Shown piece by piece: positions 1 to 63,569 of a stretch of DNA of 63,569 bases. The notes beneath the pieces are model-generated. The model saw only the letters and a program-made list of their open reading frames with translations, was not told the DNA's origin and made no database searches. The position numbers and the translations under genes were made by a program. This stretch comes from an uncultured Candidatus Saccharibacteria bacterium (GTDB lineage: Bacteria > Patescibacteriota > Minisyncoccia > Phycocordibacterales > PALSA-1337): positions 5,191 through 68,759 of the forward strand of contig CAZLQL010000001.1 of the NCBI GenBank assembly GCA_964561875.1, given 5' to 3'. Every line of letters begins with the position of its first letter. The stretch's first letter is position 1.

Positions 1-2
1 TT

Positions 3-101
3 TCAAATATGCTTCAGATATTCTCTATTATCATGGGTTCAGGAATAGTTCTAGGTGCTCTATCTAGTTATCTAGCTGTCAGAAGGTATTTGAAGGTTTA
101 G
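3..101 (+). CDS. 3' end of a gene starting upstream of the window; hydrophobic tail ...GSGIVLGALSSYLAVRRYLKV*, FtsX/permease-like C-terminus
   Basis: Frame 3 is open from the window edge to TAG 99-101 and is followed by an intrinsic terminator. Family guess rests only on the short C-terminal peptide. Confidence 0.35.
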   Translation, partial: SNMLQIFSIIMGSGIVLGALSSYLAVRRYLKV

Positions 102-114
102 TTTAAATTTATCA

Positions 115-152
115 AAAACCCGTATATACCGAAGGTAATACGGGGTTTTTTT
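115..152 (+). terminator. Rho-independent terminator
   Basis: Stem CCCGTAT (119-125) pairs with ATACGGG (138-144), followed by a T-run at 146-152. Confidence 0.6.
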
Positions 153-303
153 GTGACAAAATAGGTTCGCTCCCTTGCGTTCCGGAAGCTCCTTTTTCTT
201 TCGATCAAAGATCTCAGAAAAAGAACTTCCTGCACCGGTCGCTCACACTATTTTGTATATATAAATACATTTCCTAAAATCTGTGTGCTAATTAAAAATA
301 TTT

Positions 304-331
304 TTGCATTTAAAATTTGCTTTGCTAAAAT
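304..331 (+). promoter_or_regulatory. Sigma70-type promoter of pyrG; -10 ends 6 nt before the ATG (leaderless)
   Basis: TTGCAT (304-309), 16-nt spacer, TAAAAT (326-331), then GGGTAC and ATG at 338. Confidence 0.5.
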
Positions 332-337
332 GGGTAC

Positions 338-2185
338 ATGGCAAGCAGAAAACCGGCCCGACAGAAAAATTCAAAAAAGGTTGTAAAAAAGCAAGATAAG
401 AAAAAAGAAAAGAAAGTAGAAGCAACAAACAGCCAAAAGAAAGTTGTGGTAAAGAAAAAAAAGATAAACCACAAGTATATTTTTGTCATCGGCGGAGTTA
501 TGTCTGGTGTAGGAAAGGGGATTGCTACATCATCTATCGGTACACTACTCAATGCAAAAGGTTTTAAAGTAAATCTAGTTAAAGTTGATCCATATTTAAA
601 TATAGATGCAGGAACTATGAATCCTACAGAGCATGGAGAAGTTTTTGTGCTTGATTCTGGACTTGAGACAGATCAAGATATGGGAAATTATGAAAGATTT
701 CTAAACAGAGATCTTACTCATGAAGATTATATAACTAGTGGTATGGTATACAAGACAGTTATAGATAGAGAAAGAAATCTTGGTTATGGAGGAAAGTGTG
801 TAGAAGCTGTGCCACATATAAGAGATGAGATTGTAAGGAGGTTTGAAAATTCTGCAAGGATAAATAAATCAGATATAAGTATAGTTGAAATAGGGGGAAC
901 TGTGGGTGACTATCAAAACATAATGTTTATAGAAGCAGCGAGAGTGCTCAAGATTCGCCATCCAGATGACTGTATATTTATTATGGTTAGCTATCTTCCA
1001 ATACCAGGAAAAATAGGGGAAATGAAATCTCGTCCTACACAACATGCTGTAAGACAGTTGGCAGGATACGGAGTGCATACAGATATAATAATAGCCCGCT
1101 CAGAATTGCCAGTAGATGATAAGAGAAAAGAAAAGATAGCAGTATCATGCAATATCTTGCCAGAAAATGTTATATCGGCACCAGATATCGATAGTGTTTA
1201 TGATGTTCCATTAAACTTTGAAAAAGATAAACTAGGAAAAATAATATTAAAATCTTTAAGGATAGATGATATTCAGGGAGGAGAAGGTTTGGGTGAATGG
1301 TCTAGATTTGCAAAAGGAATAAAGAATCATAAAGACATAGTAGATATAGCAATAGTTGGAAAGTATTTTAATACAGGAGATTTTGTACTTACAGATTCAT
1401 ATTTATCTGTTATTGAATCTATAAAGTATTCTGCAAATTTAAATAAAGTAAAAGTAAAAATATCTACAATCAATGCTAGAGATTTTGAAAAAGAAAATCC
1501 AGATTATTCAGAATTAAATAAATTTGATGGAATAATAGTTCCTGGAGGTTTCGGTGAGACAGGTATAGAAGGAAAGCTCAATGTAATAAGATATTGTAGA
1601 GAAAATAAACTTCCATATTTTGGTCTTTGCTATGGTATGCAACTTATGACAATAGAATATGCTAGAAATGTTTTGGGTCTAGAAGGGGCTCATACAGCAG
1701 AAATAAACCCAAATGCTCCACATGTTGTGATAGATATAATGCCTGATCAAAAGAAAAAGATGGAAGAAAAGAACTACGGAGGTTCTATGAGACTAGGACT
1801 TTATCCAACAAAACTTTATCCAAATACAATAGCAAGACAAGCTTATGGTGTGCCACTTATAAAAGAAAGACATAGACATCGCTATGAGGTAAACCCAAGT
1901 TATATAGAAAAAATAGAAAAGGGAGGTTTGGTATTTTCTGGAAAATCACCAGATGAAACACTTATGGAAATAGCAGAACTACCTCGTGAAGTGCACCCAT
2001 TTTTCCTTGGAACACAATTCCATCCAGAATTCCTGGCGAGACCACTTCGTCCACATCCACTATTTAGTGAATTTATGAAAGCAAGTAAAGAAAATAGAAA
2101 AATAAAAGATAAAAAAGAAATAGAGAAAAATCAGGGACAAGTGGTGGTTGATAGAGAAGATAGTGATCTAGTAGTAGGGGAATAA
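338..2185 (+). CDS. pyrG: CTP synthase with a Lys-rich N-terminal extension of about 45 aa and a charged C-terminal tail
   Basis: KYIFVIGGVMSGVGKGI P-loop-like N-terminus. GATase domain motifs GLCYGMQ and HRHRYEV. An alternative in-frame GTG at 446 cannot be excluded. Confidence 0.93.
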   Translation: MASRKPARQKNSKKVVKKQDKKKEKKVEATNSQKKVVVKKKKINHKYIFVIGGVMSGVGKGIATSSIGTLLNAKGFKVNLVKVDPYLNIDAGTMNPTEHGEVFVLDSGLETDQDMGNYERFLNRDLTHEDYITSGMVYKTVIDRERNLGYGGKCVEAVPHIRDEIVRRFENSARINKSDISIVEIGGTVGDYQNIMFIEAARVLKIRHPDDCIFIMVSYLPIPGKIGEMKSRPTQHAVRQLAGYGVHTDIIIARSELPVDDKRKEKIAVSCNILPENVISAPDIDSVYDVPLNFEKDKLGKIILKSLRIDDIQGGEGLGEWSRFAKGIKNHKDIVDIAIVGKYFNTGDFVLTDSYLSVIESIKYSANLNKVKVKISTINARDFEKENPDYSELNKFDGIIVPGGFGETGIEGKLNVIRYCRENKLPYFGLCYGMQLMTIEYARNVLGLEGAHTAEINPNAPHVVIDIMPDQKKKMEEKNYGGSMRLGLYPTKLYPNTIARQAYGVPLIKERHRHRYEVNPSYIEKIEKGGLVFSGKSPDETLMEIAELPREVHPFFLGTQFHPEFLARPLRPHPLFSEFMKASKENRKIKDKKEIEKNQGQVVVDREDSDLVVGE

Positions 2186-2725
2186 ATGGAAAATATAATC
2201 ATAACAATACCAACAGTAGAGGATGTATGGGGAATACAAAATGTATACCACAAATCTTGGCTTGCTACATATCCAAATGATAAATACGGAATTACCGTAG
2301 ATGATATAGAACATTATTTTGTAGATTCATTTACAGAAGAGACTTTAAATAAAAGAAGACAAGCAATATTAAACCCAGATCCAGAATCAAAGATAAAAAA
2401 CTTTGTAGCAAAAGATAATGATAAGGTTGTCGGTGTATGTAGGATAGAAGTTTTACCAGAAAGAAATCAATTAAAGACTATTTATCTTTTACCTGAATAC
2501 TTTGGTAAAGGAATAGGTACGAAGCTATGGAATGAAGCAAAAAAATATTTTGATTCTAAAAATGATATTTATGTAGAACTAGCTGAGTATAATGATGGGG
2601 CAAAGGCATTTTATAAAAAACTAGGTTTTATGGATACAGGAAGAAGGTTCGTGGATGAAAAGTTTAGGAATAAAAGTGGTTCTATCACCCCTCAAATGGA
2701 GATGGTATTGAAAGCAGACAAATAA
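2186..2725 (+). CDS. GNAT family N-acetyltransferase
   Basis: Motif A-like LLPEYFGKGIGTKLWNEA. Start ATG directly abuts the pyrG stop (TAAATG). Confidence 0.8.
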   Translation: MENIIITIPTVEDVWGIQNVYHKSWLATYPNDKYGITVDDIEHYFVDSFTEETLNKRRQAILNPDPESKIKNFVAKDNDKVVGVCRIEVLPERNQLKTIYLLPEYFGKGIGTKLWNEAKKYFDSKNDIYVELAEYNDGAKAFYKKLGFMDTGRRFVDEKFRNKSGSITPQMEMVLKADK

Positions 2726-2734
2726 AAAGCAAAT

Positions 2735-2880
2735 AAAAAAGGTTGGACCCTTATCCCTTACAATCTCTTACGAAACGCTTGGGCAATATAAGAATCCAAC
2801 CTGATACCCGTGCCCTCTGGGTTGACGGATACCTAGCACTTCCGTGCCACTGTCTCTCCAATGCCTTTCGGCGGAGGACG
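2735..2880 (-). ncRNA. Candidate small structured RNA in the G+C-rich spacer between the GNAT gene and tRNA-Gln (family unknown)
   Basis: Minus-strand promoter-like TTGCAG (rc of 2910-2915), 17-nt spacer, TATTAT (rc of 2887-2892). Long imperfect hairpin closed by GGTTGGA/TCCAACC (2741-2747 with 2795-2801), followed on the minus strand by U6 (rc of 2735-2740). GGAA-capped stem GCAC/GTGC. The only ORF here (72 aa) has no SD. Confidence 0.25.
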
Positions 2881-2958
2881 TTGGATATAATATAACAATC
2901 AAGATTGTCCTGCAAGACCTCTTGAATATTGTCTATATTTAGCGTATTTTGTATGTAT

Positions 2959-3032
2959 TGCCAGATCATCTAATGGTAGGATGCAGCTCTCTGAAAGCTG
3001 TCATCTTGGTTCGAATCCAAGTCTGGCAGCCA
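2959..3032 (+). tRNA. tRNA-Gln(CTG), CCA encoded
   Basis: Cloverleaf by hand. Acceptor TGCCAGA/TCTGGCA with U1-A72 and G73, typical of bacterial tRNA-Gln. Anticodon stem CAGCT/AGCTG, loop CTCTGAA. T-loop TTCGAAT. Confidence 0.85.
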
Positions 3033-3033
3033 A

Positions 3034-3657
3034 ATGTTAAAAGAAATAATTCTTTCATTAATAACCGGTATTGTTTCGGCTGTTATCTATTCAATTATCC
3101 AAAATTTCTATCTTAACTATTATTGGTTTAAAACTAAATCAAAATTTTTAACCGAAATTAAACATTCAGTTTTAAAAATAAGATCTCTTGCAGTTACCAT
3201 ACTTGAGATTGACGTAATATATGATAATGGAGAAGAAAATGATCACTTAATGACAGACGAGGAATTATTGGAAGAGGTTAAGTTGTATAACATCTCCGAT
3301 ATTCAATTTAGTAAATTAAGTAAAGGTATTAGAAAAATTACAGAAGAAATTGAAAAAAGAAGGAGAGACACACTCAATATTTCTACCTTCACCCCAATGG
3401 AATTCCATACAGTAGATAAACTAATATTTTCAATGTCTAGTTTTTATGGTCTACATTCTTGGGTTGAAGATGAAATATTAGAAATTAATACGCAAGAGAA
3501 ATTAAAAGAAAAACTAATCGAAATTCTTATTTTAGCAGAAACAGTTAAATTTCCTGTTAATTTTTTTGATAAACTTATTAAGTATATTAATCTACAGAAG
3601 TTTTTATCAAAATCTCGTAGTATCCATTTAAATAAATATGATTCAATCCTTTTTTAA
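3034..3657 (+). CDS. Hypothetical protein: one N-terminal TM helix plus a charged helical cytoplasmic domain
   Basis: 207-aa ORF. ATG begins 1 nt after the tRNA-Gln CCA. The TM helix starts at residue 4, so the start cannot be far downstream. No family recognised. Confidence 0.6.
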   Translation: MLKEIILSLITGIVSAVIYSIIQNFYLNYYWFKTKSKFLTEIKHSVLKIRSLAVTILEIDVIYDNGEENDHLMTDEELLEEVKLYNISDIQFSKLSKGIRKITEEIEKRRRDTLNISTFTPMEFHTVDKLIFSMSSFYGLHSWVEDEILEINTQEKLKEKLIEILILAETVKFPVNFFDKLIKYINLQKFLSKSRSIHLNKYDSILF

Positions 3658-3754
3658 CAAAGTTCAAACTTCTTACCACACAGCCTGCCAACAAGAGTGT
3701 CGCTCGAGACGCGTCAATGTAATAGTTTTGTAGGTTTGCATAGACTTAGTAAAC

Positions 3755-4113
3755 ATGAAAAAAAGCGATATAATTATTTATATGTACCATCCTGATTATA
3801 AAAAGCCTTAGAGCTTATAACCGAAATTCATAAAAAGAATAATTCTAAAATAAATCCTTTAGTCAAAGATGTAAGGCTTGCAGTCTATTATTTACAGGGA
3901 GGTTGTATCACTCAAGCAAATTTTGCCCTGAAGGCATGGGCTACGGGTGATTTGAATACACCATTTCGTGTCAAAAGATTTATTGATGAATCAAAATTAC
4001 TAATATTTTGTTTAATCTATGTAAATGATAAAGATAGGGAAAGGTACTTAAGACAATTTTTTAAAGATGAAATTCTCACAATTAAACCAAAAAAAATGAG
4101 AAGGATATTTTAA
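3755..4113 (+). pseudogene. Frameshifted hypothetical gene (ATG frame stops at TAG 3809; the continuing frame is open 3802-4113)
   Basis: MKKSDIIIYMYHPDYKKP* in one frame. KALELITEIHKK...RERYLRQFFKDEILTIKPKKMRRIF* in the next frame. The switch coincides with the A5 run at 3800-3804. Confidence 0.45.
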
Positions 4114-4124
4114 CTAGAACTGGT

Positions 4125-4442
4125 ATGAAAAAAGACTATTTTGATACATGTTTAAAACATGCGGAGACATTAAGTCATGGTTTTTCAAAAGGTGTTCATC
4201 CAAATTTAGAGTCAGTCGCTTACAATTCTAATATAGATACCGGAGAGTTTGATTATGAAGCTGTTAATTTTGCTTGCTATCCTATTAAAAATTTTGATTT
4301 TGCCCATTATGTTATAATTCCAGCAATTGATAGAGTTTATATTGCTTCAGGTTTATTTAATACAAAAGAAGAGGAATTTAAAGAGGTCCTTAAAATTCGA
4401 GACAAGATTCAAACTATAGCCGTAAAGAATCTAAGTAAATAA
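4125..4442 (+). CDS. Hypothetical protein (105 aa)
   Basis: ORF only; island context; no recognisable motif. Confidence 0.45.
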   Translation: MKKDYFDTCLKHAETLSHGFSKGVHPNLESVAYNSNIDTGEFDYEAVNFACYPIKNFDFAHYVIIPAIDRVYIASGLFNTKEEEFKEVLKIRDKIQTIAVKNLSK

Positions 4443-4550
4443 ATTCAAATCTCGCGCTCAAGTTGCGTCAATATGGTAAACTAAAACTACTAAATTTTGC
4501 CAATCTGGGCTTGACCGACCACGGTTCTAGCTCGAGTCGGCCAGCTAGGT

Positions 4551-5252
4551 ATGGAGAATAAAATATTCAAAGGCGAACTTAAGTACTTAAACCCAAATAA
4601 GATCTTAAATATTAATGATGATCAAAAAGTTGATAGTTTTTTTCTCGCTTTAGGATTGATCTTTAATGATTTAAAAGGGATACATATTTTTGCACAAACT
4701 ATCCAGAATATTTATAAGAAACCTGAAGAAGTAGAAACAACTTATCATGCAGGCGAATACAATGGACTTATGTCACAATTAGATAGATTAACTATAGGAA
4801 TAATTTCAGAGTTTTTTGAATTAGTTAATAAACAAAAGGAAATTTTTAATGATATGAATTATAAGTCAATAATAAATAGTTTACATAAAGAGACTGTTAA
4901 TGATTGGAATATTATATTAAAAACAAATGATCAAATTCTTAGAAAAATAAGCAATATAAGATCAAATGTTGTACATCATTACGACTATCAAAATCTAGAA
5001 AGATTAAAAGAAGGTTATAATCATGCGTTTTTTGGACAAAGAAAAAAATTTCCTCAACATAAAAATGCTTTCTATTCAACAGGTAAAAAAATACAAGAAA
5101 TAAGATTTTTTTACTGTGACGCAGCGGCAGAAGATTATATTCACAAGACATTATCAGATAATGGTAAGTCTGATCTAAAAAAAATAACAAATAAACTGCT
5201 GGTAACTATAGGAAGTATTGTTATTGGATATGTTAAAATGAAAGATAAATAA
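4551..5252 (+). CDS. Hypothetical protein with an Rx4H (HEPN-like) motif
   Basis: 233-aa helical-looking protein. ISNIRSNVVHHYDY contains R-x4-H in the position and context typical of HEPN RNase domains (Abi-type). Assignment rests on this motif only. Confidence 0.5.
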   Translation: MENKIFKGELKYLNPNKILNINDDQKVDSFFLALGLIFNDLKGIHIFAQTIQNIYKKPEEVETTYHAGEYNGLMSQLDRLTIGIISEFFELVNKQKEIFNDMNYKSIINSLHKETVNDWNIILKTNDQILRKISNIRSNVVHHYDYQNLERLKEGYNHAFFGQRKKFPQHKNAFYSTGKKIQEIRFFYCDAAAEDYIHKTLSDNGKSDLKKITNKLLVTIGSIVIGYVKMKDK

Positions 5253-5276
5253 TTTAATATATTATAACATATCACT

Positions 5277-5723
5277 ATGAATTCATGGGCAAAAAATATT
5301 ACTTCAATAGATGAGGGAAGATATAGGACTATTAATGGAAATGCAGACGAATTAATCGGAATAGGAAGATGTATAAAGGCGGGTTTTGCTTGTTCAAAAG
5401 TAGAAATTACAAATGGAAGATATGATGCAGTAATTGATCCTGGCAATGGAGGTAGTTTAGTAAGAGTTCAAATAAAGGGAACTAGTTCAGGTTCAGTTGG
5501 CTTTACAGGTGGTGGAAGAAGTGGACAACAAATAAGTAGGGAAATAGAGCAAAAAACTTATAAATATACAAAACAAGATTGTGACTTTATCCTTGTTGTG
5601 GATAGTAATAATGGGGATTGTTATATTATTCCGATACAAGATACTGAAGTTTGGGGAGAGACAAAATCACTAAATACCCTAGGTGATTATAAAGAAAATT
5701 GGCAATTATTAACAAAAAAATAA
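5277..5723 (+). CDS. Small PD-(D/E)XK nuclease (PDDEXK_9/AF1548-like); candidate restriction endonuclease
   Basis: GNADELIGIGRCIKAGF...YDAVIDPGNGGSLVRVQIKGTS matches the D...(E/Q)xK core. Convergent with and 14 nt from the C5-methyltransferase gene. Confidence 0.6.
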   Translation: MNSWAKNITSIDEGRYRTINGNADELIGIGRCIKAGFACSKVEITNGRYDAVIDPGNGGSLVRVQIKGTSSGSVGFTGGGRSGQQISREIEQKTYKYTKQDCDFILVVDSNNGDCYIIPIQDTEVWGETKSLNTLGDYKENWQLLTKK

Positions 5724-5737
5724 ATATATAATATTTA

Positions 5738-6745
5738 CTATTTTGTTTTTGTTAATGAAAATTTAATATTTTTAACTTCTTTAAAATTCTTTTCCATTGT
5801 TTTATATATGTTTTGTGCAATTCTCTCTATAACTGGTACACTTACAGAATTGCCGAATTGTTTGTAAAGATGCGAGTCAGAAATATTAGGTATTTTGTAT
5901 GAATCAGGAAAGCCTTGTAGCCGAGCACACTCTCTTGGTGTAAGTTTTCTAATTCCTTTTTTGTCCTTTACTATCGGAACATTATGACCACCAGTACCCA
6001 TGTTTGCAGTCAGGGTAGGGCATACACCACTTTTATTTTGTCTTACATATTTTCTTCTCCATTGATATACACTACCAAGTTCAAAATCATATTTTATTAA
6101 TTTTTTATATAAAGGCTTGTCATTATAATAATATTTTTGATTAATTTTATTTGGATCCTCTAATATATCAGTGATATTTTTTATTCTTTCTATTTTTTCT
6201 GGAAATTCAAAATCATGTATAAGACCTGTATTTTTCTTAAAACCAACAATATAAATACGCTCTCTATTTTGAGGTATGTTTCCATAATACATACTATTTA
6301 ATATTTTAAATTTTATATAGTATCCTAGTTTATCCAGTGTTTTGCTTATAACTTTAAATGTATTACCATTATCATGGCTATATAAATTTTTTACATTTTC
6401 TAAAAGAAAACCTATAGGTTTTCTTTCATCAATAATTCTTGCAACATCAAAAAATAGATTGCCTCTTTCGTCTTTAAATCCTTTGCGATAACCTGCTACA
6501 GAAAAAGCTTGGCAAGGGAACCCGCCAATTAGAAAATCAAATTTAGGTAAATCATTAACCTTAATTTTTCGAATATCCAAAACTGTGAGTGGTGCTTGCG
6601 TAAAATTTAAATCATAAGTCTCTCTACATTTTGGCTCAAAATCATTAGCAAAAACAGTTTTAAACCCAGCTCTTTCAAAGCCTAATCTTATGCCACCTAT
6701 TCCAGCAAATAAGTCTATTGTTTTAATATCTTTAATATTGATCAT
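5738..6745 (-). CDS. dcm: DNA (cytosine-5)-methyltransferase
   Basis: Motif I DLFAGIGG, IV GFPCQAFS, VI ENVKNL, VIII QNRERIYIVG, X GNSVSVPV. Confidence 0.93.
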   Translation of the reverse strand: MINIKDIKTIDLFAGIGGIRLGFERAGFKTVFANDFEPKCRETYDLNFTQAPLTVLDIRKIKVNDLPKFDFLIGGFPCQAFSVAGYRKGFKDERGNLFFDVARIIDERKPIGFLLENVKNLYSHDNGNTFKVISKTLDKLGYYIKFKILNSMYYGNIPQNRERIYIVGFKKNTGLIHDFEFPEKIERIKNITDILEDPNKINQKYYYNDKPLYKKLIKYDFELGSVYQWRRKYVRQNKSGVCPTLTANMGTGGHNVPIVKDKKGIRKLTPRECARLQGFPDSYKIPNISDSHLYKQFGNSVSVPVIERIAQNIYKTMEKNFKEVKNIKFSLTKTK

Positions 6746-7078
6746 TATCTAAATTGTATCATTGTATATAAAAAAAGCAGCAAGAGTGTTATTAAACAAA
6801 CCCTCTATTTTTATGTAAAACTATTTTAAAATAATTTTCTGATAAGATATGTTTGGCTATTTAGATATCTTAGAATTTTACAGACACAATGCTTAATGAA
6901 TATTAGCCACACAAGACAATGAGGTTGAGGGTTAATATTTCGATTAAAAATATCAGAGAAGAAAAGAACACCATACCTCATAGACATGTATTCTTTGCTT
7001 TAATATACCGTTAATTTCAACTTTTTACAGAGCTAAAATATAGTTAACATAGATTATCTATACACCCCTCACTATTTA

Positions 7079-7107
7079 TTGACTTCTATGTACATATGTG
7101 ATATAGT
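7079..7107 (+). promoter_or_regulatory. Near-consensus sigma70 promoter of the G+C-rich two-gene cassette
   Basis: TTGACT (7079-7084), 17-nt spacer, TATAGT (7102-7107). Confidence 0.55.
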
Positions 7108-7177
7108 TTTAAGGTAGTCAAGAACTTGCGTGTGCAAGATTTCAAGATTCAAGTTCATTGAAAACAAAAGGAAGTTT

Positions 7178-7435
7178 ATGGAGGCTATCAAAGCCATAGT
7201 GCAGAGGATAGTCCCCGAGGGAAAACATGGACCCTTTTTTGTTACCACTTCAGACCAAGTCGATGGTTCAGTGACATGTTCACTTGATTCAACGGCGTGG
7301 TTGGAAGAGGAGTGGCCAGAAGTAGGAGAGTTTGTTTACCTTAGTAGACTACGACAAAAGCGCGCTGGATGGCGCGCGAAAGAAGGACGGTTTTGGAAAT
7401 TGTCCGACGAGCAAAAAAAGCAAACAGAAACCTAG
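7178..7435 (+). CDS. Hypothetical small protein (85 aa), G+C-rich ORFan
   Basis: ATG 7178 is preceded by AAGGAAG. The GTG at 7130 in the ORF track lacks an SD. Confidence 0.55.
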   Translation: MEAIKAIVQRIVPEGKHGPFFVTTSDQVDGSVTCSLDSTAWLEEEWPEVGEFVYLSRLRQKRAGWRAKEGRFWKLSDEQKKQTET

Positions 7436-7454
7436 AAAAGAGAAAGAAGAAGAA

Positions 7455-9005
7455 ATGAAATCAGCAATCAAGGCACTGTTCGAACAAGCTGGAGGTCAAA
7501 TCACTAAGTTTAATATCGACGTGACGATTCTCGTTGCAACGATGGCAGAGCTGGTGCGCGATTATATCGCAGAAGGAAATCTTAAGCTCGCGTTCGAAGC
7601 GTCCAAGGTCACCGGCAATCCTGCAGACCAACGCCTCGTTTTAGAAGCTTCTCGGAAGGTCAGATCATACTCGGAAAAGGTTGGTGTGGGTGGCCTTATG
7701 GAAGTCTTGGGGCAGGATCATTTCCTGTTCCAAGTTCTCCTTGCCACTGGCACCGAAAAGGAGTTGCGTGCTGTGGCACAAGAATTGGAGAAGAAAGGGT
7801 ATCTTAGGTCGAATGATGTGATCAAAATTTACACTCAACTGGAAGATCCTGTGGCACTCTACCGTTTTGGTAAAAAGGTGGCCAACAGCTACTTCACCGC
7901 AAAGAAAAAGGAAAAGAAAACACATGTTTTCAACGGTGGTACCTCTTCAATTCCCCAACATGCTCTCGAAATTTTGGCTGTGGCCAAGAAATTGGGGGCG
8001 AAGGATGTGAATCGAGAACTTATATGCTTTGGCGATAAGTTGTGTGCCGTAGATGGTGGGTTCAAGGTTGTGGTTCACAGTTCAAGTCGAGAAGAAGAAG
8101 TTCCTGAAGCAATTCGTGCTTACGAAATCGCAGGAACTTTAACAGCTCTTACAAAAGCAGCTGAAGGATACCTGGCGGTGGGTAATCTCCATGGGGCGGC
8201 ACGTTGCTTCAGCAAAGTTGGCGACGACAATCGCGTGATGGAGTTGGTTCATCAGTTAGCGAAGATCGGTGAATTGCTTGAAGCGGTTACGCTTCGTGCA
8301 ACTCTCATCAAAGAACCCATCACGGTTCAAGAGTTGGGGCGGTTGGTTGGAACTACAGCCGAATTCGCCAAGGCTAAGGTTGTTCAGACAATAAGTGCCT
8401 ATCTGGATGCTCGTGGCAAGGACGAGCCATTTCCTACATCGCACACATTCTGGCATTATAGCGACTCAAATGCTGATGAGTGGAATGAGTACCTGTACAC
8501 CGTGCACAGTATGGCCAGTCGTACCAATACGTACTTCTGTCGACCGTTTCCTTCAATCGCCAAAGAACTATATGCCACCAGCAATGCTCCTGTCATGACC
8601 CAGATTCATCTGGCGTTACAGAAGCACTTACTCGTCGGCTATATGCTCTCGGCAGTTACAATGGAAACGGATGGACGGTGTCCAAGTCGGGAACGTAAGT
8701 ATGTCCATGCGTTTGATGCTGCACTTCGTACGTTCGAGTATGGAGTCAACGGAGGTGGTTATAACCCCTTCGACGGCTTGAATTTCAAGACAGACCCTGA
8801 CATGTCAGCTCTGCTGAAAGTGCTTCTCAAGTTTCAGAAACAAGAGATTACTGTGGCCGGCAAGACAGGGGGCGGCAGCTTCGAGCACAATAGCCAGTCT
8901 CACAACTTCCTTCGTGAAAAAAGTCCTGAACTCCAGGGTAAAGTCAGAGAGGTTTACCAAAAACTTACTGGCGATATTCGGAGTCTCTTGACTCAACTGA
9001 AGTGA
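7455..9005 (+). CDS. Hypothetical helical-repeat protein (516 aa), G+C-rich ORFan
   Basis: ATG 7455 follows a purine-rich GAAAGAAGAAGAA. The upstream part of ORF 7332.. overlaps the previous gene. Confidence 0.6.
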   Translation: MKSAIKALFEQAGGQITKFNIDVTILVATMAELVRDYIAEGNLKLAFEASKVTGNPADQRLVLEASRKVRSYSEKVGVGGLMEVLGQDHFLFQVLLATGTEKELRAVAQELEKKGYLRSNDVIKIYTQLEDPVALYRFGKKVANSYFTAKKKEKKTHVFNGGTSSIPQHALEILAVAKKLGAKDVNRELICFGDKLCAVDGGFKVVVHSSSREEEVPEAIRAYEIAGTLTALTKAAEGYLAVGNLHGAARCFSKVGDDNRVMELVHQLAKIGELLEAVTLRATLIKEPITVQELGRLVGTTAEFAKAKVVQTISAYLDARGKDEPFPTSHTFWHYSDSNADEWNEYLYTVHSMASRTNTYFCRPFPSIAKELYATSNAPVMTQIHLALQKHLLVGYMLSAVTMETDGRCPSRERKYVHAFDAALRTFEYGVNGGGYNPFDGLNFKTDPDMSALLKVLLKFQKQEITVAGKTGGGSFEHNSQSHNFLREKSPELQGKVREVYQKLTGDIRSLLTQLK

Positions 9006-9021
9006 AATAACCTTCAGGCAC

Positions 9022-9063
9022 ATGACCCTCAAGTAAGCGTAAGCTGAACGGGGGTCATTTTTG
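9022..9063 (+). terminator. Rho-independent terminator
   Basis: ATGACCC (9022-9028) pairs with GGGGTCAT (9051-9058), followed by a T-run. Confidence 0.55.
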
Positions 9064-9189
9064 TACAAAAATAAATAGCCTTATCATATATTAACTATTC
9101 GGGACCAATTCAGATCTGATATATTGACTAAAGAATTTCTAATCTCATATAAGACTCGCAGTAGGCAAGTCTCATGATATAATCTTTTC

Positions 9190-9468
9190 ATGAAAATGAT
9201 TTTATCACTAACAACCCTTATTTTAGGATTTATATGGTATCACTCTGCTTTTAGTATTCCAGAAATAGTACAAGGTATGATCTCAGGTCTTATTGCTATG
9301 GTTTCAATTTACTTTGCTATTAGTGCTATACGTCACAAAGAAGTTGCTTCGGGGTTGGGATTAATTAAATTTTTCGGTTTGTTACTTGCTATTTTTATTA
9401 TAATTATAGATATAATTTTTATAGCATCTTCTGTTGGTGTATGGGTTGTTGCTTTCTTTGTTGGTTAA
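9190..9468 (+). CDS. Small integral membrane protein (92 aa, about 3 TM)
   Basis: Hydrophobic ORF. TATAAT (9178-9183) lies exactly 6 nt before the ATG. Confidence 0.55.
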   Translation: MKMILSLTTLILGFIWYHSAFSIPEIVQGMISGLIAMVSIYFAISAIRHKEVASGLGLIKFFGLLLAIFIIIIDIIFIASSVGVWVVAFFVG

Positions 9469-9497
9469 TTTGAAAAAGTTTCTTAAATATAAAAAAG

Positions 9498-9540
9498 AAA
9501 ACCGCTCTGCAAAAGCTTTGCGGCTTTCGTGAGCGGTTTG
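9498..9540. terminator. Bidirectional hairpin terminator between convergent genes
   Basis: AAACCGCTC (9499-9507) pairs with GAGCGGTTT (9531-9539), with flanking A and T runs. Confidence 0.55.
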
Positions 9541-9559
9541 TTGCACAAGACTAGCAAAG

Positions 9560-10258
9560 CTAGCGTGTACGAAACAGTCTGGTGATTCTAAACTTTTCAG
9601 TGAAATCACCCACACAATCACCAAATCCAGACACCGATATTTGGTAATTGCGTCCACCAATATTTCCGGCAGAAATGCCGTTAGGATTTGGTGGAGGGAC
9701 AGTGAAGAGGTAGCTTCCGGTATTGGGAACCTTGAATGCGATGATGGTTTCTCCAGCATCACCACTTTCGGTGTTGTACCGAAAATCCCAAAGACCGATT
9801 TGAACCATGTCTGCTTGGCCATGCGTTGACCACTTTATCTCATAGGTCTTGCCAACATACCAGACATCACTTTCGTCTGGTGAGGTCACAATTATCTTGG
9901 CCTCACTCACATGAATTGTCATTGAGCGGTTAACCCATTCCTTGCCGTTGTAGGCGGTAACAGAAACTGTCTTGTCACCAGCTTTTTGGTAAATGTTGGT
10001 GACAGATCGCGCATACTGGTATGGGTAATTTTTGTTCCAGTTGTAGAGGTTGGGGAACTCCTCCGCGTCTGCATTCCAAGCAAACGAGTAGGGTGAGTTC
10101 GTATCACCACCCTCTACGTGGATTTTCCACGTAACGGTATCTCCAATGACAGGGTGTGCCGGTTCTGCCGACATGAAGAGGGTGAGGTCGGCCAGTGCAC
10201 TGAATGAGCTGATGACCAATACGACAATTGACACAATTAGTGATGACAGAGCTTTCAT
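9560..10258 (-). CDS. Secreted protein with a PKD-like domain plus a Kre9/KNH-like (Ser/Thr-rich GPI-anchored family fold) beta-sandwich domain
   Basis: Signal peptide MKALSSLIVSIVVLVISSFSALA. PKD-like GDTVTW...YSFAWNAD...YQKAGDKTVSVTAYNG. Second domain VTSPDESDVWYVGKTYEIKWST...VQIGL...VPNTGSYLFTVP. G+C-rich with an AAGGAA SD. Confidence 0.6.
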   Translation of the reverse strand: MKALSSLIVSIVVLVISSFSALADLTLFMSAEPAHPVIGDTVTWKIHVEGGDTNSPYSFAWNADAEEFPNLYNWNKNYPYQYARSVTNIYQKAGDKTVSVTAYNGKEWVNRSMTIHVSEAKIIVTSPDESDVWYVGKTYEIKWSTHGQADMVQIGLWDFRYNTESGDAGETIIAFKVPNTGSYLFTVPPPNPNGISAGNIGGRNYQISVSGFGDCVGDFTEKFRITRLFRTR

Positions 10259-10488
10259 CTTACTATTCCTTACAAGGTGCGTTTGTTTAGTTCAAGAGTT
10301 GTTCCTGTAGCTATACAGGCTCCTAATCTACTGGTTAATAGTATACAACATTAGTGGGCAGACTGTCAAGTTATTTATATCAAACAGTTTTAATATAAAC
10401 CACCAACCCATTGCTACATATCACTTTTAATGGTATTTTAATGCAGTAATTTTGTACATTAAATTAAACAATAGAAAGGAGGTTTTTT

Positions 10489-11326
10489 GTGTTTTTATTA
10501 AATACTACTCGCAATAATGGTATTGCATACTTAATCTGGAGCCGGCTTTTGAGGGGTAATGGAAGATTCAATGCTTGGCTTGATGGTTTTTATTTCGGCT
10601 CAAGTCGCGGAATGAATGATTATGATGCTATTGCTACTCGATATGTAGCAACGAACATTAAACCAGACAAACACTTTTCAATTCTTCCTACTGTCATGAA
10701 AATGGTAGGGGATTGTAGGGGTAAGGTGATATTCGACTTTGGTTGTGGTTCAGGGTTTTTTACTTTACAACTTGCGCAATCTGGAGCATACAGAGTTTAT
10801 GGTGTAGATAATTCTGTAAAACAAATTGAGCTTGCAAAAAGATTTTCGAAACATCCTTTGATCAGTTACTGGGTTCGAGATATCTTTACACAGTATTGTG
10901 GCTACGCAGATATTATTACAGCACCATTTGTGATCAATTATGCACGTTCCGCCCCAATACTCACTCGTTTTTTCGAATTGGTTTTTTGATTCTCTTACAC
11001 TGGGAGGAAAGATTGTATTTGTATTTGATCTTCCAAACGGTAAAAGTCTAAAACGTTTTGGAGCAACAAAGACCTTTTTGGGTCCGGTTGCAGATGAAAC
11101 TCAAATTCAAATAAATCTTTTCAATGATGAAAAGCAAATCTGTACTCTTTTTGCTGTTTATTACACACCTCGGACTATAGAGTCTCTTCTTCGAAATGTT
11201 GGTTTTAGAGAGATTCAGTGGTACAGACCAATTATTTCCAAAGAGGGAATTGAAAGACTTGGACATGATTTTTGGAAAGGGTATATCGATGATCCCGAAT
11301 TGGGTTATGTTGTAGCTGAGAGATGA
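10489..11326 (+). pseudogene. Class I SAM-dependent methyltransferase interrupted by a frameshift in a T-run
   Basis: Motif I VIFDFGCGSGFFT. Frame 1 ends ...LTRFFELVF*. Frame 2 continues SNWFFDSLTLGGKIVFV. The switch is at the T6 run around 10968-10973. GTG 10489 has an AGGAGG SD. Confidence 0.6.
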
Positions 11327-11436
11327 GATTGTAAAGCACACCAGTCAAATGGTGTGCTTTTTTAATCCTACTGATTCTCAAACTGGTCCCATATCAATCA
11401 ATTTCTAATCTCATTATTTTTGTGTATAGTTAAGCT

Positions 11437-11892
11437 ATGAATAATAAAAACAAACTTATACCAAGTCTTTGGTTCAGTAATACAGGTGGAAATATATCAA
11501 AGGTCTTAGAATATTATAAAAATATATTTGGAGATAACCTTGAAATAGGTAATATAAATGACCTAGGTCAAACCCCAAGTGGAAAAACAGAATTATGTGA
11601 AATAACCATATTTGGTCAGAGATATTCTATTATGTGTACAGAAATGGAACATGATAAATTTAATGATTCAATTGCTCTAACTATAGAATGTAATGATCAA
11701 ACAGAGATAGATAAATACTGGAATTATTTTGTAAAAGAGGGTAGAGAAGTGCAGTGTGGTTGGTGTATTGATAAATACGGTTTGCGTTGGCAGGTTATAC
11801 CAGAAAACCTAAACGAACTTATGAATAAACCAAATTCATGGAATGTAATGATGAATCAGAAAAAGATAATAATAGAAGAGTATTTGAAATAA
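11437..11892 (+). CDS. VOC/PhnB-like protein (3-demethylubiquinone-9 3-methyltransferase domain family)
   Basis: LIPSLWF...ITIFGQRY...CGWCIDKYGLRWQVIP. TATAGT (11425-11430) lies 6 nt before the ATG. Confidence 0.7.
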   Translation: MNNKNKLIPSLWFSNTGGNISKVLEYYKNIFGDNLEIGNINDLGQTPSGKTELCEITIFGQRYSIMCTEMEHDKFNDSIALTIECNDQTEIDKYWNYFVKEGREVQCGWCIDKYGLRWQVIPENLNELMNKPNSWNVMMNQKKIIIEEYLK

Positions 11893-11897
11893 ATTAA

Positions 11898-12431
11898 ATG
11901 AAAATCTATGTAGCTTTCCTTAGAGGTATAAATGTAGGAAGAAATTCTGCGGTAAATATGGGTGTGTTGAAAAAGGTATTTGAATCATTGGGTTTTGATA
12001 GTGTAGTTACTTATATAAATAGTGGAAATGTGTTATTTAAAAGTAAAAGAGAGCCAAGTGTTGATAGTATAGAAAAGGCAATTGAAAAAGAATTTGGATT
12101 TTATATAAGAGTAATTGTTAGAGATTCAGATAACCTGATAGATTTAAATAGTAATATACCAAAAGAGTGGAATAATAAAGAACAAAAGACAGACATACTA
12201 TTTTTGTGGGACCACTTTGATAATAAAGAATCACTAAATCTACTAAATAAAAAAGATGTAGATAACTTAATATATTTCAAGGGAGCGATAGTGTGGAATA
12301 TAAATAGGAAAGATTATAAAAAAAGTAGCATGAATAAATTTATAGGAACAGAATTGTATAAAAATATGACCGCTAGGAATATAAATACACTCAGAAAGCT
12401 AGTTGATATTATAAGAATTAAGTTTATATAG
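11898..12431 (+). CDS. DUF1697 family protein
   Basis: N-terminus MKIYVAFLRGINVGRNS...YINSGNVLF is characteristic. Confidence 0.7.
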   Translation: MKIYVAFLRGINVGRNSAVNMGVLKKVFESLGFDSVVTYINSGNVLFKSKREPSVDSIEKAIEKEFGFYIRVIVRDSDNLIDLNSNIPKEWNNKEQKTDILFLWDHFDNKESLNLLNKKDVDNLIYFKGAIVWNINRKDYKKSSMNKFIGTELYKNMTARNINTLRKLVDIIRIKFI

Positions 12432-12489
12432 GTATTTTTTTGATAATTTAAACAATACTCTGTGTTAAAAGTTGTGTTAGTATTTATAC

Positions 12490-12885
12490 ATGAAACAAAT
12501 ACTCTTATACATAATTACTTTACTAAGCGTGGTTTTGCTCGATCTTACTTGGTTCAAACTATCATCAAGCTTTTATACAAAAGAAATTGGTTTTTTATTT
12601 GGAGAAAAAACAAACTTTATTCCAGCAATTATATTTTATTTAATCTATGCTCTCGGTATAGTGTATTTTGTTGTAAACCCAAATATCGCAAATGGGGGAA
12701 GTTACATAAGTGTATTAGTTATAGGAGCATTTTTTGGACTTATTGCTTATGGTACTTATGATTTTACAAATCATGCAACAATAAAAGATTGGCCTATTAT
12801 TGTAACTATAATAGATATTATATGGGGAATGTTTGTGACTAGTACATCTAGCTTAATAGCTTTCTATTTAACTAGATTTTTTTAA
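12490..12885 (+). CDS. DUF2177-like membrane protein
   Basis: 131 aa, 4 TM. TAGTAT (12478-12483) lies 6 nt before the ATG. The alternative-frame ORF 12462-12761 is rejected. Confidence 0.6.
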   Translation: MKQILLYIITLLSVVLLDLTWFKLSSSFYTKEIGFLFGEKTNFIPAIIFYLIYALGIVYFVVNPNIANGGSYISVLVIGAFFGLIAYGTYDFTNHATIKDWPIIVTIIDIIWGMFVTSTSSLIAFYLTRFF

Positions 12886-12899
12886 ATAGATAAAATCTT

Positions 12900-13451
12900 A
12901 TGACCAAAGAAGAAATTTTAGATTTAATAAAGTCAGATCCATGGATGATGGAAGTTTTGGGTATAGCACGTTCTCTTGGTATTAAAGATTGGGCTATAGG
13001 TGCTGGTTTTGTGAGAAATAAAGTTTGGGATCATTTAAGTGGTAGAACCAAGATTGGTGTAGATACTCCTGATATTGATTTGGTATATTATGATCCACAG
13101 GGTAATGATGAAGTTTCTGATGAAAAATTGTCTGTAGAATTAAATAAAAAGACCGGTTACAATTGGGAAGTTGTAAATCAAAATTATTCTCATGTATGGA
13201 ATAAGCTTGATCCTTATACATCAACAGTAGATGCAATATCAAAATGGCCAGAAACTGTTACTGCAATAGGGGTAAGTTTCGATAATGATAATGAACTACA
13301 TCTCATTGCTCCTTATGGTGTCGATGATCTTGTGAACTTTGTAGTCAGACCAACACCAGCTTTTAAAGACAAAGTTGATGTTTTAAATAATAGGGTGATT
13401 AAAAAGAAGTGGCTCGAGAAATGGCCAAGGATAGTAGTAAAAGAAATATAA
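12900..13451 (+). CDS. Nucleotidyltransferase family protein (NTP_transf_6/DUF925-like)
   Basis: WAIGAGFVRNKVWDHLSG...DIDLVYYD. Confidence 0.65.
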   Translation: MTKEEILDLIKSDPWMMEVLGIARSLGIKDWAIGAGFVRNKVWDHLSGRTKIGVDTPDIDLVYYDPQGNDEVSDEKLSVELNKKTGYNWEVVNQNYSHVWNKLDPYTSTVDAISKWPETVTAIGVSFDNDNELHLIAPYGVDDLVNFVVRPTPAFKDKVDVLNNRVIKKKWLEKWPRIVVKEI

Positions 13452-13609
13452 CATTAATGACTCAAAGCCAGATGATGCTCATGTATTAAAATCACCTCAA
13501 TATAATCACTAAATAAAACACTATTTTCACCCACATAATCTAAGGATCATAGCTATAAAATACATTTTCCTTCAAAAAAGCTTGAAAAACTGCTAGAATC
13601 AACCTGATT

Positions 13610-15277
13610 ATGAATAATAAAGATTTAGCAGACCTAATATTTGACGATAAGGTAAAACCTATACAATTTTGGCTTGATAAATATCCTACTAGAGATTTAC
13701 CCAAACATGCTGAAGTAACAAGAATAGGCCCAAGTCCTACTGGATTTTTACATATAGGAGCTATATATATGGGGCTTATAAACCGTCGTATATCAAGTGA
13801 TACAAATGGTGTTTTTTATTTAAGAATTGAAGACACAGACACAGAAAGAGAAATACCTGGAGCTAAAGAGCTTATAGTAAAAGGTTTTGAAGAATTTGGT
13901 ATAAAGTTTGATGAAGGAATAGACAAGGATGGAAATGAGTTTGGAAACTATGGTCCATATCTTCAGACACAGAGAAGTGAAATATATGCTAGTTTTGCTC
14001 GTGAACTTGTGTTGCAGGGAAGAGCTTACCCTTGTTTTATGACAAAAGATGAATTGCTTGCATCTAGAGCAGAGCAGGAAAAAAACAAGGTTCGACCCGG
14101 TTATTATGGTAAATATGCATTGTGGCGTGATGCATCAATAGAGAAAGTAAAAGAAAAATTGGATAGCAATACTCCATATGTTTTGAGATTTAAATCTATT
14201 GGAGATCAGAATACGAAACAAAGTTTTAATGATGAATTTTTGGGCAATATACAAGTTCCGCAGAATGATGAAGATTTTGTTTTATTGAAAACAAATAAAA
14301 TTCCAACCTACCATTTTGCACATGTTATAGATGATTACCTTATGAAAACAACCTTTGTTATTCGAGGTGGTGAATGGCTATCTTCGATCGGTAAACATAT
14401 AGAGTTGTGGCAATCATTTAATTTTCCAATTCCCAAATACGGACACTTGGCTCCAATAAATAAAAGAGAAGGAAATACAGTTAGGAAATTGAGTAAAAGA
14501 AAGGATCCTGAAGCAAATATAATGAAATACATTGAGCTTGGATATACTACCAATGCTGTAGTAGGGTATCTTTATCGTTTAGCAAATCCTTCTTTTGATG
14601 ATTGGTGGCAATCAGAACCTCGTGCTTCTGTATGGGATTTTCCTTTTTCTACAAAGGAATTACAAAAGAGTGGACCAGGACCACTTATAGATTTAAAGAA
14701 ATTGGATGATATAAGTTCTGATATTGTAGCTATGATGAGTGCAAAAGAGGTTGCAGATAAAATGATAAAATGGGCAAGTATTTATGATACAAAATTTGCT
14801 GATGTTATATCAAAAGAGGGTAGTTATCTCGAAAATATCCTTGGTATAGAACGTGATCATAAGAATCCAAGAAAAGATATTGTGAACTGGTCTATCGGTA
14901 AAGAAAGTATATATTATTTCTTTGATTCACTATTTTCTTCTGAAAATGCTAAACAGAGTATGGTAAATGAGAAAATACATGATACTTTCAAGGAAATTTC
15001 TAGTGAACTTTTAGATTTAATTTCAAACGATAAGTTTTATGTATCAGAAAATCTAGAATCATGGCTTTCAGAAATAAAGGTTTTAGCTGATAAACTACGT
15101 TTTGCCACTGATAAAAATAAATTAAAAGAAAATCCAGATAAATATAGGGGAGACTTCGCAACCTTTATGAAAATTTTGAGATTGGCAATAACTGGTACAA
15201 ACAAAACCCCAAATCTATTCTATGTTTTGAAGGTCATGGGTAAGGATAGGGTTTTAAATAGGATTAAATCTTTATAA
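13610..15277 (+). CDS. gltX: Glutamyl-tRNA synthetase
   Basis: Class I motifs PSPTGFLHIGA (HIGH) and KLSKRK (KMSKS); LRIEDTD. Confidence 0.92.
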   Translation: MNNKDLADLIFDDKVKPIQFWLDKYPTRDLPKHAEVTRIGPSPTGFLHIGAIYMGLINRRISSDTNGVFYLRIEDTDTEREIPGAKELIVKGFEEFGIKFDEGIDKDGNEFGNYGPYLQTQRSEIYASFARELVLQGRAYPCFMTKDELLASRAEQEKNKVRPGYYGKYALWRDASIEKVKEKLDSNTPYVLRFKSIGDQNTKQSFNDEFLGNIQVPQNDEDFVLLKTNKIPTYHFAHVIDDYLMKTTFVIRGGEWLSSIGKHIELWQSFNFPIPKYGHLAPINKREGNTVRKLSKRKDPEANIMKYIELGYTTNAVVGYLYRLANPSFDDWWQSEPRASVWDFPFSTKELQKSGPGPLIDLKKLDDISSDIVAMMSAKEVADKMIKWASIYDTKFADVISKEGSYLENILGIERDHKNPRKDIVNWSIGKESIYYFFDSLFSSENAKQSMVNEKIHDTFKEISSELLDLISNDKFYVSENLESWLSEIKVLADKLRFATDKNKLKENPDKYRGDFATFMKILRLAITGTNKTPNLFYVLKVMGKDRVLNRIKSL

Positions 15278-15332
15278 CTTTAAGTTTCATATTTATTTGC
15301 TATACTTGATATAAGTTTATTTAATTAATTTT

Positions 15333-15782
15333 ATGATCACAATATTTATACTTTCAGTTGCTGGTGCTATATTATCAGCCGTTATAGGAACTATTTGGTA
15401 TTCTAATGCTACACCGATGGGCAAGATTCATATGAGATACCTAGGTTTCGATAAGCTTACAGAAGAAGAGAAAAAAGCAAAAATGATAGAGGCAAAGCCT
15501 ATGATGTTGAAGATGTATTCTGGACAAATGCTTCTATCACTACTTACTTCATTTGCTGTGGTATTTATCATAACAATGAGTATAAGAAATGGTTTGTCTT
15601 CAGGAATGGCTTTTGGTTTTGTAGTATTAAACTGGCTATGCTTCATGGTTCCTATCATAGGTTCAGGAATAATATGGAGTAATTGTGATAGGGCTATAGT
15701 TTGGAAAAAGTTTTTTTCAGATATATTTTCAAACCTAGTTATAGTACTTATTATCGGTCTATTGGCAAGTTTCTTTGCTTAG
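15333..15782 (+). CDS. DUF1761-like membrane protein
   Basis: 149 aa, 4 TM, IGTIWYS N-terminal motif. Confidence 0.5.
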   Translation: MITIFILSVAGAILSAVIGTIWYSNATPMGKIHMRYLGFDKLTEEEKKAKMIEAKPMMLKMYSGQMLLSLLTSFAVVFIITMSIRNGLSSGMAFGFVVLNWLCFMVPIIGSGIIWSNCDRAIVWKKFFSDIFSNLVIVLIIGLLASFFA

Positions 15783-15841
15783 TAGATTGTAATCTATTCA
15801 ATAGATTTTCAGATTAGAAACGATCAGTTATACAGTTTTTG

Positions 15842-15869
15842 AAACCGCCAGCTTTTGTTGGCGGTTTTG
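15842..15869. terminator. Bidirectional hairpin terminator
   Basis: AACCGCCA (15843-15850) pairs with TGGCGGTT (15859-15866), followed by a T-run. Confidence 0.6.
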
Positions 15870-17210
15870 TTATATCTCTATTGAATCTCCAGCAACAAAA
15901 CCTGTAGTCCAACATAATTGCAGACTATAACCACCTGAGGGTCTATCTATATTTAAAATATCACCAACCAAGAATAGATTATCAAACAGCTTTGATTTCA
16001 TAGTTTTAAAATCTACTTCATTTAGATCTATACCACCTGATGTAACAATAGCTTTTTCTACACCAAGTAAACCCTGTACTTCCATAGGTATATTTTTTAA
16101 TAATTTTATAAGTGACAATCTTTGTTCTCTAGTAATACTATGACACCAAGTATCACCATCTATTCCTGATAGGGTAGATACAGCTTCTGCAAAACTTGGT
16201 TTGAATATTTCAGTTAAAGCATTTTTAAACTTCTTATTACTGTTTTCTTTAAAGATATTTTGAAGTTTTTCATTTAGCATTCCATAATCTAGTTCTGGAA
16301 GTACATCCAGACATAGTTTTACATCACCATACTTTAAAAGTTCACTTATATCACGACTCATATTTAATACTGTAGGACCTGATAATCCAAAATGAGTAAA
16401 TAATATTCTACCTGTATTTGAACCTTGCTTTTCATCATTTTGATAAAGAGTAATCTTTGCATTATCTATAGTGACCCCTTGTAGTCTCTTAACCCATTCA
16501 TCTTTTATTGATACAGGTACAAGGACAGCATCTTGCTCTATAACTTTATGTCCTATTTCAGTTAACCATCTGAAACCATCACCAGTAGAACCGGTTTCAG
16601 GACGAGACTTTCCACCAGTGGCTAGGATAAAGTTTTTTGCATATACAGTCTCTTTATTTTTAAGTTTAATCCCAATTATTTTATTTTCTTTTTTAATAAA
16701 GCCTTTTACTTCAGTATTTGAAGCTATGTTTACATTATTCTTTTTTAAATCATTAACCAAGACATCCCAGACAGATTTTGCACTATTTGAAACAGGGAAT
16801 ACTCTCAGATTAGCCTCTACTTTTGTCGGCATATTTCTTTCATTAAAAAAATCTAGAGTATTTTTTACACTCCACTTTGAAAAAGCAGAAAATAGATATT
16901 TATCACTATCTTTAAATTTAGCCAATAGCTTTCTATTGTCTAGTTCAGCATTTGTAACATTGCATCTACCACCACCAGTTATAAGAAGCTTTTTCCCCAA
17001 GATATCATTCTTTTCAATCAATAGAACCTTTGCACCACGTTCACCTGCTCTTATGGCAGACATCATACCCGACGGTCCACCTCCTATGACTACCACATCC
17101 CATATTTCATATGGTTTATTTGTTTGACCATTTATCGGCTCATATACAAGCTTATTTGGTGTTTTATCTGTTGTTTTATCCACTATCTTATTTTTATCCA
17201 ACTTATCCAT
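15870..17210 (-). CDS. HI0933/BaiN-type FAD-dependent oxidoreductase
   Basis: VVVIGGGPSGMMSAIRAGERGAKVLLIEK...GGGRCNVTN. Confidence 0.85.
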   Translation of the reverse strand: MDKLDKNKIVDKTTDKTPNKLVYEPINGQTNKPYEIWDVVVIGGGPSGMMSAIRAGERGAKVLLIEKNDILGKKLLITGGGRCNVTNAELDNRKLLAKFKDSDKYLFSAFSKWSVKNTLDFFNERNMPTKVEANLRVFPVSNSAKSVWDVLVNDLKKNNVNIASNTEVKGFIKKENKIIGIKLKNKETVYAKNFILATGGKSRPETGSTGDGFRWLTEIGHKVIEQDAVLVPVSIKDEWVKRLQGVTIDNAKITLYQNDEKQGSNTGRILFTHFGLSGPTVLNMSRDISELLKYGDVKLCLDVLPELDYGMLNEKLQNIFKENSNKKFKNALTEIFKPSFAEAVSTLSGIDGDTWCHSITREQRLSLIKLLKNIPMEVQGLLGVEKAIVTSGGIDLNEVDFKTMKSKLFDNLFLVGDILNIDRPSGGYSLQLCWTTGFVAGDSIEI

Positions 17211-17275
17211 AGAACTATCCTAGCATAATATTTAAAATAGTAGTCATAAGTCATTTTTAATGGTAACGTGAAGAA

Positions 17276-18736
17276 ATGTCTAAAGATGAGGTAATAATCA
17301 GGTTTGAGGATGTTAGTTTTGAATATGGCCACAATAAACCCATACTAGATGAGGTTAGTTTTTCTGTGCGTAAAGGTTCAAAGATAACTATCATGGGACA
17401 AAACGGTGCAGGAAAGAGTACTATATTTAAACTCATAACAAAAGATTTGAAACCAGAAGAAGGGGATATACATATTGGTAATGGAGTAAGTATCGCAATA
17501 TCAAAACAGGTTATACCTCGTGAATATCTCGACTTAACAATCAGAGATTTCTTCCAAAAGAGCTTTAAAGATAAAGTTTATGATATAGATCCTAGGATTG
17601 ATGAAGTTCTCGAAGTTGTAAATCTCCATGCTCCGCACGATAGAGTAATAAGGAGTTTCTCTGGTGGCCAACAAGCCAGACTTTTGCTTGCTTCAGCTAT
17701 TATTCAAAATCCTGACATATTACTTCTAGATGAGCCTACAAATAATCTTGATAAATCTGGTATTGCTCATCTTACTGATTTTATAAAAAATTATAAAAAG
17801 ACTTGTTTGGTTATTTCCCATGATGCAGATTTTCTAAATTCATTTACAGACGGTGTTTTGTATCTAGATGTATTTACTAGAAAAGTAGAACAATATGTGG
17901 GAAATTATTATGATCTTTTAAAAGAAATTTCAGCTAGGATCGAGAAGGAAAATAGAAAAAATGCCCAGCTCGCAAAAGAAATTCAAGAAAATAAAGATAA
18001 AGCCAATTTCTTTTCAAATAAAGGTGGGCAGATGAGATTGGTTGCAAAAAGAATGAGAGAAAAAGCAGAAGAGCTTGAAGAAGAAAAGGTTGATGTAAGA
18101 AGAGAGGATAAAACCATAAGATCTTTCATTATTCCGCATCAAAAGGATTTGGTAGGAGAGATAATAAATATATCATCATATAAAATAGCAGATCCGAAAA
18201 CTCATAAGATAGTAAATAGAAAAACCAATAAAAAATTAAATAGAAATAACCACTTATTATTGAAAGGACCAAATGGTATTGGTAAGAGTACGCTACTTGA
18301 ATCTATAGCAACAGGTACAGCTTTAGGTTCAAAAATTACTGAAGGAATAAAGGTTGGATACTATAGACAAGATTTTTCTACACTAGACTTTAATGACACA
18401 GTTTACAATTCTTTGTGGAAAGCAATGGAGAAACCAAATGAAGAAGAGATGCGTAGTGTTGCGGCAGGTTTTCTTATAAATTCTGAAATAATAAAAACAA
18501 AGATAGGGGATTTGTCAGAAGGGCAAAAAGGTTTGGTGGCTTTTGCTAGACTTGTGCTCGAAAGACCAGGGTTACTTATACTAGATGAACCTACAAACCA
18601 TATAAACTTTAGACATTTACCGATAATAGCTGAAGCTCTAAACAAATACGAGGGAGCAATGATCCTTGTAAGTCACGTTTCAGATTTTGTAGAAAAAATA
18701 AGAATAGATGATACCTTGGATCTAGAAAATAAATAG
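17276..18736 (+). CDS. ABC-F family ATPase (two ABC domains, no TMD)
   Basis: Walker A GQNGAGKST and GPNGIGKST. Signatures FSGGQQARL and LSEGQKGLV. Charged interdomain linker. Confidence 0.88.
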   Translation: MSKDEVIIRFEDVSFEYGHNKPILDEVSFSVRKGSKITIMGQNGAGKSTIFKLITKDLKPEEGDIHIGNGVSIAISKQVIPREYLDLTIRDFFQKSFKDKVYDIDPRIDEVLEVVNLHAPHDRVIRSFSGGQQARLLLASAIIQNPDILLLDEPTNNLDKSGIAHLTDFIKNYKKTCLVISHDADFLNSFTDGVLYLDVFTRKVEQYVGNYYDLLKEISARIEKENRKNAQLAKEIQENKDKANFFSNKGGQMRLVAKRMREKAEELEEEKVDVRREDKTIRSFIIPHQKDLVGEIINISSYKIADPKTHKIVNRKTNKKLNRNNHLLLKGPNGIGKSTLLESIATGTALGSKITEGIKVGYYRQDFSTLDFNDTVYNSLWKAMEKPNEEEMRSVAAGFLINSEIIKTKIGDLSEGQKGLVAFARLVLERPGLLILDEPTNHINFRHLPIIAEALNKYEGAMILVSHVSDFVEKIRIDDTLDLENK

Positions 18737-18763
18737 ATACTTCATAAGTGATATAATATATGT

Positions 18764-19453
18764 ATGACAAAATATAAAATATTTTTATTATCCATCTTTT
18801 CTGTTTTTTGGATATGGGCTGCAATAAACCCTATATATCCGCATGATTGGATACTTGAAAATATCTTGGTATTTATTGCAGTACCACTTATTATAATTCT
18901 TGGAAGATACCTAAAACTTTCTGAAACTTCATATACACTCATTACCATTTTTATGATTCTTCATGTTATAGGTTCACACTATACTTATGCAGAAGTTCCT
19001 TTTGGTGATACGTTGAAACTTTGGTTTGGTGAAGATAGAAATATGTATGATAGATTGGTTCATTTTAGTTTCGGTCTCCTTCTAGCATATCCAGTTAGAG
19101 AGGTGTTCATGAGACTTTCTGATGCAAAGGGATTCTGGTCATATTATTTCCCGATAGATCTAGTTGGGGCAAGTTCAGCAGTATATGAAATAATAGAATG
19201 GTTAACGGCAAGAACTGTAGATCCTGTAGCTGGTCTGGCATTCTTGGGATCACAAGGAGATATATGGGATGCTCAGAAAGATATGTTGATGGCAATTCTG
19301 GGTTCGATCATAACTATGATTATTGTGTTTATATTAAATTCTATTTTTAATAAAGATCATATAAAAGAAGTAAAAGAGAGTTTGAAAATAAAGAAAGGTG
19401 ACAAACCACTTGGAGAAGAGAGATTGGTAGAATATTTTAAGAAAAATAAATAA
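18764..19453 (+). CDS. DUF2238 (YjdF-like) membrane protein
   Basis: Multi-TM ORF with an HVIGSHYTYAEVPFG motif. TATAAT (18752-18757) lies 6 nt before the ATG. Confidence 0.65.
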   Translation: MTKYKIFLLSIFSVFWIWAAINPIYPHDWILENILVFIAVPLIIILGRYLKLSETSYTLITIFMILHVIGSHYTYAEVPFGDTLKLWFGEDRNMYDRLVHFSFGLLLAYPVREVFMRLSDAKGFWSYYFPIDLVGASSAVYEIIEWLTARTVDPVAGLAFLGSQGDIWDAQKDMLMAILGSIITMIIVFILNSIFNKDHIKEVKESLKIKKGDKPLGEERLVEYFKKNK

Positions 19454-19481
19454 TTGACTATTGTTTAATACTGCGTACTAT
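19454..19481 (+). promoter_or_regulatory. Sigma70-type promoter of the G+C-rich cassette
   Basis: TTGACT (19454-19459), 16-nt spacer, TACTAT (19476-19481). Confidence 0.45.
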
Positions 19482-19528
19482 GTAGCTTAGGCGCACCAAA
19501 TCGCGGTGCATAAAGAAAGGATAGTTCC

Positions 19529-20395
19529 ATGAAAATACAGAGAAACCCGATCGATGTGGTAACGACACCTGGTGAAAATACCTGGGAAGATAGAGTAAAA
19601 AAATGGTATAAGCCAATGACTCTACAAGAAAGAGAGACTTGGCTTCGGAGTAACTGGACTAGGATTGATAATGGTCCAGATATATTCATATTTTATCTCG
19701 ATCTTGCACATGGTTATGGTGATAACGTTAAAACGGTCGACTTTAAGACTTCAGATGGTGTGTATTGTGTCAGGACAGATATAATTCATCCATGCGAAGT
19801 CACAACCTTCATAAGACAGACAGCTTTTTCAGTTCTTGCAAATCACTTTTTTAAAAAAGAGAATGATAATTACCCGTTTGATCTACCGTATAGCGAACCA
19901 CTCTTTTCCCATCTAGTTGATTTCTTCAAGCCATACAATGGAATAGGGGGATTTGATAATCTTCGTCCATCGAGTAAAAAATTTTTGGGTAGAGATGGTG
20001 GTGTTCACTATGTTGATAATGCATATGGATACGCACATTCTTTTGCGGGAAATGCTTTTCTGATGTTAAATGGATTAAATCCATTTCCATTTTCAGAAGG
20101 ATCAAGTATTGATTTCAGTGTCGCACAAAGTCGCAAGGTGGATATTGTGAGTCTTGCAAGGAGGTTCGGTATCTTTGAGTATCAAAAAACACTCGGTCTA
20201 AAGACTCTAAGAGTTGATTTGTTTTGTCTGTTGTATAGAATTATGTTTGCAGAGTGTGGTGAAAGGGTAATAGTCGACAGACATACTATATCGTCAGACA
20301 TGATAGAAGGGCCACTAAGGAGGTGTGTTCAGCGACGTCATGATTTGGCAGTTTTCCTAAATACTGCCAGATTTACAATGAATGCTACTGATTGA
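19529..20395 (+). CDS. Hypothetical protein (288 aa), G+C-richer ORFan
   Basis: ORF with an AAAGGA SD; no motif recognised. Confidence 0.6.
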   Translation: MKIQRNPIDVVTTPGENTWEDRVKKWYKPMTLQERETWLRSNWTRIDNGPDIFIFYLDLAHGYGDNVKTVDFKTSDGVYCVRTDIIHPCEVTTFIRQTAFSVLANHFFKKENDNYPFDLPYSEPLFSHLVDFFKPYNGIGGFDNLRPSSKKFLGRDGGVHYVDNAYGYAHSFAGNAFLMLNGLNPFPFSEGSSIDFSVAQSRKVDIVSLARRFGIFEYQKTLGLKTLRVDLFCLLYRIMFAECGERVIVDRHTISSDMIEGPLRRCVQRRHDLAVFLNTARFTMNATD

Positions 20396-20405
20396 TCCGT
20401 ACATT

Positions 20406-20454
20406 TTTTGATTTCCAAAAACCCCGCGAGCATTTGCTCCCGGGGTTTTGTTTT
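20406..20454 (+). repeat. 49-bp terminator-containing repeat, copy 1
   Basis: TTTTGATTTCCAAAAACCCCGCGAGCATTTGCTCCCGGGGTTTTGTTTT. Hairpin AACCCCG/CGGGGTT plus a T-run. Identical to 21403-21451. Confidence 0.9.
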
Positions 20455-20568
20455 GACAAAAATGTATAAAAGTATAGAGTCATAAAGGTTTGCACGTTGT
20501 AAACCTTATCTATAACCAATATCCTTGAGAGGGGATAACTTTGGCCTGAGAGGGTCAAGAAAGGTAAA

Positions 20569-21393
20569 ATGAGTACTATAGCTGAAGGAAAAGATACGGT
20601 ATGGAGTGAATCGAGAATGTCATGTTTGGTTGAAGTTCTTATTAAACCAAACGTTCCAAACTTAGAAACTCAAATAAGAAAATCCTGCCTTAGCAGAGTT
20701 GTTGCATCTAATGGAAATGCAACTGAAATTGAGGTAGCGTTTGGACATACTCTGGATGAAATCGTTGCTAATGATCAATTTTCTAACTATAGCTTGATCG
20801 CTGATTGTGTTTCATGTTGGAAGGTTTGTCCAAGTAGTGAGACGGTAAATGTAGGGGTATTGAGGGCGATCGATTCCAAGATGAGATCTAGAGAAATACC
20901 GCTATCCATGAGTGAGGGTATTCTTATAGGCCTGATTGAACTTTTTACAGACTGTAAGCAGGATCAAAACTTGTTCGACGCTTTGTACTCTTCAAAGCGA
21001 TACCAGCTACTTACCTATGTTAGAGATACTAGTGTCTGTATTTCAAGAGAGGGTTCCGGTCGTCTTTCAACCGCAGTAAAATTTTTTCTAGAACCTGTTT
21101 GGAATACTGGCGGTAGACTCGGTTCAGGCAGATTGATGCAGATACTCATACTTATCGAAAGGTATAGTCGGATTTATAGAAATGAATCTACTTTAGTCTT
21201 TCCAGATATGACTTATTTTCAGCCAGAGGGGTTATTTGAATATTTCCTTTCTGAACTATCCGCGAGGTTATTTCTGTTGGCAAGATATGAGGTACGATTG
21301 GATATTTTTTCTACTTTTGCAGTTAATAATCAACTACTCAAAAGTCAGGGTGGTATTGACGCCTTAAGGTCAAAGTTTCCCTGGTTAGGATGA
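20569..21393 (+). CDS. Hypothetical protein (274 aa), ORFan
   Basis: ORF with an AAAGG SD; no motif recognised. Confidence 0.6.
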   Translation: MSTIAEGKDTVWSESRMSCLVEVLIKPNVPNLETQIRKSCLSRVVASNGNATEIEVAFGHTLDEIVANDQFSNYSLIADCVSCWKVCPSSETVNVGVLRAIDSKMRSREIPLSMSEGILIGLIELFTDCKQDQNLFDALYSSKRYQLLTYVRDTSVCISREGSGRLSTAVKFFLEPVWNTGGRLGSGRLMQILILIERYSRIYRNESTLVFPDMTYFQPEGLFEYFLSELSARLFLLARYEVRLDIFSTFAVNNQLLKSQGGIDALRSKFPWLG

Positions 21394-21402
21394 TTTTGAA
21401 CC

Positions 21403-21451
21403 TTTTGATTTCCAAAAACCCCGCGAGCATTTGCTCCCGGGGTTTTGTTTT
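21403..21451 (+). repeat. 49-bp terminator-containing repeat, copy 2
   Basis: Perfect copy of 20406-20454, 997 bp downstream. Confidence 0.9.
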
Positions 21452-21490
21452 ACCCAAAACAGGTTTAATCTGCTATATTGTATAAACAAA

Positions 21491-23236
21491 ATGTCAGCCT
21501 TCATAAATATAATAAAAAGATACATCGGCTTAGCAAGTACGGTTATAGTACTTGGTATTATTTCAAATGGGCTAGCTCTATATGTCCCAACTCTTTCGGC
21601 TCATATAATAGATGATGTAAATATTATAAAACAGTTTGCTTTTTTTGCTTGGTCGCCAACACTAACTCTAGTAACTATATTTGCTATATTTTCATTTATT
21701 TTAGCTATTATTCAAATACAAGTTTCTACATTCTTTTCAGAAAGAGTTGCATTAGATTTGAGACATAGACTCATAGATAAGATATCAAAACAATCTTTTT
21801 CTTATGTTTCAAATTCAACCCCAGGAAGATTGATGACTATCTTAACTTCTGATATTGATGCTGTAAAAAATGTAATATCTCAAGGTTTGGTGACATTGCT
21901 TGGTGCAATCATCACACTAATAGGTAGTGCAGTTTTACTTATTATGATAAATCCGCGACTTGGATTGTATACAATATCTGTTATCCCTCTACTTATATTA
22001 ACTATAGGTTTTATATTTGGAACACTTACAAAACTTTTTAGACAAGGACAAGAAAATCTAGAGAAGATAAATTCAGTGATAAATGAGACAATAGTCGGTT
22101 CAGCGCTTATAAGAGTTTTAAATTCTATAAATTCAGAAATAAATAAGTTTAAAACAGTAAATAGTAAATCAAGAGATATTGGTCTTGGAATTGTAAGAAA
22201 CATCTCTGCTTTGATTCCCACTATCACACTTCTCGCAAATATTATCACAATGATAATACTTTATTTTGGAGGTAAACAAGTTATACTCGGAACATTATCT
22301 ATAGGTAGCTTCAGTGCTTTTATTTCTTATTCCGCAATGTTTATATGGCCATTATTTGTTCTATCTTTTGTTGGTACATCTATATCAAGAGGAGGAGTTT
22401 CTCTAAAACGTATAAATGAAGTAATAGATTCTGAGGTACAAGTAGAAAAAGGTAAAAATATTAAAAAAATTAAAGGAGATATCGAATTTAAAAATGTATC
22501 ATTATCATATACAGATCAAAATGGTAGTGAAAAAACAGTACTGAAAGATATATCATTTAAAATTAAAGCTAATACAAAAAATGCGATATTGGGACCAACA
22601 GCAGCAGGTAAGACACAATTATTTTATCTAATATCAGGCCTTGTAAATCCTACATCGGGAGAGATCTTGATAGATGGTGAACCTATGAGTTCATATAAGA
22701 CTAGTGATTTACTTTCAAATATAGGTTTGGTTTTTCAAGATAGTATAGTATTCAATACCACATTTAGAGATAATATTTCTTTTTCAGAAAAGACTACAAA
22801 TGAAAGTTTAAAAAAAGCTATAAACACCGCTGAACTAGATGAGTTGGTAGAAAGGTTGCCAAATGGTCTTGATACTATGGTTAGCGAAAGGGGAACCAGC
22901 CTCTCTGGTGGTCAAAAGCAGAGACTTATGTTGGCAAGAGCTTTGGCTTTGGAACCGAAGATACTATTACTTGATGATTTTACTTCAAGAGTTGATAAGA
23001 ATACTGAAACTTCTATATTAAATAATGTAAATAAAAATTATAGAGATGTAACTCTTGTTTCTATTACACAAAAGATTGATCCTATTAAAGATTATGAAAA
23101 TATAATAGTCATTATGGAAGGAGAGGTTGTGGCAGTGGGGACACATAAAGATCTAATTAAAAATTCCTTTGAGTATAATCAGATTCTTCAATCTCAAATG
23201 TCTACGGAGAATATTTCAAATAAAAAAGATGAATAA
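21491..23236 (+). CDS. ABC exporter, fused TMD-NBD (heterodimer partner A)
   Basis: 6-TM domain. Walker A GPTAAGKT, signature LSGGQKQRL, Walker B ILLLDD. The start at 21431 would run through the upstream terminator, so ATG 21491 is preferred. Confidence 0.88.
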   Translation: MSAFINIIKRYIGLASTVIVLGIISNGLALYVPTLSAHIIDDVNIIKQFAFFAWSPTLTLVTIFAIFSFILAIIQIQVSTFFSERVALDLRHRLIDKISKQSFSYVSNSTPGRLMTILTSDIDAVKNVISQGLVTLLGAIITLIGSAVLLIMINPRLGLYTISVIPLLILTIGFIFGTLTKLFRQGQENLEKINSVINETIVGSALIRVLNSINSEINKFKTVNSKSRDIGLGIVRNISALIPTITLLANIITMIILYFGGKQVILGTLSIGSFSAFISYSAMFIWPLFVLSFVGTSISRGGVSLKRINEVIDSEVQVEKGKNIKKIKGDIEFKNVSLSYTDQNGSEKTVLKDISFKIKANTKNAILGPTAAGKTQLFYLISGLVNPTSGEILIDGEPMSSYKTSDLLSNIGLVFQDSIVFNTTFRDNISFSEKTTNESLKKAINTAELDELVERLPNGLDTMVSERGTSLSGGQKQRLMLARALALEPKILLLDDFTSRVDKNTETSILNNVNKNYRDVTLVSITQKIDPIKDYENIIVIMEGEVVAVGTHKDLIKNSFEYNQILQSQMSTENISNKKDE

Positions 23237-25016
23237 AAATCTAACTTATGAATTAAATAAAGGTGAAGATAAAACAAAAAAAGGTGGTATTTCATCTATA
23301 TGGTTTGGTATAAAAGAATTTTCACAATATATAGACGGAGATAAAAGTAGACTAATATATGCATTTATACTTATCATACTAAACTCAATTGCCAATGTTC
23401 TAACACCATTTATTATCGCCTATGCTCTCGATAATTATATTTTTAAATCAGACACTAAAGGTCTAGGTAGTATACTTATTGTATTGGGACTAATGTATGC
23501 AGGTACTGTTCTTATAGGTTATGCTCAAGGAATGTTGGTGGGGAATATATCACAAAAGACTTTGTATAGACTTCGTGAAGCTCTATTTACAAAATTACAA
23601 AATTTACCAATCGCATTTTTTAATCAAAATAAAGCGGGAGATTTAATATCTAGAATAAATAACGATACAGATAAACTTAATCAATTTTTATCTGAAGGAA
23701 TATCTAGATTTGTCGGAGGGTTCTTCTCAGTACTTGGAATAGCAATATTTGTTTTATTTATAAACTATAAACTTGGTCTGGCTATGCTTTCTTCAGTCTT
23801 ATTACTTGTGATAATAACTAGAATCTTATCTCCATGGATAGAAAAACAAAATAAAAAGAACTTGGTCGCAGTTGGAAATCTGTCCGCTTCTCTTCAAGAA
23901 AATATAACAAATTTCAGAGTGATTGTTGCCTACAGTAAAAGAGACTATTTCAGATCCCATCTCGAAGAAATGAATAAAAATACATTCAATACTGCTTATG
24001 TATCTGGTGCTGCAAATAGAATTTTTGAGCCGATATACGATCTTGCAGGTAGTTTTGCACTTATTATCGTTATATCTTACGGTCTTTATCTCATATCTCA
24101 AGGAGAGTTGAGTATGGGGCTACTGGTTGCTTTTATAAGTTATACACAAAAGTTTTATGACCCACTTAGAATACTTGCAACAATATTTGGAACTATACAA
24201 CTTTCTGCAGCAGCATGGTCAAGAGTAAGAGAAATATTTTCTTTAAAAAATAATATAGTAAGTTCACAAAATATAGACTCAGAACAAATAAATACAAAAG
24301 ATAGAATAGAATTAAAAGATGTCTCATTTAAATATGAAGGAGGGGATAGTGTAATAGAAAATGCCAATTTAACATTTGAGATTGGTAAAACTTATGCTCT
24401 AGTTGGACCAACAGGTGGAGGTAAATCTACTCTTGCGAGCATTATGGCTCATCTATATGAACCAAGTTCAGGTGCAGTTTTTCTAAACGGTAGAAAAATG
24501 TCTTCCTATACAAATGAAGAAAGAGCAAAGGAAATAAGTGTAATACTTCAAGATCCAATATTGTTTACAGGTACTGTGGCAGAAAATATAAAGTATGGAA
24601 ATAGCAGTTTAGAGAATATAGATAATGAAGAATTAAAAAATTTACTTATAGATAAAGGGTTTAAAGAGGTAATATCACGTTTTTCTAAAGGTCTTGAAAC
24701 AGAAATATCATATACAGGTGGAGGTTTAAGTATTGGTCAAAAGCAACTTATCTCTTTTATGAGAGCCATATTACGTGAGCCAAAACTTATTATACTTGAT
24801 GAAGCTACTGCAAATATTGATACAATAACTGAGACTATATTAAATCAAACCCTATATAGTCTTCCAAAAGATACTACAAAGATAATAATTGCGCATAGAT
24901 TGAATACCATAAAAGATGCAGATGAAATAATGTTTGTTAATGGGCATCATGTTACACCCGCGGGGAGTTTTGAAAACGCACTAAAGCTTATAGAGAATTC
25001 AAAGAGAACGAGTTAG
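23229..25016 (+). CDS. ABC exporter, fused TMD-NBD (heterodimer partner B)
   Basis: GPTGGGKST, LSIGQKQL, LIILDEAT. The ATG overlaps the upstream stop (ATGAATAA). Confidence 0.88.
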   Translation: MNKNLTYELNKGEDKTKKGGISSIWFGIKEFSQYIDGDKSRLIYAFILIILNSIANVLTPFIIAYALDNYIFKSDTKGLGSILIVLGLMYAGTVLIGYAQGMLVGNISQKTLYRLREALFTKLQNLPIAFFNQNKAGDLISRINNDTDKLNQFLSEGISRFVGGFFSVLGIAIFVLFINYKLGLAMLSSVLLLVIITRILSPWIEKQNKKNLVAVGNLSASLQENITNFRVIVAYSKRDYFRSHLEEMNKNTFNTAYVSGAANRIFEPIYDLAGSFALIIVISYGLYLISQGELSMGLLVAFISYTQKFYDPLRILATIFGTIQLSAAAWSRVREIFSLKNNIVSSQNIDSEQINTKDRIELKDVSFKYEGGDSVIENANLTFEIGKTYALVGPTGGGKSTLASIMAHLYEPSSGAVFLNGRKMSSYTNEERAKEISVILQDPILFTGTVAENIKYGNSSLENIDNEELKNLLIDKGFKEVISRFSKGLETEISYTGGGLSIGQKQLISFMRAILREPKLIILDEATANIDTITETILNQTLYSLPKDTTKIIIAHRLNTIKDADEIMFVNGHHVTPAGSFENALKLIENSKRTS

Positions 25017-25169
25017 TGTTGGTATGCATAAACACCAAGTATTCTATTGTTTATATAAATAAAAAAGAGGAACGATTCATTCGTTCCCCTTGTTCACCAT
25101 ATCCACACACGAAAAAAGGATTTGGTGAAGTCCTATACCACAAGGCAAGGACTCTGAAACTCTACACTA

Positions 25170-25553
25170 CTAAGGCCTTCTTGTCAAGCGTCTGTGGATC
25201 TTGGGCGGTTCACTCTGATCCGTAGAGATAATGATTTTTTTGATATTCTTCATTCCTCTTCGGGCTCGAATCTTACCAAGTTCCTCATGGCCTTTCGTGA
25301 GTTGTACTAACCGATCGTACAACTTGAGCCCATCGTCACACAATTCTTCATCACATTTTACATGTGTGAAGCATGTACCCTCATCAAGGATGCTCTTCTT
25401 ACCCTTAACGTCGCCCATCTTACTACTCAGGTATTTGCTAAAACTTCCAAGTAGAAATGTAACCTCATACCTATTTCTCTTTTCGATTTGACCGTCTTGC
25501 AGTTTTCGTTGTGCTTCCTGACAAAGTTCTATACCTTCTTTTATTGTTCCCAT
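25170..25553 (-). CDS. Hypothetical protein (127 aa), G+C-richer ORFan
   Basis: The second Met is preceded by GGAGG with a 5-nt spacer. Divergent from the PRTase gene. Confidence 0.55.
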   Translation of the reverse strand: MGTIKEGIELCQEAQRKLQDGQIEKRNRYEVTFLLGSFSKYLSSKMGDVKGKKSILDEGTCFTHVKCDEELCDDGLKLYDRLVQLTKGHEELGKIRARRGMKNIKKIIISTDQSEPPKIHRRLTRRP

Positions 25554-25717
25554 ATACACCTCCATGTATTGTTCGTTATTATATTATAATATAAAACACT
25601 ATTAGTCAAATAAATTTTATGTCCACATGTCTCTAGTATTATTTAGATTATTTTTTCAAATAGTTATTTAATTGATATTAGTTTAACTTTGAGATAAAGT
25701 TGTAAATGGAGGTAAAA

Positions 25718-26455
25718 ATGAATCTGAATAAATGTTCACACGCAGGCCCAAAAGATGGTAATTGGTACGATTACTTTGTAAAGCATGGTGTAATCTGGAA
25801 TAGGAGGAATAAAAAAGGCCAAAACTCAACTCAAACTGGCGGTAAAAAATCACACGATATAAAACCTCATGTCAGGCTGAGTGGAGGAATGCATGCCGAC
25901 ATGTATATGAATCCGGATATGGTGTCTGATTCTGATGTCATCCGAAGGATAACATCAGAACTCATATGCAATTCTTCCAATGTCAATGCGTCAATGATTT
26001 ATGAAATCAATAGAGTGGTTGCGCCACAGAAAGGTGGAGCAATACTGGCGTATGAATTTGCTAGGACATTAAGTGATTTGCATGGTCCTTGTGGAGTACC
26101 ATGCAAGTACACTCTTCTTCAAAAAGATGGAAGAAATAGGCATGGGCCTGTGTTCAGACAGGTTGGTGATCCTATAGAGAGTGGTGATACTGTCTTGATC
26201 TGTGACGATGTTCTCACCACATCAAGGACGGTTGTTGCTATCGATAAACTTGTTCGTAAGTCTGGTGCAAAGACTGTCTTTGTTGCAGTACTTGCAATAG
26301 ACTCTAGCTTCATTGCTATGCCTGGTTTACCAGTAAACACTCTTTGTATCAAGAGAACAAAACTGTATGATCCAGACAATTGTCCTTTGTGCAGGAAAGG
26401 ATCAAGACTCATAACTTCTCCCAAGGAACATTGGAGAGACTTGGTAAAAGTCTGA
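25718..26455 (+). CDS. Type I phosphoribosyltransferase, OPRT-like, with an N-terminal extension and a C-terminal CPLC motif
   Basis: PRPP loop VLICDDVLTTSRT. OPRT-like LSGGMHADMYMN and QKGGAILAYEFA. GGAGG SD before ATG 25718. Confidence 0.7.
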   Translation: MNLNKCSHAGPKDGNWYDYFVKHGVIWNRRNKKGQNSTQTGGKKSHDIKPHVRLSGGMHADMYMNPDMVSDSDVIRRITSELICNSSNVNASMIYEINRVVAPQKGGAILAYEFARTLSDLHGPCGVPCKYTLLQKDGRNRHGPVFRQVGDPIESGDTVLICDDVLTTSRTVVAIDKLVRKSGAKTVFVAVLAIDSSFIAMPGLPVNTLCIKRTKLYDPDNCPLCRKGSRLITSPKEHWRDLVKV

Positions 26456-26586
26456 TTTACATTTTTTATTTTAAAAAGCGCTCCATTGGGGCGCTTTGTT
26501 TTATTGATATTTTATAGATTTGATGAATTTATAATAATTGCATACTGGGTGTAATATGGTACAATTTTTCGTCAGAAGGAGGTCTT

Positions 26587-26799
26587 ATGGAGAAAAAAGT
26601 ATTTAGGATGTGTACAAGGTGTAGTGAAGGATTCGGTCTAAACCACGGTGGCGAAGCGCTACCACCACATCGTTGCGAAACCCCAAAAAAAGGAGGGGCC
26701 AATGCACACAGCACAACACACACTCGCCAGCATGTGGTTGGACAAGGAGTTGCCACCACTGGATGTGGCGAAGGTGGACATGGTTCGGGGGGAAGATAA
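26587..26799 (+). CDS. Small Cys/His-containing ORF (MCTRCSEGF...HRC), possibly the 5' part of a frameshifted gene
   Basis: AGGAGG lies 4 nt before the ATG. Overlaps the next ORF by about 100 nt in another frame. Confidence 0.35.
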   Translation: MEKKVFRMCTRCSEGFGLNHGGEALPPHRCETPKKGGANAHSTTHTRQHVVGQGVATTGCGEGGHGSGGR

Positions 26800-26911
26800 A
26801 CCACCCAAACCTGATTTTTCCCAGAGTTCAATACAAGTTGAATCTCCTGACGATGTGACAAAAGGTGATCACTTCCCAGGAAAATTTCGACTAGGCGATC
26901 TGTACGCCTAG
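26702..26911 (+). CDS. Small hypothetical protein (69 aa) or the 3' part of a frameshifted gene
   Basis: AGGAGG lies 5 nt before ATG 26702. The A7 run at 26685-26691 lies at the frame junction. Confidence 0.4.
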   Translation: MHTAQHTLASMWLDKELPPLDVAKVDMVRGEDKPPKPDFSQSSIQVESPDDVTKGDHFPGKFRLGDLYA

Positions 26912-27034
26912 GTGATTAGTACGCCTGATTTTCAAAAACATGCTCTACAAGAGCATGTTTTCTTATGTGTACAACTTCTGTGCTTTAGATTTTTTTATGA
27001 CATATAATGTATACATAATAAAAATGTTCTCCAT

Positions 27035-28936
27035 ATGAATTTTTGGTTTAAAAAAAAGAATACAAGGTGGAATACTCCTTCTATAAAAGCTATAGAAGAT
27101 ATAGTTTTACGTCTAAAAAGCGAGGTAAATAGGGAAGATTTGATAAAACACATAACTGAACCGTATAAAAAGTCTTTATTTGAATCAGAAAAGGAACAAA
27201 TCTTTTGCCTTATGAATCTATATACGAACATCGAAGACTTTATAGAAAAAAATAGAATACCCATAATAAAAAGAAATATAGACATAAAAAATATAAGATC
27301 AGAACTATTGAAGAGGCATTCTGCAAATAAATTACCCTCATATTTTGAGGCAATATTACATGAAGAGCCAAGTAGGAGTTTGTTGTTAATATTAAATATA
27401 TCAAATGAGTTTTTAGCTTTGTGTAGAAAATCAATAGGTGAAGAAAAATCAGAAAATATATTTTCTGATTGGCTAAAGAAACACAATATAAATGTACCTA
27501 TATACGCAGTCAAGAATATCTTTATCACCCAAAAGACATTTACTAATGGGTCTTATTCAGATACTGAGATCGGAATTATATTTAAAGATTTATTTGATCA
27601 ATTCTTCAAAAATTTAAAAGATAAAATAGGTGATACGTACTCGATAAATGAGATAAGAAATATATCTTTACCTGTTCTAAAATCAATAGATCGACCAACT
27701 GCTATCAAGTTATCAGCTATATTACCAGAAAATATATTTGAAAAAGAATTTACAACCTTCCTTACAAGAGAAGAGCTCGAAAGACAGATATCAGAAAAAA
27801 CAAAAGTCCTTGAAAAGGAAAAAGAATCTATTGATGCAAAAATAAGAGAGAGAACATTTGAATACAGAACAGAAAGAGATAAGCTAAAGTTAATAGCAGA
27901 AAACATGTCTGAAGGGGTGTTGTTACTCGATCCATACAGGAGTGTTTTATTTAGAAATACAAAATTAAATAATATATTTGCTATACCAGAAAATTCAACA
28001 GAAGAAATAGTTTTGGCTGGTTTTGATAGATTGATATCGAGTGCAGATGCTCGTATTTTGATGGATGAATCTCTGAAAAAGGGTACTCATTCTACTACTA
28101 TAGAAAATAGCGGAAGAATATATAGTGTATCTTGTATTTATATTAGTGAAAAAAATAAAGGTAATAATATATCAGGCTTTTTGTGGTGGATTAGAGATAT
28201 TACGGAAGAGAAGAGTTTGGAGAGGAAGAAAAGTGAATTTATATCCATTGCTGCACATCAGCTCAGAACACCACTTTCTGGTATAAAGTGGACGCTAAAT
28301 ATGATGGTAAATGAAGAACTCGGCCCACTTTCTGATGATCAAAAAGTCTTTTTACTTAAACTCCAAGAATCAAATGATAGAATGATTCACCTTGTAAATG
28401 ATCTATTGCAAGCTGATAGATTGGAAACAGATAAGACTGAATACACATTTGAAAAAGTAGATTTTGGAAGTATGGTAAAAAATATATCTGAAGATTTTAA
28501 AATATCGGCAAAAAATAATGGTCTGAGTTTATATATTTCAATTAAAAATAGTGATCTATCAGTTTATGGAGATAAGGAAAAATTACACAGTGTTGTTCAG
28601 AATCTAGTAGATAATGCCATAAAATATACCTTAAAAGGTGGAAGTATAAATGTTTCTGTTGAAATAAATAAAGAGGGTAGAGTTATGTTGTCAGTATCAG
28701 ATACAGGTATAGGTATAATAAAATCACAACAAGAAAAGATTTTCGGTAGATTTTTCAGAGGTTCAAATGCACTTAAAATAAAAACCGATGGGACAGGTTT
28801 GGGTTTGTATATTGTAAAACAAATTGTTGAAAGACATGGTGGAAATGTTAGTTTTGAAAGTACGGAAGGTATTGGTTCCAGATTTGTTGTTACATTACCT
28901 CATTTTGAAGATAAAAATAATAAGAAAAATAAATGA
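27035..28936 (+). CDS. Sensor histidine kinase (PAS-HisKA-HATPase) with no evident TM segment
   Basis: H-box SIAAHQLRTPLSGI, N-box DNAIKYT, G1 DTGIGI, G2 GTGLGLYIV. Confidence 0.88.
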   Translation: MNFWFKKKNTRWNTPSIKAIEDIVLRLKSEVNREDLIKHITEPYKKSLFESEKEQIFCLMNLYTNIEDFIEKNRIPIIKRNIDIKNIRSELLKRHSANKLPSYFEAILHEEPSRSLLLILNISNEFLALCRKSIGEEKSENIFSDWLKKHNINVPIYAVKNIFITQKTFTNGSYSDTEIGIIFKDLFDQFFKNLKDKIGDTYSINEIRNISLPVLKSIDRPTAIKLSAILPENIFEKEFTTFLTREELERQISEKTKVLEKEKESIDAKIRERTFEYRTERDKLKLIAENMSEGVLLLDPYRSVLFRNTKLNNIFAIPENSTEEIVLAGFDRLISSADARILMDESLKKGTHSTTIENSGRIYSVSCIYISEKNKGNNISGFLWWIRDITEEKSLERKKSEFISIAAHQLRTPLSGIKWTLNMMVNEELGPLSDDQKVFLLKLQESNDRMIHLVNDLLQADRLETDKTEYTFEKVDFGSMVKNISEDFKISAKNNGLSLYISIKNSDLSVYGDKEKLHSVVQNLVDNAIKYTLKGGSINVSVEINKEGRVMLSVSDTGIGIIKSQQEKIFGRFFRGSNALKIKTDGTGLGLYIVKQIVERHGGNVSFESTEGIGSRFVVTLPHFEDKNNKKNK

Positions 28937-29724
28937 TAAAGATAGTTTTAGTAGAAGATGATGTATTGTTGTCCAACTTACTTATCGAGAGACTAAGTAA
29001 AGAGGGTTTTCATGTTACATCAGTAACAGACGGAAGGTTTGCTATAGATACTATAAAGAAAGTAAAGCCAGATCTTTTATTGCAAGATCTTATACTGCCT
29101 ACAGTAGATGGTTATGAGATTTTAGATATAAAAAGAAAAGATAATTCAATAAAAAATATACCAGTGATAGTTATTTCAAATTCAGGTCAACCAGTTGAAA
29201 TAAAACATCTTGTGGAAAGGGGAGTTAATGATTATTTTATAAAAGCTGAATTAGATCTAAATGAGATAGTTGAAAGAATAAGAGCTGTTTTAGATTTGAA
29301 GTATAAAGATAAAGGTAATATTTCAAGATGGCAAGACTTAACAGGTAAAACTTTACTATGGATAGAAGATGATCCTCTAGTAGATGATGTATTAAGACAA
29401 AAGTTGTGTGATATAAAAGTTGAAATAGTTCAGGTTCCTGATGGTAAAAGTGCATTTAAATTTTTAAAAGATAAAAAACCTAGTATTATAATTTTAGATA
29501 TTGTTTTACCTGATATGAGTGGATTAGATTTTCTTGAAAGAGTAAAGATTGCTTCTGATACTAAAGATATACCTGTGCTTATTTTATCCAATATGAATAG
29601 TGAAAATGAGTACGAAAATTCTATAAAGCTAGGTGCTTCAGATTATTTGGTAAAATCTACTCATTCAATAGATCAAGTTATAACAAAGATAAATGATATT
29701 ATTCGTATCTCAGAGCTTCGATAG
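28933..29724 (+). CDS. Response regulator with two receiver domains and no output domain
   Basis: Two REC units (VEDD...DLLLQDLILPTVDG and IEDD...IIILDIVLPDMSG). Start overlaps the HK stop (ATGA). Confidence 0.85.
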   Translation: MIKIVLVEDDVLLSNLLIERLSKEGFHVTSVTDGRFAIDTIKKVKPDLLLQDLILPTVDGYEILDIKRKDNSIKNIPVIVISNSGQPVEIKHLVERGVNDYFIKAELDLNEIVERIRAVLDLKYKDKGNISRWQDLTGKTLLWIEDDPLVDDVLRQKLCDIKVEIVQVPDGKSAFKFLKDKKPSIIILDIVLPDMSGLDFLERVKIASDTKDIPVLILSNMNSENEYENSIKLGASDYLVKSTHSIDQVITKINDIIRISELR

Positions 29725-30910
29725 GATTTAGATTGGAAGCTCTTCTTGCTGGATAGTATCCAAATATTATTCCTATAAAAGCAGATACTCCGAATGCTAA
29801 GAAAATAGAAGGTATAGATATAGATGTTTGTATAATTCCAAGTTTTGAAACAATAAGTGCTACAGCTATTCCGAGTATTACACCTATAGTTCCACCAGTG
29901 AAAGTAAGTGCAATAGCTTCAGCTAAAAATTGTAGATTAATATCTTTCTTTTTTGCTCCAATAGCTTTTCTCAAACCTATCTCTCTAGTTCTTTCGGTAA
30001 CTGTGGTTAACATCATATTCATAATTCCTATTCCTCCAACCACAAGAGATATGCTTGCTATAGCGGATAAGAACAGGGTAAAGGCAGTAGTTATTTGTGT
30101 AAGTGCACCCAGTATATCTGCTTGAGATATGACAGAAAAGTCTGGTTCACTCACTCTATGTTTTTCTATTATAAGGGCTGTAGCCTGAGCTTGTATGCTA
30201 GGCATATCATCTTTATTCTCTACACTCACAGCTATTGATGATAGATAATCAACACCAGTCAAAATCTTTTGCATCGTAGATAAAGGTACAAAAACCATAT
30301 CATCATGATTTGCAAAACCAGCTCCACCTTTTACTTCAAGCACCCCAATTACTTTAAATATAACTCCATTTATTCTTACAGTCTTTCCTAATGCATCATT
30401 TTCCCCAAATAGATCTTTTGCAACCGTAGCTCCTAAAACTGCCACTTTTGAGAGACTATTCATTTGGTTTTCATTGTAGTACGAACCAGAACTCATTTTC
30501 ATATTTCTAATCACAGCATACTCAGGAACAGTACCAATTACAGTTGAATTTGTATTGTTACCAGTTGATGAAACTATCTGGAATCTTCTATCAAGCTCTG
30601 GTGCAACCATAGAAACACCATCAATCGTTTTGATTATTTCTGAATCCTCATTTTTTAGACTTTGCGCTGCACCTCTACCGGATGAAACTATACCTCTACC
30701 TGGTTGTAGAGCTCCTGGGTATATAGTCAAAAGATTTGAACCCAAACCTTCTATACTGGATTGTATAGAAGCTTGAGCTCCTTGACCTATAGATATCATA
30801 GCTATAACAGAACTTATTCCTATTATTATTCCTAGCATGGTTAATCCAGATCTGACTTTATTTGCAGATAGGGAAGTATAAGTTTCGTGTAGTATATCTA
30901 GTGTTGTCAT
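29699..30910 (-). CDS. MacB/FtsX-type ABC permease
   Basis: N-terminal TM, large extracytoplasmic domain, C-terminal FtsX 3-TM bundle ending YPARRASNLNPIEALRYE. Confidence 0.88.
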   Translation of the reverse strand: MTTLDILHETYTSLSANKVRSGLTMLGIIIGISSVIAMISIGQGAQASIQSSIEGLGSNLLTIYPGALQPGRGIVSSGRGAAQSLKNEDSEIIKTIDGVSMVAPELDRRFQIVSSTGNNTNSTVIGTVPEYAVIRNMKMSSGSYYNENQMNSLSKVAVLGATVAKDLFGENDALGKTVRINGVIFKVIGVLEVKGGAGFANHDDMVFVPLSTMQKILTGVDYLSSIAVSVENKDDMPSIQAQATALIIEKHRVSEPDFSVISQADILGALTQITTAFTLFLSAIASISLVVGGIGIMNMMLTTVTERTREIGLRKAIGAKKKDINLQFLAEAIALTFTGGTIGVILGIAVALIVSKLGIIQTSISIPSIFLAFGVSAFIGIIFGYYPARRASNLNPIEALRYE

Positions 30911-30914
30911 TTTT

Positions 30915-31634
30915 TTAATTTATTTCATTAAACTTTGCTACTCTTTTTGATCTATTCTTTTTATCTTCCAATATCTCTCCGTCTTTTATAAAAATAATTC
31001 TATCTGCATGTTCTGCAACATCATGTTCATGAGTTATGAGTATTATGGTTCTACCTTCTTTTTCATTTAATCTCTGAAATGTTGCAAGTACTGTTTCTCC
31101 AGTCTTGGAATCTAGGTTTCCTGTAGGTTCATCCGCAAGTATAAGTCTAGGATCGTTTACCAAAGCTCTTGCTATAGCGACTCTTTGTATCTGGCCACCA
31201 GAAAGTTCATTGGACATGTGGTTGAAGTGAGTTTCTGGTAATCCAACAGAGTGTAGAGATTTTCTAGCTCGTTCCTCTCTTTCTTTTTCTGGCACCCCAG
31301 CATATACAAGAGGGAGTACAACATTTCTTATAACAGTTGTTCTTGGTAAGAGGTTAAATGATTGAAAGACGAAACCGATCATATTTCTCCTTATATTAGC
31401 CAATTCATCATCTGTAAGTTTTGATAAGTCTTTATTATCAAGTATGTATCTTCCCGTACTTGGTGTGTCTAGTGCTCCCAGTATGTGCATCATGGTAGAT
31501 TTTCCAGATCCAGAAGGACCCATAATAGCAACAAATTCTCCTTCTTTTATATCAAAGCTCACACCTTTAAGTGCTCTAAAACCTTTATCACCCACACCCT
31601 TATATGTTTTTGTGACTTTATTTATTTCTATCAT
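30915..31634 (-). CDS. MacB/LolD-type ABC ATPase
   Basis: [35 protein letters not shown]. Confidence 0.9.
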
Positions 31635-31640
31635 TTATTG

Positions 31641-33314
31641 TTATTTACTTACTCTAACTCCACTGACACCTCGAGAGTTATTGTTTGAACCAAATATACT
31701 TGGTGCATTCGAAGGAGCTTTTACAGGTGTTCCAATTATTGTTCTTATAACTATAATATCTCCTTCATTTAGACCTGATATAACCTCAGTCTCGGTATCA
31801 TTTGTTATTCCTATCTCTATATTTTGTTGTCTTGGGGCTGTACTAGAAGTTATTCCCACACCTCCTTTTGTTGTAGCAGGGTATTGCTTATCAAAAGTTT
31901 CAATATATGAAGTTTTACCTCTTGTTTTTATCGCACTGTTTGGAATTATCAATATATTTTCTTTACTGTCTGTTATAATTTCTGCACTTACACTCATACC
32001 TGGACGAACTCTTGGATCTTGTTTATCTAGAGTTATCTCTGCTGAGTATGTGACAACACCTTGATTCATAGTTCCGACGATATCTAGTTTTGTCACCTCA
32101 CCACTTATTGTAAGATCATTCACTGCATCAAAAGTCATTTTTGATTTTTGACCGACTTTAACCTTTGAAGCATCCACTTCATTTAATGATATAGTAGCTA
32201 TTTGTTTTTTTGTTATTAATGTTGCCACTACTCCGCTAGCAGAATCACCCTTTTTTACATTTATTTTTGCAACTATTCCATCGATAGGAGCTTTAACAAA
32301 ATAATTTTCATAATTGTATTGCTTTTGTTTTAAGTTTAAAGCCTCAGACTTTATATCTAGCTCATCTGCCCCTGATTCTATTTTAATTAAATTTTCATTC
32401 TTTTCATTTACATCAAGTTTTGCGCTTGCTATAGCATTTTTCGCAGATAACAATGCATCTATATCGCTACTTACTTTTAGTGACCAAGATGATATATCTG
32501 TTTGGGCTAGTGATAAACCTGACTGAGTCTGTGTCGTTCCGTACTGACTTATATAGTCTGCAGCAGATTTTGCATCCTTCACAACCTGTGCCAATTCTCT
32601 CATCACTAGATATGTATTTCCAACTATTGATTCTATTTCTTCTTTTGAACTATTTGTACTAAAAGATTTGTAAGAGGGAAGTAATGCTTCGTATCTTGCT
32701 TTTGCTTTTATATAGTCATCAAGAGTTGTTTTTCTGTACTGACTTTCTACAGTAGAGTATTGTTTTTGATCGCTTAGGAAACCACTTGAATTATTTAACA
32801 TTGAATCAATACTGTTTATTATACTTGGAGCATCCAGAAAAGCTCCCAATACACTACTATATCCATCCCCGTATGCTTTCTTTTCTGAATCTTTTGCACT
32901 TTCTAGTGAGCTCTGTGCCTGTAGTAAAGATACTTTGTCTGCTGGCTTTGTAAGTTTTTGATAAGCGATTTTAGCACTTTCCAATGCAATCTCAGCATCT
33001 CTTCCATCAAGTTGTATTATGGTTGTACCAGCTTTTACTTCCTGACCCTCTTTTATTGGTATGTTTATCACATCTGCAGTTACTTTTGCTTTTAGATCGA
33101 TTTGGTTTGAGGTTGATATCTGTCCGGTACCAGTAACTGTAGATGATATACTTCCAGTTTTTACTGTCCCTAGGAAATACTGACTACTCACATTCTTTCC
33201 TGTGAGGGAAGTGATTGTGTAATAAATTGAAATTATTAATACAATAGCAATTATAAAGCTGGTTTTTTTATAATTTAATGCGAGCCTCTTTAAATTTACA
33301 AAGTTTTTTTTCAT
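31641..33314 (-). CDS. HlyD/MacA-type periplasmic adaptor (membrane fusion protein)
   Basis: N-terminal TM, long coiled-coil, lipoyl and beta-barrel-like segments. Operon with the two genes above. Confidence 0.75.
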   Translation of the reverse strand: MKKNFVNLKRLALNYKKTSFIIAIVLIISIYYTITSLTGKNVSSQYFLGTVKTGSISSTVTGTGQISTSNQIDLKAKVTADVINIPIKEGQEVKAGTTIIQLDGRDAEIALESAKIAYQKLTKPADKVSLLQAQSSLESAKDSEKKAYGDGYSSVLGAFLDAPSIINSIDSMLNNSSGFLSDQKQYSTVESQYRKTTLDDYIKAKARYEALLPSYKSFSTNSSKEEIESIVGNTYLVMRELAQVVKDAKSAADYISQYGTTQTQSGLSLAQTDISSWSLKVSSDIDALLSAKNAIASAKLDVNEKNENLIKIESGADELDIKSEALNLKQKQYNYENYFVKAPIDGIVAKINVKKGDSASGVVATLITKKQIATISLNEVDASKVKVGQKSKMTFDAVNDLTISGEVTKLDIVGTMNQGVVTYSAEITLDKQDPRVRPGMSVSAEIITDSKENILIIPNSAIKTRGKTSYIETFDKQYPATTKGGVGITSSTAPRQQNIEIGITNDTETEVISGLNEGDIIVIRTIIGTPVKAPSNAPSIFGSNNNSRGVSGVRVSK

Positions 33315-33366
33315 ATGTTTGATCCTATTATAACATCCACACCAGCAGTATTGTTACAATTACCTA

Positions 33367-33396
33367 TTGACTTACAGCATATTTATGTGCTATAAT
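33367..33396 (+). promoter_or_regulatory. Consensus sigma70 promoter
   Basis: TTGACT (33367-33372), 18-nt spacer, TATAAT (33391-33396). ATG lies 8 nt downstream. Confidence 0.55.
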
Positions 33397-33404
33397 ATGA
33401 ACAT

Positions 33405-33833
33405 ATGAGATCTTTGATTTGTGGGTTTTTGCTGAGTCTTTTTGTCTCTGGGTGCGGAACTCAAAATTGGTCCGCACGGATGCCCCTCGATCCCATCGGG
33501 GCATCTAGCTTGCCCGAAACTCGGGCAAGCTACTCCTCCCGCACCGTCGGCTTCGACGGTCGGGAGGAGGTGCACCAATCGGTAAACCGTCAGGACGTTC
33601 AAACGTACTACGGACAAACGCAGTCAGGGGGAATCACCCCTGTGACTGTTGTGGTAGATACTCAATACGAGTATCACTATACAAACAACACTCCACGGTA
33701 CTATAGTGTACCCGGGTACACTATAGATCCAAATGGGCCAAAAGGTGGATACATACAGGGTACAATCCCTCTCATCCCCCGAGAAATCCCTGCAACACAA
33801 AAGATGTTGCATGACAAAATCAAAGGGAAATGA
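33405..33833 (+). CDS. Putative lipoprotein (142 aa), G+C-rich ORFan
   Basis: Lipobox LFVSGC at residues 12-17. Hairpin terminator TCGAGCTA/TAGCTCGA downstream. Confidence 0.6.
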   Translation: MRSLICGFLLSLFVSGCGTQNWSARMPLDPIGASSLPETRASYSSRTVGFDGREEVHQSVNRQDVQTYYGQTQSGGITPVTVVVDTQYEYHYTNNTPRYYSVPGYTIDPNGPKGGYIQGTIPLIPREIPATQKMLHDKIKGK

Positions 33834-33950
33834 CCAACATTTTCCACATCGAGCTAGGCTTTGCTTAGCTCGATTTTGTTTTGTCTATACTTGTTGATCT
33901 GTAAAACTAAATAATATTTTAAACAATATAAAATATGGTAGTATTTCTTT

Positions 33951-34388
33951 ATGAAAACTATCGTATCAAAATCAATACAAGAGACACAGATATTTGCAGA
34001 ACAATATATAAAGTCTTTATCTATTAAGGATGATGAAGCTAATGTTATAGGGTTATATGGAAATCTCGGCTCAGGAAAGACGGCATTTACAAAATGTCTG
34101 GCAAAGGAACTAGGAATAGATGAGGTTATAACAAGTCCAACATTTGTTATTATGAAAATATACGAAACAAAACATAGTGATTTTAAAAGATTGATTCATA
34201 TAGATGCATATAGACTTGAAAGTGGTAGGGAATTACAAACATTAGATTTTGAATCTCTAGTAAGAAATAAAAATAATCTAATTGTTATAGAGTGGCCAGA
34301 AAATGTAAAAGATATTTTAAATCTTGATCATAAAAAGATACATTGTAATTTTATAGATGAAAATACTAGGCAATATGATGTAGAATAG
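33951..34388 (+). CDS. tsaE: tRNA t6A37 biosynthesis ATPase TsaE
   Basis: GNLGSGKTAFTK...SPTF...HIDAYR. TAGTAT lies 6 nt before the ATG. Confidence 0.85.
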   Translation: MKTIVSKSIQETQIFAEQYIKSLSIKDDEANVIGLYGNLGSGKTAFTKCLAKELGIDEVITSPTFVIMKIYETKHSDFKRLIHIDAYRLESGRELQTLDFESLVRNKNNLIVIEWPENVKDILNLDHKKIHCNFIDENTRQYDVE

Positions 34389-34392
34389 CTAT

Positions 34393-36783
34393 ATGGTAAA
34401 GAAAAGACTAATACTACTAGATTCACATGCAATACTACATAGGGCATACCATGCACTACCAGATTTTGCTTCCAAAAAAGGTGAGCCAACTGGGGCACTA
34501 TATGGTCTTGTAGCTATGCTTATAAAGATAATTGAAGATTTGAAGCCTGACTATATAGTGGCTTGTTATGATCTACCAGGACCTACATACAGACATGAAG
34601 CATATAAAGAATATAAAGCTCAGAGGAAAAGTATGGAGGATGCATTGGCTACACAGATCAATCGCTCAAGGGATATATTTAAAGTATTTAATGTACCAAT
34701 TTACGATAAACCTGGATTTGAAGCAGATGATATGCTCGGAACTATTTCGGAAGTTGCAAATAAAGATAAAGATTTGGAAATAATAATTGCTTCGGGAGAT
34801 ATGGATACAATGCAATTGATAAAAGGAGAAAAAATAAAAGTTTATACTTTGAAAAAGGGAATAAAGGATACTATTTTATATGATGAAAAAGCAGTAAAAG
34901 AAAGATTTGGTTTCGGTCCAGAATTATTGCCAGACTATAAGGGACTAAGAGGTGATCCCTCAGACAATATCATAGGTATAAAAGGAATAGGAGAAAAGAC
35001 TGCAAGTACACTTATTTCAAACTTAGGAACAATCGAAGATATTTATAAAAAACTAGAAAAGGATAAAAAAGATGATTATAAATCATTCAAGAAATTTGGT
35101 ATTACTGATCGAATAATAAAACTTTTAGAAGAAGGTAAAGAAGAAGCTGAATTTAGTAAAATGCTTGCAACAATCAGAAAAGATGCGCCTATAGATTTTA
35201 AATTACCTGAAAAAGAATTTAAACAAGGTGTAGATAGAGAAGCGGTAAAAAATTTATTTAATGAATTAGATTTTAGAACTTTGGGAATTCGTTTTGCAAA
35301 TGTTCTTGATGGTAAAACAAGTATGGATAATACTGAAGTTGAGGACAAAAAAACTATAGATATAGATGAAATTACAAAAGATATTTCAAAAGATGATATC
35401 GAGAAAACTTCTCTAGCACTTTGGATTATAGATTCAAATAGAACAAATCCAAGTGCAGAAGAAATATTGGAATATACAAAGGTAAATGACTTTAAAAAGG
35501 CTACTGATATTGTATTTAAAGAACTCGATAAAAGAGGTCTAAGAAAAGTTTATGAAGATATAGAAATGCCTCTTATTCCTGTTATAAATAAAATGGAAGA
35601 GAAAGGGGTAAAGATCGATGTTGATTTACTTAAAGATTTATCAAAAAAATATCATAAGACTCTTGATTCACTCGAGAAAAAGATTTGGGAATTGTCTGGT
35701 GTGGAATTTAATATAAATTCTCCAAAACAACTAGGTGAAGTTCTGTTTGATAAATTACAACTTACTGCAAAAGGTCTCAAAAAGACAGAGGGGGGAGCGC
35801 GTTCGACCAGAGAGTCTGAACTTGAGAAACTTCGTGATGCACACCCAGTTGTGCCACTACTTTTTGAATATAGAGAATTACAAAAACTTTTATCAACATA
35901 TATAGATGTTATACCGACTTTAGTTGATAGTAATAACAGACTTCATGCAGACTTTATATCCTCAGGAAGTGCAACTGGACGTATGGCTAGTCAAAATCCA
36001 GGAATTCAAAATATACCTATAAAAACAGAACTTGGAAAAGTAATAAGAAATGCTTTTATAGCAGAAAAAGGATTCAAAATAGTTGCATTGGACTATGCAC
36101 AAATCGAACTTAGAATCGCAGCTTTTATATCTGGCGATGAAAAATTGATAGAGATATTTAAACAAGGTGAGGATGTACACAAATCTGTAGCAAGCAGAGT
36201 TTTCGGAGTTCCACTTGATAAAGTTGATTCAGAAATGAGACGCAGAGCAAAAATAATAAATTTCGGAATACTTTATGGTATGGGTGTAAATGCTTTAAGA
36301 CAAAACTTGGGTACAGATAGAAAAGAAGCACAAGAATTTTATAACAATTATTTTGCAACATTTAATGGTCTTGCGAAATATCTTGATGAAGTAAAAGCTG
36401 ATGCTGAAAGAAAAGGGTATACAGAAACATTTTTTGGTAGAAGAAGATATTTTGAAGGGATAAATTCAAAGATTCCATTTATAAAAGCGATGGCAGAAAG
36501 AATGGCTATAAATGCACCATTTCAAGGAACAAATGCAGACATTATAAAGATTGCTATGAAAAAAGTGTATGATTTTATCATTGAAAATAAATATGAAAAT
36601 GATGTATTTTTGGTATTGCAAGTTCATGATGAATTGGTGTACGAAATAAAACAAAGTGTAGTTTCAAAAGTTGTTCCTGAGATAAAAAGGATAATGGAAA
36701 ATATAATACCTCTAGAGCAAACAAAAGGTGTAAAACTTATAGTAGCAGAAGAAACAGGGGATAATTGGGGTGAATTAAAATAG
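34393..36783 (+). CDS. polA: DNA polymerase I (5'-3' exonuclease plus polymerase; vestigial 3'-5' exo region)
   Basis: 5'-nuclease N-terminus. Pol motifs DYAQIELR, RRRAKIINFGILYG, QVHDE. At 796 aa it is short, and I could not find a DxE ExoI motif. Confidence 0.93.
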   Translation: MVKKRLILLDSHAILHRAYHALPDFASKKGEPTGALYGLVAMLIKIIEDLKPDYIVACYDLPGPTYRHEAYKEYKAQRKSMEDALATQINRSRDIFKVFNVPIYDKPGFEADDMLGTISEVANKDKDLEIIIASGDMDTMQLIKGEKIKVYTLKKGIKDTILYDEKAVKERFGFGPELLPDYKGLRGDPSDNIIGIKGIGEKTASTLISNLGTIEDIYKKLEKDKKDDYKSFKKFGITDRIIKLLEEGKEEAEFSKMLATIRKDAPIDFKLPEKEFKQGVDREAVKNLFNELDFRTLGIRFANVLDGKTSMDNTEVEDKKTIDIDEITKDISKDDIEKTSLALWIIDSNRTNPSAEEILEYTKVNDFKKATDIVFKELDKRGLRKVYEDIEMPLIPVINKMEEKGVKIDVDLLKDLSKKYHKTLDSLEKKIWELSGVEFNINSPKQLGEVLFDKLQLTAKGLKKTEGGARSTRESELEKLRDAHPVVPLLFEYRELQKLLSTYIDVIPTLVDSNNRLHADFISSGSATGRMASQNPGIQNIPIKTELGKVIRNAFIAEKGFKIVALDYAQIELRIAAFISGDEKLIEIFKQGEDVHKSVASRVFGVPLDKVDSEMRRRAKIINFGILYGMGVNALRQNLGTDRKEAQEFYNNYFATFNGLAKYLDEVKADAERKGYTETFFGRRRYFEGINSKIPFIKAMAERMAINAPFQGTNADIIKIAMKKVYDFIIENKYENDVFLVLQVHDELVYEIKQSVVSKVVPEIKRIMENIIPLEQTKGVKLIVAEETGDNWGELK

Positions 36784-36789
36784 TATAAA

Positions 36790-37524
36790 ATGATAATTTT
36801 TATTCACGGTGAAGACACAGATAAGTCACGAAAAAAGGCTCATGAGCTTATAGATAACTTGCGAAAAAAGAAACCTGATGCAAGTTTTTTCAAAATAAAT
36901 GGTGAAAATTGGAGTGAAGAAATAATATCTGAGTATGCTCTAGGGCAGGGTCTTTTTTCAAATAAATATATAGTTTTTCTAGATAAGGTCTGTGAAAATA
37001 AAGATTTGAAAGATAGTTTTATAGACAAACTGGATGAAATGAAGGATTCAGAAAATGTCTTTATAATCCTTGAGGGTAAATTAGATAAAACAAGTATAAC
37101 AAAGATAGAAAAGAGATCAGATAAAGTTCAGTTATTTGAAATTGATACAGATAAAATAGGGAAATTCGGTAAAAAAGATGATTTCAATATATTTTCTTTA
37201 GCCGATGCATTGGGAAATAGAGATAAAAAGAATCTTTGGATTTTATATAGAATGGCAATAAACAATGGAAAAGTGCCAGAGGAGATTGCGGGTACATTGT
37301 TTTGGCAATTAAAGTCTATGGCAATTGCGAGTAAAGCAAAAGATGCTTCATCCTCAAGTCTTTCGCCTTTTGTATACAATAAATCAAAAAATTATTTAAA
37401 AAATTTTAAAGATGGGGAGATTTATAAAATACTCGAATCACTCATTTCTATTTCTCACGATTCTAGAAGGGGAATAGGAGAAATGGAGACAAGTCTTGAG
37501 AGGTGGATACTTGAGTCTTTTTGA
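36790..37524 (+). CDS. holA: DNA polymerase III delta subunit-like protein (short)
   Basis: N-terminus MIIFIHGEDTDKSRKKAHELI resembles HolA. Position after polA. Weak assignment. Confidence 0.5.
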   Translation: MIIFIHGEDTDKSRKKAHELIDNLRKKKPDASFFKINGENWSEEIISEYALGQGLFSNKYIVFLDKVCENKDLKDSFIDKLDEMKDSENVFIILEGKLDKTSITKIEKRSDKVQLFEIDTDKIGKFGKKDDFNIFSLADALGNRDKKNLWILYRMAINNGKVPEEIAGTLFWQLKSMAIASKAKDASSSSLSPFVYNKSKNYLKNFKDGEIYKILESLISISHDSRRGIGEMETSLERWILESF

Positions 37525-37538
37525 TATATTATAGTCAT

Positions 37539-38585
37539 ATGGAAACACATTCCAAAGACAATAAAATAAAGCAAAATAAGACTGTTTTAACTGGAGATAG
37601 ACCAACAGGCAGACTTCATCTTGGACATTATGTAGGTTCTATTCAAAATAGGATTGCTCTACAAGATAAGATCGGTAATGGTATCGATAATGCTTTTTAC
37701 ATGATTGCAGATATACAAGCTCTTACAGACAATGCTGATAATCCAGATAAGGTTAGAAATAATGTATTGGAAGTTGCTATGGACAATATCGCTTGTGGTC
37801 TCGATCCAAAAAAAACAACCTTTTTCATTCAATCAGGTATACCAGAAATTGCAGAATTGACTGTACTCTTTTTAAACTTAGTTACTCTCGCTCGTCTTCG
37901 TAGAAATCCTACTGTAAAAAACGAAATGAAACAAAAAGGTTTTGGTGAAGATGTACCTGCAGGTTTTCTTTCATATCCTGTTAGTCAGGCAGCAGATATA
38001 CTATTTTGTAGCGGAAATATAGTTCCTGTGGGGGAAGATCAACTACCAGTACTTGAACAAGCAAATGAAATAGTTGATAAATTTAACTCTATTTATGGTG
38101 AGACATTTTCTCGTATCGAACCTGTTTTATCTAATGCGCCAAGATTGGTAGGAATAGATGGAAATGCAAAGGCAAGTAAGTCGCTTGGAAATGCAATATA
38201 TATTTCTGATTCATATGAAGAGATAAAGAAAAAGGTAAATATGATGTATACAGATCCAGAACATATTCATGTAAAGGATCCTGGAAAAGTAGAAGGTAAT
38301 GTGGTTTTCACATATCTTGATATTTTTGATACTGATAAAGATGAAGTAAATAGATTGAAACAAGAATACAGAAAAGGCGGATTGGGAGATGTGGCTATTA
38401 AAAATAGACTTATAGAAGTTTTGGAAAAAATTATTGCACCAATTAGAGAAAAAAGAATGGATTTAGAGAAAAATCCAGAAAAGGTAATGGCTATACTAAA
38501 AGAAGGTACAGAAGAGGCTCGTATTATTGCAAAACAGACAATAGAAAAAGTAAAAAAGGCAATTAAAATAAATTATTTTTCTTAA
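37539..38585 (+). CDS. trpS: Tryptophanyl-tRNA synthetase
   Basis: TGDRPTGRLHLGHYVG (HIGH), KASKSLGN (KMSKS). TATTAT (37527-37532) lies 6 nt before ATG 37539. Confidence 0.92.
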   Translation: METHSKDNKIKQNKTVLTGDRPTGRLHLGHYVGSIQNRIALQDKIGNGIDNAFYMIADIQALTDNADNPDKVRNNVLEVAMDNIACGLDPKKTTFFIQSGIPEIAELTVLFLNLVTLARLRRNPTVKNEMKQKGFGEDVPAGFLSYPVSQAADILFCSGNIVPVGEDQLPVLEQANEIVDKFNSIYGETFSRIEPVLSNAPRLVGIDGNAKASKSLGNAIYISDSYEEIKKKVNMMYTDPEHIHVKDPGKVEGNVVFTYLDIFDTDKDEVNRLKQEYRKGGLGDVAIKNRLIEVLEKIIAPIREKRMDLEKNPEKVMAILKEGTEEARIIAKQTIEKVKKAIKINYFS

Positions 38586-38620
38586 TTGCATTATAACAAA
38601 CATAGGTATATAAATATGCT

Positions 38621-39463
38621 ATGGCAATTCTAATTGATGGCAAAAAGGTAAGTAGTGAGATCTCAAACGATATAAAGAGTGAAATATCTAGTTTTTCTAT
38701 TAAACCAAAGCTTATAATCATTCAGATTGGGGATCTAAAGGCTTCAAATGTTTATGTAGAAAAAAAGATAGAATTTGGTAAAAAAGTTGGTGCAATAGTC
38801 GAATATAAAAAATATGATGAAAGTGTAAAAGAAGAGGAAATTATATCTGATATAAAAAGTTTTAATATAGACAATAGTATTCATGGGGTTATGGTCCAAT
38901 TGCCAATACCAAAGAATTTTAATACAGAAAAGATTTTAGATACTATAGATTATAAAAAGGATGTAGATGGACTAACAGCAACAAATACAAGATTTTTATA
39001 TAACAATAAAGAATTATTCTTACCAGCGACAACAAAAGGTATTATTACTTTACTTGAAAGATATAATATAGATTTATCTGGTAAAAGGGTAGTTATAATC
39101 GGTCATTCTATATTAGTAGGGAAACCAACCGCTCTAGCATTTTTAAATAGAAAAGCAACAGTGACAATATGTAATCAATTTACCAAAGATTTAAACATAG
39201 ACACAAAGAGGGCAGATATAGTTGTTGTGGCAGTAGGACACCCAGGACTTATAACAAAGGACCATGTAAATAAAGATCAGACCATAATCGATATAGGTAT
39301 AAGTGTACTTAAAGACAATAAAATATCTGGTGATGTGAATTTTGATGAGGTAAAAGATATTGTTTATGCCATAACCCCTGTTCCTGGAGGTGTTGGTCCG
39401 ATGACCGTACTCTCACTTTTTGAAAATCTAATAAAGGCGTATAACATGAGTTTGGGTAATTAA
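38621..39463 (+). CDS. folD: Bifunctional methylenetetrahydrofolate dehydrogenase/cyclohydrolase
   Basis: ASNVYVEKK, VQLPIP, PVPGGVGPMT. TATAAA lies 6 nt before the ATG. Confidence 0.92.
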   Translation: MAILIDGKKVSSEISNDIKSEISSFSIKPKLIIIQIGDLKASNVYVEKKIEFGKKVGAIVEYKKYDESVKEEEIISDIKSFNIDNSIHGVMVQLPIPKNFNTEKILDTIDYKKDVDGLTATNTRFLYNNKELFLPATTKGIITLLERYNIDLSGKRVVIIGHSILVGKPTALAFLNRKATVTICNQFTKDLNIDTKRADIVVVAVGHPGLITKDHVNKDQTIIDIGISVLKDNKISGDVNFDEVKDIVYAITPVPGGVGPMTVLSLFENLIKAYNMSLGN

Positions 39464-39565
39464 AGGCTTAAAATGAGCTTATATTTAATATAACAAACAT
39501 TGATTTATGTAAATAAATGTGATATTATATACATGGAATCCTTAACATTCAAATAGGAGGTAAGT

Positions 39566-41431
39566 TTGAATAAAATAAAAGAAACAGTAAAGATAATGGC
39601 ACTCGCTGCCAAGTACTCATTTTCTTTTTGCTACCGCAATTGCAAAAAGGAAACAATATGGCGAATCATATTTGTCATATTGGGAGCGTTGATGTCTTAC
39701 GTACTCATACATTCAGTGGGGTACGTTGTAAACACCGCTCAGAGAATGTCAAAATCAGGAGTTAAGATAATTAATTTTACTGAATTTTTGACAGGTGAAA
39801 TGAAGTGGCCAATTATTTTAACCATCGCACTTCCGTTTATAGGTGTGTGTTTGGGTAGATATAATTGGTTTATTAGATCAAGATGGAATCAGATTTTAAG
39901 GTTCGCAAATCATCGTGAAATGAATGAGCATCGAGCAACACTCGATATTGCTACATTCAAAAGTAAAAAATTCGATGATCTAGTCAGGAGAATATCGGAA
40001 CTTCCGAATTCTTGGCAAACAAGAATCTGGTTCTCTGATGAAATGTTCAATCTCTTGGGAACTCTAATCTCTTTTGTTTTGTTCGGTGCTTCGCTCGTAT
40101 GGTTTAAACCCTCATATGCAATCATTCTTTTTGTTACTGCTTTGCCCATGGCTATAGCAGAATTTAAGTTTGTAAGTATGTGGTGGGTTTTATTTCAAGA
40201 GCTTGTACCAATCAATAAGAGAAGATATATGCTTGAAAAAGCTTATCATCTTCCTAAGGCATTTGTTCAGGCTAAGATGTTTAATCAGTACAAACCCTTA
40301 AGAGGGGAAATTGATTTGAATGTCGAAGATATTATTGAACGTAATGACGCTATTCGGAGGATCGGGGTAATTAGGGAGCTAATTACTTACACAATATCTC
40401 AGTTAGGTTTTTGTGGAGTGATTGTTCATGCTATCTGGTCTACTGTGACAAGTGGTACGGAGATCGGAACCTTAACTATTATCATTGCTGCCGCAAGGAC
40501 TTTTCAAGGAAACTTGGAATCAATCGTCTCGCTTATTGCTGAACAATGGAATTCGGCAAAAGGAGTCGTGTTGATTGAAAAAGATTTCTTTGGTACTAAA
40601 TCAAATATATGCACACCATTTCCGGTTGTGCCATCGTTTGATATTGTTCCCAGGATCACTTTTAAGAATATAGGGTTTACTTATCCAGAAGGTAAGAACC
40701 CAGTTCTTGAAGATGTGAGCTTCACTATAGAGCCAGGAGAAAAGGTTGCCATAGTTGGTGAAAGTGGAAATGGAAAATCTACGCTCATGGCTTTATTGCT
40801 TAGACAATACGATCCAACCTCTGGAGAAATTGAAATCAATGGAGTTCCTCTCACAAATATTAGGCCGGAGGACTGGTGTCATATTGCATCTGGTTTAACA
40901 CAGGAGTATGTTGTACTTCAGAGAAAAATCGGAGAAGAGATCGCGTCATCCAGACCTGAAATTGGTCTTGATATAGGTCGAGTTCTTCAGTCAGCAAAGT
41001 TTGCTTGTTTCGACAGTGTGATCGATGCTGACTCTAAGGGTTTTGATGCCCAGATAGGTACTGAGTTTGGTGGAAGGGAATTCTCTGGTGGTGAAAATCA
41101 AAGACTCGCTCTTGCAAGGGTGCATTACAGAGGCACACCCATACTTGTGCTTGATGAGCCTGATGCAAAGCTTGATCCTGTGTCAGCAAATCAAGTAATG
41201 GAGAATATCTTTGCTTTGCAAGGTATAACCGTAATCATAATTACTCATCATGTGTCCCGCGCTTTGCGTTGTGACAATGTGATCGTTATGAAAAAGGGTA
41301 AGGTAGTTGAGCAGGGTCCTCCAGGGGAACTAAAGGACAAAGGAGGTCAGTTTGCAAGTATGCTTACTTCCGATATGAAACGCCAGGGGAAAACCCAATC
41401 TCCTGAATCAGATACTGAGGACGCTGAATAA
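39566..41431 (+). CDS. ABC exporter, fused TMD-NBD, compositionally G+C-richer than its neighbours
   Basis: TTG start 5 nt after AGGAGG. GESGNGKST, FSGGENQRLALARV, VLDEPDAKLD. Confidence 0.85.
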   Translation: MNKIKETVKIMALAAKYSFSFCYRNCKKETIWRIIFVILGALMSYVLIHSVGYVVNTAQRMSKSGVKIINFTEFLTGEMKWPIILTIALPFIGVCLGRYNWFIRSRWNQILRFANHREMNEHRATLDIATFKSKKFDDLVRRISELPNSWQTRIWFSDEMFNLLGTLISFVLFGASLVWFKPSYAIILFVTALPMAIAEFKFVSMWWVLFQELVPINKRRYMLEKAYHLPKAFVQAKMFNQYKPLRGEIDLNVEDIIERNDAIRRIGVIRELITYTISQLGFCGVIVHAIWSTVTSGTEIGTLTIIIAAARTFQGNLESIVSLIAEQWNSAKGVVLIEKDFFGTKSNICTPFPVVPSFDIVPRITFKNIGFTYPEGKNPVLEDVSFTIEPGEKVAIVGESGNGKSTLMALLLRQYDPTSGEIEINGVPLTNIRPEDWCHIASGLTQEYVVLQRKIGEEIASSRPEIGLDIGRVLQSAKFACFDSVIDADSKGFDAQIGTEFGGREFSGGENQRLALARVHYRGTPILVLDEPDAKLDPVSANQVMENIFALQGITVIIITHHVSRALRCDNVIVMKKGKVVEQGPPGELKDKGGQFASMLTSDMKRQGKTQSPESDTEDAE

Positions 41432-41597
41432 AAAGTCCTCAAACAAAAATCACCAAAGCTAAGGCAATGGTGATTTTCTTTTATAAAATATTTATATTGT
41501 GTGCGCCTGCTCGGTTTCAGATTATGTAAGGTGAGACCTCACAAGGGTTGTTTAGATAATTTAAGAGTGTCATATTTAGTCACCTCTATCGGACAGT

Positions 41598-42347
41598 TTA
41601 ATTCTTCCTGCAAACAAAAATAAAGCTTGAAGGTACCTTCTCTGCTTTTTGGATAGAATAGTACCTTGTGGGATTGTCGTAAGCTTTGTCAGAACCACTT
41701 GGTACAGGTTCATGATACCCGATAATCTCAAATCCGACTTCTCTTAATAACTGAAACCATGTTGATGTTTTTCTGTAAGTAATATATGCAGCAGTTTTTG
41801 ATTTTTTCCAGTTCTCTAGTTTAATAGGGCTTTCATCGTGGTAAGAATGTGTCACAATACATTTCCCATTTTCATATTCAACATCAGAGAAGAAAGTGTG
41901 GTCCCAACTCCAAATAAAAAGTCCTCCTGGTTTTAGGTATGAATAAATATTCTTAAAAGTAGCTTGTGGATTAGGAGTCCAACCAATAGCATAGATAGAG
42001 CAAACAAAATCAACCGGTTCAATATCAATCTTTTCTTCCATCGGGCCTTTAATAAGAACAACTTGTTTCTGGCCTATAGATTCTTTATTATGTTTGGTAG
42101 CTTCATCTAATTGTTTCTGTGAAAGATCAAGTCCATAAACTTTCTTAGCACCTTGTTGGACAAGGTATTTTATCGATCTTCCACTTCCACATCCAATCTC
42201 AAGAAAAGTTTTGTCTTTTATTTCAGGAATTAGATTTAAATCCTTTCCTATATCAAAGGGTCCCCAATAGGGCAAAGCACTTGCTTCAAAAAAATGGTAA
42301 GCAACAATATCCCATGTTTTTTCGTTAGCTAAAATTATTTTATCCAT
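41598..42347 (-). CDS. Class I SAM-dependent methyltransferase
   Basis: Motif I FLEIGCGSGRS, LDLSQKQL. Confidence 0.8.
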   Translation of the reverse strand: MDKIILANEKTWDIVAYHFFEASALPYWGPFDIGKDLNLIPEIKDKTFLEIGCGSGRSIKYLVQQGAKKVYGLDLSQKQLDEATKHNKESIGQKQVVLIKGPMEEKIDIEPVDFVCSIYAIGWTPNPQATFKNIYSYLKPGGLFIWSWDHTFFSDVEYENGKCIVTHSYHDESPIKLENWKKSKTAAYITYRKTSTWFQLLREVGFEIIGYHEPVPSGSDKAYDNPTRYYSIQKAEKVPSSFIFVCRKN

Positions 42348-42412
42348 TGTTCATATTTTAACTTACTAACCAAGAATTAGTTAATCTAAGTCGCTAGGTC
42401 TATCTCATTAAA

Positions 42413-42488
42413 TGGTGCGCCTAGTTGGAATCGAACCAACGACCCACTCCTTAAAAGGGAGATGCTCTACCGACTGAGCTATAGGCGC
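42413..42488 (-). tRNA. tRNA-Lys(TTT), CCA encoded
   Basis: The reverse complement folds as a cloverleaf. Acceptor GCGCCTA/TAGGCGC, anticodon loop CTTTTAA, T-loop TTCGATT. Confidence 0.85.
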
Positions 42489-42543
42489 ATTTTATTACTT
42501 ACTTTGAAATATACTACCATAGTTTGTTCTGGTCCTACCAAAA

Positions 42544-42591
42544 CAGCTATAGGGGCATTACATTACTTACTTACCTTTAAATATACTAGCA
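42544..42591 (-). repeat. Degenerate duplicate of the tRNA-Lys 5' end (about 13 nt) plus its upstream promoter-like region
   Basis: CAGCTATAGGGGCATTACATTACTTACTTACCTTTAAATATACTAGCA versus 42476-42519 GAGCTATAGGCGCATTTTATTACTTACTTTGAAATATACTACCA. Confidence 0.7.
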
Positions 42592-42647
42592 CAAGCGTAT
42601 TTATCCAAAATTACTAATACTTTCGGATAGAAAAGACTATAACTCTT

Positions 42648-43007
42648 TTATAGAGCTAAGTCAAAAGCAAAAGCTCCAGCACCAGTAACTATAAGTGATA
42701 GGGAAATTATAAATAGAATAAAATAGTAATTTATTCCATCAGTAAGAAATGCTTTCTGTTTTATCTTACCAAAGAGCTTTATTGCTAGATAAACCATAGC
42801 CAATATACTTGCTAGTTGTACAAATAAACCTATTACATACAGTAGACCTGTAATAGATAAGAACATAGAAAGTACCACGTCTTTATTTGATTTTTTACTT
42901 TTCCAAGTTCTATATGCCCAATGAATAAATATTATCCCTATAGTTAATCTAAGTAAAAATGGTGCAAATTGTTCAAAAGCCAATAATCCAGGTAATAATG
43001 AAAGCAT
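42648..43007 (-). CDS. DoxX-like membrane protein
   Basis: 4-TM ORF. The second Met is chosen because the first would overlap the divergent trmH-like start. Confidence 0.55.
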   Translation of the reverse strand: MLSLLPGLLAFEQFAPFLLRLTIGIIFIHWAYRTWKSKKSNKDVVLSMFLSITGLLYVIGLFVQLASILAMVYLAIKLFGKIKQKAFLTDGINYYFILFIISLSLIVTGAGAFAFDLAL

Positions 43008-43042
43008 GTTGATGTTTATAAAAACTAATATATAGTACAGAC

Positions 43043-43528
43043 ATGATATCACAAAAGCCCAAAATCTGTCTCGCTCTGGATAATATAAGAAGTACCCATA
43101 ATGTTGGGTCTATATTTAGAATAGCTGATGCTATAGGTGTTGATAAAATATATCTATGTGGAGTTACTCCATCTCCTATAGATCGTTTTGGTCGCGAAAG
43201 AAAAGATATTGCAAAGGTTGCTCTTGGGGCAGAGAAGAATATTGAATGGGAAAATAGTGAAGATATTGTCCACTTGATAAAGAAAATGAAAAAGCTAGGT
43301 TATAAAGTAATAGCTCTGGAACAAGATAAAAGTTCTATAAATTATAAAAAAATTAAAATAGATAGCGATGCTTTTATTATCCTAGGAGAAGAAACAAAGG
43401 GTATAAAAAAAGATATACTTGATCTCTGTGATCATATAGTTGAGATTCCTATGAGAGGGAATAAAGAAAGTTTAAATGTATCTGTGGCTACAGGTGTTCT
43501 TCTCTATGCATTATTTGACACTATTTGA
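43043..43528 (+). CDS. SpoU/TrmH family RNA 2'-O-methyltransferase
   Basis: LDNIRSTHNVGSIFRIADAIG...ESLNVSVA. TATAGT lies 6 nt before the ATG. Confidence 0.85.
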   Translation: MISQKPKICLALDNIRSTHNVGSIFRIADAIGVDKIYLCGVTPSPIDRFGRERKDIAKVALGAEKNIEWENSEDIVHLIKKMKKLGYKVIALEQDKSSINYKKIKIDSDAFIILGEETKGIKKDILDLCDHIVEIPMRGNKESLNVSVATGVLLYALFDTI

Positions 43529-44393
43529 TTAGTTTTTGGTGTGTACTACAAAAGTGTGTGGATCTACCACCTATAACTATTCTTTCGATGCCACCTTTAC
43601 ATTTTCCAAATATACAATCTTTTCCTTTTCTCTTGTAAACCATATGCTGTTCTTGAAATTTGCCTCTTTTCCCATGGATATTTCTATAATCCGACATAGA
43701 ATCTCCACCAAAATCTATTCCTTTTTTTAGTGTAATCTTTATAGCGTCAAATAAATCTCTCAACCTTTTTTCTGGGATCTTATTTACTATACTTCTTGGA
43801 TCTATACCTGATCTGCACAAACTCTCATCTGCATATATATTCCCAATACCAGCAATTATGGTTTGATCCATCAGTACTAGTTTTACTTTTCCATTTTGCT
43901 TTTTGTTTATACAGTGTAAAAACTTTTTAAATGTAAAACTCTTTTCGAGAGGTTCCGGTCCAATATCCTTTAAATGATTTGATAAATGAAGTGAATCAGT
44001 TTTTATCAAAGTTACTTTTGCAAATCGTCTTGTATCACATAGTTCGAGATTTTTTCCATTAGACATATAAAATATAAGTCTAATAAATCTATTATATGGA
44101 TCAGTTTTGTCATAATCACCATAGAGAAGGTGACCAGTCATTTTCATATGAACTAAAATAGTTTTATTGTCTTCGAGATTGATCAGAACATTTTTTGCTC
44201 TTCTGTTTACATTTAGCACTTTTTTACCTAAAACTTCTTTTTTAAAATATTTAAAATAGGCAGGATCCTTTATATTATCCTTTCCTTTAAAATATGGACT
44301 TTTATATTCATTCCAAATATCGACTATGGCTAGTCCAGGTAGAACATTGTGTAATCCACTTGCTGTAGTTTGTACTTCGGGCAATTCTGGCAT
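43521..44393 (-). CDS. mutM: Formamidopyrimidine-DNA glycosylase
   Basis: N-terminal MPELPEV and the H2TH region. TATAAG lies 6 nt before the ATG on the minus strand. Confidence 0.9.
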   Translation of the reverse strand: MPELPEVQTTASGLHNVLPGLAIVDIWNEYKSPYFKGKDNIKDPAYFKYFKKEVLGKKVLNVNRRAKNVLINLEDNKTILVHMKMTGHLLYGDYDKTDPYNRFIRLIFYMSNGKNLELCDTRRFAKVTLIKTDSLHLSNHLKDIGPEPLEKSFTFKKFLHCINKKQNGKVKLVLMDQTIIAGIGNIYADESLCRSGIDPRSIVNKIPEKRLRDLFDAIKITLKKGIDFGGDSMSDYRNIHGKRGKFQEQHMVYKRKGKDCIFGKCKGGIERIVIGGRSTHFCSTHQKLIK

Positions 44394-44417
44394 ACAATTC
44401 TTATATCATATTTTACT

Positions 44418-45668
44418 ATGAAGCACATCAGTATAGCTTTTATTTCAATAGTAGTTCTACTATCTCCTTGGATAGTAAAGAGTTTTCCTAGTACTGTAGA
44501 ATACGTCAGTCAAAATTATATAGAAAATATAGATCAGTTTTTGGCTGCGGTGATACATAAACCTGTACAAATAGTAGATGTAAGAAATAAATATAATACT
44601 GTTACAAAAAAAGTAAGAATACTCATCGTTCCAGGTCACGAACCAAACTTTGGTGGCACTGAGTATGGGAATTTGAAAGAAAGAGATATGACAGTTGATC
44701 TTGCAAACAATCTATCGGAATTCTTTTTAAACAATAGTCATTATGAAGTTTTTGTTACAAGAGATAAGGATAAATGGAGTACTGATATAGATAATTATTT
44801 TAAAAATAATTGGAATGATATAGTTGCTTTTCTAAATGAGAGTAAAACAGATTTACTAAAATCTATAAGTGATGGTTCGGTACAAAGACCAAAAGATTCT
44901 ATTGTTTATCATAATGATGCTCCAAAAAATGTTGCATATAGACTATATGGAATAAATAAATGGAGTAATGAAAATAATATAGATATTGCTATACACATAC
45001 ATTTCAATGATTATCCTAGAAATGACACTACAAAACCAGGTAAATATTCTGGATTGGCAATATATGTTCCTGAAAGAAGCTTTTATAATAGTTCAACAAC
45101 AGATGCAATAGCAAAAACTGTATATAATAGACTTTCAAAATACAATGCAACAAGCAATCTACCAAATGAAGAGGTTGGGATTGTAGAAGACGATGATCTT
45201 ATCGCTATTGGTGCTTACAATACTGCAGATGCAGCAAGTATGCTGATAGAGTATGGATATATATATGAACCTCAATTTGCTGATTCTGTGATAAGGTCAA
45301 AGACAATTAGGGAATTGGCATATCAAACATATCTAGGAATAGAAGATTTCTTCGATCAAAAGGGTAGTGCGGGAATTGTTTACGATACTCTTGTGCTACC
45401 ATATAAATGGGACAATGTAATGGACGATAAGAGTGATTCAAAATCTGAGATATTTGCACTTCAAACAGCTTTGGCGCGTGAAGGGGTTTATCCTCCACAA
45501 GGTATGGATAAAAATTCTTGTCCTAGAACGGGAAAGATAGGTCCATGTACTAAAGCTTCAATAAATGAATTTCAAAAGAAATACGGAATAAAAGGTGAAA
45601 ATAATATTGTAGGAAAAAAGACTTTAGAAATACTTAACAATAAATATTCAGTAAAGGGAGTTATTTAG
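44418..45668 (+). CDS. N-acetylmuramoyl-L-alanine amidase (Amidase_3) with a C-terminal peptidoglycan-binding domain
   Basis: Signal/TM MKHISIAFISIVVLL. ILIVPGHE...E...IAIHIHFN. PG_binding_1-like ALQTALAREGVY...INEFQKKYGI. Confidence 0.8.
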   Translation: MKHISIAFISIVVLLSPWIVKSFPSTVEYVSQNYIENIDQFLAAVIHKPVQIVDVRNKYNTVTKKVRILIVPGHEPNFGGTEYGNLKERDMTVDLANNLSEFFLNNSHYEVFVTRDKDKWSTDIDNYFKNNWNDIVAFLNESKTDLLKSISDGSVQRPKDSIVYHNDAPKNVAYRLYGINKWSNENNIDIAIHIHFNDYPRNDTTKPGKYSGLAIYVPERSFYNSSTTDAIAKTVYNRLSKYNATSNLPNEEVGIVEDDDLIAIGAYNTADAASMLIEYGYIYEPQFADSVIRSKTIRELAYQTYLGIEDFFDQKGSAGIVYDTLVLPYKWDNVMDDKSDSKSEIFALQTALAREGVYPPQGMDKNSCPRTGKIGPCTKASINEFQKKYGIKGENNIVGKKTLEILNNKYSVKGVI

Positions 45669-46884
45669 TTCTACTATTTAATACAAATTCTATTTCTTCT
45701 TTAGCTACTTTTGCATCACTCCAAGGTGTGTTTTTACCATTTGGTCCCATTATATAAGGGTCGGTTCCTTTACCAGTTATGAGTACCAAATCATTTTTCT
45801 TTGCATGAAGTAAGGCATCTCTTATTGCTAATCTTCTATCCATAATTATCGTAGGCTTTTGATTATTTATACCTTTTGCAACATCATTTATTATCTTTTC
45901 AGGATTTTCATCATAAGGATCTTCATTTGTAAGTACTATATATTTACAATATTTATCTGCTATTTTTCCCATTTCTGATCTTTTCCAAACATCTCTACCT
46001 CCTCCTGTGCCACCTAGTACAGCGATTTTATTTCTATCACCAAAAGTACTGTATAGTTTCTCTAGTGAATCTGTAGTGTGAGCATAATCAACTATTACAT
46101 CAAAATCTTGATTTGCTTTTATAAACTGTACACGACCAGATACTTCATTGAATTCTCCTATTGCTAGTTTTATTATTTCTTCTTTTATACCCAATTCTTT
46201 ACAAAGTGTATATGCACCAGAAACATTGTACTGATTAAATTCTCCTAGTAGGGGAGTTTTAATTCCATTATTTTTATAAAATTTAACTTTCTTTTCAGCT
46301 TCATATTTCAAGAATTTCTCACTTTCTTTATCATCGCCATTTACCACAAGTGTTCTAGGTCTTTTATTTGATTTACTCAATTCATAAGCTATATCCAGCT
46401 TCGCATCTCTATAGTTTTCATAAGATCCATGAGATTCTATATGTTCAGGTGAAAGATTTGTAAATACGAGCGAATTTAGATTTAGGAATTTATGTCTAAA
46501 GTTTAATACTCCTTGTGATGTTATTTCCATTACAACATAATCACATTTTGCTTTTACTGCATCTCTTAGAAAGCTTTGTATAAAAAATCTTCCAGGCATA
46601 GACATTTTATACATATTTGGTTTTGTTTCATCACCAATTTTAAATCTAATAGTATTTGATACTGCTGTTTTGTAACCAGCTTTTTCTAATATCGCATTTA
46701 TTATCTCTACAGTTGTACTTTTACCCTTTGTTCCTGTGACTGCTATTATATTTATTTTCCTTCCTGGAAAACCATATAGAACTGCACCCAAGATTGATAG
46801 GGAATAATGATATGCAGGTTGAAAAAAACCATATATACCTTTTGGAATAAATTGTCTTATGAAACTTAGGGTTTTATCTAACAT
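45661..46884 (-). CDS. Mur ligase family protein (MurE-like, lacking the usual N-terminal domain)
   Basis: VTGTKGKSTT P-loop, central and C-terminal Mur ligase domains (ITGKGTDPY). Confidence 0.7.
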   Translation of the reverse strand: MLDKTLSFIRQFIPKGIYGFFQPAYHYSLSILGAVLYGFPGRKINIIAVTGTKGKSTTVEIINAILEKAGYKTAVSNTIRFKIGDETKPNMYKMSMPGRFFIQSFLRDAVKAKCDYVVMEITSQGVLNFRHKFLNLNSLVFTNLSPEHIESHGSYENYRDAKLDIAYELSKSNKRPRTLVVNGDDKESEKFLKYEAEKKVKFYKNNGIKTPLLGEFNQYNVSGAYTLCKELGIKEEIIKLAIGEFNEVSGRVQFIKANQDFDVIVDYAHTTDSLEKLYSTFGDRNKIAVLGGTGGGRDVWKRSEMGKIADKYCKYIVLTNEDPYDENPEKIINDVAKGINNQKPTIIMDRRLAIRDALLHAKKNDLVLITGKGTDPYIMGPNGKNTPWSDAKVAKEEIEFVLNSRTK

Positions 46885-46893
46885 ATTATTTAT

Positions 46894-47460
46894 TTAATTT
46901 TTACCCAATTCTTTTAGAGCCAATTTTACTCTTGCGCCCGTGCCGATATCTTTTGGAATCTTACGCAATACATCCCTAGCTTCTTCAGGGGAATATCCTA
47001 GGGCTTTTAGTGCTTCTACAACATCTATATCTCCAGAAACCTCTACACTATTGCTATCGACAGCTCCTAGTTTGTCTCTAAGTTCTATAACGATCTTTTC
47101 TGCAGTCTTTTTTCCAATTCCTGAAATTTTTACAAGATGTGCTACAGAACCACTTTTTATTGAATTTATTAGTGTGTCTACTGTTGCTAAAGATAAAATA
47201 TTCTGAGCACCTTTTGGTCCTATACCTGAAACAGTTATGAGTAATTCAAAAAAGTCTTTGTCTCTCTTTTCAAGAAAGCCATATATATCCATGGCATCTT
47301 CTCTTATTGCCATATATGTCCAAAAGGTCTTTTCTGCGCCTTCTTTTAGTGTATGTATAGTGTCTGAAGTAAGAAATACCTTGTACCCAACACCAGAAAC
47401 ATCCACTACAATGTATTTTGTATCCTTATATATAACTTTACCCTTTAGTGTAGCTATCAT
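46894..47460 (-). CDS. ruvA: Holliday junction DNA helicase subunit RuvA
   Basis: MIATLKGKV...VDVSGVGYKV, HhH motifs GIGPKGA and GIGKKTAEKI. Internal Met preferred as the start. Confidence 0.88.
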   Translation of the reverse strand: MIATLKGKVIYKDTKYIVVDVSGVGYKVFLTSDTIHTLKEGAEKTFWTYMAIREDAMDIYGFLEKRDKDFFELLITVSGIGPKGAQNILSLATVDTLINSIKSGSVAHLVKISGIGKKTAEKIVIELRDKLGAVDSNSVEVSGDIDVVEALKALGYSPEEARDVLRKIPKDIGTGARVKLALKELGKN

Positions 47461-47530
47461 CACACCATCATATCTTAAGTCTTGTGTTTTTTGAAGCTGT
47501 ATGTTAATTTGAAGAACACATAACAAATAT

Positions 47531-47803
47531 ATGCCTATAACATCATCAGCAAAAAAAGCCCTAAGAGCTAGCTATAAAAAGAGAGTTTTTAACCTACGTC
47601 TTAAGGCTAATATGGATTTGAATATGAAGAAGTTTAGAAAATTGATATCAGACAAAAAGGTAAGTGAGGCAAAGGCTCTTGTACCATCTATATATCAAGC
47701 ATTTGATAAAGCAGTAAAGAAAGATTATATAAAAGCAAATGCAGCATCAAGATCAAAGTCTCGTGTGATGCATGCTCTAAAGAAAGCAGAGGGGGTTAAA
47801 TAA
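47531..47803 (+). CDS. rpsT: 30S ribosomal protein S20
   Basis: MPITSSAKKALRASYKKRVFN; 90 aa, basic. Confidence 0.9.
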   Translation: MPITSSAKKALRASYKKRVFNLRLKANMDLNMKKFRKLISDKKVSEAKALVPSIYQAFDKAVKKDYIKANAASRSKSRVMHALKKAEGVK

Positions 47804-47863
47804 ATATAAACAAAAAAAGCCCGGTTGTTGCTGGGCTTTTGAATACATGTCACAAATCACAAA

Positions 47864-48730
47864 TTAAAGTGACATTAACCGAAATGAAGTGTTTCCACCA
47901 AGAGCGCCTTCTCTTAAGGCGAATTCAAACTCTTCAGTTTCGTTGATAAAATTGCCTAAAGTCTCAAAGTTCTTGTAGTCTTTTGATCCTTGAAGAGCAT
48001 ATCCATTTTTAGGTACTGCTCCAGTCACCCTGAAATGGAATACCTTCTCACCACCTTCAGTTTTAAGAGAAATTTGAATGACCGGTTTAACAGTAATCGT
48101 TTCTTTGGCAAGTCCTGTGATTGTGACTTCACACAGAACAAGTCTTCCAACTCCTCCTGCATCTGAGTCACTTATGACCAAGCTCCAAACTCCACTCGGA
48201 TTCAAACCTTTAAGATCTGACAAGTGACTCTCAATAGGGTCAGTATCAAAAGATTTCCAACGACCATCTGGTTGCCATGTTCCAATCAGTGGTGTTGTGT
48301 ATTCAGGATCAATTGGTTTTGTTTGATTTCCGTTCAAGACCAACCTATAGCTGTGAATATCTTTTCCGATGGCAGCGTCATCAAAAGTGACATCGAAGCC
48401 ATTATCGGGATATCCTGACAACTCTGTTTTCCTCTTGCCGACATGATTGATAAGAGGTACTCCCGTTTGACCAAGATAAATCGCCGCATAGTAATCGCCG
48501 TTCGACGCAAAATCATCGCCATTGATCTTGAGTCTAACTGTTACTCTATCGATTTTTTCGATTTGGCTGTCAATCGGGGTGTTGAGAACGATCCCAGACT
48601 TCAATCCATCAGGCACAGTAATTTCGGCCTGATTGATTCGGTGAATCTCTGTAACCATTTCGGATGACAGAGAATTTGTGAGAGTGAGAATTAAACTCAC
48701 TATGAAACAAACGACGTATTTTAGGTTCAT
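47864..48730 (-). CDS. Secreted protein with a proprotein-convertase P-domain-like module and no protease domain; G+C-richer
   Basis: Signal peptide MNLKYVVCFIVSLILTLTNS. ...GDYYAAIYLGQTGVPLIN...FDVTFDDAA...NPSGVWSLVISDSDAGGVGRLVLCEVTITG. Confidence 0.5.
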   Translation of the reverse strand: MNLKYVVCFIVSLILTLTNSLSSEMVTEIHRINQAEITVPDGLKSGIVLNTPIDSQIEKIDRVTVRLKINGDDFASNGDYYAAIYLGQTGVPLINHVGKRKTELSGYPDNGFDVTFDDAAIGKDIHSYRLVLNGNQTKPIDPEYTTPLIGTWQPDGRWKSFDTDPIESHLSDLKGLNPSGVWSLVISDSDAGGVGRLVLCEVTITGLAKETITVKPVIQISLKTEGGEKVFHFRVTGAVPKNGYALQGSKDYKNFETLGNFINETEEFEFALREGALGGNTSFRLMSL

Positions 48731-48836
48731 TTGATGTGCTATAGTTCGAGTCAAACCATACTATATTTCAGACTAAATGTAAAGACGAAGTGTCGATTAC
48801 TTAAAAACAAAAAAGCCGGGATTACCGGTTTTTTTG

Positions 48837-49436
48837 TTATCTATTTTTTGAAGTCCAGATATTTTCCCACCATTCTGACGGTTCTGTTGAATAAATTGCC
48901 TTACCTATTTTTTGAGCGCTTTCTGTTTTTAATTTACTTAATTGTGCATTTATTTTATCTTTACCTTTACCAAATAACCAAACCTTAGCTTCTTTATTAC
49001 CAGCCATTTCATACTCTCTAAGTAGAAGGATTTGATCAAGTAAGTCTGCATCTTTAGCAGCGACTGCTTCTAAAGACTCTCTTTTACTATATTCTAGAAT
49101 AAAATCTTTTAATTCTGGGAAGGGGATATTATTATACTGATCGTTATGTATTTCCTCTTCAAATATTTTAGTATATTTTTTATGTATCAAATTATGATCA
49201 TTACTTCTTGTCTCGGCTGTATCGTGTAAAAGGCACATCATAACTGTCTTATAAGGATCAATTTTTTCCTGTTTTGCTATAAACCATCCAATTACTGAAA
49301 CTCTATATGAGTGAGATGATATATTATCAGATAGGTCATCGGTTAGAAGTGCTTGACGATGCATTCTCATAAGTTTCCTCATCGTTCCTATCTCATATAA
49401 GAAATTTACAATATTTTTATTTTTACTTTCTCTCAT
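48837..49436 (-). CDS. HD-domain hydrolase (YfbR-like 5'-nucleotidase family)
   Basis: HSYRV...LLHDTAETRSND. The ATG lies 1 nt after the tRNA-Arg discriminator base. Confidence 0.8.
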   Translation of the reverse strand: MRESKNKNIVNFLYEIGTMRKLMRMHRQALLTDDLSDNISSHSYRVSVIGWFIAKQEKIDPYKTVMMCLLHDTAETRSNDHNLIHKKYTKIFEEEIHNDQYNNIPFPELKDFILEYSKRESLEAVAAKDADLLDQILLLREYEMAGNKEAKVWLFGKGKDKINAQLSKLKTESAQKIGKAIYSTEPSEWWENIWTSKNR

Positions 49437-49437
49437 G

Positions 49438-49509
49438 TGCCCCCGGTAGGAATCGAACCTACATCACAACTTCCGCAAAGTTGTGTCCTATCCATTGAAC
49501 GACGAGGGC
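49438..49509 (-). tRNA. tRNA-Arg(GCG), CCA not encoded
   Basis: Reverse complement: acceptor GCCCTCG/CGGGGGC, anticodon stem CAACT/AGTTG, loop TTGCGGA, T-arm GTAGG-TTCGATT-CCTAC. Confidence 0.8.
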
Positions 49510-49534
49510 ATATAAATACTTTGCTACACTACCA

Positions 49535-49993
49535 TTAAAATCCAAATCTCTCAAGAATCTTTTGAAATACAGATTCATGGTGCTCAGTCTCTGTAATGTA
49601 GTTCAAAAGTATATCTCTTACTTGTTCAGGGTCCACCTCATCAATACGAACTATAATGTATGGAGAAAAAGTTCTTAATGATTTTAATATTATTTTTGAA
49701 GGATACTCTTCAGCATCAATCCAAAATGATTCAAGTGTTAAAAAAGGGTAGAGTACATTATCTACTATTACACCTCTATCGTTTATCTCACAATATATGT
49801 CTTTGTTCTCTCTCTTTCCATGAATTATAAGTGACACAACCCCAACTATTATAAGCACTCCAAAGACAAAGTTTCCAAATATAAAAGCTAGAGCAGATGC
49901 TGTTACAGTTATGATTCCAACTGACCAGTACCAGTCATTATTTTTTTCAGTATTGAAATGTTCTTTTGCTACCCAAGATATGAGGGGATTCAT
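49535..49993 (-). CDS. Hypothetical membrane protein (2 TM plus a soluble domain)
   Basis: 152-aa ORF. TATAAT (rc of 50000-50005) lies 6 nt before the ATG. Confidence 0.55.
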   Translation of the reverse strand: MNPLISWVAKEHFNTEKNNDWYWSVGIITVTASALAFIFGNFVFGVLIIVGVVSLIIHGKRENKDIYCEINDRGVIVDNVLYPFLTLESFWIDAEEYPSKIILKSLRTFSPYIIVRIDEVDPEQVRDILLNYITETEHHESVFQKILERFGF

Positions 49994-50096
49994 AAGAATA
50001 TTATAGCACTAGATTTGGTACAAATAAAAAAGATAGTAATTTGTGGGTTTTGTGGTAGTATCCAATTTAGATAAAATATTAGTAGAAAGGAATGTT

Positions 50097-50354
50097 GTGG
50101 ACTCAAATACAGTAAAATCAGAGGTTGGGTTAACACCAGAGCAGATCAAAAAAGGTGTGGATGATCTACAAGAAGAGTATGTAAGACTATGCAATTTGGT
50201 AGAAATAACTCACGCTCAGATGGTTGATGTTGGACGCCGTATTAGCGCTTTAAGAACTGAGTGTTTGCACGGTGAGGTAAGGGTGCTCTTTTTGCAAGAT
50301 GTTGCAGAGATGAAACTCCAAAGGTTTTGTGCTATATGCGGAGAGAGGCGTTAA
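50097..50354 (+). CDS. Hypothetical small protein (85 aa; 103 aa if GTG 50043 is used), ends ...CAICGERR
   Basis: GTG 50097 lies 5 nt after AAAGGA. Hairpin terminator CACGATAC/GTATCGTG downstream. Confidence 0.45.
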   Translation: MDSNTVKSEVGLTPEQIKKGVDDLQEEYVRLCNLVEITHAQMVDVGRRISALRTECLHGEVRVLFLQDVAEMKLQRFCAICGERR

Positions 50355-50437
50355 TTTTTTTTATGATTTCAATCACGATACTTCCTATAGGTATCGTGTT
50401 TTGTTTTATGGAAATAATTTTCATTGTCACTTATCTT

Positions 50438-50481
50438 GAAATAAAAATACACCAATTATGTCGGCGTCTTTTTCAACTGCG
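50438..50481 (+). repeat. 44-nt repeat, copy A (weak hairpin plus T-run)
   Basis: GAAATAAAAATACACCAATTATGTCGGCGTCTTTTTCAACTGCG; 42 of 44 identical to 51974-52017. Confidence 0.85.
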
Positions 50482-50801
50482 AGAGTGGTTAGATATGTTC
50501 AGGACTGTAGATTGGAAAGAGGCTACCATGTACCCATTGTTCGGACGCTCGTTATAAAATAAATAGTTTGCACTAACACCTATAGACACAGTAATACCAA
50601 GGAATAGTCCGATTAGACCCCTAATTATCATATTCCTATTATTTACTTTTGATTCCATTATTCAAGTCCTGCACAATATCGATTTTTCCATAATTTCAGG
50701 AATTTTCCGAAAATATAATAAAATTTGACAATGTGCATATCTCATCTGTAAAGGATAATGCACTATGCTATAGTTATCACATTAGTAATTAATATTATCT
50801 T

Positions 50802-51245
50802 ATGAAGAAATCTATAATAATTGTCAGTGCTGTGGCAGTTGTAATACTTGGAGCACTCATTCTGCTTAAACCACAGACAAATTCTCGAGGTGCAGTAAAT
50901 CAAGCTCTTGGAAAGGCAACTGAAGCTTCACTGAAGACATTTGTGGCGATTGCTATGTCTGATATTGCTCAATATTACGGTGATACAAAGAACACCACAC
51001 CTTATTGGATAGACCCAACGAACAAACAAGCACTTGATACCCGCTTTACAAAAGTTGTAAAAAGTAAATTTGAAGGAGACTTTGTCTATAATGTCCTCGA
51101 TGAAAAGGAAAATGCTGCTGTTAAGGCTGCTGACAAATCACGAGGTATTTATGTTTGTATGGATAGCCTTACAGTGAAGGTTACTGACATTACGGCTGAA
51201 GAATTTAGCAAAAACACTGACTGTTCAGGTCAGGTGATTAAATAA
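50802..51245 (+). CDS. Hypothetical exported/anchored protein (147 aa), loosely pilin-like with two C-terminal Cys
   Basis: N-terminal TM MKKSIIIVSAVAVVILGALILL, amphipathic helix, C-terminal C...C pair. No prepilin G/F-E5 motif. Confidence 0.5.
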   Translation: MKKSIIIVSAVAVVILGALILLKPQTNSRGAVNQALGKATEASLKTFVAIAMSDIAQYYGDTKNTTPYWIDPTNKQALDTRFTKVVKSKFEGDFVYNVLDEKENAAVKAADKSRGIYVCMDSLTVKVTDITAEEFSKNTDCSGQVIK

Positions 51246-51254
51246 TAGAAATTT

Positions 51255-51653
51255 ATGAAACCAAAAAAGAACTCAGCAGATTGGTATATTGCAGCAACAC
51301 ATTGGCTTACTTCGATGGTTGCTAGCGTTATTTTGGGTATTATCCTTGTGATAATCATTGTCTCAATCTCTGATAATCCTACAATAGATCTAATTACTGA
51401 AATTTCTGTTACGCCACTCGTTATGTGGCTTGCAGTAAAAATGTCTGCAAGTTATCTTAATAAAACATATGTAATTAAGGATGCACATAAAGTCGCGGTA
51501 CTTTCACTTATTTACGTAGTCATTGTTGCTGGAGGTTACAGACTCTATAGTTTTCTTCAGACAGGTGTTTTTTCTCCAGAATATATAGGATTTATTATTG
51601 CTCTCATCGTCTTCTATGTTGCAAGCAAAAAGTATATTAAAGTAACTGTCTAA
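51255..51653 (+). CDS. Hypothetical membrane protein (132 aa, 4 TM)
   Basis: ORF and hydrophobicity only. Confidence 0.5.
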   Translation: MKPKKNSADWYIAATHWLTSMVASVILGIILVIIIVSISDNPTIDLITEISVTPLVMWLAVKMSASYLNKTYVIKDAHKVAVLSLIYVVIVAGGYRLYSFLQTGVFSPEYIGFIIALIVFYVASKKYIKVTV

Positions 51654-51655
51654 TT

Positions 51656-51964
51656 ATGTATAAATTTTGTAGGGACTTAATTGAATATGAAGGTCAGCTC
51701 ATCCGGCAGTGCAGTGTGATTCCTATTCTACTTGAACAACCACCGTGGATAGGAACGGTTTTATATGGGATTTTTACTATTTTACTAATTCTACTCTCCT
51801 ATTTATCTCTAAGAACTGCATATCTACTCTATAATAGACGAAGAAAAGATTTTGATAGGAAGAAATGGCAATTCTTCATATTACTTATTGTGTTTGGTGT
51901 GCTCGTATGGTACTCAGTATATATCTGCTTCGGTAATTTTCTTTCTTTTGCTTCTCTTTTATAA
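51656..51964 (+). CDS. Hypothetical membrane protein (102 aa, 2-3 TM)
   Basis: ORF and hydrophobicity only; tightly packed with the two genes above. Confidence 0.45.
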   Translation: MYKFCRDLIEYEGQLIRQCSVIPILLEQPPWIGTVLYGIFTILLILLSYLSLRTAYLLYNRRRKDFDRKKWQFFILLIVFGVLVWYSVYICFGNFLSFASLL

Positions 51965-51973
51965 TTTAGTAGT

Positions 51974-52017
51974 GAAATAAAAACACACCGATTATGTCGG
52001 CGTCTTTTTCAACTGCG
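51974..52017 (+). repeat. 44-nt repeat, copy B (hairpin plus T-run)
   Basis: GAAATAAAAACACACCGATTATGTCGGCGTCTTTTTCAACTGCG. Confidence 0.85.
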
Positions 52018-52045
52018 GAGGGTACTAGACGAAGTTATAATCTTT

Positions 52046-52600
52046 TTAAAGTTTTTTCTTATTCAAATATTCTTTTAAAAGACTAAGTGCTATAAGTATT
52101 TGAGCATTTGGTATTTGCTTATTTACAAGTTTATTATATGCCTCATCAAAGCTAACTTTTTCTGTTTGAATAATCTCGTGCTCGTCTTTATCTAAAGATG
52201 ACTCTCTTAATTTGGTCGCTAGTATAATATGAAATTTACTAGTTGAATGATTCATTATAAAAAATGAAGATAATATTTTAAGATAACCAGCTTTCAATCC
52301 AATTTCTTCTTGTAACTCTCTATTTGCTGTATCCTTTATATCTTTAATACTTGGTTTTTCTTTTTCTATATATCCACTAGGTAATTCCCATAAAAATCCT
52401 TTACGTGCCAATCTCCATTCTTTTTTTATATAAATATTCTTTTCTTCATCTAAAGCAATTACAATAACTCCATCTCTACCTTTTATATAAGACCAATTTA
52501 TCTCTTTATCTTCAGGTGTTTTTAATTTTGCTCTAATTATAGAAAATCTTTTACCGTCAGAATATTCTTCGGTTTCATTAATAACTTTAAAATTTTTCAT
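52046..52600 (-). CDS. NUDIX hydrolase
   Basis: Nudix box GYIEKEKPSIKDIKDTANRELQEEIGL. The ATG lies 3 nt after the tRNA-Ser discriminator. Confidence 0.85.
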   Translation of the reverse strand: MKNFKVINETEEYSDGKRFSIIRAKLKTPEDKEINWSYIKGRDGVIVIALDEEKNIYIKKEWRLARKGFLWELPSGYIEKEKPSIKDIKDTANRELQEEIGLKAGYLKILSSFFIMNHSTSKFHIILATKLRESSLDKDEHEIIQTEKVSFDEAYNKLVNKQIPNAQILIALSLLKEYLNKKKL

Positions 52601-52603
52601 CTG

Positions 52604-52691
52604 CGGAGGAGGTGAGATTCGAACTCACGACCCACTTGCGCGGGTTCCGCTTTTCAAGAGCGGTGCCTTCAACCACTCGAGCCACTCCTCC
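52604..52691 (-). tRNA. tRNA-Ser(TGA), long variable arm, CCA not encoded
   Basis: Reverse complement: acceptor GGAGGAG/CTCCTCC, anticodon stem CCGCT/AGCGG, loop CTTGAAA, T-loop TTCGAAT. Confidence 0.85.
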
Positions 52692-52788
52692 ATATTGTTC
52701 AATAGTAATCCTATTATTGAATACAATTTATACTCTCATATTATCATTATGTTTTCAAGTTATTAATTTTCTGAACATAAAGTGCACT

Positions 52789-53256
52789 CTAATCCTTATG
52801 TCTCTCTAGATAATGCTTTTCATAGTGACAATTTGGGCAAATTAACTCAAGGTTACTGAAATTATTATTTCTTCTATTCCTATCCTTATGATGAATCTGT
52901 AGTATTTTGTGTTTATTGTACCCACATATTTCGTATTTCATTCCACGGAGTTCAATTAATCTTTGTTTAATAATATCTTGTGCCCTTAATTTATCATTTG
53001 GCCTCATTATTCCATATTTAAGACCCGCTCTATTTTTATTTGAACATACTCTACTGCAGGTCTTTTTATTTAAACTGGATAACATTAATTTTCCACAAAT
53101 TATACAAGGTTTCTCATCTCTACATGATTTACCATAACATGCATTGCTACAATAAACATTTCCTCTACTTAATTTCAATTGTAAAGGTCTTCTATATATA
53201 GACTTATTACAGATCTTGCAATACGAATTGTGTTTTCTTTTATATAGCTCAGGCAT
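52789..53256 (-). CDS. HNH endonuclease with multiple CxxC zinc-ribbon motifs
   Basis: HHKDRNRRNNNFSNLELICPNCHYEKH. Upstream CKIC, CSNAC, CIIC and CSRVC pairs. Internal Met chosen to avoid overlapping ruvX. Confidence 0.75.
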   Translation of the reverse strand: MPELYKRKHNSYCKICNKSIYRRPLQLKLSRGNVYCSNACYGKSCRDEKPCIICGKLMLSSLNKKTCSRVCSNKNRAGLKYGIMRPNDKLRAQDIIKQRLIELRGMKYEICGYNKHKILQIHHKDRNRRNNNFSNLELICPNCHYEKHYLERHKD

Positions 53257-53329
53257 TAATCCAGTATACCGTAAAGAAAATGAAAAATAATACTTTGCCC
53301 ATATTTTCAATATGCAGTACACTTACTAC

Positions 53330-53728
53330 ATGAGATTACTCGGAATAGACTATGGCTCAAAGAGAGTTGGAATAGCAATATCAGATGTTGATGCGGGTTT
53401 TGCAATACCTACAACTGTAATAAAAAATCAGGGTGATATAGAAAAACTTTTAAAAGAAGTCATTGAACTAGCAGAAAAAAATTCTATAAAAGAAATAGTA
53501 ATGGGGGAATCAAAAGATTTTAAAGGGAAAGACAATACTATCATGGCTGAAAGTTTGGAATTTAAAAAAAGATTGGAACAACTTGGTTTTGCTGTACACA
53601 TGGAACCAGAATTTCTTACAAGTTTCCAAGCAGAAAAGATTCAAGGTAAAAATGATATGTTAGATGCTTCTGCAGCTGCACTTATTTTACAGAGCTTTAT
53701 CGATAAGAGGAAAAATAAGAAAGTTTGA
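53330..53728 (+). CDS. ruvX: Pre-16S rRNA nuclease / Holliday-junction-resolvase-like YqgF
   Basis: MRLLGIDYGSKRVGIAISD...DASAAALILQSF. Confidence 0.88.
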   Translation: MRLLGIDYGSKRVGIAISDVDAGFAIPTTVIKNQGDIEKLLKEVIELAEKNSIKEIVMGESKDFKGKDNTIMAESLEFKKRLEQLGFAVHMEPEFLTSFQAEKIQGKNDMLDASAAALILQSFIDKRKNKKV

Positions 53729-53869
53729 CGTATTTTAGTTTAATGATATTGTAACATTGGCTGAAATTTCCATATCTTATGGTATGGTCGCAAGTGCACC
53801 TTAGTGTATTTGTAGAGACGTATATTGCATGCGTAGGTGTTCATGCATAAAAAGTAAAACGAAAGTGTT

Positions 53870-54304
53870 ATGTCTACACAAATAGTCAGGGCAAGAATAT
53901 TCAACGGACCCCATTACCCAAACTTTGTTATGGGGAGTAATCTCTTCTATGATGGTAGAGATAAGAGGTTTAGTATAAGGTCTTATGATAATTCTGCATA
54001 TTTAGTTCCTACTGAAGACGGCTTGCAGTCTGAAGGAACTGTTATTGCAGAAGTGATGATGCTTGGGAGGGAAAGACCAGTATTGGCTGAGAGGATCTTC
54101 AATGCAATCCTTAGAGTGGATTTCTTACATAGAAGAGATCCATCAAAATTCCCAGTGTTCTATCTCGTAGGTGTATACGATTACGTGGATAGAAATGGAA
54201 TGTTTTACGTTTTTGATGAGGAAACATTCCTAACTAGTTCACTTGTTACTAAGGCTTTACTGAATCGTCTTACCAAGGAAGATTTGGGACTCACAAGTTT
54301 ATGA
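53870..54304 (+). CDS. Hypothetical protein (144 aa), G+C-richer ORFan
   Basis: ORF plus terminator AAACCGC/GCGGTTT downstream; no motif recognised. Confidence 0.55.
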   Translation: MSTQIVRARIFNGPHYPNFVMGSNLFYDGRDKRFSIRSYDNSAYLVPTEDGLQSEGTVIAEVMMLGRERPVLAERIFNAILRVDFLHRRDPSKFPVFYLVGVYDYVDRNGMFYVFDEETFLTSSLVTKALLNRLTKEDLGLTSL

Positions 54305-54370
54305 ATTTCACAAACCGCCACCCTTTGGGTCGCGGTTTGATTTTTATTACCTTAACCTTATAATGAAGTT

Positions 54371-54799
54371 ATGAATGAAAATCAACAACCTCAAACACCC
54401 GAAAAGTCAGTAATAAAAGATAAAAAAATCTCATATGATGACTTTGCAAAGGTAGAGATAAAAGCAGGGAAGATATTGTCTGCTGAAAAAATACCTGATA
54501 CAGATAAACTTCTAAAATTGTCTGTAGATTTTGGTGAAATGAGTGAAGTTGTAAATGTCGAGGATGGAAAGACATCTTTGGTTTCAAAACCACGCCAAAT
54601 AGTTTCTGGTATATCTATGTATTTTCCTGATACAACTGTTTTGATAGGGAAATTATGTATGTTTGTTACAAATCTAGAGCCAAGAATGATAAAAGGTCAT
54701 GAAAGTAATGGTATGCTTTTTGCTTTATCTACAGACGATGGTAAGTTTTCTTTGCTTGAACCAAATCAAACCATACCAGCAGGAACTAAAGCAAAATAA
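54371..54799 (+). CDS. tRNA-binding domain protein (CsaA/Trbp111-like)
   Basis: FAKVEIKAGKILSAEKIPDTDKLLKLSVDFGE...RQIVSGI...VTNLEPRMIKGHESNGML. TATAAT (54359-54364) lies 6 nt before the ATG. Confidence 0.85.
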   Translation: MNENQQPQTPEKSVIKDKKISYDDFAKVEIKAGKILSAEKIPDTDKLLKLSVDFGEMSEVVNVEDGKTSLVSKPRQIVSGISMYFPDTTVLIGKLCMFVTNLEPRMIKGHESNGMLFALSTDDGKFSLLEPNQTIPAGTKAK

Positions 54800-54809
54800 T
54801 TTAAATTAA

Positions 54810-55433
54810 ATGAGTATACAAGACATATTGGATCCACAAAAGTTAATAACAATATTTGGTCTTATTGGTGTTATAGTTGTGATATTTGCTGAATCAGGAT
54901 TATTTTTTGGTTTCTTTTTACCAGGGGATTCTCTACTTTTCACTGCAGGACTATTGTCATCACAGGGAATACTACCTTTTTGGATTCTGATCGTGGGAGT
55001 ATTTTTTGCTGCAGTACTTGGGGATAACGTGGGGTATTGGTTTGGTAAAAAGATTGGCCCAGCACTATTTGTAAAAGAAGATTCTCTTTTTTTTAAAAGA
55101 AAGTATATTGCTCAAGCGCAACACTTTTATGAAAAATACGGTAAAAAAACAATAATACTTTCAAGGTTTATTCCTATAGTTAGAACTTTTGCACCTATAG
55201 TAGCTGGTATAGGGAATATGAACTATAGAGTTTTCTTTATTTACAATATAATCGGAGGATTTTTATGGTCTGTAGGGCTTACAGTACTAGGTTATGTACT
55301 TGGTAATACTGTTCCCGGTATAGATAAGTATTTGTTACCTATAATACTTTTTATTATATTTGTATCTTTTCTACCACCTATATATCAAGTACTAAAATCG
55401 TATTTAGAAAAAAACAAAAATATAGTACAATAG
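54810..55433 (+). CDS. DedA family membrane protein
   Basis: FLPGDSLLFTAG...LSRFIPIVRTFAP. Confidence 0.88.
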   Translation: MSIQDILDPQKLITIFGLIGVIVVIFAESGLFFGFFLPGDSLLFTAGLLSSQGILPFWILIVGVFFAAVLGDNVGYWFGKKIGPALFVKEDSLFFKRKYIAQAQHFYEKYGKKTIILSRFIPIVRTFAPIVAGIGNMNYRVFFIYNIIGGFLWSVGLTVLGYVLGNTVPGIDKYLLPIILFIIFVSFLPPIYQVLKSYLEKNKNIVQ

Positions 55434-55449
55434 TAGGAAAGTACTATAT

Positions 55450-56397
55450 ATGTTTACTAGGACATTTTTTAAATTATTTCCACCTCCGCATTATCTGAAT
55501 ATTCCATATTCTGGACTTGATATTTCTGAAGACGCTATAAGAGCAGTAGATTTTGGACAAAACTCAAAAAGTTTCTTTGTGAGAAACTTTGGTGTAGAAC
55601 CACTAGCAAAAGGGGTTATAGAGTCAGGTCAGATAAAGGATGAAAAAGCTTTGATTCAAGGAATAAAGAATTTGAAAGATAGATTGAAACTATCGGTGGT
55701 GAGAGCCTCGCTACCAGAAGAGAGAATGTATCTATTTAAACTGGAAGTTCCAACTACTGATGAAAATGAAATTAGACAACTTATAGAGTTTAAATTGGAA
55801 GAGAATGTTCCACTTTCACCTAGTGAAGCACTTTTTTTCTTTGATCTAATTCCAAATATTACAAAAGTAAAACAAAGATATGCTAGTGTTTCTGTTGCTC
55901 CACAAGAATTGGTAAGTGGCTATCTGAATGCGATAAAAAGTGCTGGATTGTCTGTAATATCTTTTGATATTCAACCAAAAGCAATTGCAAGATCTGTAGT
56001 ACAGATCGGTTCTCTGGATACAGAGATGATAGTACATATCATGAATAGAAAAACTGGAGTATATATAGTAACTGGGGGTGTGTTGTGTTTTACATCTACT
56101 ATATCTTGGGGTAGTGAAAATATAGACAATACTGCAGACATAAAGAAAGAATTGGGAAGGGTATATGAATACTGGAAAGATCACGGTCAATCTACTATAG
56201 GTAGAATAGTAGTATCAGGTAAAACTGCTGTTAAAGATGGTCTATTATCATCAATAACACCAAATCCTTCTATACCTATAGAGGTGGCAAAAGTCTGGAG
56301 AAATGCTTTTTCTGTTGACAACTATATACCACCTATTTCTTATGAAGATTCACTAGATTATTCTGTGGCTATAGGACTTTCATTACCAATACAATGA
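55450..56397 (+). CDS. pilM: Type IV pilus assembly protein PilM (actin-like ATPase fold)
   Basis: GLDISEDAIRAV...; length and operon with the PilN/O-like genes. Confidence 0.75.
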   Translation: MFTRTFFKLFPPPHYLNIPYSGLDISEDAIRAVDFGQNSKSFFVRNFGVEPLAKGVIESGQIKDEKALIQGIKNLKDRLKLSVVRASLPEERMYLFKLEVPTTDENEIRQLIEFKLEENVPLSPSEALFFFDLIPNITKVKQRYASVSVAPQELVSGYLNAIKSAGLSVISFDIQPKAIARSVVQIGSLDTEMIVHIMNRKTGVYIVTGGVLCFTSTISWGSENIDNTADIKKELGRVYEYWKDHGQSTIGRIVVSGKTAVKDGLLSSITPNPSIPIEVAKVWRNAFSVDNYIPPISYEDSLDYSVAIGLSLPIQ

Positions 56398-56945
56398 TAC
56401 ATTACACACTATTACCAGAAGGTGAAATAAGATTGTTAAGAAAAGAATATAGATTCAGACTTTTTGTTGTAGCACTATTTTTTATATCAATATCTATTGC
56501 AATAGGGGTAACATCACTTATTCCATCATATGTAATTTCAAAAACAGAACAAAATAGAATACTACAAGAAGTAAATGATATGAAAAAGGAAAGGGAGGCA
56601 AATGGTATAAATCAGATCGATAAAGATTTTTCCAAGACACAGTCTATAATAAATAGAATGGCAGATATGGGAAATCCAACACCTTTTTCTAGTTCTATAG
56701 AAAGAATAGGTGCATATAGAGTAAGTGGTATATCTATACATTCTTTCGATATGGGCTATTCATTGAACAACTCTACTACAACAGATGTGGTTATTCAGGG
56801 TAAGGCTTTATCTAGAGAAGCCCTCGTTTCATTTAAAAAGAAATTGGAATCAGATGCTAGTTTTAAAAATATAAATTTACCAGTATCAGATCTAGCTAAG
56901 AGTAAAAATATAGAGTTTAGTCTAAGAATGAATATAATAAAATGA
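56394..56945 (+). CDS. pilN: PilN-like bitopic membrane protein
   Basis: N-terminal TM after LLRKEYRFR. Position; ATGA overlap with pilM. Confidence 0.6.
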   Translation: MIHYTLLPEGEIRLLRKEYRFRLFVVALFFISISIAIGVTSLIPSYVISKTEQNRILQEVNDMKKEREANGINQIDKDFSKTQSIINRMADMGNPTPFSSSIERIGAYRVSGISIHSFDMGYSLNNSTTTDVVIQGKALSREALVSFKKKLESDASFKNINLPVSDLAKSKNIEFSLRMNIIK

Positions 56946-57493
56946 AAATAGGACACAAACATTATGTACTTATAGTTATCGCTTTACTTACTTTTATAGT
57001 ATCTGGTTTTAGCTATTACATTTTATATAGAAATATTAGTATTCAATATGATTCTACAAGGAAAGCATTTGCAGAATTGATCCATCAAAAGGATATAAAA
57101 AATAATGAAGAAAAACTTTCTGATTTATACAATAAATCAGAAAAAGATAGAGGTAGAATATCAAATCTAGTTATTTCTCAAGATCAGATAGTAAATTTTA
57201 TAGAATATATAGAAAAGATAGGAGATAATACTGGAGTAAGTATATCAATATCAGATATAAGTTCAGAAAATATAAAAGATAAAGGTGGTGATATGTTGCG
57301 TGCAAGAGTTACAGCAAATGGTACTTGGGCTTCAATAATGAAAACACTGATTGGTATTGAAAATATGCCATATGCTGTTCTCATAAATGATTTGAGAATA
57401 AGTACTGGTGGAGGAGAGGTTTCCGTACCAACAAAATCTAGTACAAATAGATGGTCGATAAGCTTAACCATAAGAGTTTTGGCAAATAAATAA
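56942..57493 (+). CDS. pilO: PilO-like bitopic membrane protein
   Basis: N-terminal TM, coiled-coil and ferredoxin-like C-terminus. Position; ATGA overlap. Confidence 0.55.
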   Translation: MKIGHKHYVLIVIALLTFIVSGFSYYILYRNISIQYDSTRKAFAELIHQKDIKNNEEKLSDLYNKSEKDRGRISNLVISQDQIVNFIEYIEKIGDNTGVSISISDISSENIKDKGGDMLRARVTANGTWASIMKTLIGIENMPYAVLINDLRISTGGGEVSVPTKSSTNRWSISLTIRVLANK

Positions 57494-57494
57494 T

Positions 57495-57812
57495 ATGAAT
57501 ACAAAAGAAATACATTTACCAAATTTTGGTATAAAGAAATCTATAAGAGAAATAAGTAGAAATGCTAGAGTGGATTGGGTTATTATTTGTCTCATTAGCA
57601 TAATCACGATAGTGGTACTTGTAACTATTGCTGTACATATATATTTTGATATGACAGCAGGTGAATTTGCCGAACATAATATGAATATGTCATCAGAGAA
57701 AACGCTAAACTTGGATGATTTTTCTAGTGTAGTTAAAACATTAAATGATAGGGAAGAATCTGTATTGAGAGTTAGATCTTCCTACAACGGTTTGCGAGAT
57801 CCGTCTATATAG
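57495..57812 (+). CDS. Small bitopic membrane protein, last gene of the pilMNO operon
   Basis: 105 aa, one TM; start 1 nt after the pilO-like stop. Confidence 0.5.
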   Translation: MNTKEIHLPNFGIKKSIREISRNARVDWVIICLISIITIVVLVTIAVHIYFDMTAGEFAEHNMNMSSEKTLNLDDFSSVVKTLNDREESVLRVRSSYNGLRDPSI

Positions 57813-57843
57813 GTTATATTCTATCTGTTAGATATATGTATAT

Positions 57844-57918
57844 GCCTTCGTAGTTCAATGGATAGAACAGAGCTCTTCTAAGGCTTTGATGTAGGTTCGA
57901 TTCCTACCGAAGGCACCA
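57844..57918 (+). tRNA. tRNA-Arg(TCT), CCA encoded
   Basis: Acceptor GCCTTCG/CGAAGGC, anticodon loop CTTCTAA, T-loop TTCGATT. Terminator hairpin follows. Confidence 0.85.
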
Positions 57919-58061
57919 AAACAAAAAGCACCAGTATAGCTGGTGTTTTTTGTATTATTATAAAATATCTATGCTTGTATATATCAATATCTTAAGTTAA
58001 TATCAAAAAAGAATTAGGGAGTATATGAATATGATCATGTGCTCAAAAGAGGAAAAACTGT

Positions 58062-58175
58062 ATGAGACAAAGTCATGGCAGGGTAGTGCCAGTGTATAAA
58101 CTGATCGGTCTAGTGATAGGATTTATACTTAGTGTTATTCTGTATTATTTACATAAATCTGGTTTAATCTTTTAA
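58062..58175 (+). CDS. Candidate 37-aa hydrophobic peptide (MRQSHGRVVPVYKLIGLVIGFILSVILYYLHKSGLIF)
   Basis: AGAGGA lies about 9 nt upstream. One TM helix flanked by basic residues. Too short for the supplied ORF track. Confidence 0.35.
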   Translation: MRQSHGRVVPVYKLIGLVIGFILSVILYYLHKSGLIF

Positions 58176-58232
58176 TATTTATTGAGGATATTGTGATTTT
58201 ATGCTAATTTAATACTAGAAAAAGGCTATATC

Positions 58233-58460
58233 ATGAATGTAAATAAAGAACTTTCCAAAAGAGTTGTTTTATCTCGTTACGGTCAAGAAACGGCAGATGT
58301 GTATGCTGGTTTGGTAAGTGAGGAGCCGGAGGTTATCCCGATGAGCACCGTGCTTTCCAAATTTGATCAAGCTCGCAGGGTAGTTCAATTTAGAAAACCA
58401 CTACCATCACCCACTATCGTACCATTCACTTCACGACTCGTTGACACAACTTTTCAGTAG
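58233..58460 (+). CDS. Hypothetical small protein (75 aa), G+C-richer ORFan
   Basis: AAAAGG SD-like sequence. Two hairpins downstream. Confidence 0.5.
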   Translation: MNVNKELSKRVVLSRYGQETADVYAGLVSEEPEVIPMSTVLSKFDQARRVVQFRKPLPSPTIVPFTSRLVDTTFQ

Positions 58461-58559
58461 TAGACAATGCATCAGTTGGCATCAGTTGATGCGTTAAATG
58501 AAGTTAAAAGATGAAACATGTTTCAAAAAGACCTTGTGTTCGCACAAGGCTTTTTAAAT

Positions 58560-58735
58560 AAAAAAACTTATCACGATGTGATGCGTGATAAGCCTACCAA
58601 TTTCTTGGTATTGCACATTACTAGTGATGTTCGAGCGGGTTTTTTTACCCTCCATTCCCAGCCTTACTTGGCGGTTCCTAGGGATGGCTAGATTTCAGTA
58701 TGAGTCTAATCCTCCAGCCAATCACAATCCATATA
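58560..58735 (-). ncRNA. Candidate minus-strand sRNA (about 170 nt) upstream of tRNA-Val (family unknown)
   Basis: Strong minus-strand intrinsic terminator: 9-bp stem CTTATCACG/CGTGATAAG (58567-58575 with 58584-58592) followed by U7 (rc of 58560-58566). Internal helices include a CCAA-GAAA-TTGG tetraloop hairpin and GGGT-A7-ACCC. The plus-strand ORF 58585-58782 has no SD. Confidence 0.3.
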
Positions 58736-58808
58736 ATTTATATCATAAAAATTTAATTATTTTAAATTATCTTGAATTTTAACTATATTTAGTGTATAAA
58801 TTAGACAC

Positions 58809-58881
58809 GCGCCCTTAGCTCAGTTGGTAGAGCAGCCCCTTTACACGGGGAAGGTCAGGAGTTCAAGTCTCTTAGGGCGCA
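58809..58881 (+). tRNA. tRNA-Val(TAC), CCA not encoded
   Basis: Acceptor GCGCCCT/AGGGCGC, D-arm GCTC-AGTTGGTA-GAGC, anticodon loop TTTACAC, T-loop TTCAAGT. Confidence 0.8.
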
Positions 58882-58910
58882 CAGAAATTCTTAATGTTAG
58901 AGTTTTAATT

Positions 58911-59675
58911 ATGGATTTGGAATTAAATAAAAAAATAAAAATCCTTTACGAGGACAATGATATTATCGCTATAAACAAACCTGCAGGTTTGGTTGTTCAT
59001 AGTGATGGTAGAACAAAAGAGCCTAGTTTAGTAGATTGGATTGAAGCAAACTATCCTGATACAAAAGGGGTTGGTGAACCTACGGTTATGACATCAGGGG
59101 AGACTATAGAACGTTCTGGAATAGTACACAGACTTGATAGAGAGACTTCTGGAGTTATGCTTATTGCAAAAACCCAAAAAGGTCACGAATATTTGAAGAA
59201 ACAATTTCAAGATAGAACAATAAGAAAAAAATATTTAACTTTTATACATGGTGATTTGAAAGATGATTTTGGAATAATAAAAAAACCAATAGGAAAGAGT
59301 CCTGCAGACTTTAGAAAGTGGTCAGCTACACGTGGGGCAAAAGGAGAGATGAGAGAGGCTGAAACATGGTGGACTAGACTAGTATTTAAAGATAGATTCT
59401 CTCTACTTTTAGTTGAACCAAAAACAGGTAGAACACATCAGATCAGGGTTCATATGAAAGCGCTAAATCATCCTGTAGTTTCAGATAAACTTTATTCAAA
59501 AGAGAAGCCACAGGCACTAGGTTTTACTAGAACAGCACTACACGCTTGGTCTATTACTTTTATGAATTGTGACGATAAAAAGACAACGGTTGTAGCACCT
59601 ATACCAGATGATTTTCATAATGCAATAAAAGAGTTAAATATAGAAGATATTGCTAAAAAAGAAGGTATATGTTAA
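58911..59675 (+). CDS. RluA-family pseudouridine synthase (no S4 domain)
   Basis: HRLDRETSGVMLIAK, GRTHQIRVH. The ORF-track start 58824 lies inside tRNA-Val, so ATG 58911 is used. Confidence 0.85.
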   Translation: MDLELNKKIKILYEDNDIIAINKPAGLVVHSDGRTKEPSLVDWIEANYPDTKGVGEPTVMTSGETIERSGIVHRLDRETSGVMLIAKTQKGHEYLKKQFQDRTIRKKYLTFIHGDLKDDFGIIKKPIGKSPADFRKWSATRGAKGEMREAETWWTRLVFKDRFSLLLVEPKTGRTHQIRVHMKALNHPVVSDKLYSKEKPQALGFTRTALHAWSITFMNCDDKKTTVVAPIPDDFHNAIKELNIEDIAKKEGIC

Positions 59676-59687
59676 TTTAGTCTTACT

Positions 59688-60122
59688 ATGTCAGTAAAAA
59701 ATAATACTATAACACCAGCAAATACAGAGGAGAGATCAAAGCTTGATATGAGAGCAGGTGATACTGTTCGTGTATGGCAGAAGGTAAAAGAAAAGGATAA
59801 GACACGTCTACAGGCTTTCGAAGGTCTAGTTCTAGCAAGAAAGCATGGTACACAGTCTGGTGCTACATTTACAGTAAGAAAGGTTATGGATGGAGTAGGG
59901 GTAGAGAGAATTTTCCCACTATATTCACCTATGATAGATAAGATAGAATTGATACGTCGCGCAAAAGTTCGTCGTTCAAAACTATATTTCGTTCGTGAAA
60001 AAGCTACAAAAGAAATCCGTCGCCAAATGAGAAGACTACTAGCTATTGAACCAGGACAAAATACAGATACAAAGATTGCAAAGACTGAAGAGGTAAAAGA
60101 TCATAGTGAAGCTCAAGGTTAA
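59688..60122 (+). CDS. rplS: 50S ribosomal protein L19 with a C-terminal extension
   Basis: [31 protein letters not shown]...TFTVRKV...[11 protein letters not shown]. Confidence 0.9.
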
Positions 60123-60217
60123 GAGCTCATCTTTGGTATTTAAATTAGATTTTAAAAATGAGCTCTGAACTGAGCTCATTTTGCGTAATAAATACGTAAA
60201 AATATAGAAAGGAAGTT

Positions 60218-60400
60218 ATGTTGTCTATAGTGAACGGTGATAGTGTTTTGAATGAAAGTTGTGAGGTTATCAAAATCCCTGAAGAAGGAATGGTCGGTTT
60301 TTTAAAAGGTGAAAAATGCACATTCTTTATTCAGTTTGGATGGGTAACCCCTGATGAACTTTTTAGATTGAGACAAATCGAACCAAGAATAGCTCCGTAG
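60218..60400 (+). CDS. Hypothetical small protein (60 aa)
   Basis: AAAGGAAG SD. Hairpin terminator AGTCACACTA/TAGTGTGACT downstream. Confidence 0.5.
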   Translation: MLSIVNGDSVLNESCEVIKIPEEGMVGFLKGEKCTFFIQFGWVTPDELFRLRQIEPRIAP

Positions 60401-60495
60401 AATTTCAATAACTTTCAATTAGCAAAAGTCACACTAGTAAAATAGTGTGACTATTTATTTGAGATATAATACATAATTAGATATATTGCATATAT

Positions 60496-60577
60496 GCCCA
60501 GGTGGCGAAATTGGTAGACGCATACCCTTGAGGTGGGTACGCCGTAAGGTGTGGAGGTTCGAGTCCTCTCTTGGGCA
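60496..60577 (+). tRNA. tRNA-Leu(GAG), long variable arm, CCA not encoded
   Basis: Acceptor GCCCAGG/CTTGGGC (one G-U), anticodon stem TACCC/GGGTA, loop TTGAGGT, T-loop TTCGAGT. Confidence 0.85.
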
Positions 60578-60601
60578 CAGAAATTCTTACATTATTCTAT
60601 A
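60565..60601 (+). repeat. 37-bp direct repeat, left copy (last 13 nt of tRNA-Leu plus 24 nt of trailer); attL-like
   Basis: CCTCTCTTGGGCACAGAAATTCTTACATTATTCTATA; identical to 61411-61447. Confidence 0.92.
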
Positions 60602-61410
60602 CGACTCACGAATTCGAGATGCTTCCGAAGCGCTCGGTCATGGAGCGAATCTGCGGATGTGTGATGCAATGTCGCAGATTGGCTGGGGAGTATGACCGAA
60701 CCGACTCGAGCGTGACAGCGTGGAGCCATGTTGCAATGATACATCCCATGCTCCGTCGATTGGAGTAACTCATGGAGACTCAAGAGCGTAATGACAGGCT
60801 TCCAAAACTCAAGAACGGCTTTCACCAGTATTCACGTGTGAAATGAGATTCTGTCGGAAAATTGACGCCAATTCAGCCGTCCTGTACTATCTAGATTAGA
60901 TGCGCGAGACCCAACGCCAATAAATTGGGCGCGGGCGGGCGAGGTGTAGGTCGTAGAAAGGGTTAAACTTCCCATTACTAGGGTGTGGGCAATGTTAGTA
61001 CTGCGCGCTCGTAAGGAATCAGCATAGGGAATGCATCTCGGCTCTGAGTATACTCCATCAAGTGCAATCGATTGTCTCGTGGATTGGGCTTACCAAAGTA
61101 TTGGCAAGTCTTAACACCAGACAATGTATGTATCATGACCACAGAACAAAATGTATCAGCATCGCCGCCTTGATTGGGCTCATACTCGCGATTCTTATCG
61201 TATTGGTGATAGATTGGTTGAACACTTAAGTAAGTACAAGGTTAGCCTGGGTGGCAGTGGGAACTCCTGTTGTCGCCCTTTTTGTTGGCAAATTGATTAA
61301 TGCGAGACCCATTGCGACAGCGCCGATACAAAGAAGGTCATTTGGAGAGAAGCGCACTTTCTAGTTCCGATGCAACTGGTCCTTAGACAAGCGTCGTTCT
61401 CAAACCCATC
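60602..61410. mobile_element. 809-bp G+C-rich, ORF-poor insert between the direct repeats: integrase-less miniature integrative element and/or large structured RNA locus
   Basis: Bounded by perfect 37-bp direct repeats at a tRNA 3' end. Composition differs visibly from the flanks. Contains only short mutually overlapping ORFs without SD. Numerous local helices. Confidence 0.5.
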
Positions 61411-61447
61411 CCTCTCTTGGGCACAGAAATTCTTACATTATTCTATA
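61411..61447 (+). repeat. 37-bp direct repeat, right copy; attR-like
   Basis: Perfect copy of 60565-60601. Not preceded by a tRNA-like T-arm. Confidence 0.92.
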
Positions 61448-61537
61448 AGGACTCGAAAGCCGGAGTTTTGTTTTACTCCTATACATATCTCAAAAATATG
61501 ATATAAATTAGTATGTCAATATATTTATTGGCAATAT

Positions 61538-61612
61538 GGTGGCTATAGTTTAGTGGTAAAACCTCGGTCTGTGGATCCGAAGTTGTGGGTTCGATTCCCA
61601 CTAGCCACCCCA
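61538..61612 (+). tRNA. tRNA-His(GTG) with encoded G-1 and CCA
   Basis: G-1 plus acceptor GTGGCTA/TAGCCAC, C73, anticodon loop CTGTGGA, T-loop TTCGATT. Confidence 0.85.
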
Positions 61613-61672
61613 AAAATAGATTTTCCCAATTTAGCTTTTGCTAGCTTGGTAAAATCAGTTCCAATCTAAAAT

Positions 61673-61882
61673 ATGAATAAAGAAACATTCGATAAACTAT
61701 CAGTAGATCATAAATGGACAGTTGTTCATGAATACACTGAATTATTAAAATCTGCTACACACAACAGGATGTCGTTGTTACCAGGGACTGCGGCTATTGC
61801 AGTAGGTCTATTGGTCATTACAACTTTTAGGCAGGACATATTGAGTCTAAGTTGGGATTATTTCTTTTTTCAGTCATTTTGA
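61673..61882 (+). CDS. Hypothetical small protein (69 aa, one TM)
   Basis: ORF only. Confidence 0.35.
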   Translation: MNKETFDKLSVDHKWTVVHEYTELLKSATHNRMSLLPGTAAIAVGLLVITTFRQDILSLSWDYFFFQSF

Positions 61883-61912
61883 TTTTTCATTTTTGGAAAA
61901 TATGCTAAATAT

Positions 61913-62332
61913 ATGAATCTAATTCAGAAAATAAAGGCTTTAGATTTACCCATTGGCAAATATATTGTTTTCGGCAGCTCTGTTATGGAAGTTCATGGAA
62001 TACGAAAAGCTAAAGATATTGATTTGATTGTTGATAAGGATGTATATAGAGAACTAAAAAATCGAGGCTGGAAAAGATATTGGTTTTTCAAAAGAGTTCT
62101 TACATGTAAGGCATTGAAGAAAGATGGGAATGAAGCATTCAGTCATATCAAATGGAAGACTTATCAAGTAGGAAATGATGAGCTGTTTAAAAAAGCAGAA
62201 ATAATAGACGGGGTTCCATTTATGGAAATTAATGAATATTTAAGATACAAAAGATGCCTTCCTCGACCGAAAGACAAAGCAGATGTTAAATTAATTGAAG
62301 CTTACTTAGCGTCAGGGAAGACAGGAATGTGA
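61913..62332 (+). CDS. Minimal nucleotidyltransferase-fold protein (MNT-like)
   Basis: FGSSVMEVHGIRKAKDIDLIV fits the G-S-x(10-12)-D-x-D motif. Confidence 0.55.
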   Translation: MNLIQKIKALDLPIGKYIVFGSSVMEVHGIRKAKDIDLIVDKDVYRELKNRGWKRYWFFKRVLTCKALKKDGNEAFSHIKWKTYQVGNDELFKKAEIIDGVPFMEINEYLRYKRCLPRPKDKADVKLIEAYLASGKTGM

Positions 62333-62349
62333 ATCATCGGATCATTTAA

Positions 62350-62390
62350 TTTCTCAAACACAGTTCTAACTTCCTCTACGACAGCACCCA
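62350..62390. repeat. 41-nt imperfect repeat, copy 1
   Basis: TTTCTCAAACACAGTTCTAACTTCCTCTACGACAGCACCCA versus 62845-62885. The 29-nt core is 24 of 29 identical. Confidence 0.7.
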
Positions 62391-62449
62391 TCAATATTTT
62401 TCTATATAACGCCCTTATTTCAAGGCCCATTTTCAGTTCCAGTTATCTA

Positions 62450-62479
62450 TTGACTTTTGTATATATTATGTGCTATAAT
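62450..62479 (+). promoter_or_regulatory. Consensus sigma70 promoter
   Basis: TTGACT (62450-62455), 18-nt spacer, TATAAT (62474-62479). ATG lies 8 nt downstream. The TATGTGCTATAAT block is shared with the promoter at 33367. Confidence 0.55.
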
Positions 62480-62487
62480 GCTACTGA

Positions 62488-62706
62488 ATGAAAGCTTGTA
62501 TTCGTTCTTCCAATGGTTCCGACGTACAGTCGGAAGTTATGTTAGCTCCAATCGACTCGAGAAGTATCCGCTTTGATAGGTGGCTACAAAGTCTCACTCC
62601 TGCACAACGTATTTTCGTCCACAGAGAAAATAGTTGTTCAGAAGGTGGGACCTATGGACCAGATGCGGATGACTTGCAGATTCCAGAGATTCCAGAATTG
62701 GAGTGA
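62488..62706 (+). CDS. Hypothetical small acidic protein (72 aa), G+C-richer ORFan
   Basis: ORF between a consensus promoter and hairpin AAACCACAT/ATGTGGTTT. Confidence 0.5.
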   Translation: MKACIRSSNGSDVQSEVMLAPIDSRSIRFDRWLQSLTPAQRIFVHRENSCSEGGTYGPDADDLQIPEIPELE

Positions 62707-62844
62707 AAAACAATTAACAAAAAGGTGTCATATTTTATGAGTGTCTATCGTTAAACCACATTACCGCAAGGGATGTGGTTTCCTTTTTTATAGTGAATTG
62801 AGATATAGGGTAAAAATAGAAATGTAGATCGTCGCGTCATTCCT

Positions 62845-62885
62845 TTTCTCGAAAATAGTTCTAACCTGCTCCACAACAGTACCCA
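62845..62885. repeat. 41-nt imperfect repeat, copy 2
   Basis: TTTCTCGAAAATAGTTCTAACCTGCTCCACAACAGTACCCA. Confidence 0.7.
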
Positions 62886-62889
62886 CAGT

Positions 62890-62919
62890 TTGACTATTAC
62901 AGTGTAAGTGTGGTAATAT
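62890..62919 (+). promoter_or_regulatory. Sigma70-type promoter
   Basis: TTGACT (62890-62895), 18-nt spacer, TAATAT (62914-62919). Confidence 0.45.
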
Positions 62920-63012
62920 TTTTTTGGATTAAATTCATCTGAGATAGCTAATACTGCTAACTCTGGCGTAATTATAGGCACTCACAAAGGCGTACCGACA
63001 GTACGGAGTTAA

Positions 63013-63513
63013 ATGAATTTATCAAACAGTACCATGAAAATAAACTTGTATTGCGACGTGTTGCTGGTACCTCCAGCTGTTCTAGTAAAAGCTGGAAAGG
63101 CGTGTGCTTACGTTGAACGTTTTATGAAAACGATCTCATTGCCGACACTCTTGGTTCCGGGTCAGACCTATTATATGAAATTTGATCTTGTAACTGGGGC
63201 TCCTGGCCCAACTGATTTTTCAGTCGTAGACTCGGGTGTTTTTGAAGATGGTGATAAACAGATCCCATATATAGTCTTGAAAGATGATTTTTGGCTGGCC
63301 TTCGACCCATGGTTTGAGTATGAGGCAACAATTGATCAGAAAAAGCGTTCTCAGGACGAACAGATTGCAATGTGGCGTAAGGAGGACGAAGCGGCACTTG
63401 AAAAGACGATACAGAGGTTTTCGCAAAATGGTTGGAAGATGTGTCACCTTGCGATGAGTGGACCAGTGCGGTCAAGTCCAAGTTTTGATGATTGTGTGCA
63501 TAATAGTAGGTGA
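63013..63513 (+). CDS. Hypothetical protein (166 aa), G+C-richer ORFan
   Basis: ACGGAG SD 4 nt before the ATG. Hairpin and T-run at the window end. Confidence 0.55.
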   Translation: MNLSNSTMKINLYCDVLLVPPAVLVKAGKACAYVERFMKTISLPTLLVPGQTYYMKFDLVTGAPGPTDFSVVDSGVFEDGDKQIPYIVLKDDFWLAFDPWFEYEATIDQKKRSQDEQIAMWRKEDEAALEKTIQRFSQNGWKMCHLAMSGPVRSSPSFDDCVHNSR

Positions 63514-63569
63514 GTAGATTTTTTAGTCAAAAGTCCCTAGGTAAAACTAGCGGGCTTTTTATTTATAAC

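What the first reader, a model, noticed from the sequence alone, without database searches (positions are those of the whole stretch)
60496..61447. 846-bp G+C-rich, ORF-free insertion at the 3' end of tRNA-Leu(GAG), bracketed by perfect 37-bp direct repeats and lacking an integrase
Seen directly:
- The 37-mer CCTCTCTTGGGCACAGAAATTCTTACATTATTCTATA occurs at 60565-60601 (last 13 nt of the tRNA plus 24 nt of trailer) and again, identical, at 61411-61447.
- The 809 bp between the copies are visibly much G+C-richer than the genome.
- They hold only short, mutually overlapping ORFs (65-77 aa, both strands, no SD).
- They are full of local helices: AATCTGCG 60648-60655 with CGCAGATT 60673-60680; CCCAA 60910-60914 with TTGGG 60925-60929; CTTACCAA 61089-61096 with TTGGCAAG 61101-61108.
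- The 10-mer GCGAGACCCA is repeated at 60904 and 61302.
Established knowledge: a duplicated tRNA 3' end is the signature of site-specific integration (attL/attR). Such elements normally carry a tyrosine or serine integrase, and none is present here.
Inference: this is either a miniature element mobilised in trans, or the cargo is a large structured non-coding RNA. G+C-rich ORF-free spacers in AT-rich genomes are how large ornate RNAs such as GOLLD and ROOL were found, and those are frequently tRNA-adjacent. I cannot assign it to any known family by eye.
A 33-aa hydrophobic ORF (61128-61229, MYHDHRTKCISIAALIGLILAILIVLVIDWLNT) would fit a type I toxin, but it has no SD.
Basis: partly seen in the sequence, partly recalled or inferred. 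Interest (0 to 1): 0.8.

Follow-up and report, generated by a model that had tools for sequence, protein, structure and literature searches.

The report
Decayed foreign DNA at tRNA-Leu
An 809-bp piece of foreign DNA sits behind a leucine tRNA gene between two identical 37-bp repeats, but it is broken-gene debris (the tail of a transposase gene and an interrupted membrane-protein gene) left by an integration event, not a large structured RNA.

Summary
A perfect 37-bp repeat (60565-60601 and 61411-61447) covers the last 13-14 nt of tRNA-Leu(GAG) plus 24 nt of trailer. It brackets 809 bp of 48.7% G+C DNA in a 33.6% G+C genome.

Relatives show that it is an insertion. In 59 related loci the order L19, tRNA-Leu, tRNA-His is conserved. 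Seven of them have a Leu-to-His gap of only 19-64 bp, and none holds anything like the insert.

The structured-RNA reading fails:
- There is no Rfam match.
- Folding energy is no better than shuffled sequence (z -0.4 and -1.1).
- No homologues exist to test for covariation.

The insert is not free of coding sequence. Positions 60604-60768 encode the last ~55 codons of an IS5-family transposase, cut off at the edge of the left repeat. Positions 61062-61364 carry two membrane-helix-like stretches in one frame, separated by a stop codon. The proposed "type I toxin" is therefore more likely part of a broken membrane-protein gene.

The best reading is a decayed, integrase-less remnant of an element integrated at the tRNA 3' end (CIME-like). 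The main rival is capture of an arbitrary DNA fragment with target duplication.

Of more interest, the relatives carry an undescribed ~100-nt structured element family behind their tRNA genes.

The parts
60459..60487 (+). Promoter-like site upstream of tRNA-Leu (TTGAGA, 17 nt, TATATT; 10 of 12 matches)
   Evidence: This is a consensus match only. That it drives read-through into the insert is my inference.
60496..60578 (+). Intact tRNA-Leu(GAG) gene (the attL side)
   Evidence: ARAGORN. Rfam tRNA at 49.1 bits. It is 96% identical to the tRNA-Leu of relative L012.
60565..60601 (+). Left copy of the 37-bp direct repeat: 13-14 nt of tRNA 3' end plus 24 nt of trailer
60602..61410 (.). 809-bp insert of foreign composition (48.7% G+C)
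   Evidence: Searches give the composition. It is absent from all 59 related loci. There is no similar DNA in phages or plasmids.
60604..60768 (+). 5'-truncated IS5-family transposase gene: the last ~55 codons plus the stop codon. The truncation point is at the edge of the left repeat, within about 5 nt.
   Evidence: NCBIfam NF033580 transpos_IS5_3 matches at E 2.8e-7, profile positions 209-255 of 258. Pfam DDE_Tnp_1_2 matches at E 0.12. tblastn finds 1369 plasmid records, among them annotated IS5 family transposases (11 of the 15 rows listed), up to 48% identity, best E 6e-8. The pairwise alignment with a Martelella IS5 transposase gives 44% over 61 aa. A profile I built from 5 transposases gives E 1.3e-15, profile positions 217-271. 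No other part of a transposase is detectable.
61062..61364 (+). Probable broken membrane-protein gene. Two hydrophobic segments lie in one frame, separated by the TAA stop at 61227-61229.
   Evidence: The first segment, ISIAALIGLILAILIVLVI, has mean hydropathy 3.32 against 1.68 +/- 0.30 in shuffles; 0 of 2000 shuffles reach it. The second, LAWVAVGTPVVALFVGKLI, lies in the same frame and scores 1.96 against 0.51 +/- 0.49; 0 of 2000. No family match is significant.
61249..61288 (+). Terminator-like hairpin (13 pairs) followed by TTTTTGTTGG. It lies inside the second hydrophobic coding-like stretch.
   Evidence: This is a consensus match and may be coincidental, given its position in the coding-like frame.
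61411..61447 (+). Right copy of the 37-bp direct repeat: the displaced tRNA 3' fragment plus trailer (the attR side)
61448..61457 (+). AGGACTCGAA, the exact reverse complement of the tRNA-Leu T-loop and T-stem (60558-60567), immediately after the right repeat. It may be a vestige of the small tRNA-trailing element seen in relatives.
   Evidence: A 10-mer match of this kind is expected about 0.04 times by chance. The covariance model of the element family does not score this region.
61539..61612 (+). tRNA-His(GTG), the conserved downstream neighbour of tRNA-Leu in this lineage

Best explanation
The feature is a small, dead remnant of laterally acquired DNA lodged at the 3' end of tRNA-Leu(GAG).

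How it most likely arose (inferred): a genetic element carrying a copy of the tRNA 3' end and its trailer recombined with the chromosomal tRNA-Leu. This is the classical attP x attB reaction of tRNA-targeting integrases. The tRNA stayed intact, and the identity block was duplicated on both sides as attL and attR.

Since then (inferred) the element has lost its recombinase and nearly everything else. One deletion probably ran from inside the left repeat into an IS5-type insertion sequence.

What remains (shown):
- the last ~55 codons of an IS5-family transposase gene;
- a stop-interrupted membrane-protein gene fragment;
- about 450 bp of unassignable DNA.

It has no detectable function of its own. 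Read-through from the tRNA-Leu promoter may transcribe it (inferred).

Because the two 37-bp repeats are still identical, the event is recent. The segment can still be lost by recombination between the repeats, or excised and moved in trans or in cis by a cognate integrase. In the terminology of integrative elements it is a cis-mobilizable element (CIME)-like islet.
For: - The perfect 37-bp repeat includes the tRNA 3' end, and the tRNA is intact on the left.
- The composition is foreign: 48.7% against 33.6% G+C.
- The neighbourhood tRNA-Arg, tRNA-Val, RluA, L19, tRNA-Leu, tRNA-His is conserved in 59 related metagenomic loci. The Leu-to-His spacer is only 19-64 bp in L026, L029, L030, L031, L033, L037 and L040. 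Removing one repeat unit from the window leaves 114 bp.
- No related locus holds any sequence similar to the insert.
- The content is gene debris: an IS5 transposase tail and two hydrophobic segments in one frame split by a stop.
- There is no integrase in the insert or among the 30 window ORFs scanned.
- Logan contigs from three sequencing runs all start at 61418. That is where a k=31 graph branches at the exit of the repeat, so the repeat structure is not peculiar to one assembly.
- Integrase-less units bracketed by tRNA 3'-end repeats recur in relatives, for example a 199-bp unit at the same tRNA-Leu in L011.
Against: - No integrase, integrase fragment or any other gene typical of integrative elements is detectable, so a site-specific origin is inferred only from the repeat and its position.
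- The transposase fragment starts within about 5 nt of the repeat edge. Under this model that needs a deletion ending in, or right at, the left repeat.
- Two other segments in the same window are bracketed by long repeats at sites that are not tRNAs: 57 nt at 20406 and 21403, and 45 nt at 50437 and 51973. This hints at a more general insertion process.
- No empty site or second copy was found in the same species.
- No excised circle can be tested with these tools.
Confidence: 0.5

Rival explanations
1. An arbitrary fragment of foreign DNA was captured without a dedicated integrase. The fragment was joined into the tRNA-Leu trailer by break repair at a staggered cut, by replication template switching, or by single-crossover integration of a small circle through short homology. 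The 37-bp duplication is a by-product of that event and not an att site.
For: - The insert begins abruptly in the middle of a transposase gene, at the edge of the repeat, as expected for a random fragment end.
- The transposase frame is still open over 55 codons and the repeats are identical, so the cut is recent.
- The ends carry no terminal inverted repeats or recombinase-site-like repeats.
- Two more segments in the window have long flanking duplications at terminator regions, not at tRNAs.
Against: - Duplication of a tRNA 3' end is the textbook footprint of integrase action.
- No microhomology is visible at the right junction.
- Target duplications of 37-57 bp are not a known outcome of bacterial end joining. 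This rests on my own knowledge.
- Relatives show many tRNA 3'-end duplications of a regular kind.
Confidence: 0.25
2. The segment is a working miniature non-autonomous element, selected as such. A helper integrase excises, transfers and re-integrates it in trans.
For: - The perfect attL- and attR-like repeats are retained.
- Small integrase-less units bracketed by tRNA 3'-end repeats are common in relatives.
Against: - There is no second copy anywhere: not in the window, in 59 related loci, in the GTDB representative genomes for the 22-mer core of the repeat (insert-specific words were not scanned there), or in IMG/VR.
- The content is pseudogene debris, not a conserved compact module.
- It lacks the structured core shared by the small elements of relatives.
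Confidence: 0.1
3. The cargo is a large structured non-coding RNA of the GOLLD, ROOL or OLE kind.
For: - The segment is G+C-rich in an AT-rich genome, sits next to a tRNA and has no long ORF.
- A promoter-like site and a terminator-like hairpin could bound a transcript.
Against: - No Rfam family matches at gathering scores or at E up to 10.
- Fold z-scores of -0.41 and -1.13 are ordinary.
- There are no homologues, so no covariation can be shown.
- At least about 470 of the 809 bp are coding-derived.
Confidence: 0.02
4. The insert carries a type I toxin-antitoxin-like module. The 33-aa hydrophobic peptide (61128-61229) would be the toxin that stabilises the segment.
For: - The hydrophobic helix is far beyond chance; 0 of 2000 shuffles reach it.
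- A terminator-like hairpin follows 20 nt after the stop codon.
Against: - A second hydrophobic segment follows in the same frame straight after the stop, which looks like a nonsense-interrupted longer gene.
- The 'terminator' lies inside that second segment.
- There is no Shine-Dalgarno sequence.
- No promoter-like site lies on the opposite strand within the insert.
- No family match is significant.
Confidence: 0.05
5. The structure is an assembly effect. The chromosome has an empty site, and the 846-bp unit exists only as a separate circle, or as a graph loop that the assembler threaded into the contig.
For: - In a k=31 graph the integrated state and 'empty site plus circle' look the same.
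- Logan contigs break at the repeat.
- No independent contig spans either junction.
Against: - The repeat is only 37 bp. Ordinary reads and the larger k values of metagenome assemblers span it, so the long contig implies reads joining both junctions (my inference).
- The repeat includes an AT-rich trailer specific to this genome, so a chance link to another organism is not credible.
- An 846-bp circle holding that sequence would itself be an excised element.
Confidence: 0.05

Closest known systems
Cis-mobilizable elements (CIMEs) and decayed tRNA-integrated genomic islets
   Same: Both are flanked by attL- and attR-like direct repeats that include the 3' end of a tRNA gene. The tRNA is kept intact. 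The composition is foreign. No integration or transfer genes remain. The content is decayed (definition in PMC5704250).
   Different: - At 846 bp it is far smaller than described CIMEs, which run to kilobases.
- No remnant of an ICE, IME or prophage gene shows what it decayed from.
- It lies in an AT-rich, probably candidate-phyla-radiation bacterium, where such elements are little studied.
- Mobilisation is untested.
IS5-family insertion sequences (NCBIfam transpos_IS5_3 type)
   Same: Positions 60604-60768 encode the conserved C-terminal end of the DDE transposase, including the stop codon at the expected place.
   Different: Only about one fifth of the gene is present. There are no terminal inverted repeats. 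The flanking duplication is 37 bp, not 2-9 bp. The IS fragment is a passenger and did not cause the insertion.
Large ornate non-coding RNAs found as G+C-rich ORF-poor spacers (GOLLD, ROOL, OLE, raiA, HEARO)
   Same: The resemblance is superficial: a G+C-rich, ORF-poor segment next to a tRNA in an AT-rich genome.
   Different: There is no covariance-model match, no excess folding stability and no homologues, and much of the sequence derives from coding DNA.
Small tRNA-trailing structured elements found here in related genomes (undescribed; not in Rfam 15)
   Same: They occupy the same kind of site, the tRNA 3' end, including tRNA-Leu(GAG) in L011, L019, L042 and L057. They are bracketed by a direct repeat of the tRNA 3' end, have no ORF and are G+C-richer than their genome.
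   Different: - Those units are 135-200 nt long.
- They share a covarying ~100-nt core and carry an inverted copy of the target.
- Their repeats start in the T-loop.
- The window insert has none of these features.

Membership tests
tRNA-targeting integrative element (genomic island or prophage type) | Direct repeats (attL and attR) containing the 3' part of a tRNA gene, with the tRNA reconstituted at one end | tested here: met
   The 37-bp perfect repeat is present and the tRNA-Leu is intact.
tRNA-targeting integrative element (genomic island or prophage type) | A tyrosine or serine recombinase gene inside the element | tested here: not met
   Six-frame scans of the insert against Pfam and NCBIfam, and a search of 5.8 billion proteins, found no recombinase.
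tRNA-targeting integrative element (genomic island or prophage type) | An unoccupied site in related genomes | tested here: met
   Seven related loci have Leu-to-His spacers of 19-64 bp. They are relatives with 67-76% L19 identity, not strains of the same species.
tRNA-targeting integrative element (genomic island or prophage type) | Excision to a circle carrying attP | not testable with these tools
   This needs the raw reads or PCR.
Cis-mobilizable element (CIME) | attL and attR retained, integration and transfer genes lost | tested here: met
   The definition comes from PMC5704250.
Cis-mobilizable element (CIME) | Derived by decay from an ICE or IME, and mobilisable by accretion with an incoming element | tested here: inconclusive
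   Pseudogene debris shows decay, but nothing diagnostic of an ICE or IME remains. Mobilisation cannot be tested here.
Large structured ncRNA (GOLLD, ROOL, OLE, HEARO, raiA and any other Rfam family) | A match to the family covariance model | tested here: not met
   cmscan against 4227 Rfam families at gathering scores and at E up to 10 reported only the two tRNAs at or above a gathering score; every other match, including one inside the insert (mir-1662, 17 bits against a gathering score of 85, E 3.8), was far below it.
Large structured ncRNA (GOLLD, ROOL, OLE, HEARO, raiA and any other Rfam family) | Conserved homologues with compensatory base changes, and folding beyond chance | tested here: not met
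   No homologues were found. The fold z-scores are -0.41 and -1.13.
IS5-family insertion sequence | A complete DDE transposase, terminal inverted repeats and a short target duplication | tested here: not met
   Only profile positions 209-255 of 258 are present. There are no terminal inverted repeats. The duplication is 37 bp.
Type I toxin-antitoxin | A small stand-alone hydrophobic peptide gene with an overlapping antisense RNA | tested here: inconclusive
   A hydrophobic helix is present. However, the frame continues into a second helix after the stop. There is no promoter-like site on the opposite strand within the insert and no significant family match.
MITE (miniature inverted-repeat transposable element) | Terminal inverted repeats, a short target duplication and multiple copies | tested here: not met

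The most novel reading that the evidence does not exclude
Three long flanking duplications in this window bracket inserted segments: 37 bp at tRNA-Leu, and 57 bp and 45 bp at two terminator regions. Relatives carry an abundant family of structured ~100-nt elements that duplicate tRNA 3' ends and hold an inverted copy of their target. Together these could reflect one insertion mechanism in these small-genome bacteria that has not been described. It would use no integrase gene of its own and might work through a folded single strand or a guide that mimics the target. On this reading the 809-bp fragment was captured by that machinery.
Probability: 0.12. Interest if true: 0.75.

Novelty: new member of a known kind. 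Interest (0 to 1): 0.3.

Why it matters
For the finding itself the stakes are modest. It documents recent lateral DNA uptake and decay at a tRNA site in an AT-rich, probably candidate-phyla-radiation bacterium, a group whose mobile elements are poorly known. It also shows that 'G+C-rich, ORF-poor, next to a tRNA' is not enough to call a large RNA. Translated profile searches and hydropathy statistics exposed gene debris that ORF lists and word-based protein searches missed.

The side observation may matter more. Related genomes carry a covarying structured element, absent from Rfam, behind many tRNA genes. It has both a direct and an inverted copy of the tRNA 3' end. This could be a new small RNA family or a new kind of target-mimicking mobile element.

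Tried and rejected
- Rfam, at gathering scores on the whole window and at E up to 10 on 60400-61650, gave only tRNAs at or above a gathering score; the rest, including one weak match inside the insert (mir-1662, 17 bits, gathering 85), was far below it.
- RNA folding of both strands against shuffles was unremarkable.
- blastn of the insert against phages and plasmids gave nothing meaningful.
- Four exact-word scans of IMG/VR (the repeat core and three insert words) gave nothing.
- The exact-word scan of GTDB genomes with the 22-mer repeat core gave one hit, inside an Oligoflexia ORF with no tRNA and no other similarity. I rejected it as chance; my estimate is about 0.07 such hits expected.
- A six-frame translation as one query against 5.8 billion proteins, and the transposase fragment alone, gave nothing. 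The word index is too coarse for a diverged 55-aa fragment.
- Exact-protein look-ups of insert ORFs found none on record.
- Look-ups of the flanking small genes found no contig that crosses the junctions.
- I tested whether the insert is a circularly permuted or whole IS5 element, since insert plus repeat (846 bp) is about the size of short IS5-type elements. I rejected this: neither pairwise tblastn nor a custom profile run with all filters off finds any transposase part other than the C-terminus.
- I tested whether the insert belongs to the small tRNA-trailing element family of relatives. I rejected this: there is no sequence similarity, no inverted copy of the target inside the insert, and no covariance-model hit.
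- I looked for integrases among the gap genes of relatives with larger Leu-to-His spacers. They are ordinary genes, by my reading of the ORF translations: cobalamin adenosyltransferase-like, peptidase, PPDK, P-type ATPase and HNH-like.
- Literature searches for the sample accessions and for a described tRNA-trailing element in Patescibacteria found nothing.
Full report
**Observation.** The 37-mer CCTCTCTTGGGCACAGAAATTCTTACATTATTCTATA occurs exactly twice in the window, at 60565-60601 and 61411-61447. No shuffle gave a match. ARAGORN places tRNA-Leu(GAG) at 60496-60578 and Infernal at 60496-60577 with 49.1 bits. The repeat therefore begins at the first base of the 3' strand of the T stem and runs 24 nt past the tRNA. 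The 809 bp between the copies have 48.7% G+C, against 33.6% for the rest of the window (profile). Only short ORFs are present. The window is a cellular chromosome: it encodes CTP synthase, GltX, DNA polymerase I, ribosomal protein L19, an RluA-type pseudouridine synthase and eight tRNAs. Its relatives come largely from groundwater metagenomes, some from samples labelled '01um', which I read as 0.1-um filter fractions. From this I infer a candidate-phyla-radiation (Patescibacteria) bacterium, but I did not test that.

**It is an insertion.** A scan of metagenome contigs with the L19 protein returned 59 related loci with 57-80% L19 identity, plus one truncated contig of the same species. The order tRNA-Arg(tct), tRNA-Val, RluA, L19, tRNA-Leu(gag), tRNA-His(gtg) is widely conserved.
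- In L026, L029, L030, L031, L033, L037 and L040 the two tRNAs are only 19-64 bp apart.
- In other loci the gap holds ordinary genes and no recombinases.
- In the window the gap is 960 bp, which becomes 114 bp once one repeat unit is removed.
- No related locus has any similarity to the insert. The tRNAs and flanks align well.

Logan contigs from three sequencing runs all begin at 61418, which is 30 nt before the first base past the right repeat. A k=31 graph branches exactly there. Left-hand contigs end at 60570, one base before a T/C difference from the tRNA-Leu of relative L012. The repeat structure is thus seen in several data sets. However, a k=31 graph cannot tell integration apart from an empty site plus a circle.

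**Not a structured RNA.**
- Rfam 15 gives only tRNAs at or above gathering scores on the whole window. At E up to 10 on 60400-61650 the only extra matches are far below their gathering scores (one of them, mir-1662 at 17 bits, lies inside the insert).
- The minimum free energy of the insert is ordinary: z = -0.41 on the + strand and -1.13 on the - strand.
- With no homologues no covariation can be shown.

**What the insert contains.** Profile searches of its ORFs and of its six reading frames changed the picture.

The 65-aa ORF 60571-60768 matches NCBIfam NF033580 (IS5 family transposase) at E 2.8e-7, over profile positions 209-255 of 258. It also matches Pfam DDE_Tnp_1_2 weakly. tblastn of the 53-aa fragment finds 1369 plasmid records at up to 48% identity (best E 6e-8); 11 of the 15 rows listed are annotated IS5 family transposases. 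The alignment with a Martelella transposase covers its residues 211-271, at 44% identity. A profile I built from five such transposases gives E 1.3e-15 for window 60598-60762. The stop codon is where the family's proteins end. Nothing else of a transposase is detectable in any frame, even with all HMMER filters off. This is therefore a 5'-truncated gene. It is not a whole or circularly permuted IS. The truncation point coincides, within about 5 nt, with the right edge of the left repeat.

Its mean hydropathy of 3.32 was reached by none of 2000 dinucleotide shuffles, which gave 1.68 +/- 0.30. Directly after its TAA stop, in the same frame, comes a second membrane-helix-like stretch, LAWVAVGTPVVALFVGKLI. 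It scores 1.96 against 0.51 +/- 0.49 for the second-best window in shuffles, again 0 of 2000. The terminator-like hairpin at 61249-61278 lies inside that second stretch. The simplest reading is a membrane-protein gene fragment broken by a nonsense mutation, not a stand-alone toxin. The toxin idea cannot be excluded. No family matches. A six-frame query against 5.8 billion proteins found nothing, but that search also missed the transposase tail, so it is weak negative evidence.

**Mechanism.** Several things are shown: an intact tRNA, a perfect duplication of its 3' end plus trailer, foreign DNA in between, unoccupied sites in relatives, and no recombinase. The most economical account is inferred. 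A tRNA-targeting element integrated by site-specific recombination, and deletions then removed its recombinase and most of its genes. What is left is an att-flanked islet of the kind called a cis-mobilizable element (PMC5704250).

The coincidence between the transposase truncation and the repeat edge is explained if the original identity block was longer and a deletion began inside its left copy. That endpoint would then define the present repeat boundary. The open transposase frame and the identical repeats argue that these events are recent.

The main rival is that an arbitrary fragment was captured with a 37-bp target duplication and without an integrase. Three observations favour it:
- the ragged fragment end;
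- the lack of any att-arm-like repeats;
- two other segments in the window with long flanking duplications at terminator regions. One is a 57-nt repeat at 20406 and 21403, around an ORF with no Pfam match that is not a paralogue of its neighbour. The other is a 45-nt repeat at 50437 and 51973, around three small ORFs.

I give the remnant model 0.5 and the capture model 0.25.

**Side finding.** The closest informative relative, L011, has a 199-bp ORF-free, G+C-richer unit at the same tRNA-Leu, between 20-nt repeats. A systematic scan of 144 tRNAs in the fetched loci and the window found nine such units, with repeat spacing 155-219 nt, behind tRNA-Leu, Arg(tct), Arg(ccg), Val and His. The repeats start in the T-loop. 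Each unit also holds the reverse complement of the tRNA acceptor 3' strand and of the T arm. As a single strand it therefore folds into a duplex that mimics its own target, with extra hairpins.

A covariance model of the ~100-nt core finds at least 20 copies. Where checked, they lie just downstream of a tRNA gene and in its orientation, sometimes in tandem. On 16 copies, 88.9% of cells pair, against 63.8% in shuffles and at most 55% when partners are slid. Compensatory changes occur at 24 of 30 pairs. That alignment was fitted to the model, which leans towards the structure. Rfam 15 has nothing like it, and two literature searches found no description.

In L025, two genes lie between one such unit and a second right end with a 19-nt tRNA-His repeat. 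The window has no scoring copy. However, AGGACTCGAA, the exact complement of the tRNA-Leu T arm, sits immediately after the right 37-bp repeat and may be a vestige. The 809-bp insert shares none of these features.

**Verdict.** The cargo is decayed foreign coding DNA, not an ornate RNA, and the feature belongs to a known kind: an integrase-less, att-flanked remnant. It is of modest interest in itself. The small tRNA-trailing element family of the relatives deserves its own follow-up.

Noticed in passing
L011:575-773; L019:1784-1922, 3162-3347(-), 6204-6408, 7613-7708; L027:2872-3034, 7991-8089; L035:7786-7935; L042:3248-3344(-), 6644-6836, 8349-8447; L050:2706-2839; L069:530-663; L057:2836-3001; L039:12-260; L032:194-282(-): Relatives carry a family of small ORF-free structured elements immediately downstream of tRNA genes (Leu, Arg, Val, His), where checked in the tRNA's orientation. 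Nine of them, with repeat spacing 155-219 nt, are bracketed by a 15-26-nt direct repeat of the tRNA 3' end that starts in the T-loop. The units also carry an inverted, interrupted copy of that same 3' end, so a single strand folds into a mimic of the target. The ~100-nt core covaries strongly: 24 of 30 pairs show compensatory changes. It is absent from Rfam 15. It may be a new RNA family or a new target-mimicking mobile element.
   Followed up: partly
L025:2736-4510: Behind tRNA-His lies one small element with a truncated right repeat. Two genes follow: a 198-aa product, which I read as methyltransferase-like from its sequence, and a 235-aa unknown. Then comes a second element-type right end (...CCTGTGAC) and a 19-nt copy of the tRNA-His 3' end. 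It looks like a gene cassette carried between element ends.
   Followed up: partly
window 20406-20462 and 21403-21459: A 57-nt direct repeat (95% identical) contains a G+C-rich terminator hairpin. It brackets a ~1-kb segment with one 274-aa ORF (20569-21393) that has no Pfam match and is not a paralogue of the upstream gene. This is a second insertion-like segment with a long flanking duplication.
   Followed up: partly
window 50437-50481 and 51973-52017: A 45-nt direct repeat (96% identical) brackets 1.5 kb with three small ORFs: 147, 132 and 102 aa, with weak holin- and DUF805-like matches. This is a third segment with a long flanking duplication.
   Followed up: partly
window 58870-58893 and 60566-60589: tRNA-Val(TAC) and tRNA-Leu(GAG) share the same first 12 trailer bases (CAGAAATTCTTA; the exact shared run is GCACAGAAATTCTTA). 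That is more than chance for two unrelated tRNAs. It could be a shared processing signal or the footprint of an older recombination event.
   Followed up: no
window 61448-61457: AGGACTCGAA, the perfect reverse complement of the tRNA-Leu T-loop and T-stem (60558-60567), follows the right 37-bp repeat directly and is followed by AAGCC. This resembles the 5' part of the small elements of relatives. The covariance model does not score it.
   Followed up: partly
window 7201-10350, 26551-26950, 33301-33850: Other G+C-rich islands (up to 51-54% in 300-nt windows) occur in the 34% G+C window. They include a 557-aa ORF (7332-9005) with no Pfam match and a PKD/Kre9-domain protein (9560-10258, - strand). 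They may be further laterally acquired DNA.
   Followed up: partly
window 5738-6745 (-): A C-5 cytosine DNA methyltransferase gene (Pfam E 1.1e-98) lies next to the G+C-rich island. No partner restriction enzyme was looked for.
   Followed up: no
L010:4847-4868 (CAIOKW010000172.1, Oligoflexia MAG): The 22-mer core of the repeat occurs once, inside a 329-aa ORF of an unrelated bacterium, with no tRNA and no other similarity. I judged it a chance match.
   Followed up: yes
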